Origin: Malacoraja senta
Taxonomy: Eukaryota
DNA: 64,000 bases
Reading direction: 5' to 3'
Assembly: GCA_038087875.1 (NCBI GenBank)
Contig: CM075990.1
Span: forward strand, 15,812,001-15,876,000
This document shows positions 1 through 64,000 of the stretch, piece after piece. The position numbers and the translations under genes were made by a program. How positions within the stretch are numbered: the first letter of the stretch is position 1; the number at the start of each line of letters is the position of its first letter. The notes under the pieces were generated by a model. That model saw only the letters and a list, made by a program, of their open reading frames with translations, was not told where the DNA came from and did not search any database.

Positions 1-435
1 GACTATGACATCCTGAAGCTGCAGTCTGCAGAGCTTCTAGCCACGGGCACTTTAAGAGCTCCGACCGTCGGCCTGTGGCCTATAACATCGTGAAGACACG
101 GTCTCCGGTAGGAAGCGTCCGATTCGAGACATCCAAGCCGTGGAATGTCCGTCCGTCCCGACGTCGGTCATTCGAGCATGCCGACGCGAGGGCCTCTACA
201 TCCATAGCGGCGACTGCGGATGGTTCATGGCCCTGACCACGGATGAACAAAGGACGAGGACTGACAGAGTTATTGCCTTCCACCACAGTGAAGAATGTTG
301 ATTCCACTGTGGTGGATGTTCACGTTATATTCTATTGTGTATTGTGTTCTTTTGTTGGTGTGGCTGCATGGTAAATCAAATTCCACAGGACCTTAATTGG
401 TGCATGTGGCAATAAATGTGAACCTGAACTTGAAC
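1..435 (+). mobile_element. 3' part of GC-rich non-autonomous retroposon (same family as 3912-4730)
   Basis: Hairpin tccaccacagtg..cactgtggtgga (~278-316), then a stem-loop, aataaa and tgaac-repeat tail as in other copies. Confidence 0.55.
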
Positions 436-510
436 TAGTCCACGCCAACCCATCTACACTAGTCCTTCCGGCCCGTGTTTGGTCCACATCCCTCTAAACC
501 TTTCTTATCG

Positions 511-784
511 GGCGGCACAGTGGCGCAGTGGTAGAGTTGCAACGCCAGAGACCCGGGTTCGATCCTGACTTCCGGTGCTGTCCGTATGGGGTGTCTACGT
601 TCTCCATGTGACCACGTGGGTTTTCTCTGGGTGCTCCGGTTTCCTCCCACATTCCAAGGACCTGCAGGTTTGTAGGTTAATTGTCCCATGTGTGGAGGAT
701 TGAACTAGTGTCCGGGCGATTGTTGGTCAGCGTGGACTCGGTGGGCCAAAGGACCTGTTTTCATGCTATATCTCAAAACTAAAC
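511..784 (+). mobile_element. tRNA-derived V-SINE (HE1-like)
   Basis: A box tggcgcagtgg, B box ggttcgatcc, V-domain-like ctccggtttcctcccaca, CR1-derived tail ending aaaactaaac. Confidence 0.8.
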
Positions 785-1289
785 CTGTCCATGTACCTGT
801 CCAAATGGCTTGTAAATGGTGTTGTTATGTTGTAATTCGTTTATTCACAGGGTGTACATGTCACTGCCAAGGCCTTTTGGACTGGGTGGCTTATTGGGTC
901 AGTGTAGAGGGTAACGTGGAGACAGCATTGGTAGTAGATCTGGCGTCAATATAAACCACACTGGGTAAGGACACCACACGTTCACTCCCAAAGAACTAGA
1001 TAGATTTTTTACAAGGTCCACCTAACTGACACAAAATGTTTTTCTTCCAAATTTAATAAATTACTTGAACTTAAATTTAACAATTGCCACAGTGGGAATT
1101 GCTAAATACATAGTCATAGCCGCCAGCTACCAGTCAAGTCACATAATCACTATGGTATTGTACCATAGGCATGGGGAGACTCAGTCTCATATCATCGTTC
1201 CACACCTGATCCATATTCCTTCCACTGCTCTCCTGACAAGACATTATGGTACAGGATACCCACGCCCCACTGAGAAAAGCAAGTTCAAC

Positions 1290-1722
1290 ATACTTGGCTT
1301 ATACTCGCTAGAATTTAGGAGATTGAGAGGGGATCTTATAGAAACGTACAAAATTCTTATGGGGTTGGACAGGCTAGATGCAGGAAGATTGTTCCCGATG
1401 TTGGGGAAGTCCAGGACAAGGGGTCACAGCTTCAGGATAAGGGGGAAATCCTTTAAGACCGAGATGAGGAAAAACTTTTTCACACAGAGAGTGGTGAATC
1501 TCTGGAACTCTCTGCCACAGAGGGTAGTTGAGGCCAGTTCATTGGCTATATTTAAGAGGGAGTTAGATGTGGCCCTTGTGGCTAAAGGGATCAGGGGGTA
1601 TGGAGAGAAGGTAGGTATGGGATACCGAGTTGGATGATCAGCCATGATCATATTGAATGGCGGTGCAGGCTCGAAGGGCCGAATGGCCTACTCCTGCACC
1701 TATTTTCTATGTATCTATGTAT
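1290..1722 (+). mobile_element. 5'-truncated CR1 LINE 3' end, near-identical to the full-length copy
   Basis: Encodes LGLYSLEFRRLRGDLIETYK..RVVNLWNSLP; tail tctatgtatctatgta. Confidence 0.9.
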
Positions 1723-2671
1723 TTGCATCTTTGTAACGAAACAAGAGTTCTTGAGACTGAAATAAAGTCAATAAAAAGCTTCCCACTGGAACAGTCAATG
1801 GATTTAAATAGCAGGAACTTGCCGAGCCGAATGCCTTCCGTTTCAGCAGAGGTGTAGTTCTGTTTAACCAAATCACACAATCTAGCTGATGTAAAATGGA
1901 AACCCTGAGATTAATGAGAGTCTGGTTTGTGAAAGTGAGGGATGTCTGCAGACTGGTGATACACTGCAATTCTCACGATCAGAAAAAAATGTATTTCTTC
2001 TTTTAACAAAACACAAAGTGCTGGAGGAAATCAACGTGCCAGGCAGCATCTGTAGAAAGAATGGACAGACAATGTTTTGGGTAGGGACCTGTCTTCACAA
2101 ATTCCTTTCTTTCACTTAGCTTTGACACCGAAATGTAACTTCGGAAATTTAACGGACTCTGAATCTTTCCACGTACAATTGCTGTTAAAAAGCAGCAAGA
2201 TACATGTTACCATAGGGGAAGGGTGGGCTTATTCACTTGCATGTGGAGAACCAGGTGAAACTAATTTCCTCTTTATCTGTAAAGTTATTCATACGTCATA
2301 CGTCATTATTCATACGTCACTACCACGGATCAGAAAATGGTTTCCAAGTCATTGGAAGGGTAAGTGAGCCCTCAGTGTCCTCTCCCAGATTAATATCCCA
2401 ACACTGAGCCCCCAGCTACAGTTAGACAGCTACACTGGGCAGCCAATTAGTTTACTGTCATAGCCACCAATGTGCAATGAAATTCCTTGTTCACATGAAG
2501 CTCACAGAATAAAGAGCATTCATGAAGCCATGATGAATACAACCAGTAAATACAAGTGCAAAATAGGACAATGATGCAGGATTGCAGTGCAATCTGTGTA
2601 GTGCAAAAGAATATTAAAATATAATGATGGAATAACCAAATGAGTTAAGTGCAAGAGTGTACAGCAGCAGA

Positions 2672-2897
2672 TGGACACAAAAAGTTGGAGTAACTCAGCG
2701 GGACAGGCAGCATCTCTGGAGAGAAGGAATGGGTGACGTTTCAGGTCGAGACCCTTCTACATCCTTCTGAAGAAGAAGGGTCTCGACCCGAAACCTCACC
2801 CATTCCTTCTCTCCTTCCCAGAGATGCTGCCTGAGTTACTCCAGCTTTTTGTGTCTATCATCGGTTTAAACCAGCATCTGCAGTTCCTTCCTACACA
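2672..2897. mobile_element. Fold-back Penelope-terminus element with hammerhead motif
   Basis: Inverted arms gagtaactcagc..cagcatctctgg and ccagagatgctg..ctgagttactc; ctgaaga..gggtctcgacccgaaac at ~2767-2794. Confidence 0.7.
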
Positions 2898-3111
2898 GTA
2901 TATAGTAGGCAGCATCTTTGGGAAGGGATTGTAAAAGAGGTGATTGGGACAAGAGCCTGATAGCCGTGCGGAAGAAGTTGTTTTCAGTCTGGAGGTCTGA
3001 GCTTTCAAGCTCCGTTTTGTTTCCCTCCCAGAAGGTAGAAGAGAAACAAGGGGACAACCAGGGTGGCGGGCACACTTGACGATACTGCCAGCCCTCCCGA
3101 AGCAACGCATC

Positions 3112-3665
3112 ATTCAATTCAATACAATTCAACTTTATTTTCATTGCACAGATACAAGTATGGGTACAAGGAAATGCAGTTTAGCGTCTGTTCGTAGTAA
3201 TATTGCAATATAGAAATAAAAATACAGAATAAGAATAATATACAGAATAAAAATACAGAATAAGCAAACAATGTGGACGGAGAGACTGGGACTCCGAGTT
3301 CAGCAATGTGATAGTGTTGTTGAAGAAGCTGTTCCTCATCCTACTTGTACGAGACCTGAGGCTTCTGTACCGCCTCCCTGATGGGAGGAGGGCAAACAAT
3401 CCATGGTTAGGGTGGGAGGGGTCCTTGATGACCTTCCCGGCCCGTCTCAGACACCGTTTTCGGTGGAGGGCATCCATTGCAGGGAGCGGGGGCACCGATG
3501 ATGTACTGAGCGGTTTTCACCACCCGTTGTAGTGCCTTCCTGTCAGCTACCGTGCAACTGCTGTACCATACCGTGATGCAGGTGGTCAGGATGCTTTCGA
3601 TGGTACAGCGGTAATAGTTGGTCAGGATCTGGGGGGACAGGTGAGCTTTCTTGAGCCTCCTCAGT
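3112..3665 (-). mobile_element. Rex1/Babar-like LINE 3' fragment
   Basis: LRRLKKAHLSPQILTNYYRCTIESILTTCITVWY..LQRVVKTAQ and LLPSGRRYRSLRSRTSRMRNSFF; 3' stem-loop and (attga)n tail. Confidence 0.8.
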
Positions 3666-3911
3666 TTGGAGGTATTGACAACCATCATCACAACAGACTG
3701 AATGGCAGTGAGTGACGAGCCTGTGATGGACTGGGCTGTGTTCACCACTCTGTGCAGGTTCAAGTGGTCAAGAGCAGTTCCCATACCAATCAGGTATTGT
3801 CTTTCTGCTGACTGGTTAGCACGCAACAAAAGCATCCCACGGTACCTTGTCACACATGACAATAAACTAAACTGAAGGGTGAGATGCATCCCTTCAGTTT
3901 AGTTTAGTTTT

Positions 3912-4730
3912 CGGTGGGCGGCGCGACGCTCGTCAGCAGCGGCCTCTGCAGTCCGTCTGTCTTTTTATTATTTTTGTCTCGTTTCAATGTAGTTTTTATT
4001 ATTATTTTTTTGTCGGGGTATGTGGGGGTGGGAGGGTGGGGGGGACTTTAAAATCTTTCCCTTGCACGGGAGACCCGACCTTTTCTTTGTCGGGTCTCCG
4101 TTGTCGTTGGGGCTGGGCAACGTGGAGCGGCCTCCAGCAGGAACGACCTGGGGCTCCAGTTGCGGAGCTGCGGACTACTCACCGTCACGAGGCTGGCCGA
4201 GTCGGGAGCGGGAGGGAGCTGTGGTGGAGCGCTGCTGCGACCCGACCCCCAGAGATTCGGAGGCTGCAGCCGCGGGTCTGGTGGACGGCAACACCAGAAG
4301 CCCGCGGGTCCCTGGTGGGAGACCGCTTTTCGGGGCTTCCGCAGCGGCGACTTCTCCCGCCCGAGTTGCGGGGTTGAAGAGCACCTGGAGCGGGGCTTTG
4401 CATCGCCGCCCCGCGCGGCTTGGAGTGGCCGCGGGACTTTGTGAGCGCTCGCCGGGGCTCTAACACCAAGACCCGGTGCGCGACCTTGCATCGCGGGACA
4501 ATCACCATCGCCCGCCGGGGGCTTTGACTTTGACTCTGACATCGGGGAGGGAAGTGCAGTGGAGAGATATGTTTTTTTGCCTTCCATCACAGCGCTGTGA
4601 TGGATGTATGTGTAAATTGTGTTGTGTCTCGGGTCTTCTTCGTTTTGTAATGTATGGCTGCAGAAACGACATTTCGTTTGGACCTCAATGGGGTCCAAAT
4701 GACAAATAAATTGTATTGTATTGTATTGTA
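3912..4730 (+). mobile_element. GC-rich non-coding, non-autonomous retroposon
   Basis: T-rich leader, hairpin ggagacccgac/gtcgggtctcc, GC-rich body, tccatcacag/ctgtgatgga palindrome, 3' stem-loop and (attgt)n tail; homologous to 26325-27150. Confidence 0.7.
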
Positions 4731-6370
4731 TCCCATCAGAATGCATTCTAAATCACATCTATAGACGTTCCAGTGAAACTGGTATTTTTGCGCATGGGGT
4801 TATTAATTTATAATTTTTTTTTGTTTTTTATATGTTTAATATGAGTATTGTGTTACAGGCCTATTACACCGATGCAAGTAAGAATTTAATTGTTCCGCTG
4901 TCAGTACATATGACAATTAAAAATTCTTGACTCCTGTCAAAAAGTAAACTTAAATGGCAATTCCCTCATATATTTCCCTCTTCCAAAACCGCTCTCATTG
5001 CCGTTAGATGACTCTTGAGTCTTCATTCCATTTACTATTGTTCTCCTTGCTGTTTGGTGCCTCTCAAGTCTTTATTCCATTGACTATTTTTCATCTGTTG
5101 AATCCTGACGATGAGTATCATCGGCATCCTCAGACCAATCTCCGTCCAGGGATCAATACTATTGTATCGTATCGTATGTGGGGGGCTGATGAGAGATGAG
5201 GCATGGGGAACATCGCAGCAGAACCCCCCCACCCAGTTTCCACAGAGGTGAACTCTTCTCGAGGTTGCAGTGGGATGAGCGAAGCTCTCAGCACATCAGC
5301 TGAGATTCCACCTGGGGAGTTGTATCATTCAAGGCTGCGATGGGAGTCAAATTCCACCAGGCATGGCCCCGTAAATGCTCACATTAAATAACGCAGCACC
5401 TGCCTTCATCCATCTGTGCTCCGTTTGGCTTCAAGCCAACTTATTAAATACGGCCGTTACATCAAGCAGTCACCCAAACAATAATTTGAGTAGCCATGAA
5501 CCTAATAATGACTTGAGTTTCTGTATAGGATGCGGAACCTGTCCTATCCCAAGTTCCTGAAAGACAACATTAGTTGGGTGAAGCCTCCATCAGATTCACT
5601 CAAACCCAAAGTGGACGTGACATTGAGAAGCTTTCTTTCCAGCGAATAATAAGGCTCAGCGTGTGAGGCAGCATCTCTGGAGAGAAGGAATGGGCAACGT
5701 TTCGGGTCGAGACCCTTCTTTATTGTTTCATGACCCGGCTCGAGAGATCAGTTCACAAACATGCTGCGGACGGCACTCAGATGAACATCTTTACTTCCCC
5801 GAGGGACTGCAACAGACCCAGGGTGAAGAGTATGAAGCAATCACCAATTCTCTTTTCACAGTGAGGAGCAGCCGTAGACCTGCTGCCTCAACAGCACCAG
5901 AGACCCGGGTTCGATCCTGACTATGGGGGGGCTACCTGTGTGGAGTTTGCACATTCTCCCACAAAGCAAGGGTTAACTTTGAGGCTTGCAGTATCTTGGA
6001 GACGGGACAACTTGAAGCATTCTCAATCAGCCTCCAAATGAGACGTTATCAAGAGCAAATTGCTGCTTTGCTCAACTCTGCATACGTTTGGCTTGGCCAG
6101 CATTTTAATCTCACCGCTCACTGGCCTGCCAATCACCGCAGGAAAATTCAAGTCGGATGGATCATTGGTGCTGGTAATCTGACACAGTTCAGGGAGAGAA
6201 AATACTGCACTGTCAGCTGCGAAGGTGGCAGGCAATAAAAGATAAGACTTTGTCTTAATTGATCAGCTGCCTCGGTGATGAAAGTTGAAGTCATTACACA
6301 GAGAGCCAAGTCATCACTATTCCAGAGAACTCCAACAGCCCTGCTGCATGGGGACCGAGAGCAGGACGCA

Positions 6371-6782
6371 GAGTGGCACAGCTGGTGGAGCTGCTGCCTC
6401 ACAGCGCCAGAGTCCCAGGTTCCATCCGGACTAAAAATGCCGTCTGTGTGGAGTTTGCACGTTCTCCCTGTGACTGCGCAGGTTTTCTCCAGGTACCCTG
6501 GTCTCCTCCCACATCCCAAAGATGGTTTGTAGCTTTATTGGCTGCTGTAAATTGTCCCTAGTGTGTAGGGAGTGGATGAGAAAGTGGGATAGCATAGAAC
6601 TAGTGTGAATGGGTGATCGATGGCCGATGTGGATTCAGTGGGCCAAAGGGCCTGTTTCCTTGCTGTATCTCTAAACTAAACTAGTGTGTAGGGAGTGGAT
6701 GATAAAGAACTAATGTGAATGGGTGATCGATGGTCGGTGTAGACTCACTGGGCTGAACGGCCTGTTTCCTTGCTGTATCTCT
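6371..6782 (+). mobile_element. HE1-like V-SINE with tandemly duplicated tail
   Basis: tRNA-like head and V domain; tail ctagtgtgtagggagtggatg..cctgtttccttgctgtatct occurs twice. Confidence 0.75.
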
Positions 6783-6796
6783 CTCTCTCTCTCTCT

Positions 6797-7625
6797 CTGC
6801 AGTATAATGTGGATAAATGTGAGGTTATCCACTTTGGTGGCAAAAACGGGAAGGCAGACTATTATCTAAATGGTGGCCGATTAGGAAATGGGGAGATGCA
6901 GCGAGACCTGGGTGTCATGGTACACCAGTCATTGAAAGTAGGCATGCAGGTGCAGCAGGCAGTGAAGAAAGCGAATGGTATGTTGGCCTTCATAGCAAGA
7001 GGATTTGAGTATAGGAGCAGGGAGGTTCTACTGCAGTTGTACAGGGTCTTGGTGAGACCACACCTGGAGTATTGCGTACAGTTTTGGTCTCCAAATCTGA
7101 GGAAGGACATTATAGCCATAGAGGGATGCAGAGAAGGTTCACCAGACTGATTCCTGGGATGTCAGGACTTTCATATGAAGAAAGACTGGATAGACTTGGC
7201 TTATACTCGCTAGAATTTAGGAGATTGAGAGGGGATCTTATAGAAACTTACAAAATTCTTATGGGGTTGGACAGGCTAGATGCAGGAAGATTGTTCCCGA
7301 TGTTGGGGAAGTCCACGACAAGGGGTCACAGCTTAAGGATAAGGGGGAAATCCTTTAGGACCGAGATGAGGAAAAACTTTTTCACACAGAGAGTGGTGAA
7401 TCTCTGGAACTCTCTGCCATAGAGGGTAGTTGAGGCCAGTTCATTGGCTATATTTAAGAGGGAGTTAGATGTGGCCCTTGTGGCTAAGGGGATCAGGGGG
7501 TATGGAGAGAAGGCAGGTACGGGATACTGAGTTGGATGATCAGCCATGATCATATTGAATGGCGGTGCAGGCTCGAAGGGCCGAATGGCCTACTCCTGCA
7601 CCTATTTTCTATGTATCTATGTATC
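6797..7625 (+). mobile_element. 5'-truncated CR1 LINE (ORF2 3' part, one frameshift near 7126)
   Basis: QYNVDKCEVIHFG..RPHLEYCVQFWSP; near-identical to the reverse complement of ~41160-41990. Confidence 0.92.
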
Positions 7626-7844
7626 TCTCTCTCTAAACTACGCATGTTGAATACTTCATGCCTCTGGCAAATGCATGGGATTTTACACCTCCACAAAACC
7701 AGGAAGAACAAACTCACCCCTGCTCCTACCCTAAATATTTGCACATGTGTAGGAAGGAACTGCAGATGCTGGTTTAAACGATAGACACAAAAGGCTGGAG
7801 TAACTCAGCGGGTCAGACATCATCTCTGGAGAAGAAAGGTCTTA

Positions 7845-8115
7845 GTAAGTAAGTAAGTACATTTTATTTATATAGCACGTTTCAATCAACCCGCGTTGAA
7901 ACCAAAGTGCTTTACATAGAAGAAATAATTAGGTTTCTGTACATCGATAGAAAAATTAAAAAAACTAAAAATGGCACAACACATAGAATTCAACAAGAAC
8001 GTCCCCCCACAACAGAATCTACATTTTCCACTGTGGGGAAAAGGCATCAGAAAGTTAAGTCCTCTTCCTCTGTAATCACCCGAGGTCAGGGCCTATTTGT
8101 GGCCTCCGCAGCCAC
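7845..8115 (-). mobile_element. Short non-autonomous retroposon with (ttac)n tail
   Basis: Variant cacag/gtg hairpin and L2-like 3' end (aagcactttgg..gtgctatataaataaa); related to 58960-59159 plus 60025-60051. Confidence 0.5.
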
Positions 8116-8925
8116 AAATCTTGACCCAAAGCCTCAGCTATTCGTTTCCTCCACATATGCACGTTAGTTTTATTGCACTGACTGATGGCATCTGGTAGGT
8201 TCTGATTTTCCTACAAGTTTGGCCTCTGTCATTTTGTTTATATTGTTGGGAGGCTGGGTGAAAAAAGAAGTCAATTGCAAAGACAATTATGTTTTAAGGC
8301 TCGAGGAGTTTTCATCTTGAAAATAGAACATTTTGTCGTACTCTGTTACGGGCAAGTTATGTGCTTTGAAGTATTTTCTGCACAGATGTGTTTGCTTCCA
8401 AAGATGAAAAGCAAGTGGCAAATAAATGACAATTAGTGTAAGAGATTGTGCAGTTTAACAATGTTTAACTAGCCACTGGGGGTTTAAGAACATAAGAAAT
8501 AGAAGCTGGAGAAGGCCTTAGATGAAATCATCGCTGATTCTGTGCATTACTTACTGTCCCATTTAACCCCCTTAGCTGATGGTTCCCTGCAACTCAAACA
8601 TCTATGAATCTTAGCTGTAAATATGCTCAACCACTGTGAATTCAGAGCAGCAGTAAACAATTCCAAGGATCTGTAAGCAAATGATAAAGGAATTCTCATT
8701 TAAATGGCTGAACTCTTCTGGGAATAGCTCCACTTTGTTTCTTTCAGAGACCAAGAGTCATGGAGTCACGAGTCTGTACAGCACAGAAACGGGCCCTTCA
8801 CAGAGTCGAAACAGCCTCCAGGAAGTTACTGAGGAAATAGAGGCACCAAAATGAGTGTATCCATGGCCGCTGCAGTTCTGAAAGCTGCAGGAGCGCATGT
8901 AGAAGGTAATTTCCACCTGTGTCTC

Positions 8926-9245
8926 TGGGACAGTGGCACAGCGATAGAGTTGCTGCCTTACAGCATCAGAGACCCAGGTTCGATCCTGACAACAGTGCTG
9001 TCTGTGTGGAGTTTGTACATTGGTCCTGTGACCATGTGGGTTTTCTCCTGGTGCTCTGGTTTCCTCCCACACTGCAAAGACGTACAAGTTTGTATGTTAA
9101 TTGCCTTCCTTAAATTGCCCCTTAGAGTGTAGGACGTGTAGTTGGGAAAACATAGAACTAGGGTTGACGTGTGATCGTTGATCGGCGTGGATTTGGTGGG
9201 CCGAAGTGCCTGTTTCCTTGCTGAATCTCGAAACTAAACTAAAAC
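8926..9245 (+). mobile_element. HE1-like V-SINE
   Basis: A/B boxes, V domain, (aaact)n tail. Confidence 0.8.
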
Positions 9246-9561
9246 TTTCTCTTCATTTTGAATCACACCCCACTCAGATGCTTTGGAACTACTTTACTTG
9301 GCCATATGATTGAGTTGGATCAAGTGTGTCCCAGCACTCACACACTTGCAGATACAGTAATGTCTCATTGGGCATTTGGAAGATATATGGATAGGACTGG
9401 TTCAGAGGGATATGGGCTAAATGGAAGCAAATGGAACCAGTACTGAATTCCAACTTGATTACCATGGACAAGGTGGGCTGAAGAGCCTGTTTCCATGCTG
9501 TACAACTCTGTGACTCTATGACACACATAGACAGTTAAGGCACTCTATGACACACATGTTA

Positions 9562-10183
9562 AGGGCCTGTCCCACTTACGCGATTTTTTCATAGTCGCAG
9601 CAGGTTGCCGAAATTTTTCAACATATAACCATATAACCATATAACCATAACAGCACGGAAACAGGCCATCTCGGCCCTTCAAGTCCGTGCCGAACATTTA
9701 AAAAAAAAAAAAAATTAAATTAAAAATAAATACTTCCCCCTAGTCCCATCTACCTGCACTCAGACCATAACCCTCCATTCCTTTCCCGTCCATATACCCA
9801 TCCAATCTATTTTTAAAGGATAACATCGAACCTGCCTCCACCACTTCCACTGGAAGCTCATTCCACACAGCTACCACTCTCTGAGTAAAGAAGTTCCCCC
9901 TAATGTTCCCCCTAAACTTCTGTCCCTTAATTCTCAAGTCGTGTCCCCTTGTTTGAATCTTCCCTACTCTCAATGGGAAAAGCTTATCCACGTCCACTCT
10001 GTCTAACCCGCTCATAATTTTAAAGACCTCTATCAAGTCCCCTCTTAACCTTCTGTGCTCCTGGATTTTCAACATGTTGAAAATCCAGCGGCAACCAGAA
10101 AAAGGTATGACTCTTTGGGCGACTACTCATGACCATACAGGCGTCACCCCGCAATATGTGGCTGTGAAGTGAAATAGGGACTT
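9562..10183. mobile_element. PIF/Harbinger-like MITE interrupted by a CR1 fragment
   Basis: Left TIR agggcctgtcccact preceded by tta; right end degenerate; same TIR as 35508 and 48669. Confidence 0.55.
9625..10065 (-). mobile_element. CR1 LINE 3' fragment (second subfamily) with TSD
   Basis: RRLRGDLIEVFKIMSGLDRV..FFTQRVVAVWNELP; (atatggtt)n tail; ttttcaacat at 9615-9624 and 10066-10075. Confidence 0.85.
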
Positions 10184-10861
10184 CAAGGTCACAAAATGTC
10201 TTTTGCATTACTGCAACCATGTCCAGGAAACGCAAACTTGTATGCCTTTCATTTCGATAGACACAAAATGCTGGAGTAACTCAGCGGGACGAGCAGCATC
10301 TCTGGAGAGAAGGAATGGGTGACGTTTTGGGTCAAGACCCTTCTTCTGACTGAAAGTCACAGGAAAGGGAAACGAGAGATAAATGAAGTATCGTTGAAAC
10401 TGCCCTGATTGTACCGACCCATCCCGTTCACATCAAAGACAGACACAAAATGCTGGAGTAACTCAGTGGGTCAAGCAGCATCTCTGGAGAAAAGGAATCG
10501 GTGATGTTTCGCTCAGAACCCTTTTTCAGGGATTCACATTCACATCATTCAGCCTGCTTGCTAACGGAAATTAATGCCAACTCAACCTTCTGCTACTTAC
10601 CGTGTTAGAGTGGGCAGTGGAGAAGATGACACTTTGTTGTGAAATGGTAAACCATGAAAATTTGGTTCAGGAAAAGGGGTCTGAAAGTCCTATTTATTAA
10701 GTTAGATCAATCAAGAGGATAAGATGATGTTTCTTAAGAAATTAACCTAAGATTCAGAAATATTCAAAGAAAATAGGATCAGATATTTGAAGCACTCAAT
10801 CCTAAATCAAAAGTTCACAAGAAGGACATGTGTTATTCAATGACCTCTCTTCAGGTTTTTG

Positions 10862-11166
10862 GTCTTGGATTTAGAGATGCATCATGGAAACAGGTCCTTT
10901 GGCCAAAACTGACCATTGATCACCCGTTCATACCAGCTCTATGTTATCCAACTTTTGCATCCACTCCCTATACATTAGGGACAATTTTCAGTCACCAATT
11001 AATCTACAAACCCACATGTCTTTGGGATGTGGGAGGAAACCAGAGCAGCCAGAGACAACCCACGCGGTCACAGGGGGAATGTGCAAACTCCACACACTCA
11101 GCACCCGAGGTCAGGGTTGAACCCAGATCGTTGGCGCTGTGAGCAAGTGGCCCCACTGGCTGTGTC
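10862..11166 (-). mobile_element. HE1-like V-SINE
   Basis: Reverse complement of V domain (tgtgggaggaaac) and B box (gggttgaaccc). Confidence 0.7.
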
Positions 11167-12899
11167 ACCGTGAAGCCCCTTTTAAAATCCTACACTAATC
11201 TAATCAAAGTTTATTCACTCCATATTGTTATCAATCCCCTTCAGACTCTACCACTCATCTACACTGGGGCCAATGAACCTACAAACCAGCACATCTTTGG
11301 GATGTGGGAGCAACCGGAGAACCCGGAGGAAACCCACGCAGTCACGGGGAGAACGTGCGAACTCCATAAAGGCAGCACCGGAAGTCAGGAGTGAACACTA
11401 GCTGCACCATTGTGACACTCATCCAGTTTCCCTCTCCATAAGTGCTGCCTGGCCAATACATTAGTTGATTAATTATTTGATATTCAGGTTCTGACTGAAT
11501 GCTCAATCAATAGTCCTATCTCTCGAGTGACGGATTAAACTTTCTCCTTCTGAGTAAAACATGTCATGTCACTATTATAGAGAGAGTCAATAATATTAGG
11601 GATTATTTCCCACAATATAACGTCTGCCAATCACAATGTTATCATGTATCGAATGAACAAAATAACATTCAGTACAAAATCAGAGACACAGGAACTGCAG
11701 AGGCTAGAATATTGAATAAAACACAAAGTGCTGGAGGGATGCAGTGGGTCAGGCAGGATCTGTGGAGGGAATGGACAGGCGACACTTTGGGTCAGGACTC
11801 TTCTTTGGATCTGTCCATCTCCTCCACAGATGCTGCCTGACCCGCTAGTTTCCTCCAGCGCTTTGTGTTTTGCTGAGGGAACCAATCAACTTGCCTCAAT
11901 CAAATATTTCTTGGCACGCTACCTGCAGCCTTCCGCAATGCCACGAGCTGCACATTTTGACAGATGTTCTTACTGGCAGACAGAATGCAGCTGTAATTGG
12001 TACAATGCAAGGAGGCTTAAAGGTCATGTTCTGTCAATGCAAATACTGAAAGCCCAACACACACAGAATCAACATGCAAACAAAAGCTTGCTTTCAGTCA
12101 ATGTCAACCTTGCCGAAAATGAGGGAATAAAATAAATCACCAACATGACCTTGAAAGGGAAGTGAACCTTTTGTAATGTTACCCCAGCTGGAATCCCATC
12201 GTAATTTACACCATTTGGCTTGAAGTCCATTTCCAAGCTAATACAAATCTTTTGAGGAAATTAGTAAGAATTGTTGAACTCCCTGTTAATAGACTTCAGA
12301 CTGCACCGATCGATCTTCCTGTGGAAGTCCACATTTATCTGTTTCCAGACTCATATAAAACAATTTGAGCGCAAATTGAGCTTGTCTAATTTGCTCAATC
12401 AAACAAAATGAATAAGGACGGTATCAAACAGGCTGATGCTGCAGGGAAACACGAGTTTAAATTCAAAGAGCTATGAGGAGTAGAGCAATAAGCATTAAAG
12501 AAAGCAATGAGTGATAATGAAAACGCAAATAAAGGCATTGAGCCCATGGTGATTAATCTTGCCAATAGAACGTGGTATCATTGTGGTGGAATTTTTAACT
12601 TTGAAAGTGGATTTACACATTATAGAAGCAGTATTGCACATTTTGAAACTTAGTACTATGATGGAAGTGGATGCACCTCATTTGGAAAGATATCTGGTGT
12701 TTATTCAGGTATTTTATTGGAAAAGTCATTTTACCCATTGATTTAGCACAGATGTTTACTCTCTGCAATACTTTCCAGATATTTTCTAAAATAAGACTGC
12801 AGAAATTCACGTAGTGGCACTCACAAGGTGTTTAAATCTGCGATACAGAGACTGTTGGTTTGGCATCATAGGTATAAGGTGATATTAGCTTTAACTAGG

Positions 12900-13150
12900 T
12901 GCCACTGTGGCTCCGCGGTAGTTGCTGCCTCACAGCTCCACAGACCCGGGTTCGATCCTGACTACGGGTGCTGACTGTATAGAGTTTGTACACTTTCCCC
13001 ATGACCGCGTGGGTTTTCACTGGGTCTCTGTATAGCTTCTGTATTAAAAAAATTGTGAATTGTCCCTAGTGTGTTGGATAGTGCTTGCGTAGGAGTTGAT
13101 CGCTGGTCGGCGCAGACTCAGTGGACTGATGTGCCTGTTTTCATGCTGTA
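12900..13150 (+). mobile_element. HE1-like V-SINE (internally deleted)
   Basis: B box ggttcgatcc and CR1-derived tail. Confidence 0.7.
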
Positions 13151-13262
13151 CGTTTGAAGATATTGTACAGTATTATTCCTGTACAGAGGTACAATGAAAC
13201 GCTTTTGTTGCATGCTAACCGGTCAGCGGAAGGACAATACATGATTACAATCGAGCCAGTTT

Positions 13263-14465
13263 CAGTCAAGTCAAGTCACATTTATTTATATAGCACATTT
13301 AAAAAACAACTCTCGTTGGCCAAAGTGCTTTACATTTGTTATAAGAATAGCACAACAAAACAAACTACATACATATATACATGTAGCCCTCACTCAGAGG
13401 ACGTCAGGAAAGGCTTGGGAGTATAGATAAGTCTTTAATCTTGACTTAAAAGAGTCGATGGAGGGGGCAGTTCTGATGGGAAAGGGGATGCTGTTCCACA
13501 GTCTAGGGGCTGCAACCGCAAAGGCACGGTCGCCCCTGAGCTTATGCCTAGACCGTGGGATATTCAGCAACCCCAAGTCGGCTGATCTGAGGGGCCTGGA
13601 GGTGGAGTGGTGGGTGAGAAGACTTTTTATGTAGGTGGGGGCAAGCCCATTGAGGGCTTTGTAGATATGGAGGAGGATCTTGAAGTTTATACGGAACCGC
13701 ACGGGGAGCCAGTGGAGAGAGGCCAGGATCGGGGTGATGTGGTCCCTTTTTCGGGTGCCCGTCAGGAGTCTCGCTGCGGCGTTTTGGACCAGTTGCAGGC
13801 GGGACAGGGAAGATTGGCTGATGCCAGTGTAAAGGGAGTTGCAGTAATCTAGGCGGGAGGAGATGAATGTGTGGATGATCTTTACGAGGTCATCAAACTG
13901 GAGGAATTGTTTTATTTTAGCTATCGTCCGAAGCTGAAAGAAGCTAGCTTTTACCACGGCATTGACTTGTTTGTCAAATTTCAGTGCTGAGTCAAATATC
14001 ACGCCAATGTTTTTGACGTCAGGTTTGAGTAGTGGGGTAAGGCTTCCAAGGCTGCCTGCTATCATTTTGATTGAGTCCGAGGGGCCGAGAAGGATGACCT
14101 CAGACTTACTCTCGTTTAGTTGGAGGAAGTTCTGGGCCATCCAACACTTTATATCCTCGAGGCAGCGGGTAAGGTTAAACAGATTTGATTGTTTTTTGGG
14201 CTTCAGGGGGAGATAGAGTTGTGTATCGTCTGCGTAGCAATGGAAGGAAATGCCGTGCCTTTCAATGTCTTGGCCTAAGGGGAGCATATACAGGGAGAAG
14301 AGAATGGGGCCAAGGATGGAACCTTGTGGAACACCCCAGCAGAGATTAGCTGGGGAGGAGAAAGAGTTGCCTATGTTAGTCGAGAAACTCCTACCTTTGA
14401 GGTAGGAGATGAACCAGCTCAGGGCAGTGCCATCAATACCAACCCCGTACCGGAGACGGTCAATT
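13263..14465 (-). mobile_element. L2-clade LINE 3' fragment with uninterrupted RT frame
   Basis: GVPQGSILGPILFSLYM..HCYADDTQLY..SRLDYCNS..LQLVQNAAARLL..LHWLPV; (ttgac)n tail. Confidence 0.88.
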
Positions 14466-14731
14466 AGTTACAGTGTATAGATAAGAGAATAACATTTAGT
14501 GCAAGGTAAAGCCAGTAAAGTCCGATCAAAGATATCAAGTGGTAGAGTCACACTTGGATCATTTATGAAAGTGATTGCAGAGCGTGTTACTCTGAGTAGG
14601 AAACAACAAGCTATTATGACGGCAGCGATTTCAGCAATCAGTCTCAGTACTGGCAGCTCACCAGAAGGAGGTCAGGGCAAAGGGGTGGGAGGATGTGTGG
14701 ACCAGGACCACAGCCAGTCAAGGGAAGGATG

Positions 14732-15288
14732 TGCATCTCCTCCAACCTCATCTATTGCATCCGCTGCTCTAGATGCCAGTGATCCACATCGGTGAGACCA
14801 AGCGGAGGCTTGGCGATCGTTTCGCCGAACACCTCCGGTCGGTCCGCAATAACCAACTTGACCTCCCGGTGGCTCTACCACTTCAACTCCCCCTCCCATT
14901 CCGTATCTGACCTCTCTGTCCTGGGTCTCCTCCATGGCCACAGCGAGCAACACCGTAAATTGGAGGAAATGCACCTCATATTCCGCTTGGGCAGTCTACA
15001 TCCTGGAGGCTTGAACATTGAATTCTCCCAACTCTGCTAGCCCTTGCTGTCCCCTCCCCTTCATCAGCCATCTGGTTGTCTCCTCCCCTCCCCCAGCCCT
15101 CGGGCTCCTCCTCTGCCTTTTTCCTTTTTTCCTTTCTTCTCCCCACCCCCTATCAGTCTGAAGAAGGGTTTCGGCCCGAAACGTTGCCTATTTCCTTCGC
15201 TCCATAGATGCTGCTGCACCCGCTGAGTTTCTCCAGCATTTTTGTGTACCTTCGATTTTCCAGCATCTGCAGTTCCTTCTTTAACACA
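14732..15288 (+). mobile_element. Penelope-like element 3' fragment: GIY-YIG endonuclease plus terminal repeat
   Basis: Frameshifted SSNLIYCIRCSRC..HIGETKRRLGDRFAEHLRSV..HFNSPSH..RKLEEMHLIFRLGSLHPGGLN, then a pyrimidine tract and hammerhead. Confidence 0.88.
15154..15188 (+). ncRNA. Minimal type I hammerhead ribozyme motif (Penelope-associated)
   Basis: CTGAAGA-A-GGGT(TTCG)GCCC-GAAAC-GTT: catalytic core, stem II with UUCG loop, loop-less stem III. Confidence 0.75.
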
Positions 15289-17015
15289 AGGGACAGTGTG
15301 TGTTTTGTTTGAAAGTATACGTTCCAAATAAATTAGCAATCACAGGACAACACATCCACATTAGAATGCTACAAGGTGCTCATAATATGAAGTGCCACGT
15401 GACAATAGTTTTAAGTGTTTTTAAATGCAATCGTTCATTGTGATTGAGTGGGCAGTTCCCATCTCTCCCAATCACCACTGAACGTGTATCAATCAACAGC
15501 AGCAATAAAAACACCCAGATCCTTCTCAGACCACATGATAATTGTAAACCTTCCAGACAGACGATGTTGATATCAATTTAACTAAAGTAAAGAATTGGAC
15601 CATGGCACCTTTGGGGGGGGGGGGGGGGGGCATATTCAGGGATGTGCGAGTTTCATCATTTAAAGCTGCGCAGAAAAAAAAATGCTAAAAAAAAATGTCC
15701 CACAGAAAATGGTGTATTTCCTGTTGCTTATCCCAGCTCATGCCATGTGGCAGTCAGTCCTCACTCAGTTGTCATGGAGCGGGGTGGGGGGGGGGCGGAA
15801 GTTGCAATAGAGGTGGGGTGCGGTTGCCATAGAGGGAGAGGACAGCAAGGATTCACCAAACCAATTCCTGGGATGGCTGGAATGGTGTACAACTGAGAAC
15901 CGGTCTGCCCGCCTTGTCTTGAGACACGAGGGACTACAGATGCTGGAATCTTGCTTGGAACAAAAAGTGCTGGGGTAACTCAGCGGGTCAGGCAGCATCT
16001 CCGCAGAACATGGATAGGTGACGATTCAGGTCGGGACCCTTCTTCGGACTACATTGATTCACTGTGGCTATGATGGCTCAAGTGCAGAGCAATTATAGGG
16101 GGCATGATTGAAAAGTGCAAAATTCGGACGGGGAGAGATGGGCTGGGTCTGGTTAGAGACTTAGAGCCAGGAGCAGAGTCTCAGGGTGCAGGGTAAGGCA
16201 GTTAGGACTGGGGTGAGGAAGAATCCCAGAGGCTCGTGCACCTGTAGGGTTCATAAAGGTCCTTAGGGGAACAGTCACAAAGGGCCTTGGATGTAATGTC
16301 ATCGATTACGTTTATGAAGGAGATAAACTGATTTCTAGACAAAATAAATGCAGCAAGACATAGGGGAATAGGGGAAACAATGCAAATTTGCCACTGGGTT
16401 AGAGGATCAGCATTGATTGTATTAAATGATACAGCAACTCAAGGAGGGTCAGACTGAAATGTTGGAAGTTTTTCCATTTCTGTTTCACACCTGGTCTGTT
16501 ATTCCAGTGCCTTAACCTCATCTGCTCTACTACAAACAGGCAGGCATCACATTTATACATTTATGGCTTTCTCATTGGGGCTGCGTGAACAAGTGTTAAA
16601 AGGTCACTTAGTGAAATCAAATTCCACGGTACCTTAATCGGTGCAAGTGGCAATAAATGTGAACTTGAACTTGGTCACTGCAATAACATAGCCTGACCCA
16701 TCCTTCACTGCACATCACGACTATATCAATATATTAACATATTATCAATATGAAAATATATTATAGCAGGACCACTTGACCCCTTGCCTGCCCCTGACAC
16801 TCTCTACTGAAACACTGCAACCCCCCCCCCCCCCCCCAGCCATAGATATTTGATGTAATCTCTTTTCATCACTTGAGTGCAAGGCAGAGTGATTTGGTCA
16901 CCTATCTTTGTCTCAGCCTAATATATCAATATATTAAAGAATAGATCAACTGGGCTGATACTGGAACTTAGAAGGATGAGAGGGTGTCTTACGGAAACAT
17001 ATAAAATTCTTAAGG

Positions 17016-17110
17016 TCTGAAGAAGGGTTTCGAACTGAAACGTTGCTTATTTCCTTCGCTCCATAGATGCTGCCTCGCCCGCTGAGTTTCTCCATCATTT
17101 TTATCTACCT
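17016..17110 (+). mobile_element. Mini Penelope-terminus/hammerhead insertion
   Basis: ctgaagaagggtttcgaactgaaacgtt; flanked by aaaattct(t/a)aagg at 17003-17015 and 17111-17123. Confidence 0.75.
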
Positions 17111-17655
17111 AAAATTCTAAAGGGATTGGACAGGCTAAATGCAGGAAAATTGTTCTCCATGTCGGGGGAGTCTGGAACTAGGGGTCATAGTTTAAGAATA
17201 AGGGGTCGGCCATTTTGGACTGAGATGAGGAAAACGTTTTTCATCCAGAGAGTTGTGAATCTGTGGAATTCTCTGCCACAGAAGGTAGTGGAGGCCGATT
17301 CACTGGATGTTTTCAAGAGAGAGTTAGATATAGGTCTTAGGGTCAACAGAATCAAATGACATAGGGAGAAAGCAGGAACGGGGTACCAGGGCTGCCAACT
17401 CTCACGCTTTGAGCATGAGAATCACGCATTTGATCCAACTCTCACGCCCTCACGCTGATCAGAAATTTCTCACGCTCTGTGGTGAGAAATTCTGTGATCA
17501 ACGAACATTTCAAAACTCAGATAAACTGCATGGTCCGCAGGTGTTGGATAGCCGGGGCTGAGGGAGGGATGGAAGCAGTGGGCGGATCCAGATGCGGGGA
17601 GCCGGGGCTGGTGAGTGTTTGCTGGGCTGGCGAGTCGCTCGCTGCAGTTCCGGCC

Positions 17656-17736
17656 ATGGAGCAGCCCCAGTCCAAGAGTCCCGGGCCGTCGGAGGCGTCG
17701 GAAGCGTTGCGCAGCTGCCGTGAGAGTCTCTGTGCC
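17656..17736 (+). pseudogene. TDP2: Truncated copy of TDP2-like exon 1
   Basis: MEQPQSKSPGPSEASEALRSCRESLCA aligns with the 18888 copy and breaks off before the GA tract. Confidence 0.65.
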
Positions 17737-17749
17737 GAAAGGACAGACT

Positions 17750-18641
17750 CTCAAAGGGAGGTGGAGAGAGAGAGAGGGGGAAGGAGACGGAGACAGAGGG
17801 GAGAGAGAGGTGGTGAGAGGAGAGAGAGGGAAGAGACAGAGGGGGAGTGAATGGAGAGAGAGAAGAGGGAGAGGGGGGGAGAGAGAGGGGGGGAGAGTGA
17901 GGGGAGAGGGGGAAGAGAGAGAGGGGTGAGAGGGAAGAAAGAGGGAAGAGTAAGAGGGGGTGGAGAGGGAGGAGAGGGTAGGAGAGAATGGGAGAGGGAG
18001 GGGGAAGAGAGAGGGGTGGTAAAAGAGGGAGGGGGAAGAGGGAGAGAGGGGGAAAGAGAGAAACGGGGGGCAAAGAGAAAGAGGAGATAGAGAGAGGAGA
18101 AAGAAAGAGGGGAGAGAGAGCAAGGGGGAGAGTGAGGTGGGAGGGAGAAATGGGGTAGAGAGAGGGAGAGATGAGGAGAGAGGAGGAGGAGAGAGAGACG
18201 AGAGCGAGAGGGGGGAAGAGAGAGAGGTGAGAGAGAGAGAGGAGAGGGGAGAGTGTGTGGAGAGGGAGAGGGAGAGAAAGGGGGAGATAGAGAGGGAGGG
18301 AGAAAGAGAGAGAGGGGGGAGAGAGGGGAACAGAGGAGAGAGAGAGAGAAGGGGGAGAGAAGAGAGAGGGAAGGGGGGGAGACAGGGGAGAGAGAGGGGG
18401 TGAGAGGAGAGACAGAGAGAGAGGGGAGAGAGAGAGGGAAAAGAGAGGAGGAGGGGAGAGATAGAGGGGGAGAGAGAGAGAGGGGGGTTGAGAGGAGAGA
18501 GCGGAAGAGAGAGGGGAGAGAGAGAGAGAGGGGGATGAGAGTGAGGTGGGAGGGAAAGAGAGAGGGGAGAGAAAGAGAGGAGGAGAGAGAGAGAGGGGGA
18601 GAGAGAGAGGAGGAGAGGGGGGAGAGAGGGGGATAGAGAGG
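17750..18641. repeat. ~0.9-kb GA-rich polypurine low-complexity tract
   Basis: Almost exclusively g/a on the + strand. Confidence 0.95.
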
Positions 18642-18887
18642 CAGGGCTGCCAACTCCCATGCATTGAGCGACTGAGAATCACGCATTTCACCAAATTCTC
18701 ACGCTGATCACAAATTTCTCTCGCTCTGTTGTGAGAAATTCTGTGATCAACGAAAATGTCAAAACTCATATCCACTGCATGGGCCATGGGTGTTGGAAGC
18801 AGAAGCAGCGGCGGGGACAGATGCGGATGGGGAGCGGGGCTGGCGAGTGTTTGCCGGGCTGGCGAGTCGCTCACTGCAGCTCCGGCC

Positions 18888-19025
18888 ATGGAGCAGCCTC
18901 AGTGCAAGGCGTCGGAAGCGTTGCGCCGCTGCCGTGAGAGTCTCTGTGCCAAATTCGCTCAGGTGACCGGCATGGATCAGGCTGCGGCTCGGTGCATCCT
19001 GGAGGACAACCAGTGGCTGCTGGAA
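18888..19025 (+). pseudogene. TDP2: Captured TDP2-like first coding exon (UBA-like N-terminal domain), 46 codons
   Basis: Kozak ccggccATGg; RESLCAKFAQVTGMDQAAARCILEDNQWLLE resembles human TDP2 RRLLCVEFASVASCDAAVAQCFLAENDWEME (recalled); phase-0 donor GTAAGT at 19026-19031. Confidence 0.78.
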
Positions 19026-19129
19026 GTAAGTACCAAGCACTGGGTAGAAACGGTGGAAGATAGTGGACTTCAAATGGGGGTGGTTGGAGAAAGGATCCTG
19101 CTTGCCTGCTAAATTTTCACTTACTGTAA

Positions 19130-19477
19130 CTGCAGGAAAAATGTTCCCGATGTTGGGGGAGTTCAGAACCAGGGGTTACAGTTTAAGAATAAAGGGGGGG
19201 GGGGGCAGTTAGGACTGAGATGAGGACATACTTTCTTCACACAGCGAGTTGTGAATCTGTGGAATTCTCTGCCACAGAAGGCAGCGCAGGCCAATTCACT
19301 GGATGTTTTCAAGAGAGAGTTACATTTAGTTCTTGGGGCTAACGACATCAAGGGATATGGGGGAAAAACAGGAAAGAGGTACTGATTTTAGATGAATAGC
19401 CATGATCATATTGAATGGCAGTGTTGGCTTGAAGGGCCGAAGGCCTATTCCTGCACCTATTTTCTATGTTTCTATGC
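19130..19477 (+). mobile_element. CR1 3' fragment inside the TIR element
   Basis: tgcaggaaaaatgttcccgatg..gtgaatctgtggaattctctgcc..ttctatgtttctatg. Confidence 0.8.
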
Positions 19478-21004
19478 TTGAGTATATGGTAATAAAACTC
19501 GATCACTTGATTTTGAAACATTCATGCATGGTGGAGGTATAATATAGTCATAGAGTGATACAATGTGAAAACAGGCCTTCTGTGCAACTTGCCCACACCC
19601 GCCAACATGTCCCAGCTACGCTACCTGCTTTTGGTCCATACCTCCAAACCTGTCCTATCCATGTATCAGTCTAACTTGTTCTTAAATGTTGGGATGGTCC
19701 CTGCCTCAACTACCTCCTCTGGCAGCTTGTTCCATACACCCATCACCTTTTGTGTGGATAAAGTTACCCCTTAAAAAGTTACCTCTTAAAAATACTTCAT
19801 ACAAAAAACATTGAAATCATACTTCTACAATGCACTAAAACATGATTTTAGTACATCAAATTTCAAAAATTCCTACCCTGGGAGGGGGGGACACCCTTCT
19901 TCCACACCCTCTCCCCACTCGGTTGCTCCACTCCCTCACCGGGTACCCCCAAGGCCAGTGATCAGTGATTGCTCAGCCTCCCCCCTTTCAAAAATACTCC
20001 AATCCAACTTAAAGCATATATACTGCATTCAAGTGTAAGTTAAAAGGCTCGCTATGGTACAGTATGCACCATATTGCACAATTGCAAGCTGAAAAATGCA
20101 AAAGTTCCATACCAATGTGAGAGGGGACACCCTCCTCCCACACCCCCCCCCCCCCCCGGTCGCTATGCTCCCTCGGGCTTGGTCTCTTGCAATTTCTCAC
20201 TCCCAACTCTCACCCAATGTTGGCAGCCCTGGGGGTACTGATTTTGGATGATCAGCCATGATTATATTGAAAGACGGTGCTGGCTCGAAGGGCTGAAGGG
20301 CCTACTCCTGCACCTATTTTCTATGTTTCCATGTCAACACAAACTGTGACACGCGGCAATCTATGCGATCGTTCAAGTGTCTTTGCAAATTCTGCTTACT
20401 CCCGAGCTTGGCTGACCCAAGTGGTTTTCCACTGTTGTGACAGCCCTGAACTCAATTGCTTGTCGGTAAAATATACAACAGCTCTGCCATTATAGTGGCC
20501 CATTGTGTCAGTTTAAATATAAAACAACAGTATTAAGTGCAAATTACTCTCATATGGTGCCTCTCTTGATGTCACGAGCTTCCAAGAGCGGCATTGTTAA
20601 ATCAACTCATGTAGTAAACGGTACAATTAACAATAATATTTGCATTAACAGTATTTGTCATAACAAATCAGATTTTTTTTATCCCTTGCATTAGTCTTCA
20701 ATTGTGACACCACACTGTCTTCATGGATGATTGTTCTATAAACAAGAGTTTGCTTAACCCTGATTTACATGAGATAGAAAATATGTTATACAAGAATTGG
20801 TCTGCCAGCTCTGTCCACCAGTATTAACATAATGCAGGACGCCTCGCCTGCCCCTGACACACTACCCTCACACCCTACCCTGCAACACCACACCTCCCCC
20901 AGCCATAGATGTTGGATGTAACATCTTCTTATCACTTGAGTGCAAGGCACTCTATGATTTGTTCGCCTATCTTTGACTCAGCATAATGTGCAAAATTCAA
21001 GTTT

Positions 21005-21307
21005 AGCACGGTGACTCAGCGGTAGAGTTGCTGCCTTACAGCGCCAGAGGCCCGGGTTTGATCCTGACTTTGGGTGCCGCCTGTGCGGACTTTAGACGCT
21101 ATCCCCGTGACCTGCGTGGGTCTTCTTCAGGATCGCCGGTTTTCTCGCTCACTCCAAAATACGTAAAGCTTTACAGGTTAATTGGCTTGGTACAATTGCA
21201 AATTGTCCCTAGTGTGAGTAGGATAGTGTTAGTGTGTGGGGATCGCTGGTTGGCGCGGACTCGATGGGCTGAAGGGCCTGTATCCGCGCTGTATCTCTAA
21301 ACTAAAC
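21005..21307 (+). mobile_element. HE1-like V-SINE
   Basis: tRNA head, V domain, tail ctgtatctctaaactaaac. Confidence 0.8.
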
Positions 21308-21377
21308 CATAGCTACAAAAAGATTGGGTCAAATTGTAGCTAGCCAAGGCTCAGTCCAGACAACATTCTTATTAACT

Positions 21378-21468
21378 GAAGAAGGGTTTCGGCCCGAAAC
21401 GTTGCCTATTTCCTTCGCTCCATAGATGCTGCTGCACCCGCTGAGTTTCTCCAGCATTTTTGTGTACC
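21378..21468 (+). mobile_element. 91-bp hammerhead-bearing Penelope-terminus insertion with 12-bp TSD
   Basis: ttcttattaact at 21366-21377 and 21469-21480; (ct)gaagaagggtttcggcccgaaacgtt. Confidence 0.8.
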
Positions 21469-21799
21469 TTCTTATTAACTCTATGCCTAAGACTCTATGC
21501 CTATGCTCTATGTCTCATGTCAATCAAATAGGAACGATCCTAAATGCTATAATTATTAACCCCTGCAAATAGCCAAGTTAAGACTCAACATTTTTAGCAA
21601 CTCTGAACATGAAGAGTACAAGATGGCACCAAAAAGGTGGCGGCTCTTGCACAGTACCTCCGTGTCATCTTACACTCTTGTACGTAAGTATGATTGTGCT
21701 TATGTATAGTGAGTTTTTCACTGACCTGTACGCAAAAAAGGAAATTCACCCTCCCTAGGTACGTGTGGCAATAAAGTCCCATTGAACCACCATTGACTT

Positions 21800-22530
21800 C
21801 TCAACACTCGTGCCCTGCAAGGATGCGTCCTCAGCCCCCTCCTCAACTCCTTGCACACTCACAACTGTTGCAGCCAAATATCAATCCAACTCAATTTAAA
21901 ACTTTGCATACGACACCACTGTAGCAGGACGGATATCAGACAACGCTGAGATGGAGTACAGGAAGGAGATTGAGAACCTTGGGAACTTGCTGCCAAGCCA
22001 ACAACCTCTCCCTCAATGTCAGCAAGACAAAGGAGAATGTGATTGACCTCACAAACCCTGGTAGAGATTGATGGCACCAAAGTAGAGAGGGTCGAAAGCC
22101 TCACATTCCTATGAATGTCCAGGACAAGCCAAGAAAGCACATTGACATCACGACTTCCTTTGAATGTTGATGACGTTTAGAATGTCCCTAACAAACTTCA
22201 CCAATTACGACAGATGCTCCATAAAAAATATTCTATAGGAGGGCATCACAGTCTGGTTTGGGACCCGCTCCATTCAAGACCCCAAATAATTGCAGAAAGT
22301 TGCCAGGCCATCACGCAAGCCAATCTCCCTTCCATTGACCAATCAATCTTCCATTGACTCTAGTCAACTTTACGCTGCCTCGGAAGGCCACCAGTATAAC
22401 CAAGGACCAGTCTCACTCAGGTCATTCCCTCTCGTCTTCTCTCCCATCAGGCAAGGGATACAGAAGTACAGAAAGCAAATCCCTCCAGATTCCGGGACAG
22501 TGTCTTCCCAGCAGTTATTTACCAGCAGTC
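21800..22530 (+). mobile_element. Degenerate Rex1-like RT fragment
   Basis: Relics of FADDTT (tttgcatacgacaccact), NNLSLNVSKTKE (aacaacctctccctcaatgtcagcaagacaaaggag) and LPSG motifs. Confidence 0.6.
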
Positions 22531-23219
22531 AACAATTTCTGGGGCAGGTCAGATTTTCTATTTCAGCTAGATTTAAATCTACAGCAGATATCTTAACAAT
22601 AGTGACGTCTTTAAAGCACCTTTGGCACTTATTCATTTAGCAGTACCATTCACACACAAAACTGTAGTTGGAACTGTCAAAGAAATCCATTCTTTGAACT
22701 TGAACATTTATCCATGGTAAATCAGGATGGGATTGAACCACATTGAATTCACATCATTGGAATTAGGTCATGCCAGTGCTTATGTATTTACACAAGACAA
22801 CATTCCACTCCACCTTCCCATATCAACACATCTTACCATTCCTTTCAATTCACTTTGTACAGACGACAATCTACTCAATGGAAATAATGGAAATAACCAC
22901 AGCAGAACACAAAGAACAAGCTGCAGGGAGATGCTGAATGAAGGAAAGGTCAGCATTGACTACAAACTGATCAAAGAAAATGTATTGATCTGCTGCAGTC
23001 TTTGTGTGATGGTCTTTGACTGGTCTTCTGAGGAGTTGTATCACTGTTCTTAGCTTCTGAGTGTAAAATTCCCTTTTTATCATAACTTTACATAATGCCC
23101 AGTTAAAACTTTCACAGGAATATAGTCTCCCTAAATGGATAGCTTTTGCTTCCATCCATCTGAGGTTTTCATCAAGATTGCATTAGCTAAATCAACCAGA
23201 AAACTTGTTTGCAGCAGGG

Positions 23220-23528
23220 AGGCCCAGTAGTGGAGTTGCTGACTTACAGCGCCTGAGAATCGGGTTTGATCCTGACTGTGGGTGCTTATCTGTATGGAAT
23301 TGGTACATTCTCCCTGTGAGCACGTGGGTTTTCTCCGGGTGCCCCACTTCCCTCCCACACTCGAAAGACGTGCAGGTTTGTAGGTTAATTAGCTTTGGTA
23401 GAATTGTACATTGTCCCTAGTGTGTGTGTGTGTGTGTAGGATAGTGTTAGTGTACAGGGTGATCGCTGGTCGGCACGGACTCGGTGGGCCGAAGGCCCGA
23501 TTCCGCGCTGCATCTTGAAACTAAAGTT
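23220..23528 (+). mobile_element. HE1-like V-SINE
   Basis: V domain and tail ggactcggtgggccgaagg. Confidence 0.75.
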
Positions 23529-24729
23529 AACTAATCCAAGGACAAAGTTGCAATGCGTCTCTAACTTCATGCTCCATCACATTAATGAGACCATTCCCTA
23601 AAGCTATGACGCCTCGAACTGGGACCAAGCCTTCAACAGACCACAAAGGAATGACAAGAAGATACTGAATAAAGAAAAGGAAGATATGTTTAATTGGGTT
23701 TAAAGATCAGGTTTCTGAGGGGACCTTGGCTTAGAGCTCTTTGATAAATCTGACTACCAAAGGATATTTGTATTCTGAGGCTCCCCTGATGTGAATTTCG
23801 TACGGAGTCATTTGATGTTCCTCTATGAGAGATTCATGAGAGTAATCACCATGTTTATCTGTGTAGTATTTTGATCAAGATTGAGCTTGGTTAAGATTGA
23901 GATTTGCATTTGAGAAGTTCATTTTCCTACGCTTCCGATTGTATTGTTTGCAACTCTGAATTTAGATTATCCTTTGCTTTCCGTCCATTAGGAATTTCTT
24001 CGTTCAGCAAATAGTTTAGGAGAGATAATCCTGAGATAAATCTTAGACGGTGATGCTTGAGGAATTTCAGATTGGCAATTTTGCTTTAGTTTTAAGAGTC
24101 AATCTAGTTTTGACTTCAGATAATTCCAAACAAAAAAAAAATTATTTTTATGAGATTCAAAAGGAAAAATAATAAATCTCCCTGTGCTAGATTTTTCACA
24201 AATTCAAAATATTTATTACTTCAGCTAAAAATAACCTGGGACAAATTCACTTTTCTGTCCTCGAGAATCCTGTTAACAACCAGACCTTTTATGGAAGAAT
24301 CTGTCAGAATCACACAGGATGCTGCCCATGCCCTCTGCCTCATGCCAAAGATCATGCAATCACTCCAGCACGTTCACTCAAGTGCAGTCGTTGGTCTGCA
24401 AAGCAATTGCACAGAGGCAGCAAAATAATATACACGAGCTCCAAATACTGGGAACACGTTGAGGATTCAAGTAGATCTCAGAGATTACATTGTTTTTCCA
24501 TACGACATAGAAGGAAGCCATTCTGGCCCATTGGAGTCGATGCCAGCTCACCGAGCAATCTTATTCCCACACCAATATTCCCTCTAATCTGCTCTTCCCC
24601 AGTTTCTACCACTGTTTAAGAAACAGTTAGACGGGTGCATGGATCGGACAGGTTTGGAGGGTTATGGGTCTAGTATAGCTGGGACATGTTGGCTGGTGTG
24701 GGCAAGTTGAGCCGAAGGACCTGTTTTCA

Positions 24730-25645
24730 CAATAGACGACAGACAATAGGTGCAGGAGTAGGCCATCCTGCCCTTCGAACCAGTGCCGCCATTCACTGCG
24801 ATCGTGGCTGATCATCCCCAATCAGTAGCCCGTTTGCCACGCAAGCCCAAGAGCTGCTCTGCACAACACCGGCTGACGCTTCTAAGGCAGCCTGGGTCAA
24901 GACGAGATGGAGAGACCAGTGGAAGTCAGCGGGAACCATCTAGGCTGCACCGTTACATCGATGACCCCATGGACGTCCCTGGCCAGGACCTGCCCCGAAA
25001 GCAGTGGACAACCCTCAACCGCTTGAGGACAGGCATCGGACGCTATGGAGTAGCGATGAAGAGGTGGGGCCTCGTGGACAGCGCCTCCTGCGAGTGTGGG
25101 GACCCAACACAGACAGTGGAGCACATAGTCACCAGTTGCCCAAACACCGGCCACCGGATGGTGAACGAGGTGTGATTGACCTGGACGATGACACGTTGGC
25201 CTGGCTCGCCTCAACGGAGCTGCAGGTCTAAAAGACACACGACAGAAGAAGAAGTACCCTGTTCCTGCCTTCTCACCATATCCCCTGACTCCGCTATCTT
25301 TAAGAGCTCTATCTCGCTCTCTCTTGAAAGCATCCAGAGAATTGGCCTCCACTGCCTTCTGAGGGAGAGAATTCCACAGATTCACCACTCTGTGTGAAAA
25401 AGTGTTTCCTCATCTCCGTTCTAAATGGCTTACCCCTTATTCTTAAACTGTGGCCCCTGGTTCTGGACTCTCCAAACATCGGGAACATGTCTCCTGCCTC
25501 TAGCGTGTCCAAACCCTTAATAATCTTGTATGTTTCAATAAGATCCTTTCTCATCCTTCTAAACTCCAGAGTATACAAGCCCAGTTGCTCCATTCTATCA
25601 ACATACGACAGTCCCGCCATCCCGGGAATTAACCTCATGAACCTT
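24730..25645 (-). mobile_element. CR1 3' fragment interrupted by a Vingi-like insert
   Basis: RLIPGMAGLSY..LEFRRMRKDLIETYK; halves join at ccaatcagta|ccctgttcc. Confidence 0.8.
24828..25252 (+). mobile_element. Vingi/Ingi-like (I group) LINE 3' fragment
   Basis: WTTLNRLRTGIGR..WG..CECGDPTQTVEHIVTSCP (C-terminal CCHC knuckle); (gaa)n tail. Confidence 0.7.
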
Positions 25646-26324
25646 AGTGTTGTAGAGTCACGCTGTATGACTCTATGACACTCACCAATGCACTTATCGC
25701 TTGGGATGTGGAAGCAAACTGGGGAATCCGTGATCACTGGGAGAGTTGTAACTCCGTGCAGATAGTTCCAGCGGTCAGGATTGAACCAGGAGCTGGGAGA
25801 TAGCAGCTTCCACAACTGCAACACATTGTGAGACAAAAAATTCTTCCACTCTTCTGAACTGCAAGACCCCTCCACAAACCACTCCATCAGAGCACTCCTA
25901 CTATTAACTTGTGGTGGAACACTATTTCCTCCATTGTATGGGACAATTGTATCAGCAAAATCAGAGTAGGAAACTTGATTTAAACTTGATCATTAAAAAA
26001 AATGGTAATATTCTGACGTCAAAAGCAGGTACTTCTTTAAAAAAAGATCTAGGTGTTAAGCAGACATTAAGCAGATATTAACTATCTCCCATTCAAGGTC
26101 ACTGCTCTTTCGTTTAATTAGAAATGTGAAATTTGTTGAATCTTGCAATCTACAAAACGACATATACTACACGTTAAAACCCACTGGTCCAGCACCAAGC
26201 AATCTTTGGATATAATATATTCCTGCACACAGGGAGCATCATCAGTGAAGAAAATTATCCAAAAAAGATTAGCTTTATTAAGATGGAAAGGAATCAAGGC
26301 TTGGTTCATTGGTAACTCACTGAC

Positions 26325-27150
26325 AAACTCAGTTTGTCTGTCTTTTTTTTAATTTTTGTCTAGTTAAATGTAGTTGTTTGTGTTTTTTATACAGTTTTTA
26401 ATTGTGTATATGTGGGGGCGGGGGGCGCGGGGGGAGAAGGAAACTTTAAACATCTCTTCCCTGCACGGGAGACCCGACCTTTTCCTTGTCGGGTCTCCGT
26501 TGTCGTTGGGGCCTAGCTCCGTGGAGCGGCCTCCGACCGGGACGACCTGCGGGCTCCAGTCGCGGAGCCTGTGGAGCTGCGGACTTACCATCGTGGGGCT
26601 GGCCGGCCTCGGAGCGTGAGGAGCGGTGGTGGCTCGCTGCTGCGGCCCGACTCCGGAGCTCCAGCTGCAGCTGCAGACCCGTGGACTGTGATATCGGGAG
26701 CTCGCGGGTCCGGGTGAGAGACCGCTTTCCGGAGCTCCCGCAACGCAACTTCTCCCGCCCGTGTCGCGGGGTTGGAACGACCCGGAGCGGGGCCGTAAAT
26801 CGCCCGGCGCGGCTTTAATGGCGGCGGGACATTCCAGCGCCTGCCGGGGGCTCCAACTTGTGACTTTTGGGCCCGGAGCGAGGCCGTACACCGCCCGCGC
26901 AGCCTCAACGGCCGTGGGACTTAACATTGCCCGCCTGGGGCTTCAACATCGGGAGAAAAATGGTGCAGGGGAGAGAAAAGACTTTGCCTTCCATCACAGT
27001 GAGAGGAGATTCACTGTGATGGATGTTTTTCTGTAGATTGAATTGTTTGTGTGTCGTGTAGGAATTGTTTTGTTTGTATGGCTGTGGAAATGGAATTTCG
27101 TTTGAGCCTCTTTGAGGTTCAAATGACAATAAAATCTATCTATCTATCTG
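26325..27150 (+). mobile_element. GC-rich non-autonomous retroposon
   Basis: Homologous to 3912-4730, including both hairpins; (atct)n tail. Confidence 0.7.
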
Positions 27151-28936
27151 AATATATCCGAGGCCAATTCTTAACTTCTTTAATGGAGATTTATTGCACA
27201 TTTCCTAACATGAAGCAGCTAGATTTTAGTCATTCTTATATGAGCTTCGTTGGCTTCTGGTATTTCGCATAGGACTTCACTGTTTTTTATCATTTACCAT
27301 GCTTCACAGTTGATGTTATCCTTAGCATCCTCCAAGCACAATGTTACAGTATGTGCCTCCTTGGACCTCCATAAGATGTTGTGAACAGATCAAGTAAGAA
27401 ACTCCATTTCCATGCGTCAACAACATGCAACAAAAATAATCCGTGACACTTCTGGATGTTCACCTAAAATATTTTCTAATGACGACCTCTATTGGTTTTA
27501 AACATGCAAAATTGAGCACTAACGGTCCTTTACTACATCATCCAAAGCTTCACTTGACCCTTGTAAGCTGCTATTTATTGATGCTCACCAACATCAGATC
27601 CACAATCAACATTGCCGATGTGCTGGCCGTGCTCAATGGATCAGTATCCTTAAAACTGTGCATCATTGATTCATTGACCACATAACCATAATGGTATAAC
27701 TCTGTAATACTATATTCTGCACGTTGATATTGTTCTTTGCAATAACTATTGTACTTGTAGGGCATGATTATACTTGTATTTAGTCTAATTTGACTGGTTA
27801 GCATGCAAATTAAGATTTTCACTCTATCTTGAAATTCATGATAATAATAAAGCAATACTCAACAGTACAATAAATATATTGGATTGACGTATTGGATTGG
27901 GGTCAATCTCAAACCTTGTCCACCACTATCTATATAGAGTCATACGGCATGGTAACAGGCCCTTTGGCCCAATTTGTGCATGCTGACCCCCTAAGATGCC
28001 CCATCTACAATAGTCCACCTGCTAGTGCCATTGTGCTACCTTAATGCCAAGAGTATTTCTTGAAGTGGTTTCATTTTCCCGTCCATTAACCCTTGGGGAT
28101 AATTAATGAATGTGATTAACCGGTGATGATGAGTGCCAGGCTGGAGAGGGGGGATCATGCATCTTTCATTAGTTCTGCAAGTGATCATCAAAATAGGAGC
28201 TCACATGAAACTGGTCATTCAGAAGCAAGCGACCCTGCCTTCGACCCTGCCTTCTGCTTCATCTAATTGGCAGCATGCAGAGCGCCATCCCGCTGTGACA
28301 GCAAACTCTTTTTAGAAAAAAGATGTACAGTGACTTTTTTCTTTAGTTAAATATTTAAACATCGTGAAGTTCAAAGCCCCATGTCGTACGGTGAGCACAG
28401 GATAAAGCCAGAAAATAAACGACGTTTAATTGCCGTTACACAGTCACGGAGGTATGTGGTACGATCACAACAGTAAGGATAGGTTCCAGGGAGCAAAGTT
28501 CAAATCCCACCTCCAAGGTCTCAGTTGTGAACCCAGTTTTTCAACAACTTTTATGCAGAGGAATGAAGGGTTTAAAGTGAGAGTGGAAAAATTCAATAGC
28601 ATCTTTTTGTCTGTACGGAGTTTGGATGTTCCCCCTGTGACCGCGTGGTTTTTCTCCGGGTACTCCGGTATTTCCTCCCACATTCCAAAGACGTGCACGT
28701 TTGCAGGTTCATTGGGGACAGACATGCATTATCTTTCTGCTGACCGAGTAACATGTAACAAAAGCTGTTCACTGTACCTCGGTACACGTGGCAATAAACT
28801 AAACTGAAACTAGACACAATCGCTGGAGTACCTCTGCGGGTCAGGCAGCATCTCTAGGGGAAAGCAATAGGTGATGTTTCGGGTCGAGACCCTTAAACCA
28901 GACAGGTTAATTGGCTTCTGTAAATTCCCCCTTGTG

Positions 28937-29403
28937 AAAGGTCCTATAACCCCCACAATTAAAATGTGGATTGTGGAAATGTCAGAGACCCTACATCTAG
29001 AAAGAATTAGACTTGTCTTAATGGACAAACAAGAACTTTTTGTTAAAATATGGGCTCCATTCATTAACTATTTGAAGGGATAGATGGGCCCAGCACGAAA
29101 ACCCAACTGAAGCTTGAACTCAGGATTAGATGTAAAATTATATTTCATAACCTACGAACTTATCTCCAATGACGTATTATAAGTAACTCATTCCACCGCT
29201 TTTTTTTCGATATTTGAAATGCTTTTTTCTTTCTACCTCTCTTTTTCTATCTATATTTAAAAAAAACACTAGAAGCAGTATTAATCGACAATTGACAATT
29301 TAAATAATGTATGATTGATGTATATGGTTTTTTTTCTATTATAATATGTTACTATACTTTATAATATGTTTGCTTCTAATAAAAATATTAATCAAAAAAA
29401 AAA
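28937..29403 (+). mobile_element. L1/Tx1-like LINE 3' fragment with polyA and TSD, inserted in a V-SINE
   Basis: PTIKMWIVEMSETLHLERIR..FVKIWAPFINYL*; aataaa and A-run; aaat(t/a)cccccttgtg at 28922-28936 and 29402-29416. Confidence 0.8.
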
Positions 29404-30329
29404 ATACCCCCTTGTGTGTAGATTAGAACTAGTGTACGATCACTGGAGTCGTGTATGCATGGACTCGGTGGGCCGAAGGGCCTTTTTCCACACTGTATCC
29501 CTAAACTAAACTAAGGAAGGTGGCGGTCATTTGAAACGAGCGGCCAGAGAAGGTAGCAGCGGCAGGTACAAGAACAACATTAGGACAGGTACATGGATAG
29601 GAAAGGTTTAGAATGATATGGACAAAACACATGCTGGTGGGACGAACCTAGATGGAGCAGCTTGGTCAGCATGGACAAGCTGAGCCAAAGGCCGCCTTTC
29701 TATGCTGTATGACGCTATGAAGCTATGACTACAACAATTTCCCTCAGAAAATATTAATCATGATTAATGCAAATTAATAAAATCCTCTCCTGAGGAAACA
29801 TTAGAGAAACTATTGATTTTTATGACTACTAATTATCTTGCCACAAGCTGACTGCCTTTCAAACCCACTGCATCATTATCTTCCAAAATATTTACAAAAG
29901 AAAATTCCTTTCAAGTCCATTTCTCACCAATCTCTTCAATTTTTATTGTATTTCATGACTCTTTGATCAATGAAGTGTCCGATAGATACAGTCTGATAAG
30001 TAAAACATTTAATGGGGTCAAGGAAAGAGTGTTCATGTCGCAGCCCTCTTTCCACCACCATGCACAAGAAGTGATAAGACAGTCACCATTGTATGCAGAT
30101 GCCGAGAAGTGTGGTCAGCTCTGGCTGAACAACTTCTAATCTTGTGTTTGGACTCGATAAGAAGAAGAACATTCAATGCCACAGCTGGACAAACTGCAAT
30201 GCAATATCAATGTAACTATTTGCTGAGATGGGTAATGCTTTCTTCACTTCTTTTGTCAATTGGACATTACCAGACTGGTTAATGTCCAATTGAACAAATA
30301 TGCGGAATTAACAAGGTGAATGTTACATT

Positions 30330-30520
30330 CATGTATAAAAGGTGGCAGGTCATGTTGCAGTATTATAAGACGATGGTGAGGTTGCATATAGAGTGTTGTG
30401 TTCAGTTCTGGGCACCATGTTACAGGAAAGATGTTGTCAAGTTGGAAAGGGTCCAGATAAGATTTACGGGGATGTTGCCAGGACTCAAGGGTCTGAGCTA
30501 TAGGGAGAGGTTGAGCAAGT
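30330..30520 (+). mobile_element. Old CR1 ORF2 fragment
   Basis: VRLHIECCVQFWAPCYRKDVVKLERVQIRFT. Confidence 0.7.
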
Positions 30521-31052
30521 CAAGCAGCATGTGTGGAGGGAAAAATATGCATGTGGATCTAGATCAGATGCAGGCAGGTGAGATTAGTTCAGCATTGACA
30601 TTGCGGGACAAAGAGCCTGTTCCTGCCTGTACTGTAAAATTCCATATTCTGGACAAGGATGAGTCACATTGTCGCAGTGTTGCTTTAGACAGAAGCATGG
30701 TGGCAGACCTGAATTTTAATAGTCCAAGGTGTATCGATTTGGAGCACCAGTGCATTCACAAGATTGACTTCTACACAAGTCACACAGAGGCAAAGATGAA
30801 AGTGACCATGTCCTATCACAGCCCCACGAACTCTCACATTCTTCCAAGGAGTTTCCTTTGAGAATTCCACCTGGAAACCAAATTCCAACTGTCATCATTT
30901 CTACAGCAAGAAAAATGTCCTAAATTGGACCTAAATTCAACCTTCACCAATTTGTTGGGATCCATGTTCTGCATTATTTATTTATGGCATTGCACAGCTA
31001 TCTCCAAGTTATTTTCTTTGAAGATAATACATCAGGTCAACACAGTAGCTTG

Positions 31053-31325
31053 GGGTGGCACGGTGGCGCAGCGGTAGAGTTGCTGCCTTACAACGCCAGA
31101 GACCCGGGTTTGATCCTGACTACAGGTGTTGTCTGTACGGAGTTTGTACGTTCTCCCTATGACTGTGTGAGTTTTCTCCGAGTCCTCTGGTTTCCTCCCA
31201 CACTACATGATGTACAGGTTGAGGTTAATTGGCTTCTGTAAATTGCAATTTGTGTGTGTATAGGATAGTGCTAGTGTTACAGGGTGATCACTGGTCAGCA
31301 CAGTGGGCTGGCGGGCCAACTGTTT
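31053..31325 (+). mobile_element. HE1-like V-SINE
   Basis: A box tggcgcagcgg, B box, V domain. Confidence 0.8.
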
Positions 31326-31699
31326 GTTATATCAAACAACCTCTGATCTAGGCAGCCTTCTGGTAAATCTCGTCTGCATCATCTTCAAAGCTTCCACGTT
31401 GTTCTTGTAATGGGGCGACCAGAACCTCACACAACATCCCATATGCGGCCAAACCAAATTTTTATAAAGCTGCATAAAGACTTTCTGAATGCTTCAACAG
31501 AGTCATAGAGTGATACAGTGTGGAAACAGGCCCTTCGGCCCAATCATAGTGTCATAGAGTGATACAGTGTGGAAACAGGCCCTTCAACCCAACTTGCCCA
31601 CACCGGCCAAATGTCCCAGCTACACTAGTCCCACCTGCCTGCACCTGGTCCATATCCCTCCAAACGTGTCCTACCCATGTATACTGACCACCTTCTTCC

Positions 31700-32708
31700 C
31701 CTCTGTCGCTCAAAGCAAAACTGGCAAAGTCTATAGCAATATTGGGAAAATCAAGACACATTCTGGACCACAAATCATTACATACTCTGTATAATACACT
31801 CATATTGCCATATCTGAGTTACTGTGTGGAAATATGGGGTAACACCTACAAAACCAACCTACAGCCGTTATGCACATTACAAGAAAGAGCAATAAGAATT
31901 ATCAATAACGTTGGATATCTTGAACATACCAATTTATTATTCTTAAAGTCACATACACTGAAGTTCACCGATCTGGTTACATTTAAGACTGCGCAAATCA
32001 TGTACAAAGCAAGAAATTATTTACTTCCAAGAAATATACAAAAACTGTTTATGGAAAGACAGGGTGGGTATAATTTGAGAGGGGAACATAATTTTAAAAA
32101 ACTCAATGTCAGAACAACTCTTAAAAGTATGTGCATAGCAATCTGTGGGGTGAATTTGTGGAATGGTCTGGAACAGGAGATACAACTTAGCACAAACATA
32201 ATTCAGTTTAAGAAGGTGTACAAAAACACTTTTTTTAAAGGATATTGGGATAGGTGATTGTGTGGGATATTTGTTATACTGATTGTGTTGGGAAGGGTGA
32301 TTATGAGGTGATGGGTTGTTTATATGACTAAGAGATACTGTATAGTATATGAGGGTTTTTCTTTTCTTTTTTCTTTTTTTCTCTCTTTTTTTGTATGGCT
32401 TTGTAAATATTTGATTAGTGTATAAATGTAAATAATTTGGTGTACATATAGCTGCTGGTGTACATATGGTGTACATATAGCTGCTAAATTTGTATAAGAT
32501 AATTATAAGCAGTTGAATAAGGGGTGGGAATTAATAAGCGTTGGCTTCTTCCTGCTCCTTTTCGGACACATACGATTTCATTTATTTATAGATATTGTTT
32601 ATGACACTTTATAAATATTCTTGTTTTGGGTTTTTTGTATGCTGTTTCACACTTGCTTTTTATTATTTTATTCTGTTCGAAATAAAGAATTAAAGAAATA
32701 AATAAATA
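31700..32708 (+). mobile_element. CR1-group (Crack/Daphne/L2-like) LINE 3' fragment
   Basis: LYNTLILPYLSYCVEIWGNTY..LQERAIRII..YNLRG..GVNLWNGL; AT-rich 3' UTR ending (aaat)n. Confidence 0.75.
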
Positions 32709-32879
32709 TCTCCTTGTATTGCTAGTTTCAGGGAATTATGGGTCTTGGACCCCAAGATCCCCTCTGTACATACATGATGTTAAGGGACTTGCCATTACAC
32801 TGTGGACGGCTTGATTGTAACCATGTGTAGCCTTTGATGCTGACTGGATAACTAGCAACAAAAAAGGCATTTCATTGTA

Positions 32880-33705
32880 TCAAGTCAAGTTTCCTTTATT
32901 GTCATTCAGACCTTTCGGTCTGAACGAAATTGTGATGCCTGCAGTCATACACAGAACCAATAATAACAAAACATACAATAAACACAAATTAAACATCCAC
33001 CACAGTGAGTTCACCAAGTACACCCTCACTGTGATGGAGGCAAAGTCTTAGTCTCTGTCTCTTCCCTCCTTGTTCTCCCTCTGCGCTGAGGCGATTGATC
33101 CAGGCCGAAGATGCCGCCCTCCAGTCCAGCGGACCTCCGTGGTGATGTCGCCGCCGCCGAAAGCCGGAACGCCGTCTCCGCTGCGAGACGGCCCGCCACA
33201 GCATCAGCTCCGGGTCCCGCAATCTCCGCTCCGGGCCGCTGTATCAGCTCCGGGTCCTGCAGTCTCCACTCCGGACCCCGCTGTATCAGCTCCAGGTCCC
33301 GCAGTCTCCGCTCCGGACCCCGCTGTATCAGCTCCAGGCTGCCGCCGAAAGCCAGAACGCCGCACCAGCAAGTCGGGCCACCGCTGCCTCAGCCCCGAAG
33401 ACGGCCAGCATCTCGTTGGTAAGTCCTGGCTGGCTCTGCCTCCGTAGCCTTGGAGTCGGTCGCAGGATGGAGGCGGCCAGCTCCGCCATTAGGCCTCACC
33501 GCAGACGGAGGCAGGGGAGGGGGATACGACACGAAAAAGTCGCATTCCCCCGAAGGAGGAGACAGAGGACATGTTTCTCCCCCCCTAACACAACCCAACA
33601 AACTAAAACTTAACAAAACAAGACAAAAAAAAACAACAGAAAAAAGTAAAAACAGACGGACTGCAGGCGAGCCGCAGCCGATTAACAGCGCTGCCACTTC
33701 CGGAA
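32880..33705 (-). mobile_element. GC-rich non-autonomous retroposon with internal ~42-bp tandem repeat
   Basis: Leader ctgcagtccgtctg shared with the 3912 copy; cacagtg hairpin; (acttg)n tail; repeat at ~33205-33340. Confidence 0.65.
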
Positions 33706-35507
33706 ACGAGTGGCAATCAACAAAACTAAACTAAACAAGGTGCAGAACCTCACACCTGCAATATCTTGGTGACTCCCTGGAATGACAAATAAAGGAATCT
33801 CGAATCTCGAATCTCGAATCTCGAATATAATGCAATAGCAAAGAATTCCTGAGAAGTGTCTCAGTTTCAACAACTCAAACTATTTAATCAGTAGAAAACC
33901 TGTAATGTTTTCATTTCAACATCAGAGTGAACAAGTTGTATTACCCGGACCATTAAAATAAAACATTGACCTCCCCTTCCATTCCTCATTATTTAAGGAA
34001 CATTTGGATTTGGATAGTTGTCCTGTGCTGTACAATACTATGCTGACTGTCCCTTGAGATTATAAAGTGCTGCCATTAAAATGCTCATCCATGTGCTGAA
34101 TGAATGAAGTTCATGGCTGATGCATTAAAATGAAATTGCCCGATCTGACCATGTCAAAGTTAGCCAGACAAATTCACCACTGGAGATCTTTCTCATTGGA
34201 ACAAATGAATAAACTTCATTTAAGAAACTAATGAATAAACAAGAGACCATGCTGGACCAAAAAGAAACTTGGATTACAGATTGCTATTGAACATTTAACT
34301 GTTACGTTAATTACCCAGCAAGGGAATTAAATAAAGCAACATTCTGCACCCACTTGTCTTATTATGACCACAATCAGTCTAAAGAAGGGTCCCAAACTGA
34401 AACATCATATATCCATGTCCTTGAGAGATGCTGCCTGACCTGCTGAGTTAATACTCCAGTACCTTGTGTCATTTTCTGCCCTATGAAGGAACCATTTAAG
34501 AAGATTGCTGTTGGAATTTCCACCAACCTCCCTCTGACTGACCTTCAACGAGTTACGTCGCAAGCAACACATGCAAAATGATGAGGCTGCAGATCCATTT
34601 CTCAACTCCTATAGCTTTGACCAGATCGAAAGCATTTAACAGGTTTAGTAATGTGTGTCTTCTGAAATACGTAGCCTGCCCGCCAGCCATTTAAGATGCT
34701 ACTGTGCACAAAACAATCATGTTTCATAGCTGCCTTGTGCTGCTGCAAAAGTGTAGCGGGTGGAAAATATATCTAATTATGTGTATTACCAAGTATAAAT
34801 CTACTGTGCCATCTGGTCTGGCTGCAATGATTAACGATTGGTTTTGCTCCTTCTGAAAGACTCGCCTTGTGATTGGATCTCTCCTGATCAAGGCTGCATC
34901 AGCCCATTGAATTTACAGCCAAATTGTTTTAAAAATGGCAAGTGTTTACATTGCAAAAACAGGATGGCAACAGAAACTAAACTGGTAAAGCTGATGTAGT
35001 CCTTTACGCACTTATACACCAGGAACAGCGTCAGATTGCTGGCCCACCAAGAAGCACATCACTCTATCTGTCGTCATTTGCAACATTGCCATCTATTCCA
35101 TTGTACCTTCCCGACACCATGTGTGACACTGCTGTTGTGCTGGCTCCACTATTAAGGATAATCTTAACAGATACCTTGTACCTGTAAGATTCTAGTAATA
35201 GTCAACTCTTCAGGCTTACATGCACAGCATTGTTGAGATCTTTCTCCCTCATTCATATATGTTGGGTGCAGTAGATAATGGCAGCTAAGTTATGGCACAG
35301 GTGGACAAGAAGCATCTCAGTTCCTCATCCAGAGATGGATGTTGTGATTTGTGTTTCATATACTCTGGAAGTGCAAGCAGTGATATCATGTCATGGAGAA
35401 CACAAAGTGACGGAGCTGTTCCTCCATGCCGCCCTTGTTTCCTTCAACCACTCTCCTCAAGTCCCAGCTGTCCACCATTTAGAAGTTAACCTGATGTTTC
35501 TCCCTTC

Positions 35508-35745
35508 AGGGCCTGTCCCACTTGGCGATTTTTTCGGCGACTGCCGGCATCATTGACTGACGTATCAGGTCACCGAAAAAGTCACGGTGTGGTGACGTTT
35601 TGACGCGCGGTGTTTCCTCAAGAGTCGCGACATTTTTTTTTGTCGCCGCTGGATTTTGAAATGTTCAAAATCTTTCGCCGACCCTGATACGTCAGTGAAT
35701 GACGCCGGCAGTCGCCAAAAAAAATCGCCAAGTGAGACAGGCCCT
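35508..35745. mobile_element. Palindromic PIF/Harbinger-like MITE
   Basis: Long TIRs agggcctgtcccacttggcgattttt..cggcgactgccggc and their reverse complement. Confidence 0.8.
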
Positions 35746-36334
35746 TTATGATCGCAGGGATATTTCTCAACACAGAATTCTACCTGCCACAGATTTTTAC
35801 TGATCCCATCAATATTGCACCCATCCCCCACCAACTGCAGACTTTCTGTGACAAAATCCTTGGAATTGTGTGAGAAGCAATATTTCAACTTCAATCACTG
35901 CAGCCCTCTACTATAACTTAACACACCCTGGCACCATGCTCATAAATCTGTTAATCACACTTGATTTCACCTGCATTCTCTAAACGCTTCATGGTTTGTT
36001 GCCTAATGGAGTAAGTCAATTTATAATTACAGCTGCTGACTTCAGAGTTTAATTATTTCTGGTACAAACCAAATGCCATTCAACCTCCCTTTTACAATAA
36101 AGTGGAAAGCAAAACAAATTCCCTCTAACCTGACAAGCTATACAAATGATGAGGCATTCCATGATTAATAGCATGGGATTCCCACCACGTTCTCCTGTCT
36201 TCTCCAAAGTGTAACAACACCCCAATTTGTACGGGTTAAACCAAAAGCATAAGTGTTACAAATACGCAGGAGAAGTGAAACCAGTCCAATAGCTCCATTG
36301 AAGTTTTATAGTGCTGAATCGCCCCTTCAATGAG

Positions 36335-36685
36335 AGACACAAAATGCTGGAATAACTCAGCTGTTCTGAGCAGCATCTCTGGAGAAAAGGAATAGGTGAC
36401 GTTTCGGGTCAAGACCCTTCTTCTGACTGAGAGTCAGTCGGGAGGGAAACTAGAGGCGTGAAAAGGTGCAATGAACAATGGAATGAAAGGTATGAAAAGA
36501 ACAAATCAAAGCCAGCAACGATGATGAAGGAAAGGTAGAGTCCACAGTCCATTTTTTGGCTGTGGAAAAGGTGAAATGTCACCTATTCCTCCTCTCCAGA
36601 GATGCTGCCTGACCCACTGAGTTATTTCAGCATTTTGTGTCTATCTGCGGTGTAAACCAGCATTTGTTGAATCTTCCGACACATG
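36335..36685. mobile_element. Fold-back Penelope-terminus element
   Basis: Inverted arms around Penelope 3' UTR sequence; degenerate hammerhead on the - strand at ~36398-36426. Confidence 0.65.
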
Positions 36686-36924
36686 AATCACCCCCTTCAT
36701 CGTTCAGTCATTCTCTGATCCCCTGACTTTAGTCCTGCCAGCAGGATGTGGAAGTCGGAGAACAGAAACAGTGAATGATTGACTCCACTGGGACATTTGC
36801 AAGGCCATGGCCTTCGAAGATTCTTTGGTATGAAACATTAGCTCTGTTCCTTCATCCGAAGTGGAGTCTGATGAAGGGTCTTTGACCTAAACTGTTAGTT
36901 CAGTTGCAGTCTTTACAGGTTTTT

Positions 36925-37230
36925 TTTAGAGCTACACCCTGGAAATAGGCTCTTCAGCCCACTGAGTCCTCGCTGACCATCCATCACCTGTTCACACTAG
37001 TCCTAGGTTATGTAAATTTCACACCCATTCCCGACACACTAGAGGCAATTTACAGAGACCAATTAGCCTCAACCTCAACCTCCGTAAGTACTTTGGGATG
37101 TGGAAGGAAACCGGAGCACTTGGAGGAAATCCACATGGTCACAGGAAAAAAGTACAAACCCTGCACAGACAGCACCCGAGGTCAGGATCGAACCCGGGTC
37201 TCTGGCGCTGTGAGGGCACAGCTCTACACC
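36925..37230 (-). mobile_element. HE1-like V-SINE
   Basis: ggatcgaacccgggtctctggcgctgtgag and reverse-complemented V domain. Confidence 0.75.
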
Positions 37231-40200
37231 GAAGCCCCACCGCCCACTCAACAGTTATTGCCTGAAGCGCTGAGTCTTTCCAGCATTGTCGGATTTTATT
37301 CCATTTCTCCAACATCTCCATTTATCTTTGATTTTCATGCAGTGTCTAAAAATTGGGTTCAATTTATTTGTATGTTGAATTCCAGTCAGAAGCAGGTGAA
37401 CAGAAAGATATAAGAGGCACAACACTTGAAAATAATGAAGGCTGGATGAGTTCAAACAAGTCACATTTTAGGGAACGTGGTTTTTTTGTTGCATTTTTGC
37501 CAACGTTAGTGAGCTAATGAAACAACACAGCAGTTCCCACCGATTCATGAAACAGAATGGCACTAACATCATCACATTTAATGAGTGGCCAAATCTCCCA
37601 AACCAAGAGTAGCGGCCCCTCTCTACCAAATGGGAGTTCACTATTTACTGCTCAATCTATCCTCATAACGTTTGTGGGCGACTATGAATAACCAACAACA
37701 CTAGTATCCAGCAGAGTGTGGTTTACTGTGCGACCTGCAATTAACTGGGGGTTGCATTGAGTCAATCCCCATTATCATGCTGCTGTAAAAGTCCTTATGT
37801 AAAGCAGTTGATTTAAGCCGGATCTGAACAGGAAATATAAGGTTTTTTTTTAACACTACACCATGTTTTCTCTTCAATTCTAAATGTGACAAATAGATAA
37901 ATTAAATCAATATGGTGATTTTTTTCCCCCCATGTAAATGGAATCCTCTTCTCGTTCAGCAGGTGCCTCAGGACCAAGGACTTGCATACTGCATGGGTGG
38001 AAAATGCTAGTTCGTTATTTATTTTACCAGAGGTGGGCTTGAAACATGTGCGAACACAGCACAGCAAGGTCCCGCTCTGAGTGGATGTGTAAGGGAGCAG
38101 AGAGGTTTCAAACAAGTGGGAAGATTGAGGGAGGCAGTCGGGGGAGATGGGTCAGAGGTAGGGAGACTGAGGGTGGACATCAGGGTGGGGGAGTTGGTGG
38201 AATAGGAATAGATGTGAGCTAAAGAGTGTGTGTGCAAGATTAGGCATCTGTGTTCTTGAAGAATTGCGGATCTGCGTGCGTGCTCAGAGAGACTAATGCC
38301 CCTATCAGAGATAATAGGAACCCGAGGGACAATTTTTTCACCTAGCGGGTGGTGGGTATATGGAACAAGCTGCCAGAGGAGGTAGTTGAGGGAGGCACAA
38401 TTACAACATTTAAAGGATACATGGACAGGCACATCATTAGGAAAGGATTAGATGGATATGGGCCAAATGGGACTAGCTTAGATGGGGCAACTTGGTTGAT
38501 ATGGACGAAGGTACACACAAAATGCTGGAGTAACTCAGCAGGACGGGCAGCACCTATGGAGGGAAGGAATGGGTGTCGTTTCGGGTCAAGGCCCTTCTTC
38601 AGCAGGAACGAGTTGGGCTGCAGGATTCTATGACTCGGTGAGCTGACAGCTTGACCACTGACTTTGCCCCCTTCCACGAGCTGTATTAGTAGCACGCTGC
38701 TGTAGCGTAGCAAGGGCCACAATGCAGAATGAACCCACGTTCGACGTCCACCTCCTCAAATCCTGCGCAGGTGCAGAAAAGCTTTTCTCCAGCACTGACA
38801 TGACACAAATGTACAAGGTCGTGGCTAATTGAGTGAAGGTGATGAGGTGCGGTCAGCTTATCACTCGCTCCTTTCACCTCCACATCAAATTGATGCCATG
38901 AAATATTCTCCTTTGCTGGGCGGAATTTTCATTGGTCTGGTTCCCTGCACAAAACAGTCTGTAAATTAACCAAAGTCAACAAAGGCACAGCAGTGACATT
39001 TAATATTGTCCCCCTAGATATCCATTTTAATCTAATGACAGCAGCATTTTTGAGAGAAGTACACAATAAAATCTATTAATTCAACAGAAGGAAATCACGA
39101 TTGTTTAAATAACAAGACTGCTTTGATGGTTACTAGAGTCATAGAATTATATCACTTGGAAACAGACCCTTCAGCCCAACTTGTCCATACTAACCAAGGT
39201 GCCCCATCTAAGATAAAAGAGGAAGTAGATTGGACTTTGTCTTCCATCGCAGTGAGGAACGTGGGGAATCCACTGTGGTGGATGTTTATGTTAACCTTTA
39301 TGTAGTTGTGTGTCTTGTTGCTTTATTTTGGTAATTCGGATTTCACTGTACCCATAATTGGTATACATGACAATAAATTGACATTGAAACCTTGAAACCT
39401 AGTCCCATTTACTTGCGTTTGGCCCATATCCCTCTAAACCTTTTCTGTCCATGCACGTGACCAAATGTCTTTTAAAAACACATTACCTTTTAAAAAAAAA
39501 AATCACAGAGCATACTATTAAAGGATTATTTTACACAGAGGCAATTCTTCAAGCCTGTAGGACTATCCCCCTCATCCATTCCTTTCACTTTTGGCCCGTT
39601 AGTCCTGTTACTTGTTCCTTCAAACGCCTATCCATCATCCCTTCAAAAGCACAAATGGTTCTGTTTCCACCACCCCAACAAATAGCAAGTTCCACAATGA
39701 GTCATAGAGTGATACAGTATAGAAATAGGCCCTTCGGCCCAACTTGCCCACACCGGCCAACATGTTCTAGCTACAGTACACTAGTCCCACCTGCCTGCAT
39801 TTGGTCCATATCCCTCCAAACCTGTACCTGTCTAACTGTTTCTTAAATGTTGACATAGTCCCTGCCTCAACTACCTCCTCTGGCAGCTTGTTCCATACAC
39901 CCACCATCCTTTGCGTGAAAAGTTTACCAGTCAGATTCCTTTAAAATCTTTTCCCCTTCACCTTAAACCTATGTCCTCTGGTCCTCGATTCACACGAGAC
40001 TTTGTGGGTCTCCCCGATCTATTCCTCTCATGATTTTATGCACCTCTGTAAGATCACCCCTCATCCTCCTGCGCTCCAAATGCTTTTACACATCAGGCAG
40101 CATCTCTGGAAGAGATCCACTACTCAAAACGTTTTACCTCTCAACCCCTTTGCATCTGTTGCTCCGCATTTGAAACACATCTCACCCTAATTTTTAAAAC

Positions 40201-40664
40201 ATCCCCTATCAGACCTCCTCTCCACGTTCCATCCTGATAGAATGACAAATTCCCAAATGTCTCCTTCAAAAGGTCAGGAGGAATAGGAGTAGGATTAGGC
40301 CTTTCGGCCCATCAAGTCTACTCCGCCATTCAGTCATGGCTGATCTATCTTTCCCTCCTAACCCCATTCTCCTGCCTTCTCCCCATAACCTCTGACAACC
40401 TGTGTCTCATCATAGGAGCCCCCAGTCAAACAAATACACTTCTCTGGTGCCAAAATCAATCATTTTCATTATGCTTTACTTTAAACTTCAAAATGATCAA
40501 AACATGGAAGGCAGAATATTCCACCAGACCGATTAGGAGGTAGTGTTGCCTCTGCAGCTGAAACAATCATCGCAAATTTGGACACAGGTTGTGAACCATG
40601 AATGGATTGACGGTTTTGCACAATTTGTGTCTTCATGGTTGATAAAGGCTTCCTACCAACCCTA

Positions 40665-41015
40665 TGTGGATGTGGAGAGGATGTTTCCACCAGTGGGTGA
40701 GTCTAGGACTAGGGGTCACAGCCTCAGAATTAAAGGACGTTCTTTTAGGAAGGAGATGAGGAGACATTTCTTTAGTCAGAGGGTGGTGAATCTGTGGAAT
40801 TATTTGCCACAGACGGCTGTGGAGGCCAAGTCAGTGGATATTTTTAAGGCAGAGTTAGATAGATTTGTGATCAGTACGGGTGTCAGAGGTTATGGGGAGA
40901 AGGCAGGAGAATGGGGTTAGGAGGGAGAGATAGATCAGCTATGATTGAATGGCGGAGTAGACTTGAGGGCACGAATGGCCTGATTCTTCTTCTACCACTT
41001 ATGACCTTATGAACT
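40665..41015 (+). mobile_element. CR1 3' fragment (older subfamily)
   Basis: VDVERMFPPVGESRTRGHSLRIKG..RVVNLWN. Confidence 0.8.
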
Positions 41016-41255
41016 TACAACCAACTGCCCACAAAGGTCCAATGAAGACCGCTGCTGCCCAAGCTGTTTTGTCCCAGAGGTCTTCAAACCAAAATACAAA
41101 ATGAAGAAGCTTTGAAATGGATCTGAAATACTCAGTAAGACAAACAATATGTCGTACATAGATACATAGATACATAGAAATTAGGTGCAGGAGTAGGCCA
41201 TTCGGCCCTTCGAGCCTGCACCGCCATTCAATACGATCATGGCTGATCATCCAAC

Positions 41256-44192
41256 TCAGTATCCCGTACCTGCCTTCTCTCCATACCCCCTGATCCCTTT
41301 AGTCACAAGGGCCACATCTAATTCCCTCTTAAATATAGCCAATGAACTGGCCTCAACTACCCTCTGTGGCAGAGAGTTCCAGAGATTCACCACTCTCTGT
41401 GTGAAAAAGTTTTTCCTCATCTCGGTCTTAAAGGATTTTCCCCTTATCCTTAAGCTGTGACCCCTTGTCCTGGACTTCCCCAACATCGGGAACAATCTTC
41501 CTGCATCTAGCCTGTCCAACCCCATAAGAATCTTGTACGTTTCTATAAGATCCCCTCTCAATCTCCTAAATTCTAGCGAGTATAAGCCAAGTCTATCCAG
41601 TCTTTCTTCATATGAAAGTCCTGACATCCCAGGAATCAGTCTGGTGAACCTTCTCTGCACTCCCTCTATGGCTATAATGTCCTTCCTCAGATTTGGAGAC
41701 CAAAACTGTACGCAATACTCCAGGTGTGGTCTCACCAAGACCCTGTACAACTGCAGTAGAACCTCACTGCTCCTATACTCAAATCCTCTTGCTATGAAGG
41801 CCAACATACCATTCGCTTTCTTCACTGCCTGCTGCACCTGCATGCCTACTTTCAATGACTGGTGTACCATGACACCCAGGTCTCGCTGCATCTCCCCATT
41901 TCCTAATCGGCCACCATTTAGATAATAGTCTGCCTTCCCGTTTTTGCTACCAAAGTGGATAACCTCACATTTATCCACATTATACTGCATCTGCCAAACA
42001 TTTGCCCACTCACCCAGCCTATCCAAGTCACCTTGCAGTCTCCTAGCATCCTCCTCACAGCTAACACTGCCCCCCAGCTTAGTGTCATCCGCAAACTTGG
42101 AGATGTTGCTTTCAATTCCCTCGTCCAGATCATTAATATAAATTGTAAATAGCTGGGGTCCCAGCACTGAGCCTTGTGGTACCCCACTAGTCACTGCCTG
42201 CCATTGTGAAAAGGACCCGTTTACTCCTACTCTTTGCTTCCTGTTTGCCAGCCAGTTTTCTATCCACATCAATACTGAACCCCCAATACCGTGTGATTTA
42301 AGTTTGTATCCTAATCTCTTATGTGGTACCTTGTCGAAAGCCTTCTGAAAGTCCAGATACAACACATCCACTGGTTCTCCCCTATCCACTCTACTAGTTA
42401 CATCCTCGAAAAATTCTATAAGATTCGTCAGACACGATTTACCTTTCGTAAATCCATGCTGACTTTGTCCAATGATTTCACCACTTTCCAAATGTGCTGC
42501 TATCCCATCTTTAATAACTGACTCTAGCAGTTTCCCCACTACCGATGTTAGACTAACTGGTCTGTAATTCCCCGTTTTCTCTCTCCCTCCCTTCTTAAAA
42601 AGTGGGGTTACGTTTGCTACCCTCCAATCCTCAGGAACTACTCCAGAATCTAAAGAGTTTTGAAAAATTATCACTAATGCATCCACTATTTCTGGAGCTA
42701 CTTCCTTAAGTACTCTGGGATGCAGCCTATCTGGCCCTGGTGATTTATCGGCCTTTAATCCATTCAATTTACCCAACACCACTTCCCGACTAACCTGGAT
42801 TTCACTCAGTTCCTCCATCTCCTTTGACCCGCGGCCCCCTGCTATTTCCGGCAGATTATTTATGTCTTCCTTAGTGAAGACGGAACCAAAGTAGTTATTC
42901 AATTGGTCTGCCATATCCTTGTTCCCCATGATCAATTCACCTGTTTCTGACTGCAAGGGACCTACATTTGATTTAACTAATCTCTTTCTCTTCACATATC
43001 TATAAAAACTTTTGCAGTCAGTTTTTATGTTCCCTGCCAGTTTCCTTTCATAATCTATTTTCCCTTTCCTAATTAAGCCCTTTGTCCTCCTCTGCTGGTC
43101 TCTGAATTTCTCCCAGTCCTCTGGTATGCTGCCTTTTCTGGCTAATTTGTACGCATCATCTTTTGCTTTGATACTATCCCTGATTTCCCTTGTTATCCAC
43201 GGATGCACTACCTTCCTTGATTTATTCTTTTGCCAAACTGGGATGAACAATTTTTGTAGTTCATCCATGCAGTCTTTAAATGCCTTCCATTGCATATCCA
43301 CCGTCAACCCTTTTAGAACTAATTGCCAGTCAATCTTGGCCAATTCATGTCTCATACCCTCAAAGTTACCTTTCTTTAAGTTCAGAACCGTTGTTTCTGA
43401 ATTAACAATGTCACTCTCCATCCTAATGAAGAACTCAACCATATTATGATCACTCTTGCCCAAGGGGGCACGCACAACGAGTCTGCTAACTAACCCTTCC
43501 TCATTACTCAATACCCAGTCTAGAATAGCCTGCTCTCTCGTTGGTTCCTCTACATGTTGGTTTAGATAACTATCCCTCATACATTCCAAGAAATCCTCTT
43601 CCTCAGCACCCCTGCCAATTTGATTCACCCAATCTATATGTAGATTGAAGTCACCCATTATAACTGTTTTGCCTTTGTTGCACGCATTTCTAATTTCCTG
43701 TTTGATGCCATCCCCAACTTCACTACTACTGCTAGGTGGCCTGTACACAACGCCCACCAGCGTTTTCTGCCCCTTAGTGTTTCGCAGCTCTACCCATACC
43801 GATTCCACATCCTCCAAGCTAATGTCCTTCCTTTCCACTGCGTTAATCTCCTCTCTAACCAGCAACGCCACCCCACCTCCTTTTCCTTTCTCTCTATCCC
43901 TCCTGAATATTGAATATCCCTGGATGTTCAGCTCCCAGCCTTGGTCACCTTGGAGCCATGTCTCCGTGATCCCAACTATATCATAATCATTAATTGCTAT
44001 CTGCACGTTCAACTCATCCACCTTATTACGAATGCTCCTTGCATTGAGACACAAAGCCTTCAGACTTGTTTTTACAACGCTCTTACCCCTTATACAATTA
44101 TGTTGAAAAGTGGCTCTTTTTGATTTTTGTCCTGGATTTGTCTGCCTGCCACTTTTACCTTTCACCTTGCTACCTATTGCTTCCGCCCGCAT
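41256..44192 (-). CDS. CR1 ORF2: APE endonuclease and reverse transcriptase (978 aa from first ATG; frame open from 44555)
   Basis: CLNARSIRNK, GITETW, VYRPP, MGDFN, SDH; NYRPVSLTS, LDFQKAFDKV, GVPQGSVLGP, FADDTK; no stops. Confidence 0.95.
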   Translation of the reverse strand: MRAEAIGSKVKGKSGRQTNPGQKSKRATFQHNCIRGKSVVKTSLKALCLNARSIRNKVDELNVQIAINDYDIVGITETWLQGDQGWELNIQGYSIFRRDREKGKGGGVALLVREEINAVERKDISLEDVESVWVELRNTKGQKTLVGVVYRPPSSSSEVGDGIKQEIRNACNKGKTVIMGDFNLHIDWVNQIGRGAEEEDFLECMRDSYLNQHVEEPTREQAILDWVLSNEEGLVSRLVVRAPLGKSDHNMVEFFIRMESDIVNSETTVLNLKKGNFEGMRHELAKIDWQLVLKGLTVDMQWKAFKDCMDELQKLFIPVWQKNKSRKVVHPWITREIRDSIKAKDDAYKLARKGSIPEDWEKFRDQQRRTKGLIRKGKIDYERKLAGNIKTDCKSFYRYVKRKRLVKSNVGPLQSETGELIMGNKDMADQLNNYFGSVFTKEDINNLPEIAGGRGSKEMEELSEIQVSREVVLGKLNGLKADKSPGPDRLHPRVLKEVAPEIVDALVIIFQNSLDSGVVPEDWRVANVTPLFKKGGREKTGNYRPVSLTSVVGKLLESVIKDGIAAHLESGEIIGQSQHGFTKGKSCLTNLIEFFEDVTSRVDRGEPVDVLYLDFQKAFDKVPHKRLGYKLKSHGIGGSVLMWIENWLANRKQRVGVNGSFSQWQAVTSGVPQGSVLGPQLFTIYINDLDEGIESNISKFADDTKLGGSVSCEEDARRLQGDLDRLGEWANVWQMQYNVDKCEVIHFGSKNGKADYYLNGGRLGNGEMQRDLGVMVHQSLKVGMQVQQAVKKANGMLAFIARGFEYRSSEVLLQLYRVLVRPHLEYCVQFWSPNLRKDIIAIEGVQRRFTRLIPGMSGLSYEERLDRLGLYSLEFRRLRGDLIETYKILMGLDRLDAGRLFPMLGKSRTRGHSLRIRGKSFKTEMRKNFFTQRVVNLWNSLPQRVVEASSLAIFKRELDVALVTKGIRGYGEKAGTGY

Positions 44193-44371
44193 TTTACACC
44201 CCTCTGTTTCTCTGCTCACCCATTTAAGAACCCCACCACCTCTTATTCTCTGTTTATTATTGTTTTCTTCTTTCCCCCCTACATGTTGGGTCTGAGTGCT
44301 TTCCTTCTCTGCCTCCTGCCTCACACACTGTCTAATAGCATTCTCTATTTGAGTCCCTCCCCCCAACCATT

Positions 44372-45307
44372 CTAGTTTAAAGTCTCCCCAGTAGCCTTTG
44401 CAGATCTCCCCGCCAGGATATCGGTCCCCCTCAGGTTCAAGTGCAACCCATCCTTTTTGTACAGGTCGAACCTTCCACAAAAGAAGTCCCAATGATCCAG
44501 AAATTTGAATCCCTGCCTTCTGCACCAGTCCTTCAGCCACGCATTTATCCTCCACCTCGCTCCATTCCTACTCTCACTGTCGCGTGGTACAGGCAGTAAT
44601 CCCGAGATTGTTACCTTTGCTGTCCTTCTCTTTAACTCCCCTCCTAACTCCCTAAATTCTCCTTTCAGGACCTCTTCTCTTTTTTTACCTATGTCATTGG
44701 TACCTATATGTATCACGACCTCGGGCTCCTCTCCCTGCCCTTTCAGGATGTCTTGGACACGTTGGGACACATCACAGACCCTGGCACCAGGGAGGCAAAC
44801 TACCATCCGGGTCTCCCGACTGCGTCCACAGAATCGCCTGTCTGACCCCCTAACTATAGAGTCCCCTATTAATATTGCCCTCCTCTTCTTTTCCTTACCC
44901 TTCTGAGCAACAGGACCGGTCTCTATACCGGAGGCCCGGCCGCTGTCGCTACCCCCAGGTAGGCTGTCCACCCCAACAGTGCTCAAACAGGAGTACTTAT
45001 TGTCAAGGTGTACAGCCACCGGGGTACTCTCTAGTCCCTGCCTGTGCCCCTTGCCTCTCCCAACCGTGATCCACTTGCCTGCCTCCTGTGGTGTTGGAGT
45101 GACCACATCCCTGTAACTCCTCTCAATGACTTCCTCGCTCTCCCTGACCAGACGGAGGTCATCGAGCTGCTGCTCCAGGTTCCTAATACGGTCCATTAGG
45201 AGCCCCATCTCGATACACCTGGCGCAGATGTGGACGTCTGGAGGGCTAACAGACTCCATGACTTCCCACATCTGACATCCAGAACAGTAAACTGCCCTGG
45301 CCGTCAT
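44372..45307 (-). CDS. CR1 ORF1: zinc finger, coiled coil and SGNH/GDSL esterase domain (311 aa)
   Basis: CSGC..CARC; LMDRIRNLEQQLDDL; IGDSIVRG, PGA, HIGTND, DGLHL. Confidence 0.92.
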   Translation of the reverse strand: MTARAVYCSGCQMWEVMESVSPPDVHICARCIEMGLLMDRIRNLEQQLDDLRLVRESEEVIERSYRDVVTPTPQEAGKWITVGRGKGHRQGLESTPVAVHLDNKYSCLSTVGVDSLPGGSDSGRASGIETGPVAQKGKEKKRRAILIGDSIVRGSDRRFCGRSRETRMVVCLPGARVCDVSQRVQDILKGQGEEPEVVIHIGTNDIGKKREEVLKGEFRELGGELKRRTAKVTISGLLPVPRDSESRNGARWRINAWLKDWCRRQGFKFLDHWDFFCGRFDLYKKDGLHLNLRGTDILAGRSAKATGETLN

Positions 45308-45332
45308 ACTCCCCTTACCCTGGATAGAATAT

Positions 45333-45532
45333 AAAACAAACTGCTACAATACAAAACAAACTGCTACAATACAAAACAAACTGCTACAATACAAAACAAA
45401 CTGCTACAATACAAAACAAACTGCTACAATACAAAACAAACTGCTACAATACAAAACAAACTGCTACAATACAAAACAAACTGCTACAATACAAAACAAA
45501 CTGCTACAATACAAAACAAACTGCTACAATAC
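45333..45532. repeat. 10 x 20-bp tandem repeat in the CR1 5' UTR
   Basis: (aaaacaaactgctacaatac)10. Confidence 0.95.
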
Positions 45533-45647
45533 AGTACAATCAGCAGGGATCTGACTCCCAATCAGCTGCTCTCTCTTATCTGCGTCCACCAATCAGCGGC
45601 TTCCTCAAACCCACTTGTTTTTGAAGTGGAACGTTGCCGATTTGGGT

Positions 45648-46102
45648 TCCTTTTTAAGTCCTACCGCTCGGTTGTAGCTCCTCCCTCAGCGACCTCTCCA
45701 ACGGCTTTCGGACCTCTGTAAGGAACAAGCCCCCGCGCTCCTTTTTAAGTCCTACCGCTCGGTTGTAGCTCCTCCCTCAGCGACCTCTCCAACGGCTTTC
45801 GGACCTCTGTAAGGAACAAGCCCCCGCGCTCCTTTTTAAGTCCTACCGCTCGGTTGTAGCTCCTCCCTCAGCGACCTCTCCAACGGCTTTCGGACCTCTG
45901 TAAGGAACAAGCCCCCGCGCTCCTTTTTAAGTCCTACCGCTCGGTTGTAGCTCCTCCCTCAGCGACCTCTCCAACGGCTTTCGGACCTCTGTAAGGAACA
46001 AGCCCCCGCGCTCCTTTTTAAGTCCTACCGCTCGGTTGTAGCTCCTCCCTCAGCGACCTCTCCAACGGCTTTCGGACCTCTGTAAGGAACAAGCCCCCGC
46101 GC
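45648..46102. repeat. 5 x 91-bp tandem monomers at the CR1 5' end
   Basis: Units start at 45648, 45739, 45830, 45921 and 46012 and look identical. Confidence 0.95.
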
Positions 46103-46967
46103 GAGATCGGATTGCAGTTATCCACCAAATGCCTACGACCCTCCAGTACCAATCAGATTAAGAAACACACCTACTGTACAAGTCATCATCTCCATCAGGC
46201 AATCAGTGATATATTCACACAATCACACAATGGCATAAACCTACCCAACCTCAAAAATAAAACCATTTCTCAGCCCACACCATGAGATTAAGTTGCTGTC
46301 TTTAACTGAGCTATGCGCACTGTTCAGTTTAACTGCTTCTATTGTGTTTTATGATCTTTTCAAAGCTGCTCAAATGAATTGTGATTGCTTACTCCATTAA
46401 CTATTAACTTTTGCCATATTTGACAATGGCATTAGATCGGATAGCATTGGGATTAAAGCAGCATCAACATAATGTCAAATAAATTAGCACCGTAATAAAT
46501 CCAGAAAAGCATGAGCAATGCTTCATAAAAATAAACTGTTCATCATTTCATAGAAATAATCAAGGAATTCTCTCCACTCTTGTCCCTCCCCTCATTTCAA
46601 GCGTGTGCATGTGCGTGACCTTCCCGTTTTAAACTCCTGACAACAACAATCTCAATTTGTCCAAAGTCTACATTTGCTGAAGACCTCTGGGATAAAGTTA
46701 ACTTCGTCAAATTAATTATCAGAGTTTCAGTTTTTATACCTCACCCTCACTCTCAGAATATTGTACACATGTAGTGTGTACGTCTACCGATTGCAGTGCA
46801 CCAACTTGTCTAAATACCAACCAAACTTATAAACCATACATCAGCCTGGCTTGGAGACATCATCCATCGTCTCCTCATCGTCCAAACCCAATACTCTGTA
46901 TCCAACTGCATCAAGGTGAATTGCATGGATTCATTCTGTAGAAGCAAGATTACAGTTGGCATAGTGG

Positions 46968-47209
46968 CCTGGGTACCCGGGCAGGACGCCAACGCACTTT
47001 TGCCGAAGGATGAGAAGCCGAAGCCAAGATATCGAAAGGACATGATGCCGAAAAGCCAAGATGTTGAATGAAGATGACGTCGAGAAGCTATGACGTTCGG
47101 CGTCATGTCCGTTCGGCGTCAAACCTTTTCGGCGTCAAGTCCTTTCAGCATCTTGGCTTCGGCTTCTCACCATCAGCAAAAGTGCATTCGGCGTCCTGTC
47201 CGCACACGG
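46968..47209. mobile_element. Unclassified palindromic MITE inserted in a V-SINE head
   Basis: Arms caggacgcc..gcacttttgc..gagaagccgaagccaagat and their reverse complement; SINE head ggcatagtgg|tggcgtagctggtagag is split. Confidence 0.7.
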
Positions 47210-48045
47210 TGGCGTAGCTGGTAGAGCCACCGCCTCACAGCGCCAGAGCCGCAGGTTCAATCCTGATCTTGGGTGCTGTTTGTGTGGAGTTAGCACGTTT
47301 CTCCCGTGACTGCCCGGTTTCCTCCCACCAAGTGTGGCTTTGTAGGTGAATTGGCCTCGGTAAAATTGCTCTTAATATGAAGTGGCAGAACCTTTAGTTT
47401 TGTAAGATGTACAAAGATGCCAGAATTGGAAATCTCCAAGAGTCGGAAGAGATTGCAGAGGGAGGAGGGATGAAACGATGAAAGGTTTTCAGGTGCCTAA
47501 TCTGTTGAGTTCCTCAGTACTTTGTGCTTTGAGGGATTTTAGGAGCTTGGGCTATGACCCTTCTTCAGACTGAAGAAGGGTCTCGACCCGAACGTCACCC
47601 ATTACTTCTCTCCAGAGATGCTGCCTGTCCCGCTGAGTTACTCCAGCATTTTGTGCCTATCTTCGATTTAAACCAGCATCTGCAGTGCTTTCCTACACAT
47701 TTTCACTGCCCAGAGTTCTGCATCCAGCAAACCCCTGGCCACTGAACCAGTGCGTGCAGGCAGTAAATTACCAAAGGGCAGCGCTGTTATTGCCCTGCTG
47801 ATAATAAAACCACAGCATCTTGCTCCGAGAGCAGTTTATCACCCATTCACCCAGAGAGAGGAATACTGAATTAGAGAAGCTTTCTTCTGAGCCGTTCAGC
47901 CCATCATGTATGTGCCAGCCCAATCAAAGAATTAGGACATTTCTACCCCACTGGTACAGGGCTAGTTTAAATGGAGGTCATTCAGCCATCAAGTGTGTTC
48001 AATTAATGTGAATAGCAAACTGTTTTAAGTGGACACAAATGCTAT

Positions 48046-48356
48046 AGTTTAGTTCAGTTTTGAGATAAAGCGTGGAAACAGGCCCTACGGCCCACGGAGT
48101 CCGCGCCGACCAGCAATCCCCGCACGCAAATGCTATACTGCAGACACTATCGACAATTTTCTACAGTTATACCAAGCCAATTAACCTACAAACCTGTACG
48201 TCTTTGGAGTGTGGGGAGAAACTGGAGCTTTCCGGAGAAAAACCCACATAGGTCACGGGGAAAATGTACAAACTCTGTACAGACAGCACCCGTAGTCAGG
48301 AACGAACCCGGGTCGCTGGCACTGTGAGGCAGCAACTCTGCGCCACCATGCCGCCC
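48046..48356 (-). mobile_element. HE1-like V-SINE
   Basis: Complete from tail (agttt)n to head ccaccatgccgcc. Confidence 0.8.
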
Positions 48357-48668
48357 CGATAGTCTTGACTGTCATGTTGCCATCAACAATTTAGTGGATC
48401 TGTTACATATCCGCTCTTTTTACAATTAAACTCCAGTTCTGTAATGTCATGCACAGGTAGTCACTGGCAACATTCTCTTTTACAACAAAGTAAAGAAGAA
48501 TTTTAATTAGAGCATCAAAAAAAATGAACAGTCTTTTCATCTCAGCTTTCATTCTTTGCTTCCCACATACAACCTTCTTTTCATTTTGCCAAGCTTTCAG
48601 CCTCTGGGGAGGAGGGACAAGGCTGTTCCTCCACAGAAGTGTTCCTTGTGAGAAACGTGCACAACTAA

Positions 48669-48974
48669 AGGGCCTGTCCCACTGTACGAGGTAATTCAAG
48701 AGTTCTCCCGAGTTTCCCAATTCGAATTCGGAGAATTACGGTAACAGCCGCTCGTAGGTACTCGGGGCTCTCGTGGACATTTTTCAACATGTTGAAAAAA
48801 CTTCACGAGCTTACCGCGTTCCCCGAGTACCTGCCGTTAGCGTTACGAGCCGCTAAGAGACGTCCTGAGCTCCGACGTACCCGCTACGTACATTATACGT
48901 ACTTACCACGAGTTTGATTATTTTTTTTAACTCAGGAGAGCTCTTGGGTAAACTCGTATAGTGGGACAGGCCCT
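48669..48974. mobile_element. PIF/Harbinger-like MITE
   Basis: TIR agggcctgtcccact(g/a)tacgag at both ends; TWA-like flanks taa/tta. Confidence 0.8.
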
Positions 48975-51545
48975 TTAATTCAATAGCAGTGGTAGAGTTG
49001 CTCCCTTACAGCGCTTGCAGCGTCGGAGACCCGAGTACGACCACAGGTGCTGTCTGTACGGAGTTTGTACGTTTTCCCCGTGACCGCATGTAAGGCAGCA
49101 ACTCTACAATGATGATTGACACTTTATTGTCACATGTACTTGGTACAGTGGGAATTCTTTATTTTGCATACGGTACACAAGTACACAAGTATGCAAAGAG
49201 TCACTATGAATAGGCTGCTGAGAAAGTTACAAAAGTATTCAATACAGTTCTGATGGTCCCTCTTCCTTCTCTCCTCCTCCCCCACACCCCCCCCCCCCAG
49301 AGATAAGGGAGCAGCATGAAGGTGGTGTGCCTGGTGGGACCGGGAGCTCTGCAGCTCCCCAGCCTATGAATCCCCATTTGTTCAACCCCCTCCCATCACC
49401 GCGCCCTTCGCATAAATCTTACCCCCCACCCCCTCACTCGGTTATAGCGAACAATTGGCACTAACAGACACCCCCCCCCCCCCCCCGTGGTGTGTTACTG
49501 CAAGGGTTTTCTGCATTTGGTCAATATTTGGGTAACATGTTGGAATTGTTAAGTGTTGGAAGCCTTGTCCCGAAGTCTTCGAGAAGCTGCATAACGGAAC
49601 AGGGAGAACGCAGTCAATGTTTTCAATTGGGGATTAGCGCAATCGAGGAACACTTTCATCAACATAAATGGGCACGTGCCCGAGAACACAATGGCCTCAA
49701 GCAGGGTCACATGATCCCAGGATAATCATCCGGCTGAAAGGCACCGTGGATGGAACAGCGATTACGCAGTTTACGCGCTCGAGTGTCACCCCTTGCCAAC
49801 CAGAGCATGCAATGATTATCAGCTATTGGTGTACAAGCTTCGTCGCATCGACAAAGAGCAGCAGGCCATGCAGAAAAGAACTGGTGATTGGAGACTTGGC
49901 ACTTCCCTGCGCCGAACCGTTGCAGATTTGCACACAGCAAAATCTTAAATAACTGATAAAAGCACTTTGACCTGAAACGTTAAGTCACTTTCTCAATGCA
50001 AGGTGCTACCTGGCCCACTGAGTGCTTCCAGCATTTTCTTGTCTTTGTTTCAGACTTCCAGCATCTGCAAAATCTTTCGATTTTCATCTCAAGTGTCCTG
50101 CGAGTTTTGATGTTCCAAACTGATACATGATTTTCCCTATTTTCTATATTTTCTATTGGAGCTCCAGGGGCTAGCAGAATCAGGGATGTGGGGAGAAGGC
50201 AGGCACGGGTTACTGATTGTGGATGATCAGCCATTACAATTAATGGCGTGCAGGCTTGAAGGGCCAAATGGCCTCGTCCTGCACCTATTTTCTATATTTT
50301 TTATGATTGGGGAATGACGTTTAATGCAGAGTAAAGTCCGATCTAGGATAGTCCAAGGGTCCCCGATGAGGTAGATCGCGGTTTGAGTGCTCTCTAGGTG
50401 CGGTAGGATGGTTCAGTTGCCTGATAACAGCTGGGAAGAAACTGTCCCTGAATCTGGAGTAAGATAGCCAGGTTAAAACAAAGGCACACACAAACTATAA
50501 GTGATGCGTCAGGCCCACTGCAAACGAGGGGTTAACAATACCTTGCAAGATAATTAATAAAGCAGCTCATCAGTTGAAAGGATCCACAGAGCGGAACCGA
50601 TAAGTAAAAGCACCCTCGAGGCACACAATGAGCTCCTTAGCAACAGTGAAAGGCAGAGTAACGAGGGAATCATTTGAAGATGCGCTCAAAGCAACCTCTT
50701 CACAGGAGTATCTTCTGCAACCATACCAGGTTGGCACTGCCAGGAATCTACAGGACGGAAGTCTTTGAACAACAGAGACACAGGGCTGAAATGCTCATAA
50801 ATTCCCACGCGACAGGAGCAGAATTAGGCCATTCAGCCCATCAAGCCTATTCCGTCATTCATCAATGATCTATCTACCTCTCCCTCTCAAACCCATTCTC
50901 CCCATAACCCCCGACACCCATACTAATCAAAATCTATCTCTCTCGGCCTTAAAAATATCCATTGACTTGGCCTCCACGGCCTTCTGTGACCTAAGAGGCA
51001 GGTGGGGGCCATTGACTCTCACGGTTGTCCACCGTTCTAACTTGGTACGACTGGATGAGCAAGTGGGACAACAAAAATCTAGTGTGGACGGGTAAATGAT
51101 GGTCAGCGTGCATTCGGTCAGGGAACAAGGGCCTCCGTTTTGATGAAGCACTAACTGTCTAAATTTGATTGAATATCCTTGTGCAGCTCGGAGACATCAT
51201 ATTATGCTCATGCAGTGAGATAAACAAACATTTAACAGCAGCAAGCACAAGATGAACCCGATGGCCTCGCATATATCCAGCACTGCCACAGCCAGTCACC
51301 AGCTGAACCAATATGGAAGGATCCAAGGCTTTGGCAGATAGGTCGGAGAAGAAACTGAAACAGTGGCGTAGTTAAATGCGGCTTCTATTGTAGCCCTGCA
51401 GGCTAATAAATAGATAGTTTAGGTTTAGAGATACAGCAGGAAATATGCCCATCAGCGCATGGCATCTAAGCCATCCACCGATCACCCATTCTCACTAGTT
51501 TTTAAGCTATCTCATTATTGCCTCCAGTCCCTACACAATATGGGC

Positions 51546-51998
51546 AGTCACGGTGGCGCAGCGGTAGAGTTGCTGCCTTACAGCAAAATGCAGCGCCAGA
51601 GACCCAGGTTCGATCCCGACTACGGGTGGCTGTCTGTATGGAGTTTGTACGTTCTCCCCGTGACCTGCGTGGGTTTTCTCCGAGATCTTCGGTTTCCTCC
51701 CACACTCCAAAGACAATTGGCTTGATAAAAATGTAAAATTGTCCAAGTTGGCGATATGCAGAGTACTGCCCTGCCGATTACAAAATTCAGAAGGTTCAGA
51801 AGGTATGGATCATTAACCCTCCATTACCGATTAACCTATAAAACCTGCTTGTCTTCGGGGTGTAGGAGGAAACCGGAGCACCTGGAGAAACCTCATGCGT
51901 TCACTGGAAGAATGTGCAAACTCCACACAAACTGCACCCGAGGTCGGGATCGAACCAGGTCTCTGGTGCTGTGAGGCAGTGGCTCTACCAGTGCCGCC
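51546..51998. mobile_element. Two opposed V-SINE copies (+ 51546-51745, - 51825-51998)
   Basis: A/B boxes and V domains on each strand. Confidence 0.7.
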
Positions 51999-52644
51999 CA
52001 GAGATGGGTAATGAAATTGGTCTATCCACAGCTGGTTTTAGTGCTCCAAACCCAAAACAGAGAACACTAACAAATTGGATAAACTTTACAATACAACTAT
52101 ATCAGTGAGCACTCCTTGGTGTGGGCCTGAGACTTACATAGAGATGCCATCACCTCACACTGTCAGGAGGCAATGTCTCATGGGCCCTCTTGTTCTCATC
52201 TGTTGTTCTTTTGAACTCACAAACAGCAGCGCATGGGCCCAACTTCTACTTCAGCTGAATCTTTGTTTTTCAGCTGCCGTTGGTAAAGAACGAACAGGTG
52301 GGTCTCTGTGTGTTGTGTTTCTATATTTCCATTTGTTTTATTTAGCGAGGATGGCGGTGGAGGGGAAGATTAGAGGGGGGCGGGGGAGGATTGGGGGGGG
52401 GGGGGTGGGAGGATTGGGAGGGGAGGGGGCGAGGATTACCTTGAAGTAAATGGGCCTAGAGGAGATGGGGCATCCTTCAAATGTCAGCTTGATCAGATAC
52501 CAATAACGAGGCTGAGACATCACAGAGTTTGACAGGTAATTATGTGGCAAAACTCACAGAGAATATGTCAGCAAAATTACCATTTCAGAAGGTCGACAGC
52601 TTCGACAATAGGAAAAAGGCTTTGGCAAAAGAACCTTTTAATAT

Positions 52645-52772
52645 AGGGGGAGAACAGTGAGGGGGGGGAGAACAGTGAGGGGGGGAGAACAGCGGGGGGG
52701 GAACAGCGGAGGAGGGGGGAGAAACAGTGGATGCAGCGAACAGTGGGGGTGGGTAGAACAACAGCGGGGGAG
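52645..52772. repeat. Degenerate G-rich minisatellite (ggggggagaacagtga)
   Basis: Visible repeats of ggg..gaacag. Confidence 0.7.
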
Positions 52773-55024
52773 GCATTCCAATGCAATAGGGTCACCAGCC
52801 TCCTTGTGTCAGGTGGTGAAAGGGGAATAGAAATATAGAAATCGCCTCATTCTATTTTTAATTCAAGAAACAAAAAATAACAAATGCAAATGGATTGCAA
52901 ATGCCAGCAGCTGGACTCCTTGTGATAACTCATGGGAGGTCTAGGCAAACTGCCCGGCTTGGATGATCACAATTTACAACATTATCCCTGGATGTGGCTT
53001 GTGGATGATCACCACTGGACTCCCTCCCTGGTCAACCATCTTCAGCCCTGGCCACATGCTGAAACATCGCAAATGATGGGATTTAGTTTAGTTTAATTTG
53101 GAGACCTTAAGTGAGCCCTTGCCCAGATATTGCCTAGCAACCACCGCACAGACTCTGATGGAGGAAGTTGAGTGGGAGGAGGGAATTAGAGATTAGGGGT
53201 TCTGTAAAATTAATGTATGGTTTTTATATGCTAGCATCTGGAGGACATGGATAGACGATGTTTCGGGTCGGGACCCTCTTTCAGTCCTGATCTCGAAACG
53301 TAGCCTGTTCATGTCCTCTAGCACTTTGTGTCTGTTTTGGTAAACCAGCACCTGCAGTTCCTTGTGTCCTTGTGTCCTTGTTTCCACTGTGTGCTTGTTT
53401 ACCTAAGCACCTTCACACTGAGCTTTCCCCTCCTGACTCCCCCCTGCTGGTAAATCCCCACGATGGCAACTCCAGTGGCCTAACAAACCCAATCGCACAA
53501 TTCAAAAATGCTTCCCTTCACTCCCTTAAATTAAACTCTCCTTAATACAGATTATACCAAGTTATCACTGCTCCTCAGCTACAGAACAAAACAGTATGTT
53601 TTTACTGATTGAAAGGTACAGGCCCTTTGGTTAAATATGTCCATGAAGGGTTTCGGCCCGAAACGTTGCCTATTTCCTTCGCTCCATAGATGCTGCCGCA
53701 CCCGCTGAGTTTCTCCAGCACTTTGTCTACCTTCGATTTTCCAGCATCTGCAGTTCCTTCTTGAACAATCACTCTTTCACACTAGTTCTATGTAGACACA
53801 AGGAAATGCAGATGCCGTTTTACAAAAAAAAGACACAACGTGCTGGAGTAACTCAGCAGGTCTGGAGGACATGGATAGGCTACATTTTGGGTCCAGAGTG
53901 AAGAAGGGTTCCAACCCAAAACATTCTCAATCCATGAGGTAAATCACAGAATGCTGGTGTAACTCACTGGGTCAGGCAACATCTCTGGAGAACATGGATA
54001 GGTGACGTTTTGGGTTGTTTCTCTAAGTTCTCCTCCAGAGATGCTGCCTGCCCTGAGTTACTCCAGCACTTTGTGTTGGGTTTTTATTCCACACTAGATC
54101 TTTGTTATCCCACTTTCTCATCCCCTCCCTACACATGGGGGACAGTTTACACAAGCCAATTAACCCACAACCTGCACACCGTTGGGGATGTGGGAGGAAA
54201 CTGAGGAACCTGGAGGAAACCCACGTGGTCACTGGGAGAAGGTTACAAACACCTGGACTGGAAGACTACTCAGCCTGGAAAAGGTTCAGGAGATTATTCT
54301 GCCAACTGATTTAACTCTCTGCTGACTAACGATATGTGGTCAGATATGTCCAATTTGAAGATCTCTTTCCTTTCCCAATTAGGATATCATCAATGGTCAC
54401 TGGTAAGGATGGACACTCTGATGCACATGGAACAGTTTCTACTGAAGTCTCACGAGTATGTGTACAGTCTTGCTTGCCCCTTGTACCTGACCACGTATTG
54501 TTAGTCAGCATCTGCAGTTCCTTGTTTCTACGTGGTTCTGGCTCGTAAAACATCAATATGGGAATCCAGGGCAGACAAATTTATAACTCAACATATTATA
54601 AAAACAAAAGGACAAAGTGCTGGAGTAACTCAACAGGTCAGGTAGAATCTCTGGAGAACATGGATAGGTAACGTTTCAGGTTAAGCCCTTCCTTCAGAGT
54701 GAGTTCCATGCTCAGCACCTTTTCTCCAGAGATGCTGTCTGGCCTGTTGAGTTACTCCAGCTATTTGAGTCGATCTTTGGTTTAAACCAGCATCTGCAGT
54801 TCCTTCCTACACATGGATAGGTGGCGTTTGCGTGTTAACCAGCATCTGCAGTTCTTTGTTTCGGCAACTCAATATATATTACATTCCAGGATACCTCATT
54901 CACAAGCTGCTCATCTCGTTCACAGTCTGGCGGATAAAACATTTCCTGTGAACATTTGCCCAAGAAGATACGCAAAAGCACTGCAAACTTTGTCACCAAC
55001 CTTCAGTCCGTGCAGATAGTAACT

Positions 55025-55415
55025 CCAGGATGAACAACGCCTCATCTTTCGCTTGGGCAGCTTACACTCAAGCGGGATGAATATTGACTTCTCTAACTTC
55101 AAGTAACCATTGCTTATCCTCTCTCTCCATCCCTCCCCCATCCTAGTTCTCCAACCAATCTGGCCGTCCCCCTGATTATATTTTATCTCTGTGTGCTTCA
55201 TTGTCGACATCCCCGAGCTAGCAATGATCTATTCTACATTTTCCTTGGGCCTCATCCCCTTCGATGTCTCGTTTTCACACCTTACCCTTCCTTATCTCTG
55301 TGCCTCCCTCTCCCCTGACTCCCAGCCTGAAGAAGGGTCTCGACCCAAAACGGTGCCCATTCCTTCTATCCAGAGATGCTGCCTGTCCTGCTGAGTTACT
55401 CCAGCATTTTGTGTC
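55025..55415 (+). mobile_element. Penelope 3' fragment (GIY-YIG tail, UTR, hammerhead)
   Basis: EQRLIFRLGSLHSSGMNIDFSNF; ctgaagaagggtctcgaccc at ~55328. Confidence 0.8.
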
Positions 55416-56277
55416 CAACTCCAGGAAATACAACCAGCCAACAAGACCAGGACTCAGCTCTAAGTTCTAGTTGGAGACGACAGCAACCTCACACAGCTCG
55501 TGACTCGGAAGCGACTTCTCTGGATCGCAAGACAAACAGCAATTAAATCACAGCAGGTATAAGTAAATACCATGGGCAAACGAGGTCCCTATAGTCATCG
55601 AGAGGCCAAGTCATCAACTCTATCAGAGGTTCAGGAAAGTGATGTTACTCAGCCACTTACACTGCCTGGAGGTAAAAGGCTGCTTCAGTTCAAAGAATGT
55701 GGGCCCTGAGTCTTCTAATCACATTCAATCTACCCTGGCAGGAGTGAAGACAGCAGCAATGTTTGAAGAGATATCTCAAGCCGATCGGTTCAGCTGAGTT
55801 ATTGCTCTGTTGCATCCTGCCAATCACCTGCTAATCTTAACTACCATATAAAGCCTCGGGCCTGAACTGTAGCCAAATCCACACCATCCAATATAGATAA
55901 AGCCAGCTCTGTCTCCCAGTCAAAATATTGAATCAAAGAACTGCAGGTGCTGGTTGAAACAAAAGATAGACACAAAGTGCTGGAATAACTCAGCGGGTCA
56001 GGCCCATCCTTCTTCTCCAGAGATGACCTACTTACTCCAAACATAGGCAGGTGGGACGGGTGTAGATGGGGCAAGTTGGTCGGCATGGGCAACGTGGGCC
56101 AAAGGGCCTGTTTCCACACTTCCTGACTAAATCTGCATGTTACTAAGTAATGGATTGAAAAATACAATTTCATGAGACAGATTCAATAATGTACAAGTCG
56201 CAGGTGTGCTCAGGTTACACATTGCTTATCAGAGCCTTTGAAAATTGCCCAGAATAGTCAAGACTTGGGGAAGCCTG

Positions 56278-56565
56278 ATGGCTTAGCAGTAGAGCTACAG
56301 CCTTACAGCACCAGGGACCCGGTTGCGATCCTAACTACGGGTGCTGTCTGTACGGAGTTTGCACGTTCTCCCTGTGACCCGCGTGGGTTTTCTCAGAGAT
56401 CTTCGGTTTCCTCCCACACTCCAAAGACATACAGGTTTGTAGGTTAATTGGCTTGATATAAATGAACATTGTCCCTAGTATGTGTAGGATAGTGTTAGTG
56501 TGTGGGGATCGCTGGTTGTCGAAGAATCGGTGGGCTGAAGGGCCTGTTTCCATGCTAATCTAAAC
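56278..56565 (+). mobile_element. HE1-like V-SINE
   Basis: tRNA head, V domain, tail. Confidence 0.78.
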
Positions 56566-58153
56566 TTATGCTTTTCCCAGTCAAGGTTCAAGAAGAACTG
56601 TCAACCATCTTAAAAAGAGCAATTTCTTAAAAACCCATTGCTCTCCAGAAACTTGCGTTACATCTTAGAAACTGGTGTGAGGGTTTTCCTCTGTTTATTT
56701 GCAATGCTAGTGTGTGCCTGCAGAGTTTATGAGAAGCATCTACCTCTGTCAAAACAACACCTGTTGAGCTATTATCTAACTGTGGAATTAAGCTATTAAG
56801 ATATTGCAGCTGGAAAGAGTTGAAACCTGCACCTTTAAAACATTTACAGCAGTTGAACAAGTGAATAGGTGTGAAATTGGATTAAAGAGTAGATTAGGTG
56901 CGAGGCACGAGATAGGATCGTCAGTGTTCCAGAACCAATGGCAAAACTCCAAGAATCCATGACGATAATTCAGAGAGGAAATTTAACAAATTAAGTTCAC
57001 TATTTCTTTAACTGTTTGTTATACCAGTTTAAAAGTTAAACATATTTGACCGTCTGAAATCATTTGATCTGGTAGCGGAGCAAAGGCAGAGAGAATGCAA
57101 AGAGGACAGATGAGTTGTGTTGCCAATGGCTACACAAATTGTCTAATGGTACCTCCTGGGATTAGTCCAGCAGATCTGGCAACTCTTGCAGTCAAGAGGA
57201 ATGGTCTACACACGATTCATTCATTCGCCATTCATCCATCATCGTTGAAAACATTAGCAACGCAGTGGCGCTGGTTTCCGACGGGAACGGTGACAGCCGA
57301 ACCACACATCTCTGTCCTCCAGTTCCTGCGGACTTCCGCCGCTGGAAGTATAGGATTTTGGTGTGTGTGTGTGTGTGTGTGTGCTTTATCATCGTTCCTT
57401 ACAATGCTGTGTACGACAGTGATCGCAACTTCTACTGAAGTGTGGATGGCCGTTGGCTCGCTAGAAGCTCATCCGCCCTTTGACAGGTCTTGTTTTTGGT
57501 CCTGCTGGGGGTCCACAGCCCCCTCCTCACCTGGCAAACCAGGTGGGAGAGACGGTTTAGTCGCCGACTATCCGACCATGGAGCAGGTAGCACGGGATTT
57601 CATGGTACCCGCGGCGGGCAGGGTGGGAACTCCCCGCGACCTGATCTACACACAACATTAGGGACATTGTAACTCAATGGAGAATCCTAAAATGCTTCCT
57701 TCCTTGGATGTGGACACAGCGAGTAGGACCTTAGCTTACTGTCCATTCCCTCTCTCCAGCAGCTGACCGAACGTGACAATGACTCAACGTTAATGAACAA
57801 ACAATTAACAATGCAGGATAGATTTCCAGAGAGGCTGAGCAGATGTCAACATCGGTAGAAATGAAAGGCTTTAAATGATCATTCCAACAACCACGGGTGA
57901 ACAAAGAGGAAGACGACTGAACATTATTGCCTTCCCTCACAGTGGGGAAACGTCGATTCCGCTGTGTGGGGATGTTCATGTTAAATTCGATCGTGTATTG
58001 TGTTCTTTTTCATCGTATGGCTGTATGGCAACTCAAATCTCACTGTAGATGTAACTTGAACGATGTCTATTTACCCTTTTAAATGTAAAAGGCACAATTG
58101 TCAGTCTGATATGGTGCAGTTAATTAAGCACAAGTAATCACCTCGAAAATCTA

Positions 58154-58295
58154 AGGTAAACTCAGCGGGTGAGGCAGCATCTATGGAGCGAAGGAAATAG
58201 GCAATTGCCTATTTCCTTCGCTCCATAGATGCTGCCTCACCCGCTGAGTTTCTCCAGCATTTTTGTGTAACGTAGATTTTCCAGCATCTCAAACA
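58154..58295. mobile_element. Palindromic Penelope-terminus insertion with 14-bp TSD
   Basis: Perfect 94-bp palindrome at 58158-58251; acctc(g/t)aaaatcta at 58140-58153 and 58296-58309. Confidence 0.8.
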
Positions 58296-59159
58296 ACCTC
58301 TAAAATCTATTTTTTTTTCATTTTTCCATTTGCTCTTCCCTTCCCGATGACCCAACAGAGCAATTTTCTAAAAGAAAAAACGTGCATCCCAAAGGGATTA
58401 ATTTCAACAGCAAGCTCCAGTTGTTTTTCTTGAATGGATGCAGCATTCCGGCAGCCCAAACAGCAGAATGTAATTACAAAGGGCAAGTTTCCAATGTCAG
58501 TCTCCTAGCCATGAATCCCACCGACTGAGAGTGTGCGCACACACACACACAGTACAAATCCGGCCACACCCTGGCCGCGCAAAACAGCGGGCAGAATGTT
58601 CACTCGTTTCCGACGCTCAGGGTTTAACTGCACCCCAAGCGCGAAGAGGAACAATGGCCCCGTTAACAGAGTGGTGGCGACACAGGAAGAGCAGAACAGC
58701 TTTGTTATCCGCGAGTGTAATACACATCTCCTTTCACCGGGGTCACAGCCTCAGCTAATTGTCAACCCTTGCCCAATTACAGCCACTGGTTTGTGTCTTC
58801 CTCCCCCAGTCTGGGCATGGTCACGGCTGGGTGCCGCAGCGTTAATCGTGGCATCTAGACGCACAATCGCAAACAGAGGAAACGCAATTAACTGGCGTCG
58901 CTCGCCAATCACCGTACCGCATTTGTCCGACCAGGGATTCAAACTCAGAATGATGTTTGGACAACATCACAGAGTGACCACAGAGGAAGACGACTAAACT
59001 TTCTGGTGCCTTTGGAACATTTTTATCCTGCTGTGGGGGGACGTTTATGTTGAATTCTATAATGTGTTGTCATTTTTATTTATTTTTTATTTTTCCTACG
59101 ATGTACGGAAACTTAATTATTTCTTCTATGTAAAGCATTTGGTTTCAACGCGAGTCCAA

Positions 59160-60022
59160 ATAGATAGATAGATAAACATTTATTGTCACATACACCAATT
59201 GGTGCAGTGAAATTTGACTTGCCAATGCAGCACACAAATAAAGATTACATCCAAGAATTTAACAACATAAAAACATCCCCCCACAATGGTTCCCACTGTG
59301 GGGGAAGGCAGCAAAGTCCAGTCCCATCCCCAGTTCACCCATAGTCGGGGCCTATTGAGGCCTCTGCAGTCGCCGCTACGGCAGCCCGATGCTTCAGGCC
59401 CTCTCGCCGGATGATGGAGCTCTGGCGTCGGGTGAACACTCTCAGCGGCCCGGAGTGTCTGGAGCGGCCGCCTCCTCCCAGTAGACCGCGGCTCCCGAAG
59501 TCCACGAGCCGCGCTGGTCGATGCTCCGACTCTGGCGACCCCGTCGTGAGATCCCAGGCTCCGCGGTGTTTAGAGCTCAGCGCCGCCCGCGGCTGGAAGC
59601 TCCACTGACCGCAGACCGCTGACCGCAGACCACAGACCGCAGCTCCGCGATGTTGGTGCCGGCGGTCACAGCACTCCGGAGCTTACTGCACAGCGACCCG
59701 GGTTAGGCATCGCCCGCTCCGCGATGGTACTTCAGCGCTGTGCCGCCGCCGAAGCTGAAGTCCTGGCCGGTCCCGGCAGGAAAACGCCGCTCCAGTCTGC
59801 CCGTAGGCCGCGAGGAAGGGGCGAAGATACGGCTCGGAGAAAAGCCGCATCTCCGACCAGGTAGGGACTGTGAAAATAGTTTCCCCCCTTTCCCCCCCAA
59901 CCCCCCACATAAAAACACTAAAGACCTCCAAAAACAAACACTTTTAACTAACTAAAAATTTAAAAAAGGGTGAAAAAACTAACAGCTGCTGGCAGGGCAG
60001 CCATACTCGACGGCGCCCCAGG
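59160..60022 (-). mobile_element. GC-rich non-autonomous retroposon nested in an older related element
   Basis: T-rich leader, GC body, ccccacagtgg/ccattgtgggg hairpin, (tatc)n tail. Confidence 0.65.
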
Positions 60023-60314
60023 TGGATAAAATTTACTAACTTACTTACTTACAGTTTGAGAGTCAGGGGTATGGAAACGAGAGATAGAAACGGTGATATG
60101 GACAGATATCTCTCTCTATATCACCGTCTATATCTCTCGAAGGTAGACAAAAATACTGGATAAACTCAGCGGGTGAGGCAGCATCTATGGAGCGAAGGAA
60201 TAGGTTACGTTTCAGGTCGAGATCCTTCTTCAGTCCATATCTCTCGTTTCCCTTTCCCCCTGACTCTCAGTCTGAAGAAGGGTCTCGACCTGAAACGTCA
60301 CCTATTCCTTCGCT

Positions 60315-60514
60315 NNNNNNNNNNNNNNNNNNNNNNNNNNNNNNNNNNNNNNNNNNNNNNNNNNNNNNNNNNNNNNNNNNNNNNNNNNNNNNNNNNNNNN
60401 NNNNNNNNNNNNNNNNNNNNNNNNNNNNNNNNNNNNNNNNNNNNNNNNNNNNNNNNNNNNNNNNNNNNNNNNNNNNNNNNNNNNNNNNNNNNNNNNNNNN
60501 NNNNNNNNNNNNNN
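60315..60514. other. Assembly gap (200 N)
   Basis: Run of n. Confidence 1.
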
Positions 60515-60674
60515 AGCTGTTGACACAACTAATCGGAACTGGTGTTTACATTCTCATCCAATCTCCATCATCCGGGTCTCTCAGCACATCTCTCTGGCAC
60601 CTGTTTACCTCCTTCTGTTTCCGTTTGTACCTTCTCCAGCAGAACAAGCCCAGTGAGGTAAAGAATCAGTCAAG

Positions 60675-60912
60675 ATGTGTAAGAAGGAACTGCTGATGCT
60701 GGTTTAAACCAAAGATAGACACAAAAAGCTGGAGTAACTCAACGGAACAGGCGGGCATCTCTGGAGAGAAGGAATGGGTGACGTTTCGGGTCGAGACCCT
60801 TCTTACGAATGGACTGTCTGAAGAAGGGTCTTGATCCAAAAACGTCACCTATTCCTTTTCGCCAGAGATGCTGTCTGACCCGCTGAGTTACTCCAGCATT
60901 TTGTGTCTATCT
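60675..60912. mobile_element. Fold-back Penelope-terminus element, hammerhead motif on both strands
   Basis: gacgtttcgggtcgagacccttct..ctgaagaagggtcttgatccaaaaacgtc. Confidence 0.72.
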
Positions 60913-62642
60913 ATAGAATCAGTCAATTTAGTTCAACAGAAACACTGATGCACAGAATAGCTCAAGAAGTTATTTAAAGCGCAGAGGGGTAGATATGACT
61001 CCCCTGTCTCGCATGCAAATCACCCAGTATTCTTGCAGCTTCTGTGGAACTGGGTGCAGATTTCTGAGGCAAAGCACAGAAGGCAGCTGTGATATTCAGG
61101 CTTTGATGCAATATCTTCAACAATTGCTGCAAACATTTTGGACTAGGACACCCACAACACTCATCCCAATCTGCTAAATAATTAACATAATAGAACATAC
61201 AACACAGAAACCCGGCGTGAACACAGAAACACAAAGAGAAACTCGCGTGGGGGGGCTGCTGAGAGAACAAAGAGATCATTAGGTCATAAGTGATAGGAGC
61301 AGAATTAGACATCAAGTCTACTCCGCCATTCAATCTTGGCTGTTCTATCTCCCCTTCCTAACTCCATTAATAATACGAGAAGATACAAATTAACAAATAG
61401 TAAAATAATAATTTACTAATTTTTGTTAAAAATAACATATGTTCACATAAAGGTACGGGAGTCTAAAACTATGTGTCATGGTTTAAGATGAGAAGGGAGA
61501 GATTTAAACATCTGAGGGGAATGTGTTTATTTTTACACACATAAGATGTTCACTATGGATTAAGCTGCTGAGGAAGTGGTAGATGCAGTACAATAGACAA
61601 TAGGTGCAGGAGTAGGCCATTCGGCCCTTTGAGCCTGCACCAACAATTGCATTTGTTCATAAGGTCATAAGTAAGAGGAGCAGAATCAGGCTATTTGGCC
61701 CATCAAGTCTATTCTGCCATTCAATCATGGCTGATCTATCTCTCTTTCCTAACCCCACTCTCCTGCCTTCTCCCCATAACCCCTGATATGTTGGGGACTA
61801 TATTGAATACCTCTGTAACTTTGTCAATGCCCTATCCATAGCGACTCTTTGCATACCTTGTGTATGGGATGCAAAAACATAGTATTTGACTGTGACATGT
61901 CACATGCGAGAAGAAAGAATCAATCCATCTATCCATCGGGCTACCGTGCCGCCACTGATACCCGCCACATTTTCTCAGCCGTCAGCACTGTGAGCCGGTG
62001 CCTAATAACCTCCATGGGGTCAGATTTCGTTCTCGGATCAGACAGCAAACGAGCCTTCCGCACAGATCCCGAGGGTGAGGTTTCAGTGCACGGATCAATG
62101 CGGGCTGCCAGTTTCCCATTTTACAACTCAGATTACTGAATGCTTACACCAACACATGAAAAGTCAGGGTAAACAGAATGGGTTTGTGTTGTCCCACTTC
62201 ATTATAAGATTACCGCAGAACGTTAGGAACACAACATGGTCAAAAATACAGCAAAGACCGGATAAACCGCCACATAAATTATGCAGATCTTTGGTACCAG
62301 GATAGGTAACAGATGAATCACATGAATTATTTAATGTCTATCTCAGGTGTTATAGGTTTGATAAGTTTAACTGTTTAACTATCCCCGTGCTGTGTTCAGT
62401 AACAGGACGGGTTTTCTCAATGGAAGAACTGGAAAAGAGTTCTCAACTTTGCACAACTTTAATCTGTGCCACCGATTATTTAATTCAAATTGTCCATATT
62501 ATTGTATCCTGAGAAAATGTATGAAATGTCGCAGGACTCAAGAGGCAAATTGAAATCTTCCTTAAGCTGATCTTCCAATTAAAGTTTAAAAGATTGACAC
62601 CAATAGCAATACTTAACCATGAAGAACGTTTCATTACTTTTA

Positions 62643-62985
62643 AGGTAGACAAAAAATGCTGGAGAAACCCAGCGGGTGAGGCAGCATTTATGGAGTGAAG
62701 GAATAGGTGACGTTTCGGTTCAAGACCCTTCTTCAGACTGATGTGGGGGTAGGGGGGGGGGGGGCGGGAAGAAGAAAGGAAAAGGCGGAGACAGTGGGCT
62801 GTGGGAGAGCTGGGAAGGGGAGGGGAAGGAGGGAGAAAGCAAGGACTACCTGAAATTGGAGAAGTCAATGTTCATACCGCTGGGGTGTAAACTACCCAAG
62901 CGAAATATGAGATGCTGCTCCTCCAATTTGCAGCGGGACTCACTCTGGCCATGGAGGAGGCCCAGGACAGAAAGGTCGGACATTT
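62643..62985 (-). mobile_element. Penelope 3' fragment (GIY-YIG tail and hammerhead)
   Basis: Reverse strand encodes DLSVLGLLHGQSESRCKLEEQHLIFRLGSLHPSGMNIDFSNF; reverse-strand ctgaagaagggtcttgaaccgaaacgtc at ~62709-62736. Confidence 0.82.
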
Positions 62986-62989
62986 TTCA

Positions 62990-64000
62990 GACCTTGGGTA
63001 TTATTGGCAAGGCCAGCATTTACTGCCTATCTCTAAATTGCCCTTGTGGAGGTTGGAGTGAGCTGCTTCCTGGAACCCTTTAGGTCCTTCAGGTGACAGT
63101 GCTTCCATTGTGCAGTTGGATACGGAGGTCCAAGATTTAGACCTAATGACAATGAAGGAACAACAATTTATTTTGGGTCAGAATGGTTACAGCGGCAGGC
63201 AATGGTGTTCACATGCATCTGCTGTTCTTCCCCTTCGTGGTGATGGAGATATTGATTGGGGAGGGGATGTTAGCAAACTTAGGTGAGTAACTGCAGTGTA
63301 TTTTGAAGCTGGTATGTCCTGCAGCCACAGTGTACCAGAGGTGGTGGTAATAAACATCATGGATGGTGTATCGGGTACCAGTCAAGTGAGCTGTTTTGTC
63401 CTGGATGGAGTTGAGTTTTTTGAACACTGGACACACACTCATCAAGACCTGTGGAAAGAATTGCCTCATGCTCGCGTGGGAAAGAAGTGCAGATGCTGGT
63501 TTACACCGAAGATAGAAACAAAATGCTGGAGTTACTCAGCAGGACAGGCAGCATCTCTGGGGAGAAGGAATGGGTGACATTTCGGGTCGAGACTGAAGAA
63601 GGATCTCGACCCGAAACGTCACCCATTCCTTCTCTCCAGAGATGCTGCCTGTCCCGCCGAGTTTCACCAGCATTTTGTGCCTCGTGCTCTTGCCTTGTGC
63701 TTTCTAGATGAGGGGAAGGCTCTGGAGAATTAGGAGTAATTAATTCTCCAGAAGTTATACAGTCTCTGACCTGTCCTTGTATCCATGTCATTGACATGAG
63801 CACACGATGCTGGGCAATGATGACGCTAAGGATGTTAATGCTGGGCGACTCAGCAAAGAGAACCCCATGGAAGATGAACAGAAAGTAGTTAGACTCTCTC
63901 AATGGGGATAGTCATTGCCTGACACTTCTGCACCACAAAGGTACTGCCTGCTTCTGCCTGAATGTTGGCTAGGTCCTGATGTCTGCTTGCCACACCATAA
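62990..64000 (-). mobile_element. Ancient degraded CR1/L2-group LINE 3' end, interrupted by a fold-back Penelope element (~63480-63680)
   Basis: Relic KKLNSIQDKTAHL..VAAG..KIHC; inverted arms at 63480-63680 with ctgaagaaggatctcgacccgaaacgtc. Confidence 0.5.

What the first reader, a model, noticed from the sequence alone, without database searches (positions are those of the whole stretch)
17387..20231. Pack-type DNA transposon that captured TDP2-like exon 1: a mobile ATG + UBA domain + splice-donor cassette
Seen: perfect 13-bp TIRs, a 7-bp TSD (ggggtac; a 14-bp TIR with 5-bp TSD reading also fits) and subterminal TCTCAC repeats. The element splits a CR1 fragment that rejoins seamlessly, so it transposed as a unit, and it has no transposase. 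Its cargo is a CpG-rich leader, a strong Kozak ATG (18888), 46 intact codons, a GTAAGT donor and intron-like DNA with old CR1 pieces. Established, from recall: the peptide resembles the N-terminal UBA-like domain of TDP2, the 5'-tyrosyl-DNA phosphodiesterase, and the donor falls where I recall vertebrate exon 1 ending. I saw no TDP2 catalytic-domain exons in the window. Inference: transduplication as in Pack-MULE/Pack-TIR elements. The cassette could act as a natural exon trap that fuses a ubiquitin-binding module to downstream exons, or yield TDP2-homologous RNAs.
Basis: partly seen in the sequence, partly recalled or inferred. Interest (0 to 1): 0.9.

Follow-up and report, generated by a model that had tools for sequence, protein, structure and literature searches.

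The report
Skate transposon carrying tdp2 first exon
A jumping DNA element in a skate- or ray-like fish picked up the first exon of a DNA-repair gene and spread it to hundreds of places in the genome, where the copies appear to be decaying passengers rather than working gene parts.

Summary
Window 17387-20231 is a non-autonomous DNA transposon with 13-bp inverted ends and a 7-bp target duplication. About 1 kb of its interior is unspliced genomic DNA from the host tdp2 gene: leader, exon 1 and the start of intron 1. The parent gene lies on another contig (C19), as a tandem pair with no such ends near exon 1. The cargo was amplified widely: 719 near-exact copies of the exon end plus donor, and 1,539 right ends. 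The functional reading is not supported. The exon encodes only about two thirds of the UBA domain and lacks the helix-3 ubiquitin contact. Copies evolve neutrally (20 synonymous of 75 changes; 18.7 expected), and 4 of 29 are broken. The only spliced junction seen at the donor leads to tdp2 exon 2. The mobilising transposase was not found (P-like or hAT-like). Verdict: a multicopy Pack-TIR, a known kind, at a copy number far above the published vertebrate cases I read.

The parts
17380..17386 (.). left 7-bp target-site duplication
   Evidence: family-wide 7-bp duplications
17387..17399 (+). outer left 13-bp TIR (the end used in the last transposition)
   Evidence: 1,314 exact 21-mer left ends in the genome, reversed control 0
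17400..17540 (+). outer left subterminal region with CTCACG repeats
17544..17740 (+). first, truncated tdp2-derived piece: leader and 5' part of exon 1 (ATG 17656), no donor
   Evidence: aligns to host locus and to the inner unit; no Pfam hit
17741..18641 (+). GA-rich tract between the two units
   Evidence: present before the inner left end in 28 of 30 closest copies
18642..18775 (+). inner second left end (TIR 18642-18654 plus subterminal repeats)
18783..18887 (+). captured tdp2 leader (CpG-rich); about 82% to both host copies over the aligned part
18888..19025 (+). captured tdp2 exon 1 coding part, 46 codons, N-terminal two thirds of the UBA domain
   Evidence: exon end confirmed by the exon 1-exon 2 junction in RNA-like contigs
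19026..19031 (+). splice donor GTAAGT (both host copies have GTAGGT)
19032..19771 (+). captured start of tdp2 intron 1 with its old repeat fragments in host order
   Evidence: colinear with the host intron at 79-89%
19772..20218 (+). right subterminal region; its last 230 bp are shared with family members that carry other cargo
20219..20231 (+). right 13-bp TIR
   Evidence: 1,539 right-end 24-mers at up to 1 mismatch, control 0
20232..20238 (.). right 7-bp target-site duplication

Best explanation
A non-autonomous cut-and-paste DNA transposon took up about 1 kb of the genomic tdp2 5' region as DNA (shown: the intron and its old repeats are retained). It probably did so by template switching during repair or replication (inferred from PMC8277862's models; not tested). 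A transposase acting in trans and making 7-bp staggered cuts then copied it to hundreds of sites (amplification and 7-bp duplications shown; enzyme not identified). The capture predates the tandem duplication of tdp2 on C19. Later a left-end module with a truncated exon and a GA tract was stacked in front, and the compound form spread using its outermost ends. The exon is a neutral passenger: only the termini are needed to move, and the coding piece decays like the rest.
For: Parent: the 5 matches confined to residues 85-360 of skate TDP2, of 113 scored, all lie on C19, while the other 108 match from residue 1; exon 2 motif exact at C19:4701912 and with 1 mismatch at C19:4641361. No TIR in 10 kb around host exon 1 A or 1.9 kb around B. 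Copies: 719 matches of the exon-end/donor 27-mer; 40 scored of 2,663 candidates at 95-100%; 9 different 7-bp duplications. Timing: hosts A and B are 96.7% alike and group at 100/99, while most copies are 85-92% to A. Neutrality: 20 synonymous of 75 changes against 18.7 +/- 3.5 expected, 4 of 29 copies with stop or frameshift, and 22 of 29 carry Q at codon 38 where both host copies and skate TDP2 have L. No transposase: 0 of 102 frames from five other-cargo members and L070 hit Pfam; no P-transposase match in the family loci.
Against: The neutrality test covers only the 30 copies closest to this one (one near-duplicate dropped), so a few selected copies among hundreds would be missed. The autonomous partner was not found. 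The donor is GTAAGT in 30 of 30 close copies against GTAGGT in the host, a step toward the consensus, though one founder mutation explains it. L066 groups with the hosts at moderate support and shows no TIR in its held flanks, so some exon copies may have another origin.
Confidence: 0.85

Rival explanations
1. The cassette is a dispersed alternative first exon: some copies, inserted in genes or beside promoters, splice from the retained donor to host exons and give chimeric mRNAs or proteins that are kept by selection.
For: At least 719 copies keep the exon end and donor nearly intact. The leader and exon are CpG-rich (observed/expected 0.75, against 0.50 for the window). Some subfamilies hold an extra 57 bp of upstream host DNA. 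Pack-TIRs in other animals often form chimeric RNAs (PMC8277862, section 10).
Against: In four RNA-like runs the only loose end shown at the donor reads into tdp2 exon 2 (X1, X2), and contigs in X2, X5 and X6 cross the donor unspliced; 20 of 71 loose-end rows were shown and the runs may be DNA. Two protein searches found only read-through frames, TDP2 itself and one unrelated repeat protein. The UBA lacks most of helix 3 with its ubiquitin contact. Neutral decay; three out-of-frame upstream ATGs in this copy.
Confidence: 0.12
2. The mobiliser is a P-superfamily (Galileo-like) transposase, possibly the young THAP-P family in this genome.
For: Galileo makes mostly 7-bp and sometimes 8-bp duplications (PMC4168063, passages), as here. 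The genome holds at least 150 P-transposase matches; 4 of 4 fetched copies are 97-98% alike with open frames of 642-790 codons.
Against: The ends of that P unit lie outside the 6-kb stretches held. The one family-type end inside it sits in an intron and points away from the gene, which looks like a nested insertion. No shared subterminal sequence with the family loci was seen beyond common repeats.
Confidence: 0.3
3. The mobiliser is a hAT-type transposase with a 7-bp cut (Blackjack-like or hATw-like; the likeness of this TIR and its short subterminal repeats to those groups is recalled, from no call).
For: hAT groups with 5-, 6- and 7-bp duplications exist, and hAT5/hAT6 sit in the animal lineage with Blackjack (PMC12730594, section 12). 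Short TIRs with repeated subterminal hexamers fit hAT anatomy (own knowledge). 1,648 hAT dimerisation-domain candidates in the genome.
Against: 0 of 10 hAT loci sampled from 150 listed showed this right TIR within 0.6-0.9 kb. The 7-bp hAT7 group in that paper is fungal.
Confidence: 0.5
4. The copies are a source of small RNAs or antisense RNA that act on tdp2 in trans.
For: Hundreds of copies at about 90% identity to the 5' end of tdp2; tdp2 was duplicated after the capture.
Against: No small-RNA, strand or methylation data were seen; the duplication may be unrelated.
Confidence: 0.08

Closest known systems
Multicopy animal Pack-TIRs (Tan et al. 2021, PMC8277862; abstract and sections 7, 9, 10 read; 12 supplements searched)
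   Same: TIR element with internal host DNA, parent elsewhere, distinct target duplications, recurrent transposition; the frog case also took a gene's 5' end.
   Different: That survey found four multicopy cases in reference genomes, the frog example with three copies and a median cargo of 224 bp. Here the cargo is about 1 kb with a coding exon, in at least 719 copies, with stacked left-end modules. Its only shark entry (elephant shark) had 0 Pack-TIRs, and TDP2 and skate do not occur in its supplements.
Fungal hAT element carrying histone H3 (PMC6710886; abstract only)
   Same: A host coding sequence amplified to hundreds of copies by a TIR element and then inactivated.
   Different: Fungal; decay by RIP; here a first exon with intron, decaying neutrally, and no transposase in the element.
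Plant Pack-MULEs (own knowledge; PMC5861414 seen as a search listing only)
   Same: Capture of GC-rich 5' gene fragments as genomic DNA, with several cargo pieces in one element.
   Different: MULEs have long TIRs and 9-11-bp duplications (recalled); here 13-bp TIRs and 7-bp duplications.
TDP2 UBA domain (PMC5137425, passages; PDB 6q00)
   Same: The peptide is homologous to its first two helices.
   Different: It stops three residues after the conserved Trp of the helix 2-3 loop; most of helix 3, with the aromatic residue needed for ubiquitin binding, is in exon 2 and was not captured.

Membership tests
Pack-TIR (multicopy) | TIRs at both ends and a target-site duplication | tested here: met
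Pack-TIR (multicopy) | Interior copied from a host locus that lies elsewhere and lacks the TIRs | tested here: met
Pack-TIR (multicopy) | Several dispersed copies with different target duplications | tested here: met
Pack-TIR (multicopy) | Capture as DNA (intron kept), not as a processed RNA copy | tested here: met
   intron 1 colinear with host
Pack-TIR (multicopy) | Empty orthologous site in a relative | not testable with these tools
   no relatives held; the split LINE piece rejoins
P superfamily (Galileo-like) | 7-8-bp target duplication | tested here: met
P superfamily (Galileo-like) | Autonomous partner with the same TIRs around a THAP-P transposase | tested here: inconclusive
   P unit found but its ends are not held
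hAT superfamily | Usual 8-bp target duplication | tested here: not met
   8 bp in 1 of 16 pairs; 5-7-bp subgroups exist
hAT superfamily | Autonomous partner with the same TIRs around a hAT transposase | tested here: inconclusive
   0 of 10 sampled loci, from 150 listed and 1,648 candidates
Functional TDP2-type UBA domain | Complete helical bundle with the helix-3 aromatic ubiquitin contact | tested here: not met
   profile positions 2-30 of 43 against 2-39 for full TDP2; role of Phe62 from PMC5137425; placing that residue in exon 2 is my inference
Exapted (domesticated) exon | Purifying selection on the reading frame | tested here: not met
   29 closest copies only
Exapted (domesticated) exon | Spliced chimeric transcripts | tested here: inconclusive
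   none among 20 of 71 loose-end rows shown; contigs only, RNA status a guess

The most novel reading that the evidence does not exclude
A vertebrate TIR family that repeatedly takes up CpG-rich gene starts and stacks them as left-end modules has seeded about a thousand ATG-plus-donor cassettes through skate and ray genomes; some of these now serve as alternative first exons or silence tdp2 in trans, and the family is moved by a still-intact vertebrate P-type transposase.
Probability: 0.12. Interest if true: 0.8.

Novelty: new member of a known kind. Interest (0 to 1): 0.5.

Why it matters
Gene-fragment capture by cut-and-paste transposons is thought to be rare and low-copy in vertebrates. This case has a named parent gene, a datable capture, hundreds of copies, and related sequence in runs of seven organism labels. 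It is therefore a ready test set for whether captured first exons with intact donors ever become alternative gene starts, or feed small RNAs against their parent. It also warns that tdp2-like hits in skate and ray assemblies are mostly repeats.

Tried and rejected
The 14-bp TIR/5-bp duplication reading: rejected. The window as the true tdp2 exon 1: rejected, the parent is on C19, and none of 29 long window frames scanned outside the element matched TDP2's catalytic part other than a LINE endonuclease. A processed-RNA origin: rejected, the intron is kept. PF03372 across the genome returned mostly LINE-length frames and did not locate tdp2. Other cargo: 0 of 102 frames hit Pfam, so their parents are unknown. 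P0006 is an unrelated tandem-repeat protein. Intron divergence figures are inflated by deletions in some copies; I use the BLAST figures. L009, L016, L027 and L067 look distant, probably because of deletions within the slice. Two look-ups of earlier findings returned nothing. Paper searches for this element or TIR (term search of one elasmobranch genome preprint) found no description; Repbase and Dfam were not searchable, so the repeat may be catalogued there. PMC5753468 (passages) gave nothing on target duplications and lists MER53 under Mariner, against my recall.

Full report
Observation. The 13-bp TIR begins at 17387 and its complement ends at 20231; GGGGTAC lies on both sides, and the flanks joined over one copy align without a gap to another copy of the same LINE piece. 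The frame from 18888 is open for 46 codons before GTAAGT. It matches PF14555 above the cut-off, the TDP2 UBA structure 6q00 and a skate TDP2 at 76%. That last hit is the basis for calling the host a skate- or ray-like fish. The window is C14:15,812,001-15,876,000 of a 1.94-Gb assembly.

There is a second left TIR at 18642. The stretch 17387-17740 is an older left end with a leader and a truncated copy of the same exon, followed by 0.9 kb of GA repeats. The GA tract precedes the inner left end in 28 of the 30 closest copies, and the truncated ATG piece was seen in 22 of 30 within the 1.5 kb held. The target duplication brackets the outermost ends, so the compound moves as one unit.

It is a large family. 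A search with the inner unit gave 2,663 first-look candidates, of which 40 were scored, at 95-100%; candidates are not copy numbers. Pattern counts are whole: 1,314 exact left-end 21-mers, 1,539 right-end 24-mers at up to one mismatch, and 719 exon-end/donor 27-mers at up to one mismatch, with reversed controls at 0. Of 16 left/right pairs held, 10 have an exact 7-bp duplication (9 different sequences; L003 and L024 share one), one has 8 bp, one 6 bp, and four none, one of those not a true pair. Of the first 30 listed left ends on C1, 5 are followed directly by tdp2-derived DNA; the others carry different cargo, often with several left ends in series.

The parent. Searching with skate TDP2, the 5 matches confined to residues 85-360, of 113 scored, all lie on C19 at 4.60-4.70 Mb; the other 108 match from residue 1. 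Exon 1 lies at C19:4.712 Mb, exon 2 at 4.702 Mb, and a second set at 4.646 and 4.641 Mb shows a tandem duplicate. No TIR was found in 10 kb around exon 1 of copy A or 1.9 kb around copy B. The cargo follows the host in order: leader about 82%, exon 94%, intron 89%, ending near 19771. An intron with its old repeats means capture as DNA. Hosts A and B are 96.7% alike and form a clade at 100/99 in a tree of 23 chosen copies (8 of the 30 closest, plus L066-L080); most copies are 85-92% to A, so the capture came before the duplication (the bootstrap had not fully settled). The stretch is also held by 24 listed runs from 12 studies and 7 organism labels, which suggests sharing among related species; only four of these runs were laid.

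Does the exon do anything? First, it is not a whole UBA domain. It covers profile positions 2-30 of 43, against 2-39 for full TDP2. PMC5137425 (passages) places ubiquitin contacts on helices 1 and 3, with Phe62 at the end of helix 3 critical, and the conserved Trp in the helix 2-3 loop; the peptide ends three residues after that Trp. Second, the copies decay. In 29 of the 30 closest copies (L024 dropped as a near-duplicate), 20 of 75 changes are synonymous, against 18.7 +/- 3.5 under a context-matched neutral draw; 4 of 29 have a stop or frameshift. Exon, leader and intron are equally conserved among copies (median 96-97%). This copy has three out-of-frame ATGs upstream of 18888, where host A has one in frame and host B none. 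Third, in four laid runs (contigs; RNA status a guess, X1 probably DNA), one contig each in X1 and X2 leaves the reference at the donor and continues into tdp2 exon 2, which confirms the exon boundary; contigs in X2, X5 and X6 cross it unspliced. No other junction at the donor was among the 20 of 71 loose-end rows shown. Two protein searches returned only read-through frames, TDP2 and one unrelated repeat protein; both are weak for such a short query. In favour of latent potential: the donor is GTAAGT in 30 of 30 close copies and 8 of 15 others, against GTAGGT in both hosts, and hundreds of donors remain intact.

Mechanism. Shown: DNA-level capture of the tdp2 5' region, amplification with 7-bp duplications, stacking of a second left module, neutral decay. 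Inferred: capture by template switching during repair or replication, as modelled in PMC8277862 (section 9), and stacking by nested insertion or recombination between family members; L052 has another cargo, the same GA tract and the same inner left end. Unknown: the transposase. Galileo, a P-superfamily element, makes mostly 7-bp duplications (PMC4168063, passages), and this genome has a young THAP-P family (150 matches listed of 300 candidates; 4 fetched copies 97-98% alike). Its ends lie beyond the DNA held, and the family-type end inside it is intronic and points away. hAT groups with 5-7-bp duplications also exist (PMC12730594, section 12), but 0 of 10 sampled hAT loci had this TIR. The same left end occurs in 5 metagenome contigs that look like fish DNA by my reading, without a visible transposase.

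Comparison and novelty. Every Pack-TIR feature that could be tested is met. PMC8277862 found only four multicopy Pack-TIRs in its reference genomes, the frog example with three copies (section 7); its supplements list elephant shark with 0 and do not mention TDP2 or skate. A fungal hAT element amplified histone H3 to hundreds of copies (PMC6710886, abstract). So the kind is known; the scale in a vertebrate, the coding cargo and the stacked modules are what stand out. The paper searches found no description of this element; Repbase and Dfam could not be checked, and the supplements of bioRxiv preprints were not seen. Verdict: real, well supported, most likely a selfish element with a neutral passenger. 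Interest 0.5.

Noticed in passing
G000:C19:4.60-4.71 Mb (L061-L065, L081, L091): tdp2 is tandemly duplicated (exon 1 regions 96.7% alike; exon 2 and the two last exons each seen twice); the duplication postdates the capture. Whether both copies are complete was not checked.
   Followed up: partly
L082-L085 (e.g. G000:C1:237,358,900-237,364,900): A young multicopy THAP-P transposase unit, 97-98% identical between 4 fetched copies, with open frames up to 790 codons and at least 150 matches, many on small contigs; the unit is longer than 6 kb and its ends were not seen. A young multicopy P family in a vertebrate may deserve its own look.
   Followed up: partly
L044, L045, L052, L054, L057, L058: Another cargo of the same TIR family looks like a gene start: a CRE-like TGACGTC motif, a reversed CCAAT-like box, then an ATG and a possible donor (motif names recalled). 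Parent unknown; no Pfam hit.
   Followed up: partly
L031, L032, L033, L046, L049, L053: A third, CpG-rich cargo of 300-400 bp in the same family; parent unknown; no Pfam hit in L031 or L046.
   Followed up: partly
L070:1000-1330: A subfamily with about 330 extra bases between the left end and the tdp2 piece, holding an octamer-like ATGCAAAT motif (name recalled); may be a further captured promoter or part of the autonomous element.
   Followed up: partly
L066 (G000:C5:40.74 Mb): A tdp2 exon 1 copy that keeps host-type sequence, groups with the host copies at 91/93 and shows no TIR in its held flanks; possibly an early or separate capture.
   Followed up: no
L086-L090: The same left-end 20-mer occurs in five metagenome contigs that look like bony-fish DNA (one with kinase exons, by eye), so the TIR family is not limited to this genome.
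   Followed up: partly
window 41256-45343 (-): A near-full LINE with an esterase-type ORF1 (323 aa) and an endonuclease/reverse-transcriptase ORF2 (1,103 aa).
   Followed up: no
window 16778-16886 and 20838-20949: Two copies of another short repeat, 77-85% alike, flank the insertion region about 4 kb apart.
   Followed up: no
L092-L101: Several distinct hAT families, in pieces, are present in the genome; none showed the TIR of this element.
   Followed up: partly
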